This document shows, one piece after another, positions 1 to 31,013 of a DNA stretch of 31,013 nt (positions within the stretch are counted from its first letter, which is position 1; each line of letters opens with the position of its first letter). Source of the DNA: Polyangia bacterium (GTDB taxonomy: Bacteria; Myxococcota_A; Polyangia; Palsa-1104; JAEUJZ01); NCBI GenBank assembly GCA_038231615.1, contig JBBRLA010000011.1, positions 1 to 31,013 on the forward strand, in the 5' to 3' direction. The translations under genes were made by a program, and so were the position numbers. Under the pieces are notes generated by a model that did no database searches, was not told the DNA's origin, and was given only the letters and a program-made list of their open reading frames with translations.

Positions 1-7852: not shown

Positions 7853-9397
7853 CTACATCCCAAACACATAAATCCGCTGCCCCCCGCTCCCTCCCACCTC
7901 CTTGATGACGATTCTGTCCGCCCAGCTACGCCCCTTCCGCCGATCGAAGATCAGCAAGTGCCCCTCCGCCTCGCCCAGGCCGTCCAGGTAGCGACTGAGC
8001 TGAGCCACCCCCTCCGCCTCGGTGTCCGGCCCCCGGTACAGCTTCAGCTCCAGCACAGCGCGCCGGCCCCCGAATTCGACCACCAGGTCCGCCCGCCGCG
8101 AGCCCACCGCGAACTCGCGGCGGATGCGCCCTCCTCCATTGACGACTCGCTGCAGGAACGCCATGAGGATCAGGTGCGGCCCGGCTTCGTGGTAATCGAA
8201 GCGCTGCAGCCACGCCTCGCTCTGTTCGGCGAAGAACTCCTGGAACGAGGCCAGAAGCAGCACCATGTCCAGCCCGCCGCCGGGCATCTTGTACCAGCTG
8301 GCCTCCTGCGTGATCGCCGACTGCATGACATAGGTCAGGAAGCGCGGGATGATCTCCTGGTAGATGGGGTTGGCGATACGCATGGTGGGCCGGTCGATGA
8401 TCAGGCCCAGGTCGCGCACGTACATCAGGTCGTCGTTCATCACGTCCATCGATGGAATGTCACCGGTGAGGATGGGTTCGATGATACGGCGCACGCGCGG
8501 CTCGTGCAGTTTGTCCGCCAGGGAATCGATGTGCGTGTCCCGGCGTTCGATCAGGATCTCCCTCGCCTGCTCCACATGCTCTGCCGTGATTGAATGGCTC
8601 CGGTCGGGGACCACGACCTCCACCAGCTGCCGGGCTAGGGCGTTGACCAGCCAGGGCTGGCCCTGGGTCAGTTCAAAGATCCTGGCCAGGGCCTCGGGCA
8701 TGAAGATCTGCCCGGTCTCGGACGTGTGCTGGGTCAAAAGCTGCGTCATTTCTTCTGCGGTGAAGTTGCGCAGCGTCAGCGACTCATCCTTGATGTTGAA
8801 GGGGCTGGCGCTCCGCAGGTGGTCGCTTTCCTGGATCTGGACCTTGTAGTCGCGCACGTCCCTCATGCCGCACAGGGCCAGGGACCAGGGAAACGCCTCC
8901 GGGCGCCGCCGGAATCCCGAGCGCAGCTGCCGCAGGACAGAGACCAGCGACTCGTCCCGCAACGCGTCGATCTCATCGAGGAAGATGACCAGCGGGCGGC
9001 GGCAGGCGCGGGTCCAGGCTTCCAGTGCCTCGGCGATTCGTGATCCGGCGGCTGCTTCAGGCCAAGGCGGTGGCTGGAGGTCTGCCGGCAACTGACCGTG
9101 TGCATCACGGCGCCAGTCGTCCAGGATGGCGAGTTCAGCGGCGCCAGGGTCTTTGGGAAAGGCGGCGCCGGTCTCCATGGAGACCAGCACAGCCGCATAA
9201 TGGCCTGCCGCGGTCAGTTGATGGGCCACGGACAGAAGGGTCGTGCTCTTGCCTACCTGCCGCGGGGCGTGCAGTACGAAGTAGGACTTGTTGTCGACCA
9301 GGCTGCGCACTATGGGCAGGCGGAGCAGAGGAAACAGCATGTAGTGGTCATCGGGACGGCACATGCCGGAGACATTGAATCGACGGACCATGGCCAT
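7853..9397 (-). CDS. AAA+ family ATPase (P-loop GPRQVGKT-like) with a C-terminal restriction-endonuclease-like (PD-(D/E)XK-type) domain. Function unknown.
   Basis: Walker A-like VLHAPRQVGKSTTLLSV. Walker B-like PLVIFLDEID. C-terminal block RADLVVEFGGRRAVLELKLYRG typical of the nuclease-fold tail of this ATPase family. GC content is visibly lower (about 57-60%) than in the flanks. Confidence 0.8.
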   Translation of the reverse strand: MAMVRRFNVSGMCRPDDHYMLFPLLRLPIVRSLVDNKSYFVLHAPRQVGKSTTLLSVAHQLTAAGHYAAVLVSMETGAAFPKDPGAAELAILDDWRRDAHGQLPADLQPPPWPEAAAGSRIAEALEAWTRACRRPLVIFLDEIDALRDESLVSVLRQLRSGFRRRPEAFPWSLALCGMRDVRDYKVQIQESDHLRSASPFNIKDESLTLRNFTAEEMTQLLTQHTSETGQIFMPEALARIFELTQGQPWLVNALARQLVEVVVPDRSHSITAEHVEQAREILIERRDTHIDSLADKLHEPRVRRIIEPILTGDIPSMDVMNDDLMYVRDLGLIIDRPTMRIANPIYQEIIPRFLTYVMQSAITQEASWYKMPGGGLDMVLLLASFQEFFAEQSEAWLQRFDYHEAGPHLILMAFLQRVVNGGGRIRREFAVGSRRADLVVEFGGRRAVLELKLYRGPDTEAEGVAQLSRYLDGLGEAEGHLLIFDRRKGRSWADRIVIKEVGGSGGQRIYVFGM

Positions 9398-9498
9398 TTA
9401 TGTAGCACACTGGAGTGGCCAGCCAAGATCCATGCTAACATTTGCCCTGGATCTATGTGGGCAGAAGGGCCCGCGGGAGTATCCGATTCGATCAGTCG

Positions 9499-9702
9499 AT
9501 GTTCGAGGCAGCGCGCTTCCTCCATACGGTGGCAGAGGACCACTTCAAGCAGGGGCCGGGCTCGATCAGCCCGTCGGTGTACTGGTGGCGGCCTGGCAAG
9601 CTGACCCGCGTGACGACCAGGTCCACCAAGGGTCGATTTCTCTTCTTCCCGGGTGAGGAATTCGAGCGCGAGGTGCTCCAGCCCCTGGCCCGGAGGAACT
9701 GA
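9499..9702 (+). CDS. Small hypothetical protein (67 aa from MFEAARFLHTV...). It is possibly a gene fragment.
   Basis: Strong GC third-position bias across the frame. It sits in a 340-bp gap between divergent genes. No recognisable domain. The track ORF begins at 9442. Confidence 0.3.
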   Translation: MFEAARFLHTVAEDHFKQGPGSISPSVYWWRPGKLTRVTTRSTKGRFLFFPGEEFEREVLQPLARRN

Positions 9703-9737
9703 GTCAGGGCCGGTCGATTTACCCTTGCTGGTGGATC

Positions 9738-10859
9738 ATGATGGAATTGGCTTCCACTGCGTCTGAAGAAGGCCCTGGAGTCGGCGGGCGCTCGCTCGAT
9801 GACAAGGCCGAACGCCTGCCCTTCCTCGACCGGCTGCGCGGGCTGGCGGCGGTGGTGATGCTGGAGGTCCATGTGCTCAACGCCCTGCTCTTTTCGGGGC
9901 GGCGGGCGGGGCGGTTCTTCGCCACGATCAACTTTCTGAACGGGCTGGTGGCGCCGGCGTTCCTCTTCTGCGCGGGCTTTGCGCTGGCGATCTCCCTGCG
10001 CCGCAGTTGGGGCGGGCATCGCTGGAATGGGCTTCTGCTGGCCAGCCTGCGCCGGGGCGCCTACCTGCTGGCGGTGGGATATGGGCTGCACGGCTCCAGT
10101 TTTCTGTGGCACGGGTTCTTCTATCCGCGGGCGTGGGCGGAATTCTGGCAGGCGGACATCCTGCAGGTGATCGCGATCTCGCTGACGTTCCTTTCCCTGC
10201 TGGCGTTTGCCTTGCGACGGCCGGGGCGCTTCGCCTTTGCCTCGCTGCTGGCCGGGGCGCTGGTGTTGCTTCTGACCCCCTATGCGCGGGCCCTTTCCAC
10301 GAGCGGCTGGCCGGCCTGGGCCCGGCCCTACTTCAGTGACGGAGTGATCACGGAGTTCCCGCTTTTGCCGTGGGCGGCCTTCGCGATTCTGGGTGCCGCG
10401 GTGGGGGTGCGCCCCTCGGCCCACTGGGGCAAAAAGCTCGTCGCCGCCGCCGGGGCCGCCGGGGTTGCCGCCGGCGTGATGTTCGTGCTGTCCCCGCGGA
10501 TTCTGCCGCCCCATTCCCCATGGAGCGCCGGGCCGCCCTACATGCTGGCCCGCTTCGCCGTGGTCTGCCTCCTTGGGGCGCTGCTCTCGATAGGTGCCGG
10601 TGCCAGTGCCGGCGGCGAGAGGGGGCCCGTGCGGCGCTTTGTGGACCGGGTGCTCCTGCGCTTCTCGCGGCACTCCTTGCTGATCTACGTGGTACACATC
10701 CCGCTGGTCTACGGGGGCTACGGCTTCAGCATGCGGGCCTCCATTGGCACCAGGCAGGGCTACCTGGGCTGCGGGATGTGGTTCGTGGCGCTGGCGGCGG
10801 CGATGTACCTGCTGGCGGCGACGGTGGATGCCATCAAGGCCTACCGGGCCAAGAGGTAG
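9738..10859 (+). CDS. Polytopic membrane protein of the acyltransferase-3-like / heparan-alpha-glucosaminide N-acetyltransferase-like (DUF1624-type) family.
   Basis: N-terminal RLPFLDRLRGLAAVVMLEVHV motif typical of this family. About 9-10 hydrophobic helices follow. Confidence 0.65.
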   Translation: MMELASTASEEGPGVGGRSLDDKAERLPFLDRLRGLAAVVMLEVHVLNALLFSGRRAGRFFATINFLNGLVAPAFLFCAGFALAISLRRSWGGHRWNGLLLASLRRGAYLLAVGYGLHGSSFLWHGFFYPRAWAEFWQADILQVIAISLTFLSLLAFALRRPGRFAFASLLAGALVLLLTPYARALSTSGWPAWARPYFSDGVITEFPLLPWAAFAILGAAVGVRPSAHWGKKLVAAAGAAGVAAGVMFVLSPRILPPHSPWSAGPPYMLARFAVVCLLGALLSIGAGASAGGERGPVRRFVDRVLLRFSRHSLLIYVVHIPLVYGGYGFSMRASIGTRQGYLGCGMWFVALAAAMYLLAATVDAIKAYRAKR

Positions 10860-10885
10860 CGCTTGTTGGCGTAGATGACCGGGTC

Positions 10886-12451
<1,566 letters not shown>

Positions 12452-12596
12452 GCCCTGACAACGTAACGTACCGGCCCCATGGGGGCAACCAGCCCCTCGA
12501 ATCGACGAATAAGATACGGTGAGAATTCAGAGATCTTGTAGGTATAGGCGACTTTTTAGTACGATCGCGGTCGCGCTGCCTGGCGCCACCTTGCCC
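12452..12596. promoter_or_regulatory. Divergent promoter region between the HD-GYP regulator and the CorE-like sigma factor.
   Basis: This is the only AT-rich stretch for kilobases (gaatcgacgaataagatacggtgagaattcagagatcttgtaggtataggcgactttttagtacg) and it separates two divergent starts. No specific boxes assigned. Confidence 0.3.
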
Positions 12597-13379
12597 ATGC
12601 CATTGCCACAAAGCTACTTCCCCGCTGCGATCGATCAACACCTGCCGTCGGTGTACCACCTGGCTTATCGCATGATGCTCGACAAGGAGCAGGCCGCGGA
12701 GGCGACCTATGAAACGTTCCTGCGGGCCTACCACGGCAAGCGCGAGGTCGCCCCCGAGGCGGTCGAACTCTGGCTGCTGAAGATCGCCAGCCACGTGGTC
12801 GAGGCCCGCCTGCCCCCCATGCCCGAGGTCAGCTTCGACCTGCTTGACGAGACCCTGCGTTCCGAGGCCACCCGCACCGGAGAGGTGAAGTCGCTGACCG
12901 AACCGCAGCGCGAGTTGCTGTTATGGGAACTCAAGCAGGGGTGCATGACCGCGGTGGTCAACTGTATTTCGCCGGGGGAACGCCTGGCCTTCGTGCTCGG
13001 CATCATCCTGGGCAAGGGCGACGAACAGGCCGCGGCCACCCTGGGCATCAAGGTCAGCGCCTACAAGGTCCGGCTGTCCCGGGCGCGAAAAAAGATCGGC
13101 GACTATCTTATGCCCCGCTGCGAGCACGTCGACCCGCGCAACCCCTGTCACTGTCCGTCCCGCATCGGCGTGGCCTTGCAGCGAGGCTTCATCGCGCCCC
13201 CGGCCCAGCCTCTGGTCCAGTTGCGCCCCTTCGAGCGCGCCGATCGGGCCCGGGACGCCGCCGAGATCTACCGCACCCTGCCCGAGCCAGAGGTCCCCAG
13301 GGAACTGCGACAGCGACTGCACCAGGCGGTGGAAACCGGGCTCTGGCCGATCCTCCCTTTGCCGGCCGACACGGCCTGA
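12597..13379 (+). CDS. ECF sigma factor with a C-terminal Cys/His-rich extension (CorE-like, ECF44-type metal-responsive sigma).
   Basis: Region 2-like YHLAYRMMLDKEQAAEATYETFLRAY. Region 4-like HTH around LGIKVSAYKVRLSRARKKI. A C-terminal tail follows with CEHVDPRNPCHCPSR. The start is taken at ATG 12597. GTG 12519 is possible but lies inside the AT-rich promoter-like stretch. Confidence 0.65.
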   Translation: MPLPQSYFPAAIDQHLPSVYHLAYRMMLDKEQAAEATYETFLRAYHGKREVAPEAVELWLLKIASHVVEARLPPMPEVSFDLLDETLRSEATRTGEVKSLTEPQRELLLWELKQGCMTAVVNCISPGERLAFVLGIILGKGDEQAAATLGIKVSAYKVRLSRARKKIGDYLMPRCEHVDPRNPCHCPSRIGVALQRGFIAPPAQPLVQLRPFERADRARDAAEIYRTLPEPEVPRELRQRLHQAVETGLWPILPLPADTA

Positions 13380-13455
13380 CGACCTGAGCGCCGGCCACTT
13401 TGGCGATCTTGATGCCCAAAGCTGGTATGCTGCCCCGTCGCAGGAGGTTGCCCAG

Positions 13456-14886
13456 ATGCACTACCGATTCGTTCCGTCCTTTCGCTTTTCGTCGCTGATG
13501 CCCGTGGGGCTTTTGGCCCTGGCCGCGTTGTCGGGGTGCTTCAAGCCGGCGCCCGGGGGGACCGGGGACTGTCGCCGCCTCACCGATCCGCCGCCCGGCA
13601 TGGCGGACGGGCCGCTCCCCGGCGGGCTTTATGCCGAGCTGCGCGAAAGCGCATCCGGAACCGTCATGCCGATCTTGCTCGAAGGGAGCGGCGGCAGCTA
13701 CACCGGCACCACGGCGGCCTTCGAGAAGTGCCAGAGCCCCGGCCCCTACACCCTCTATCGCACCGCCCTTTACGACCTGAGCAAGAACCTGGTCGCGGTG
13801 GCCAAAAGGGACCTGAACAACAACTATCAGGTGGTCTATGGAAATGGAGGAAACGGGTTGTCCACCACCGTGGGCGGCACCAACTTCAGCAGCAACTCGG
13901 TAAGCTTCAATCCTTCCTCGGGCGGCACCGCCCCCACCCTGGTCTCGGTGAGCGCCCCGGCAACCACCCGGCAAGGGGACACGCTGACCCTCACCTCGAC
14001 CGCCATGGCCGCCGCCGATGACTGCGGCATCGACCAGGTGCAGTGGTGGCTGACCACTTCGCCCCACAGCCCAGCCTCGCCCGCGGCCTCGGTGGTCATC
14101 AAGGCCGACGCGACCTCGGGCCCGATGAAGATCCCGGCCACCCTGAGCGCGAGCACCTACACGCTGGAGGGCCGCATCCTTAGCAAGCAGGGCCGCACGA
14201 TCAACGTCGGCAGGCAGTCCAGCTCGGACACGACCTACAAATACCTGACGGACGGGGGGACCGTCATCTCGACCACGACCCTCCCGGTGGTGACGGTCAC
14301 CGTTGCCCAGAACCCAGATGCCGACCAGAAGGCACCGCAGGCGCAGAGCTTCCAGGCCACCCCGGGAATGGTAGGACCGTGCCAGTCGGTCCAACTGGTG
14401 CTCCAGATCAGCGATGACAAGCCCCTCACGCAGGCGCAGCAGGTGATGGTGCATCTGGGGCCGCTGGATCGAGGGCCGCTGACCACCGCCCTGCTCAGCG
14501 GAAGCGGGAACACCCTGACCGGGTCGTTTGTGGTGCCCCTGGATGCCCCCGCGGGCGTGTGGCTGGGCTACCCGGACTCCATAAAGGACGATGCGGGCAA
14601 CATCGGCAGGGGCAGCCTGTCTGGAGGTCAGTTCAGCATCACCGGTCCGGGCATCACCTCGGCGCAGCCGGTGATGGCGGCGACCTTCCTGGTGCAGGGA
14701 GCGACCGGGACGGCGCCAGACGGAGGCCGCAGCCCTGACCTCAGGTCCACGGCAGACCTGGGCACCCAGGCAAGCTTCCCGGCCTTGCTGAGGCAGATCA
14801 TGGTGTCCCCCTCGTCGCTCATGACGGGCACCGCGACAGCGACCGTGTCATGGACGGACAACAGCAACCCGAAGATCCTGCCCTAG
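13456..14886 (+). CDS. Secreted lipoprotein, Ser/Thr/Gly-rich. Function unknown.
   Basis: AGGAGG 8 nt upstream of ATG. Signal peptide with lipobox LAALSGC. Long low-complexity T/S/G-rich beta-like body. It lies 76 bp downstream of the CorE-like sigma on the same strand. Confidence 0.7.
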   Translation: MHYRFVPSFRFSSLMPVGLLALAALSGCFKPAPGGTGDCRRLTDPPPGMADGPLPGGLYAELRESASGTVMPILLEGSGGSYTGTTAAFEKCQSPGPYTLYRTALYDLSKNLVAVAKRDLNNNYQVVYGNGGNGLSTTVGGTNFSSNSVSFNPSSGGTAPTLVSVSAPATTRQGDTLTLTSTAMAAADDCGIDQVQWWLTTSPHSPASPAASVVIKADATSGPMKIPATLSASTYTLEGRILSKQGRTINVGRQSSSDTTYKYLTDGGTVISTTTLPVVTVTVAQNPDADQKAPQAQSFQATPGMVGPCQSVQLVLQISDDKPLTQAQQVMVHLGPLDRGPLTTALLSGSGNTLTGSFVVPLDAPAGVWLGYPDSIKDDAGNIGRGSLSGGQFSITGPGITSAQPVMAATFLVQGATGTAPDGGRSPDLRSTADLGTQASFPALLRQIMVSPSSLMTGTATATVSWTDNSNPKILP

Positions 14887-14970
14887 ATTACGAGGCGGCG
14901 GCGGCAGCACCACCAGCTTCTCGTAAAGCTCCATCGACGTGAAGATCGCGGGCCGAAAGGGACGGCATTG

Positions 14971-15351
14971 CTACCATAGGGTCTTGATGCTCTTGAGGGC
15001 GCGGAGAAGCTTGTCCTTGGTGACCAAAACCGACGCTTCCGCGATGGCCGTGGCCGCGATGAACCGATCCGCAGGATCCGCGTGCATGACCAGCGAGTCG
15101 GCCATGACCGCGATGTTCGGTGTGAGCAACAGTGCTTCCACGCGAGGAATGGACAGAACGCGCTCCGTCCACTCCGAGCCAGTGGTGCCAAGCTCGATCC
15201 GGCCTCTTCGCGAAAGCATGGCGACCTCCCAGAAGACAATCGCCGGAATGCCCAGCCGATCGGCGGCAGCCATGGCAGCGGCAGCTCGCTTGCCCAGACG
15301 GGTGGGATCGCTTACCCAAAAGATGAGCGCGTGAGTATCGAGAATGATCAC
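14971..15351 (-). CDS. vapC: PIN-domain ribonuclease toxin (VapC) of a type II toxin-antitoxin pair.
   Basis: MIILDTHALIFW with the conserved N-terminal Asp. The acidic PIN residues are spread through the 126-aa protein. It overlaps the upstream antitoxin by 4 bp. Confidence 0.85.
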   Translation of the reverse strand: MIILDTHALIFWVSDPTRLGKRAAAAMAAADRLGIPAIVFWEVAMLSRRGRIELGTTGSEWTERVLSIPRVEALLLTPNIAVMADSLVMHADPADRFIAATAIAEASVLVTKDKLLRALKSIKTLW

Positions 15352-15623
15352 TTCGTTGACTCGTCGCCCAGATCCCAGCCAGCTTCCTCGGTAAGCGGTT
15401 GCAGGAGTTCAGCATCATCTACCAGGACCTGGGTCTGGCCACGCAGGGTCGCCAGGATCTCCTGCTCGCGCTGCTCCGGGCCGACCAGCGAGACCAGCTT
15501 CGCCAGGGGCCGGCCTCGTTTGGTGATGATCACCTCTTGGCCGGTGGCCGCGACGTCGTCGATAAGAGCGAGACACCCTTGCTTGAATTTTCCCGCCGGG
15601 AGGAGCTTTGCGACCATGGACAT
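15348..15623 (-). CDS. Phd/YefM-family antitoxin.
   Basis: 91 aa. VIITKRGRPLAKLVSL core typical of Phd/YefM. ATGA-type 4-bp overlap with the vapC start. Confidence 0.85.
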   Translation of the reverse strand: MSMVAKLLPAGKFKQGCLALIDDVAATGQEVIITKRGRPLAKLVSLVGPEQREQEILATLRGQTQVLVDDAELLQPLTEEAGWDLGDESTK

Positions 15624-15787
15624 AATCTATGGACATCTCATCGGGTCGTCAAGGAGCACTTGAGAGGGCCGGATCGGTCAGCCTGCCGCGCGGGCGCTTT
15701 GGTGGTGCTATGCTCCACCTGCATGATCTCATTTCAGGAACTTGGCATCCCCACGCTCCAGCTCCCTCACACCAGAGGCCGGTCGCG
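15624..15787. promoter_or_regulatory. Intergenic region holding the divergent promoters of the phd-vapC operon and the hybrid histidine kinase.
   Basis: 164-bp gap between divergent start codons. No boxes assigned. Confidence 0.3.
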
Positions 15788-18310
<2,523 letters not shown>

Positions 18311-18758
18311 AGCTCAGGGGGGCCCCGATGGCCGCCACGGTGGTCACGACGATGCTCTGTAGGGTCTCTTCGCCGGGGAACTCGGCGAGCAGGTCCTACC
18401 CTCATGTTGATATCCGACAGGGAGTTCGGCAGGATGGGGGGGAGGAGGATCAGATCAAGATCTTGTCTTGCTCCACATCGAGCTGGCGATGGTCCGTTTG
18501 TTGTCCAAGTACCTCGCGCGCAGCAGAGCACGGCACGCGGCGTGAACTCCGGGCCGCCGCATTGACCTGGCAGTGAGTATCCACTCCCGGGTCCAGGCGG
18601 CGACATGTTCGACTTGTACACCTGCGCTCAGGGTCGCTGAGAGGAAGACATGGAGGGCCAGGTGTTGCGTCGCCTCTTCTGCCGGGCGCAGCCCGGCACC
18701 CCGCGCGCCCGGCTGCCCATAGACGCTCTGGACACCGCTGCCTCTTTAACATGCACGC

Positions 18759-20076
18759 CTACGGGAAGCGCCCCGTCGCGGCGAGCAGGTCCACGCGGAT
18801 CTGGGTGAGATCGTCCACTGCCACCACCGCCGCGGTATCGGCGTCGCGGGCGCGGCGTTCGGCGTCGATCACTTCCAGGTTGGTGCTGGCGCCGGTGCGG
18901 TAACTCAGCGTAGCGATGTCCACTGCCCGATGGGCCAGCTCCGTGGCTTGGGTGGCGCCAGTCACCGCCCGCTCGGCCTTGCGCAGGGTCGCATAGCCTA
19001 CGTCGATGTCCACATGGGCCTGGCGCAGGCCCGCGGACAGGTTGACCTCTGCCTCGGTGGTCAGGGCGCGTCGTTCATGGAGCAGGCCGTAGCGCAGGCC
19101 CCCGTCGTAGAGCGGCACGATCAGAGCGAGCTGGATCTGCCACGAGAACGCCGGCTGCACAAGGGTCGAGGGAGATTGATACATCGGCGCGAAGGCCAAG
19201 GTCAGGGTGGGCAGAAAGTCGGTGTAGCTGTCGCGCGTCACATGCTGCCGGGCGCGGTGCGACAGGTCCAGGCCGACCAGGTCAGGTCGCAATTTCGGGG
19301 CATCGATCAGCGCGGAATCCCGGGGCGGCAGCTCCGGCAGGTCGGCTTCGCCGGCCACGTCATAGGGATGCTCCTCGCCCAGCAACACGCCGAGCGCCGC
19401 CTGGGCGCGCAGAAGGCCCGCCTGTGCCGATTCGACGCGCCCCTCATCGCTGCGCAGCTCCTGTTCGGCGCGCACCTCGTCGAGCTTGCTGCCGATGCCC
19501 TGGGCGAAGCGCTTGCGGGTGACTTCGTAGTGGGCCTGGGCCGTCTCCCGCGCCCGTTCGTTCAGTTCGACGATGCGCCGCTGCGCCAGGATTGCCAGGT
19601 AGGCGTGACCCACCGCCACCGCCACTTGCCGCCGGACGGTCTCGCGGGAGACGGCGGTGATGCGGGCGTCGGCCCTGACATGGGCCCACCGCGCCCAGGC
19701 GGGCGGCGCCAGCAGCGGCACGGCCAGGGTCAGGTTGGCGCTCAGCTGGTCCGCGGCCACGAAGGTCTGGTCGCCGATCTTGCGGTCGCCGTCGAGCCGG
19801 GTGTAGAGCCCGTTGGCAGACAGGGTCGGCAGCGCCGCGGCGCGCACCTGCTCGACCAGCGCCGCCGCCCGCCGCACCTCCGCGGCGGCGACCAGGGCGC
19901 TCGGGTTCTTCGCCAGGGCCCGATCCAGGGCCTCGCGCAGGCTGACCTTCGGCGGCGCCTCCTCGCCGTCAGGGGCTTGCGCCGTAGCCGGGGCCTGCGC
20001 CGTAGCCGGAATCTGCGCCGCCGCGATCTGGATCAGGAGCAGCGTGGCCATCCCGATAAGAATCATCCACTGCTGC

Positions 20077-20084
<8 letters not shown>
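18759..20084 (-). CDS. Outer-membrane efflux protein (TolC/OprM-like outer-membrane factor) of the RND system.
   Basis: Signal peptide MILIGMATLLLIQIAAAQ, so the true start is probably ATG 20066. Characteristic paired coiled-coil / beta-barrel repeats. It is last in the operon, after the membrane-fusion and RND genes. Confidence 0.85.
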
Positions 20085-23181
<3,097 letters not shown>

Positions 23182-23184
23182 GGG

Positions 23185-24417
23185 CTAACCCTCCGGCCCC
23201 ACCGGGTTGAGCTGGCTGCCGTCCCGCACCTTCTGCACGCCTGAGACCACGATGCGGTCCCCGGGCGAAAGGCCGGCCTTCACCGCGTAGGTGTTGCCGG
23301 ACATCTCGCCGACCACCACAGCGCGCTGTCGGGCCACTGGCCCCTTGGGGGTGTCCTCGACGAGGTAGGCGAAGTGCTGGCCGTTCAGGCGGATGACGGC
23401 GCCGACCGGGATGGCGGGGCCGCTGTGCTCGGCGAAGATCACCCGGGCACGGGCGAACTGCCCGGCCCGCAGGGTGCCCTTGTCGTTGCCCACCAGCGCC
23501 TTGAGCAGCACGGATTGGGTGTCGTCGTTCACCAGGGGCGAGATGAAGGACACGCGGGTCTCGGCCAGGACGGCGCCGGTGTTGTCGAGGAGTTCGACGG
23601 GCAGGTCGGGGCGGAGGTCGGCGGCGCGCTCGACGGGGACGGAGATGTAAGCCTCGAGCATCTGGTTCTGGTCGAGGGTGGTGAGGCGGGTCGCCTGGGT
23701 GACGCGGTCGCCGACGCGGACGGGGATGTCGCCGATCATGCCGCCCGCGGGGGCGACGACGCGGTAGTACTGGAGCTGGACCTGCTGCTGGCGCACCTGG
23801 GCGTCGAGGGCCTTGACGTCGGCCTGGGTGGATTCATAGGTCGAGCGGGCCTGGTCGAGCTCCTGTTTGCTGACGGCGCCGCCATCGAAAAGGACGGCGA
23901 GGCGCTCGACCTGCTGCTTCCAGTAGCCGAGGGCGGCGAGCTTGGCGGCGCGGCCTGCCTGCTCGGAGGAGACCAGGGCCTCCTGGCGGGCGGGGTCGAC
24001 CTGCATGATGGGGTCGCCCTGGTGGACGGTATCGCCGGAGGCGACGAAGATCTTGGTGACCTGGCCGTCGATCTGAGGCTGAAGGACGATGGAGCGGCGG
24101 GACTTGAGGGTGGCGACGTACTCGGAGGCGTCGCGGATGGGGACGGCGGGGACGGCGGCGATCTGGACCGAGGTGGGCGGCCCGGCGCCCGGCTCGGCAG
24201 CCGGGCTCTTCTGGGAACAGGCGAGGAGAGACAGGATCAGACCGGACACGAGGGCCAGAACGAAGGTCCGCCCGGGAGACATCCAGAGGGGCGGCGCCGC
24301 TGGAAAGGGCGCCGGGATGGGGGATTGGCAAGGCATCGGACTCGGCTCCGGCCCAGAGGGGCCCGTGATTGTGTCGTCAGGGTCGCGAAGATATAAACCA
24401 AGTCTGACAGCCTGCAA
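23185..24417 (-). CDS. RND efflux membrane-fusion protein (periplasmic adaptor, HlyD/AcrA family). It is a lipoprotein.
   Basis: Lipobox LSLLACSQ after a hydrophobic stretch. The likely true start is ATG at 24282 (MSPGRTFVLALV...). Coiled-coil hairpin and beta-barrel regions. Its stop lies 3 nt before the RND start. Confidence 0.85.
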   Translation of the reverse strand: MQAVRLGLYLRDPDDTITGPSGPEPSPMPCQSPIPAPFPAAPPLWMSPGRTFVLALVSGLILSLLACSQKSPAAEPGAGPPTSVQIAAVPAVPIRDASEYVATLKSRRSIVLQPQIDGQVTKIFVASGDTVHQGDPIMQVDPARQEALVSSEQAGRAAKLAALGYWKQQVERLAVLFDGGAVSKQELDQARSTYESTQADVKALDAQVRQQQVQLQYYRVVAPAGGMIGDIPVRVGDRVTQATRLTTLDQNQMLEAYISVPVERAADLRPDLPVELLDNTGAVLAETRVSFISPLVNDDTQSVLLKALVGNDKGTLRAGQFARARVIFAEHSGPAIPVGAVIRLNGQHFAYLVEDTPKGPVARQRAVVVGEMSGNTYAVKAGLSPGDRIVVSGVQKVRDGSQLNPVGPEG

Positions 24418-24467
24418 GCGCGGGCGTCTCGTTCGGCTTCCCTTTGAGCGAATGCAGGGCTGCTGGT

Positions 24468-24821
24468 CTACGGCTTCAATACCAGCTTCGGCAACGGCGG
24501 CTGGTTGAAGTCGAAGTCGGCCAGCAGGTCCCCTAGCACCGACGCCGTCTCCCGCACCGTGGGGCGCGGGTCCGGGCGCCCGTCTTGCTTCGGATCCAGG
24601 CGCTCGCGGTTCAGGAAGAGGTCCTCGATGAAGCGCAGGTACGCATCATGGCTCAGCACCTGCTTGTCGATCTTGCCCTTGATCGCATAGGGGCTGATGA
24701 CCAGGCCCGGCACTCGCAGGCCGTAGCCACCTGCATCGACCTTGGGCGGGACCACGATGAGCGCGGTGACATAGCCTGGTCCGGCGCTGACCAGGTTCCC
24801 ACACCCTGGTGGCGAAATCAC
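24468..24821 (-). pseudogene. C-terminal remnant (about 115 aa) of a phosphoesterase-family enzyme (non-haemolytic phospholipase C / acid phosphatase AcpA type).
   Basis: GYGLRVPGLVISPYA and SHDAYLRFIEDLF match the conserved C-terminal motifs of this family, which is normally 450-700 aa. The catalytic N-terminal ~350 aa are absent. The frame is closed upstream, and the space is occupied by an unrelated lipoprotein gene. Confidence 0.55.
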
Positions 24822-24872
24822 CCCCGTCGTGGCTCGCTGATCAACTGCAACGCTGAGCGGGGACCCGGAGGA

Positions 24873-25505
24873 TTATGGGGTCAAGGTGATGGGGTAGCTC
24901 GTCGAGACGGTGAACAGGGCCTTGTCCCGGGACCCGGTGGCGCTGATCTGGAAGGCGTAGTCCCCCGCCGGGAAGGGCGCCCCCTCGGGGTTGCCAGTGT
25001 CGGAGGGCCCGGTCCAGTTCTTCCCATCCCACAGAAATGTCCCCGGATAGGTCCCGGCGTGAAGCGTGTACGCCGGCAAGTTGCCGGGCACGCACCGCCC
25101 GGTGTCGCAGCGACAGTAGCGCTGGGTACCGCCGGAGACTTGACCAAAGACGATGAGCCCGCTGCCGTTGTTGGGGGGATCGCAATGTCCGTTGTCCTGG
25201 GCCACCGGAATGATGCCGGTCACGTCCGCCTGCACCCGCACCTCATAGGGCAGGGTGAGGCCGGCGCGGGCCTGCGCCAGGGTGAAGCGGCACGGGCCAC
25301 TCACCCCGATGGAGACACCCGCCAGGTTCGAGGCTTGCTGGGCAACACAGGCCGCCGCCCCATCGGGCGTGACCGCGATGTCGAGCAGGGTTGTCATGTC
25401 GGGCGCCGCCTTCTGGTCCGGCGCTGCCCCATCCCCAGGGCCCGTGCTCGGGGGCGAGTTGCAAGCCAGGAGGGGGAGGAGCAGGGCGAGATAAAACGTT
25501 CGCAT
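24873..25505 (-). CDS. Hypothetical secreted lipoprotein (about 210 aa).
   Basis: MRTFYLALLLPLLACNSPP signal with lipobox. Several Cys pairs (CRCDTGRC). The start is set at ATG 25505. The track ORF extends to 25805, but the first 100 codons look non-coding. Confidence 0.55.
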   Translation of the reverse strand: MRTFYLALLLPLLACNSPPSTGPGDGAAPDQKAAPDMTTLLDIAVTPDGAAACVAQQASNLAGVSIGVSGPCRFTLAQARAGLTLPYEVRVQADVTGIIPVAQDNGHCDPPNNGSGLIVFGQVSGGTQRYCRCDTGRCVPGNLPAYTLHAGTYPGTFLWDGKNWTGPSDTGNPEGAPFPAGDYAFQISATGSRDKALFTVSTSYPITLTP

Positions 25506-25865
25506 CGTCCAATCACACACGACCCCGGCGGTGGAGTCAAGTATCGAGCAAGTGACTTGGCAAGTGAGGTACTTTCGACGGACGGCTACGACTTGTGCGG
25601 CAAGCTGATCACCCATTTTTGCCCGGCGACCTGCTACCCCCGCCGGATGGTCTCCCCGCCTGCGTCGATGCAGCTGGGTCGAAGGTTGTAGGTTGTAGAT
25701 CCCGGCTTCCCGGGTAAACAGCCCGTTGCTGGCCCGGCGAAACCCGCCGTACGCCTGCCCATCTTGCAGCGCCGCCACGTCATCCATCGACACCGAGTGG
25801 AACATCGGGCCCGATGTTTCCCGTCGGGCTACCTTCTCGGCAACAAGCCATCCGGTCTATCGATC

Positions 25866-25892
25866 TTGTCAATGGATTTTCTTCACTATTGT
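25866..25892 (+). promoter_or_regulatory. Candidate sigma70-like promoter for purMN (TTGTCA-15 nt-TATTGT).
   Basis: AT-rich island ttgtcaatggattttcttcactattgt about 135 bp upstream of the purM ATG. The spacer is short (15 nt), so this is weak. Confidence 0.2.
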
Positions 25893-26027
25893 AGCCTGAA
25901 CCTCTGATCGGCAGTGGCCGGGACACCGGGTGGATGCCCTTTTGCTCACCCGCTGCGACCACGCCTACCGGCACGAACGCCCCCGACGCTTGCGGGAAGC
26001 CGGCGTGCGCGCTACCGTCTCTCGTGC

Positions 26028-27077
26028 ATGGCCGACCCGATCCCCTCCGCTCCGCTCTTCTATCGGGACGCCGGCGTCGACATCGACGCGGGTGACGAGG
26101 TCGTCGAGCGCATCAAGCCCCACGTGCGGCGGACCCTGCAAAAGGGGGTCATGGGGGACCTGGGCGGCTTCGGCGGCCTTTTCGCCGTCCCCTCCGGTTA
26201 CAAGGAGCCGGTCCTGGTCTCCGGCACCGATGGCGTCGGCACCAAGCTGCTCTTGGCCATCCAGAGCGGCCACCACGACACCGTGGGCATCGACCTGGTC
26301 GCCATGTGCGTGAACGACATCCTGTGCAGCGGCGCCGAGCCGCTTTTCTTTCTGGACTACTTCGCCACCGGCAAGTTGGAAGTCGGCGTCGCCGAGGCGG
26401 TCGTCCGCGGCATCGCCGAGGGTTGCGTGCAGGCGGGCTGCGCCCTCATCGGCGGCGAAACCGCCGAGTTGCCGGGGATGTACCGGGACGGTGAATATGA
26501 CCTCGCCGGCTTCTGCGTCGGGGTGGTCGAGCGCGCCGCGATCCTCGACGGCAAGGCCGTGCGCCCAGGCGACCGGGTGCTGGGCCTTTTATCGAGCGGC
26601 TTTCACTCCAACGGGTATTCCCTGGTCCGCAAGGCACTGCTCGGGCCGGACAGCCGCCTGAAGCTTTCGCTTTCCGACCCCGTGCTCTTGCAGGCGCTGC
26701 TCTGCCCGACCCGCATCTATGTTCGCGCCGTGCGACGCCTGCTGGCCGAGGGGCTGCTCTCGGCCTGCGCCCACATCACCGGCGGAGGTTTGGTGGAAAA
26801 CCCGCCCCGGGTGCTGCGCGACGGCCTGCGGATGCGTCTTTCCGAGGGAAGCTGGCCGGTGCCGCCCCTTCAGCGCCGCATTCACGAGGAGGCCGGCGTA
26901 CCCTGGCCGGAGATGCGCCGCACCTTCAACCTGGGGATCGGCATGGTGCTGGTGGTCCCCGCCGACAAGGCCCCCGCCGCCCGCGCTGCCGCGGAGGCCG
27001 AGGGCGAAGCGGTATACGACATCGGCGTGGTCGAGGCCGCGGGCCCGGCGGCCCCGGCAGAGGTGGTGTTCTCATGA
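26028..27077 (+). CDS. purM: Phosphoribosylformylglycinamidine cyclo-ligase (AIR synthetase).
   Basis: [20 protein letters not shown]-terminal hallmark. [17 protein letters not shown]. The start is moved to ATG 26028 ([19 protein letters not shown]). Confidence 0.95.
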
Positions 27078-27688
27078 ACCTTGGCGTCGGCGTCCTGTGC
27101 TCCGGGGAGGGCACCAACCTGCAGGCGATTCTCGATGCCGACCGCCGCGGGGAGCTTTTGCCCGCACAGGTCCGCCTGGTCCTTTCCAATGTCCCCGGGG
27201 TGCCGGCCCTGAAACGCGCCGCCGCCGCCGGGGTGCCCGCCTTGGTGGTGGACCATCGGGCCTACGGGCTGGATCGCGCCGCCTTCGAAGACCAACTGGT
27301 TTTGCTGCTGCGCCGCCACGAGGTCTCCATCGTGGCCCTGGCGGGGTTCATGCGCCTGCTGGGGCCGGCGTTTCTGTCGGCGTTTCCCGATCGGGTGCTC
27401 AATGTGCATCCGGCGCTCTTGCCGGCGTTCCCCGGCATGCACGCGCCGCGGCAGGCGCTTTCCTACGGGGTGCGAGTGACCGGCTGCACCGTCCATCTGG
27501 TGGACGAGGGCTGCGACACCGGGCCCATTGTCCTGCAGGCGGCGGTGCCGGTACACGAGAACGATGACGACGCCACCTTGGGCGCCCGCATCCGGGCAGA
27601 GGAACACCGTCTCCTGCCCCTTTGCCTCCGCCTCTGCGCCCAGGGGCGCATCGAACGGCAGGGCCGCCGCGTGGTCATCCGCCCTTGA
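27074..27688 (+). CDS. purN: Phosphoribosylglycinamide formyltransferase.
   Basis: [17 protein letters not shown]-terminus. The formyl-transferase SLLP motif region ([13 protein letters not shown]). ATGA overlap with the purM stop. Confidence 0.9.
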
Positions 27689-27716
27689 ACGGCCGAGCGT
27701 GCAATGGCCATAAAAA

Positions 27717-27745
27717 AGGGGCGGCGTGGGTCTCACACCGCCCCG
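27717..27745. terminator. GC-rich hairpin downstream of purN. It is a possible intrinsic or bidirectional terminator.
   Basis: ggggcggcgtg / cacaccgcccc inverted repeat (10 of 11 bp) with an A6 tract immediately 5'. There is no 3' T-tract on the plus strand. Confidence 0.3.
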
Positions 27746-27778
27746 GCACGTGCAAGCATATTCCACTAGGCCCGCCGC

Positions 27779-27835
27779 CGACCTCGACTCACCTCACGCC
27801 CGACCTCGGCCGACCTCGGCCCGACTCACCGCACC
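27779..27835. repeat. Short imperfect direct repeats (cgacctcgg / actcacc units) at the start of a C-skewed non-coding tract.
   Basis: Sequence cgacctcgactcacctcacgcccgacctcggccgacctcggcccgactcaccgcacc. Confidence 0.5.
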
Positions 27836-28238
27836 GCCGCCATGGATCGACAACGGCCGACCATCCGGCCCTCGCTCTGCTCTTCCCCTGCCGCCACCTC
27901 GCGAAGGCTCGCCGCCCTACACTGTCCCAGCGACCCGCGCCCGTCTCTTCGCCCCGCTCCTCCCGCCCGTTCCGATCCCGTCGGGTCTTTTCGCACGCCG
28001 TCTCCCCGTCTCTCGCCCTCCACCCGTTGGGGCTTCTGTCTCGACTGCATGCTCTGCATGTGCATGCTCAAAGTGTGACGCAAGGACCAGGCCAGCCCGC
28101 CAGGCAGCCTCTCGGGCCTTTTTCGTGGCATTTTTTGCGTAAACGAGCTGAACAGGCGAATTTTTTGCGCGTTTTCGGCGGCCACGTCAAGCCGGCAACC
28201 GAGCCTCCGGTCTCGTCCGATCGTGGTATGCTAGGGAG

Positions 28239-28829
28239 ATGGGCATACCGACCTTCGGGGCGTGGCTGATCGTTCCCTGCGCCCTTTCGGCCTGCTACAA
28301 CCCGGACTACGCCGCCGCCCACTACGCCTGCGACGATCATACCCCCTGCCCCACGGGGTTCTCGTGCAACGGCGGCAGGTGCGCGAACCCCAGCCTGGCC
28401 AGCGGCGGGTGCGCCGGGGCGAACGGCTCGCAGGTGGGCAACGACATCCACGCCTGCCCGGGGCTCTTCAACGCCGCGGCGGCGAAGAACCTGTGCCAGA
28501 CCGGTTATGATATCTGCGCCGACGGCACTGGAGTCAGCGCCGACGCCTGCGGTACCTCGGGCTTCTTCGCCACCCGCGCCACCGCCTATCGGGTCGATGA
28601 TGACCCTACCGACGATTCCTGCAAGAAAGACGGCGACCACACCAATCTCATGCTGGTCGGCTGCGGGAAGCTGAACGGCAGCACCCTCTCGTTAAAAAAG
28701 CCCTGCGGCTCCCTTTCCACCGCCCTGGATTGCGTCACCGACAACCAGTGGGTGTGCGCGGCAGGCATCGACGCCGCGACCAACAGGAAGGAACCCACCA
28801 GCGGGGTGCTCTGCTGCCGGGTCAAGTGA
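28239..28829 (+). CDS. Cys-rich secreted lipoprotein (196 aa, about 20 Cys). Function unknown.
   Basis: Hydrophobic leader ending in lipobox ALSAC. Cys spacing patterns CPTGFSCNGGRC, CAGANG, CPGLF, CQTGYDIC suggest a disulfide-knotted extracellular domain. An AT-rich promoter-like stretch lies upstream. Confidence 0.55.
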   Translation: MGIPTFGAWLIVPCALSACYNPDYAAAHYACDDHTPCPTGFSCNGGRCANPSLASGGCAGANGSQVGNDIHACPGLFNAAAAKNLCQTGYDICADGTGVSADACGTSGFFATRATAYRVDDDPTDDSCKKDGDHTNLMLVGCGKLNGSTLSLKKPCGSLSTALDCVTDNQWVCAAGIDAATNRKEPTSGVLCCRVK

Positions 28830-28892
28830 CGCGGCCCGCAGCGCCGGGAGCGCCCCCTCCTGCGTGCCATGAACCTGCCCAGGGACCGCCAC

Positions 28893-30455
28893 TTACCCTT
28901 CCTTTGTCTCGAGGCCGGTGCGGTCCAGGATCGTCGCCACTGTCATGTCGCTGATCACGTTGGTGGCCGCCCGGCAACGTCCGATGATCCAGTCCACCGG
29001 CAGGATCAGCGGCAGGGCGGTCGCCGCCACCGCGTCAGGCAGCCGCGCCGCCGCCAGCACCAGCGGCAGGGTGATGAGCCCCGCCTCGGGCACTCCGGCA
29101 ATGCCGATCCCCGCCATCACCGACGCTGCCGCCACCGCGAGCTGCTGCGGGAACCCCAGGTGGAACCCGAACGCCTGCGACACGAACACCGCCGCGCTGG
29201 CTTCATACAGGATGATCCCGTCGTGGTTCAAATTGGTCCCGACGCATGCCGCCAGCCGCGCCGACCCCTGCGACACCCCCATGCGCTCGGTCAGGCACTT
29301 CAGCGTCACCGGCAGAGTCGCCAGGCTGCTGCCCGCGGACAGGGCAAAGAGGATGGCGTCGGCGGCCCTGGCGAAGAAACGCCGCGGGCTCTCTTTCGCC
29401 ACGAGGCGCAGGAGCAGGCTGTAATAGACGCAGACATGGATGGCGAGCCCGATGAGGATGGTCAGCAGAAACGATCCCAGCACCAGGAACACGCGCAGGC
29501 CGGTGCGCTCCACCACCTGCACGATCACCCCGAAGACCGCGAAGGGGATGATCTTGATCAGCCATTCGAGGATCTGGCTGAACACCCGCAGCCCCGCGCC
29601 CACCGCCCGCTCGATGACATCCACGCCCTCGGCCTCGGCGCCGCCGCGGTCCTTGAGCTTGCGCAGGGACAACCCCAGAAGGATCGAGAGCAGCACCACG
29701 GTGATGATGTTGTTCTTGGCGAAGGGCTCGATCAGGCTTTCGGGGATGTAGCCGGCCAGGTTCTTCAGTGGGTTCAGGGTGGGGACGACGACGGAGGGCG
29801 CATGGCCGGGAGCGGGCGCGACGGGGCCGGCTGTGGCTGTCGCTGGACCCGCTGTGGCTGTCGCTGGACCCGCTGTGGCTGTCGCTTCACCCGCTGTGGC
29901 TGTCGCCGGACCCGCTGTGGCCGTCGCTGGACCCGCTGTGGCTGTCGCTGGACCGACAGCTACCGGGCCGACCTGTGCGCTGAGTATTGGCAGTTGCCCC
30001 TGCCACCTCTCGCCGCCGCGCAGGGTGTTGGCTACCAGCAGGCCGATGGAGAGGGCCACCACCGCGTTGACCGAGCTGAGAAGCACCAGGCGCAGGCCCT
30101 TCCTGGCCGGGATGCGGGTGCGCAGGAAGGCATCGATCACCGCGAAGAGCAAAAGCGGCGTCGCCAGCGCCTTCAGCAGCCGGATGAGGAGCAGCCCGGC
30201 CTCGCCCAGCATGGCGGCCTTGCCGTCGGCGTCGTGCTCGGGATGCCCGGTGCCCCAGGCGCGCAAGGCCAGGCCAAAGCCCACGCCCAGTGCCACGCCC
30301 AAAAGGATGCGCTGGTACAGGGGCAGGGGCTTCTTCCCCCGGCCCGGGCCCGGGCCCGGGCCGGGTCCCGGCCCCTCGGCGCCGAGGCCGTTCCTGGATG
30401 CGGAGGGCCCCGGCCCTTCGGCGCCCCTCATGGCCTCAGCGGCGACGCCGCTCAT
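28893..30455 (-). CDS. Dicarboxylate/amino-acid:cation symporter (DAACS / sodium:dicarboxylate symporter family). It has a low-complexity N-terminal extension and an internal (GPATATA)6 repeat insertion.
   Basis: Family hallmarks: PLYQRILLGVALGVGFGLAL (TM1), the NMDGT-like region AACVGTNLNHDGIILYEASAAVFVSQAF, and the C-terminal ATNVISDMTVATILDR. The start is set at ATG 30455, which overlaps the pdxH stop (ATGA). The track ORF continues to 30806, but that part is Pro/Arg junk overlapping pdxH. Confidence 0.85.
   Translation of the reverse strand: MSGVAAEAMRGAEGPGPSASRNGLGAEGPGPGPGPGPGRGKKPLPLYQRILLGVALGVGFGLALRAWGTGHPEHDADGKAAMLGEAGLLLIRLLKALATPLLLFAVIDAFLRTRIPARKGLRLVLLSSVNAVVALSIGLLVANTLRGGERWQGQLPILSAQVGPVAVGPATATAGPATATAGPATATAGEATATAGPATATAGPATATAGPVAPAPGHAPSVVVPTLNPLKNLAGYIPESLIEPFAKNNIITVVLLSILLGLSLRKLKDRGGAEAEGVDVIERAVGAGLRVFSQILEWLIKIIPFAVFGVIVQVVERTGLRVFLVLGSFLLTILIGLAIHVCVYYSLLLRLVAKESPRRFFARAADAILFALSAGSSLATLPVTLKCLTERMGVSQGSARLAACVGTNLNHDGIILYEASAAVFVSQAFGFHLGFPQQLAVAAASVMAGIGIAGVPEAGLITLPLVLAAARLPDAVAATALPLILPVDWIIGRCRAATNVISDMTVATILDRTGLETKEG
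29829..29955. repeat. Six near-perfect tandem copies of a 21-bp unit (cgctgtggctgtcgctggacc), in frame inside the transporter gene.
   Basis: Direct reading. It encodes GPATATA x6 on the minus strand, with single-base variants in copies 3-5 (E for P; a silent change). Confidence 0.9.
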
Positions 30456-31013
30456 GGGTAAAGGTAACCCAACGTCCAGCCGGCCCCCTGGCGCACGTAC
30501 AGGTCCCGGTCGTGGAGGCGGTGGGCCTGCTCTTGCCAGAACTCGATGCGCCGGGGATCGAGGCGGTAGCCGCCCCAAAAGGGCGGGCGGGGCACCGTCT
30601 GGCCCGGGTATCGGGCCTCGATTTCGTGGAAGCGCCGCAAGAGTTCGTCCCGGGAGGAGAGCGGCTCGCTCTGCCGCGACGCCCACGCCCCGATCTGACT
30701 TATGCGCGGCCGGGTGGCGAAGTAGGCGTCGGACTCCTCGGGGCTGACGCGGACCACGGGGCCTTCGGCGCGGACCTGCGCACCCAGGGAGGGCCAGTGG
30801 AAGCACAGGGCGGCCAGGCCAGAGCCGTCCAGTTCGGCGGCCTTGCGGCTGCCATAGTTAGTATAAAAGACCAGGCCCCGCTCGTCAAAGCCCTTGAGCA
30901 GCACCATGCGCACCGCGGGCCGTCCCTGGTCATCCACGGTGGCCAGGGACATGGCGGTGGGGAGTTTTTCGCCCTCGCCCGCGCGAGACAGCAGATCGTT
31001 AAAGCGGCGGACC
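30452..31013 (-). CDS. pdxH: Pyridoxamine 5'-phosphate oxidase. It is 3'-complete; the 5' end lies beyond the window.
   Basis: LATVDDQGRPAVRMVLLKGFDERGLVFYTNYGSRKAAEL ... RIEFWQEQAHRLHDRDLYVR ... matches PdxH along its length. The frame stays open upstream of Met 30952 to the window end. The stop is at 30452. Confidence 0.9.
   Translation of the reverse strand, partial: VRRFNDLLSRAGEGEKLPTAMSLATVDDQGRPAVRMVLLKGFDERGLVFYTNYGSRKAAELDGSGLAALCFHWPSLGAQVRAEGPVVRVSPEESDAYFATRPRISQIGAWASRQSEPLSSRDELLRRFHEIEARYPGQTVPRPPFWGGYRLDPRRIEFWQEQAHRLHDRDLYVRQGAGWTLGYLYP

Follow-up and report, generated by a model that had tools for sequence, protein, structure and literature searches.

An in-frame array of six 21-bp repeats in the TM3-TM4 loop of an SDF-family transporter from a Polyangia bacterium

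A transporter gene of a Polyangia bacterium contains a 21-bp unit that is repeated six times, head to tail, and is translated along with the rest of the protein. The locus raises the question of whether such an array does something for its host, e.g. by varying in copy number and thereby altering the protein, or whether it is an expansion that the protein simply puts up with. The question was approached by computational analysis of the window (the whole 31,013-bp stretch of DNA in which the array lies), of homologous transporters, and of solved and predicted structures. The evidence favours the plainest of the readings offered in the original prediction, namely that the expansion is simply tolerated. 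With a probability of roughly 0.7, the array is a slippage-generated coding minisatellite that forms part of a disordered periplasmic tether and serves no function of its own.

The host gene and its product

The gene that carries the array, its upstream neighbour and a second repeat within the same gene are as follows.

28893..30455, minus strand: gene for a 520-aa transporter of the SDF/DAACS family (Pfam PF00375, PDB sequence matches and Foldseek)
30452..31012, minus strand: pyridoxamine-5'-phosphate oxidase (pdxH-like) gene (Pfam PNPOx_N at 5e-25 and PNP_phzG_C at 1e-16)
30337..30375, minus strand: second in-frame repeat of the transporter gene, 6.5 copies of a 6-bp unit that are translated as (GP)n within the N-terminal cytoplasmic tail (TRF and translation)

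The transporter matches PF00375 at 2.2e-79 (267.7 bits, against a cut-off of 27.9), with residues 46-512 aligned to profile positions 1-386 of 387, and its sequence also matches PDB chains of GltPh, GltTk, EAAT and ASCT. It keeps all 40 of the 40 invariant columns of the alignment. An AlphaFold2 (AF2) model has a mean pLDDT of 82 and a pTM of 0.82, and Foldseek compares that model with GltPh, GltTk, EAAT and ASCT structures at a probability of 1.0 and a target-normalised TM score of up to 0.83. The DAACS-type host that had been proposed from the DNA is borne out by Pfam, by the PDB sequence matches and by Foldseek alike. Judged from its sequence and predicted structure, the host of the array is an intact SDF transporter with the GltPh fold.

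The transporter most plausibly starts with the ATG at 30455. This codon and the stop codon of the pdxH-like gene ahead of it overlap in the sequence ATGA, and the two genes are probably co-transcribed. No alternative in-frame start occurs between residue 9 and TM1. An identical 520-aa product is on record from NCBI; the filing of this record under an unrelated 50-aa cluster representative is a database artefact without biological meaning.

The product does not reach the NCBIfam cut-offs of three SDF subfamilies, scoring 122.9 bits for DctA (cut-off 513), 76.9 for GltP (638) and 55.3 for SstT (308). These scores are so far under the cut-offs that the transporter is placed in an uncharacterised SDF clade. 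In amino acid transporters such as those for aspartate, an Asp in TM8 binds the alpha-amino group of the substrate and an Arg in the same helix binds the carboxylate. In the PDB sequence alignment, Arg495 of the transporter lies opposite the conserved TM8 Arg and Gly492 lies opposite the Asp of ...ILDMAR..., and the TM7 motif reads NHDGI. The replacement of the Asp by Gly492 suggests that the substrate may be something other than an alpha-amino acid.

Apart from the 21-bp array, the contig contains three further short in-frame repeats, all in predicted disordered parts of envelope-associated proteins. One is the (GP)6 tract of the transporter tail, where pLDDT is low over residues 11-28; the second is (APATAQ)2.7, located past the signal peptide of an OEP protein; and the third is an N-terminal (HPP)3-4 in a membrane-anchored ORF that lies at the start of the contig. 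A major vault protein-like gene is also found on the contig.

The array and its place in the fold

The array and its two flanks can be described as follows.

29829..29954, minus strand: six 21-bp units with consensus GGTCCAGCGACAGCCACAGCG, encoding GPATATA six times (GEATATA in unit 4) as transporter residues 168-209
29955..29975, minus strand: upstream flank QVGPVAV (CAGGTCGGCCCGGTAGCTGTC, register -1), non-repeat, ending with a GP-V-A motif that resembles the downstream flank
29808..29828, minus strand: downstream flank GPVAPAP (GGCCCCGTCGCGCCCGCTCCC, register +6), starting with GGCCCC, which partly matches GGTCCA at the start of the unit

At 29830..29954, TRF reports 6.0 copies with a 21-bp period; adjacent copies match by 92%, indels are absent and the score is 222. 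Placed in codon register, the head-to-tail units run on the minus strand from 29829 to 29954 and encode the GPATATA heptapeptide six times over. The six in-frame units described in the original prediction were thus recovered, with an end coordinate one base shorter than the 29955 given there. The next best array in the window has a TRF score of 70, and the highest score among 50 shuffled versions of the window with dinucleotides preserved was 66. The 21-bp array is far above chance expectation.

The repeat had been called perfect, with three point differences, and this description needs to be corrected: five of the 126 bases deviate from the consensus, and the array is imperfect, with units that are about 96% identical to GGTCCAGCGACAGCCACAGCG. 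Only two of the six units carry the consensus unchanged, and each of the other four has a change of its own. Three of these changes are synonymous (ACA to ACG in unit 2, CCA to CCG in unit 3, and the final GCG to GCC in unit 6), and the fourth, in unit 4, alters two adjacent bases (CCA to GAA) and replaces Pro by Glu. The longest tract with perfect 21-bp periodicity is 57 bp. A smaller (Ala-Thr)2 sub-repeat lies inside each consensus GPATATA unit.

The array adds 42 residues to the protein, and its flanks share one frame with the SDF match on either side. In the translation the context reads ...ILSAQVGPVAV, then the array, then GPVAPAPGHAPSVVVPTLNPLKN..., as had been quoted before, with the correction that it is the minus strand that codes. 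With at least three contiguous and near-identical units, a unit length that is a multiple of three, and an uninterrupted frame, the array has the properties of a coding tandem repeat or minisatellite. ORFs on the plus strand across the array (the AVAVAGP and LWLSLDP frames) have no Pfam family match and are antisense artefacts of high GC; the alternative frames have 100% GC at their "third" position because codons for Ala, Pro, Thr and Gly have C or G at position 2. A CRISPR array is ruled out, as the original prediction had also concluded, since the units are contiguous and coding and there are no spacers.

The position of the array in the protein was determined in two ways. HMMER alignments to solved structures place the end of TM3 at query residues 145-149 and the start of TM4 at residues 231-234, which correspond to GltPh 132-135, and array residues 168-209 therefore fall in the 3-4 loop. 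The AF2 model has a TM3 helix at 117-145, two short helices up to residue 162, no secondary structure at 163-228, and a helix from 229 onward. Its pLDDT falls below 50 only in the N-terminal tail and at residues 170-214, i.e. in the array and a few flanking residues. The two approaches agree with the TM3-TM4 location that had been expected for the insertion. According to the model, the array sits mid-loop between TM3 and TM4 and forms a predicted disordered segment.

Basic residues abound in the 2-3 loop (LRTRIPARKG) and are also found at the end of the N-terminal tail (RGKK), and on the positive-inside rule and the known topology of GltPh the 3-4 loop should face outward. Genes for an OEP/TolC-like protein, an AcrB-type pump and a membrane-fusion protein (MFP) are also present in the window. 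These genes imply that an outer membrane is present, so that the outward side of the 3-4 loop would be the periplasm rather than the cell surface. In transporters of the GltPh type, the 3-4 loop connects the "anchored TM4 and ambulatory TM3" (PMC8490817). That article also summarises work in which integrity of the GltPh 3-4 loop was essential and many point substitutions altered activity (Compton 2010; Mulligan & Mindell 2013, via PMC8490817).

Loop length among relatives and the origin of the array

The comparison set consisted of the 120 best homologues, with 48-68% identity to the transporter, and the loop segment was measured between conserved anchors (residues 140-236 of the query). Across the set, this anchor-to-anchor 3-4 loop segment is between 45 and 123 residues long, with 97 of the 120 homologues at 45-60 and the six closest relatives (64-68% identity) at 45-52. 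The query segment has 97 residues, or 55 when the array is left out. Both anchors are intact in the query (GGERWQGQ... past TM3 and ...PTLNPLKNLAGY ahead of TM4), and the array falls in the part of the loop that is unconserved throughout the 120 homologues.

None of these 120 nearest homologues has a (GPATATA)n array. The long loops of other lineages are rich in Ala, Pro, Ser and Thr and have no detectable periodicity in their DNA. TRF runs on 26 homologue loci found no comparable loop array and only weak two-copy signals (L019/L021 and L035), and small significant duplications are present in just three other homologue loops. A sister pair of homologues, P0008 and P0014, is 88% identical, with an almost invariant membrane core and nearly all of the indels in the 3-4 loop. 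The P0014 loop contains a 21-bp tandem duplication (GSNAPAA twice, the copies being identical at 19 of 21 positions), and P0008 has a single copy. Taken together with the query array, this duplication argues that in-frame tandem duplication is a recurrent and tolerated way to lengthen the loop.

Wider searches likewise point to an array that is private to this gene. A degenerate DNA pattern for at least 1.7 GPATATA units had 13 matches in 185,579 species-representative genomes, none of them in an SDF gene. These matches consist of about two (at most about three) loose units in unrelated GC-rich contexts, and the GPATATA motif is therefore not a shared element. When metagenome contigs were scanned with the transporter protein, the best relatives were 55-74% identical (the 74% over a fragment) and none had the array. 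The closest homologue in the protein collection is about 68% identical to the transporter; the best non-self match to the AcrB protein is 75% identical, and the contig of that nearest AcrB relative has no SDF gene.

Codon usage sets the array apart from the DNA around it. Its GC3 is 0.48, compared to 0.90 in the remainder of the gene, and in the 13 other genes of the window ACA accounts for 3.4% of Thr codons, CCA for 7.3% of Pro codons and GGT for 6.8% of Gly codons. Windows of seven codons that are as A/T-ending as the unit make up 2.4% of those elsewhere, and there is one among 473 in the remainder of the transporter gene. Of the 24 A/T-ending codons in six consensus units, 22 still end in A or T, and A to G accounts for two of the three synonymous changes. 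This pattern points to a recent expansion from a single atypical founder unit, which has so far drifted little toward the codon norm of the genome. Each of the four variants is private to one unit, which indicates that variant units have undergone neither duplication nor homogenisation since their changes arose. From these sequence features, the array appears to be young relative to the transporter family and gives no sign of current hypermutability.

The simplest way to model the origin of the array begins with one 21-bp stretch of the TM3-TM4 loop coding sequence, with atypical A/T-ending codons, that would have been duplicated. The similarity between GGCCCC in the downstream flank and GGTCCA at the unit start is a possible microhomology for this founding duplication. 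The duplicated unit would then have been amplified to six copies through replication slippage or unequal recombination. The outcome would be 42 extra disordered residues in the unconserved centre of a periplasmic tether between TM3, in the mobile transport domain, and TM4, in the static scaffold, and added slack at this place should leave the elevator movement unrestrained.

A lineage-specific expansion would fit the absence of the array from the 120 homologues, the 96% identity of its units and its non-genomic codon usage, and the same three observations agree with the slippage or tandem duplication invoked in the original prediction. There is a documented class of in-frame repeats that make disordered regions in membrane and extracellular proteins (PMC9879509), and low-complexity regions of prokaryotes form via the proliferation of short repeats (PMC10120016). 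Because the anchors are untouched and the loop tolerates large length changes across the family, the expansion most likely has little or no effect on fitness. We regard slippage as the most likely mechanism, and neutrality, relative youth and a periplasmic orientation as the most likely attributes of the array. The counterpoint to neutrality is that all three of the single-base differences between units fall on third codon positions and are synonymous, which might point to purifying selection on the peptide; the sample is three changes, of which two follow the GC3 bias of the genome. By analogy with the sensitivity of the 3-4 loop in GltPh, an effect of the 42 additional residues on transport kinetics is also possible.

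Alternative explanations and significance

An alternative to a tolerated expansion is that the array is an adaptive variable-number repeat, in which frequent changes of copy number would tune the length of the tether, the dynamics of the elevator and the rate of transport, i.e. that it serves as a contingency or tuning element. Units that are 96% identical to the consensus, with perfect periodicity over as much as 57 bp, mean that slippage is still possible, and in GltPh the 3-4 loop matters for function (PMC8490817). Certain bacterial intragenic repeats are indeed polymorphic, in correlation with the origin of the strains (PMC2639597), but in Legionella pneumophila only seven of 26 intragenic repeats were polymorphic between strains (PMC2639597). 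The near-identity of the units therefore does not by itself make variation in copy number likely, as had originally been supposed. Furthermore, none of the four private unit variants has recently been duplicated or homogenised, any number of 21-bp units leaves the reading frame as it is and thereby excludes on/off switching, and the loop, being periplasmic in a bacterium with OEP, AcrB and MFP genes, is not surface exposed. We consider adaptive copy-number variation unlikely.

The contingency role suggested in the original prediction meets the same two objections. A locus that is phase variable by frameshift is ruled out, since a 21-bp unit in mid-ORF keeps the frame at any copy number. Variation of a surface-exposed product is an unlikely role for a periplasmic loop of an inner-membrane transporter. 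Phase-variable contingency loci are typified by simple-sequence repeats in surface genes of Neisseria or Haemophilus. The array resembles these in being a slippage-prone intragenic repeat and differs from them in that its unit length is divisible by three, its periodicity is interrupted, and its product is not surface-exposed.

It is quite unlikely that selection maintains the peptide itself as a functional module, either a Pro/Thr/Ala-rich periplasmic spacer (e.g. an O-glycosylation or protease-resistant linker) or a docking segment for a partner. Many homologue loops are likewise rich in Ala, Pro, Ser and Thr, and the (APATAQ)2.7 repeat that the OEP protein of this contig carries behind its signal peptide is similar in kind. 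The synonymous nature of all three single-base unit differences points in the same direction, and amino acid repeats rich in Pro, Thr and Ser were considered potential sites of post-translational modification in the study of Borg elements (PMC9879509). However, no homologue has the repeat, the 13 matches elsewhere are unrelated and lie outside SDF genes, one central unit has exchanged its Pro for Glu, and the loop sequence is unconserved across the family.

It is very unlikely, in our judgement, that a short-read assembler produced a wrong copy number by collapsing or expanding the array. Assembly errors are known to arise at tandem repeats (PMC9879509), and the window is a complete NCBI contig of 31,013 bp. 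Here, however, the private variants in units 2, 3, 4 and 6 cap perfect periodicity at 57 bp, a length below that of usual reads and large k-mers, and the path through the array would be expected to be unique. The reading frame and the conserved flanking motifs are also intact. An equally doubtful and bolder proposal is that (GPATATA)n is a selectable length-tuning element, with copy number setting the slack of the tether and the turnover rate of an elevator-type transporter, or else a Thr-rich periplasmic site of modification or docking. The other in-frame A/P/T/G-rich repeats in envelope proteins of the contig (the OEP protein and the N-terminal tail of the transporter) would then reflect a lineage-wide strategy.

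Least probable of all is a role of the mRNA, in which ribosomes would be delayed between TM3 and TM4 by the 22 rare A/T-ending codons, to the benefit of co-translational membrane insertion: GC3 is indeed 0.48 rather than 0.90 and the codons concerned make up 3-7% of their synonymous families, but no homologue needs such a rare-codon cluster, amplification of one founder unit explains the pattern more simply, and two of the three synonymous changes already run toward common codons.

As a tolerated expansion, the array can be set beside several known systems. The 26 intragenic repeats or VNTRs of Legionella pneumophila share with it near-identical, head-to-tail units within an ORF, a unit length that is a multiple of three, and presumed slippage (PMC2639597). 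The array differs from these in its host, which is a loop of an inner-membrane transporter and not a surface or virulence protein, and polymorphism between strains is the property that defines a VNTR. The amino acid tandem repeats (aaTRs) of Borgs (PMC9879509) and prokaryotic low-complexity regions (PMC10120016) have in-frame units, disordered products and an enrichment in membrane and extracellular proteins in common with the array, and they further resemble it in Pro/Thr-rich composition, partial repeat-like flanks and recent independent origin. In contrast to the Borg repeats, the array is on a chromosomal bacterial contig, is imperfect at the nucleotide level, and lies in a window that has a few short repeats rather than being pervaded by them.

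The 3-4 loop of GltPh and the EAATs occupies the same topological position as the array-bearing loop, as an external link from TM3 to the scaffold helix TM4, and is likewise long, proline-containing and flexible. The corresponding segment has about 35 residues in the aligned solved prokaryotic homologue, compared to 97 in this transporter. The insertion of eukaryotic EAAT and ASCT proteins lies between TM4b and TM4c, which is a different point from that of the array. Flexible Ala/Pro-rich linkers are also found in the OmpA hinge, in TonB and between the lipoyl domains of E2, where they lie between folded domains and are a conserved feature. These linkers and the array loop share a low-complexity A/P/T-rich composition, an extended form and variable length; the array, in contrast, is a private expansion within the loop of a transmembrane protein.

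The array joins the documented class of in-frame repeats that create disordered regions, and its host protein and loop may be new to that class; the literature consulted, which concerns in-frame repeats and low-complexity regions in general, contains no description of this host protein or loop. Taken alone the array matters little, being another in-frame expansion that has given a tolerant loop a disordered segment. Seen alongside the 21-bp duplication that distinguishes P0014 from P0008, it shows the likely process behind the hypervariable 3-4 loops of this transporter clade, caught before point mutation erases the periodicity. As a natural variant with 42 additional residues, it also allows one to ask how much slack in the TM3-TM4 tether an elevator transporter will accept.

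The start of the transporter gene

The 520-residue SDF-family transporter that carries the (GPATATA)6 array contains a second in-frame repeat, located in its N-terminal cytoplasmic tail.

30337..30375, minus strand: 6-bp repeat of the CCCGGG type, 6.5 copies, coding for (GP)n

Just upstream of this repeat, a GAEGPGP motif occurs in duplicate. Homologues of the transporter typically have only about 14 residues ahead of TM1. There are no in-frame start codons between residue 9 and TM1 of the transporter, so the (GP)n repeat is translated. The start codon of the gene overlaps the stop codon of the upstream pdxH-like gene as ATGA (30452..30455), an overlap which suggests that translation of the SDF transporter is coupled to that of a PNP oxidase.

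Other repeats and reading frames on the contig

Two further in-frame repeats and two reading frames deserve mention.

19972..20020, minus strand: 18-bp repeat, 2.7 copies, coding in frame for (APATAQ)n, in the gene (18759..20084) for a TolC-like outer-membrane efflux protein (OEP)
132..167, minus strand: 9-bp repeat (CGGAGGATG), 4 copies, coding for HSPHPPHPPHPP, in an ORF running from 188 past the contig start
28239..28829, plus strand: cysteine-rich ORF of 196 residues, about 20 of them Cys, convergent with the transporter gene
337..3282, plus strand: MVP-like ORF of 981 residues

The (APATAQ)n stretch directly follows the predicted signal peptide of the OEP. With it, this contig carries another periplasmic low-complexity expansion rich in A, P and T, besides the transporter array. 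The HSPHPPHPPHPP repeat sits near the N-terminus of its ORF, and the segment that follows looks like a transmembrane helix. The cysteine-rich ORF has no Pfam match and is possibly a secreted protein. The 981-residue ORF is a bacterial MVP-like protein, matching both the shoulder domain of eukaryotic major vault protein (PF11978, 1e-20) and a vault repeat domain (PF17795, 3e-7).

The transporter and its homologues

The protein collection contains the exact 520-residue transporter, placed in a 90%-identity cluster represented by an unrelated 50-residue protein (MTLTKQQLQLIK...). This clustering is a database artefact, and the unrelated representative conceals the transporter from homology searches.

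In one subclade of the homologues (P0009, P0012, P0017, P0019, P0020, P0022, P0030, P0038, P0041, P0042, P0062 and P0081), the 3-4 loop carries a conserved insertion of ~25 residues (...DVDEDQERVEDLIATLVKKGVLTKKEA...) that is different from the (GPATATA)6 array. Because this insertion looks helical and charged rather than low-complexity, the 3-4 loop has gained structured inserts too.
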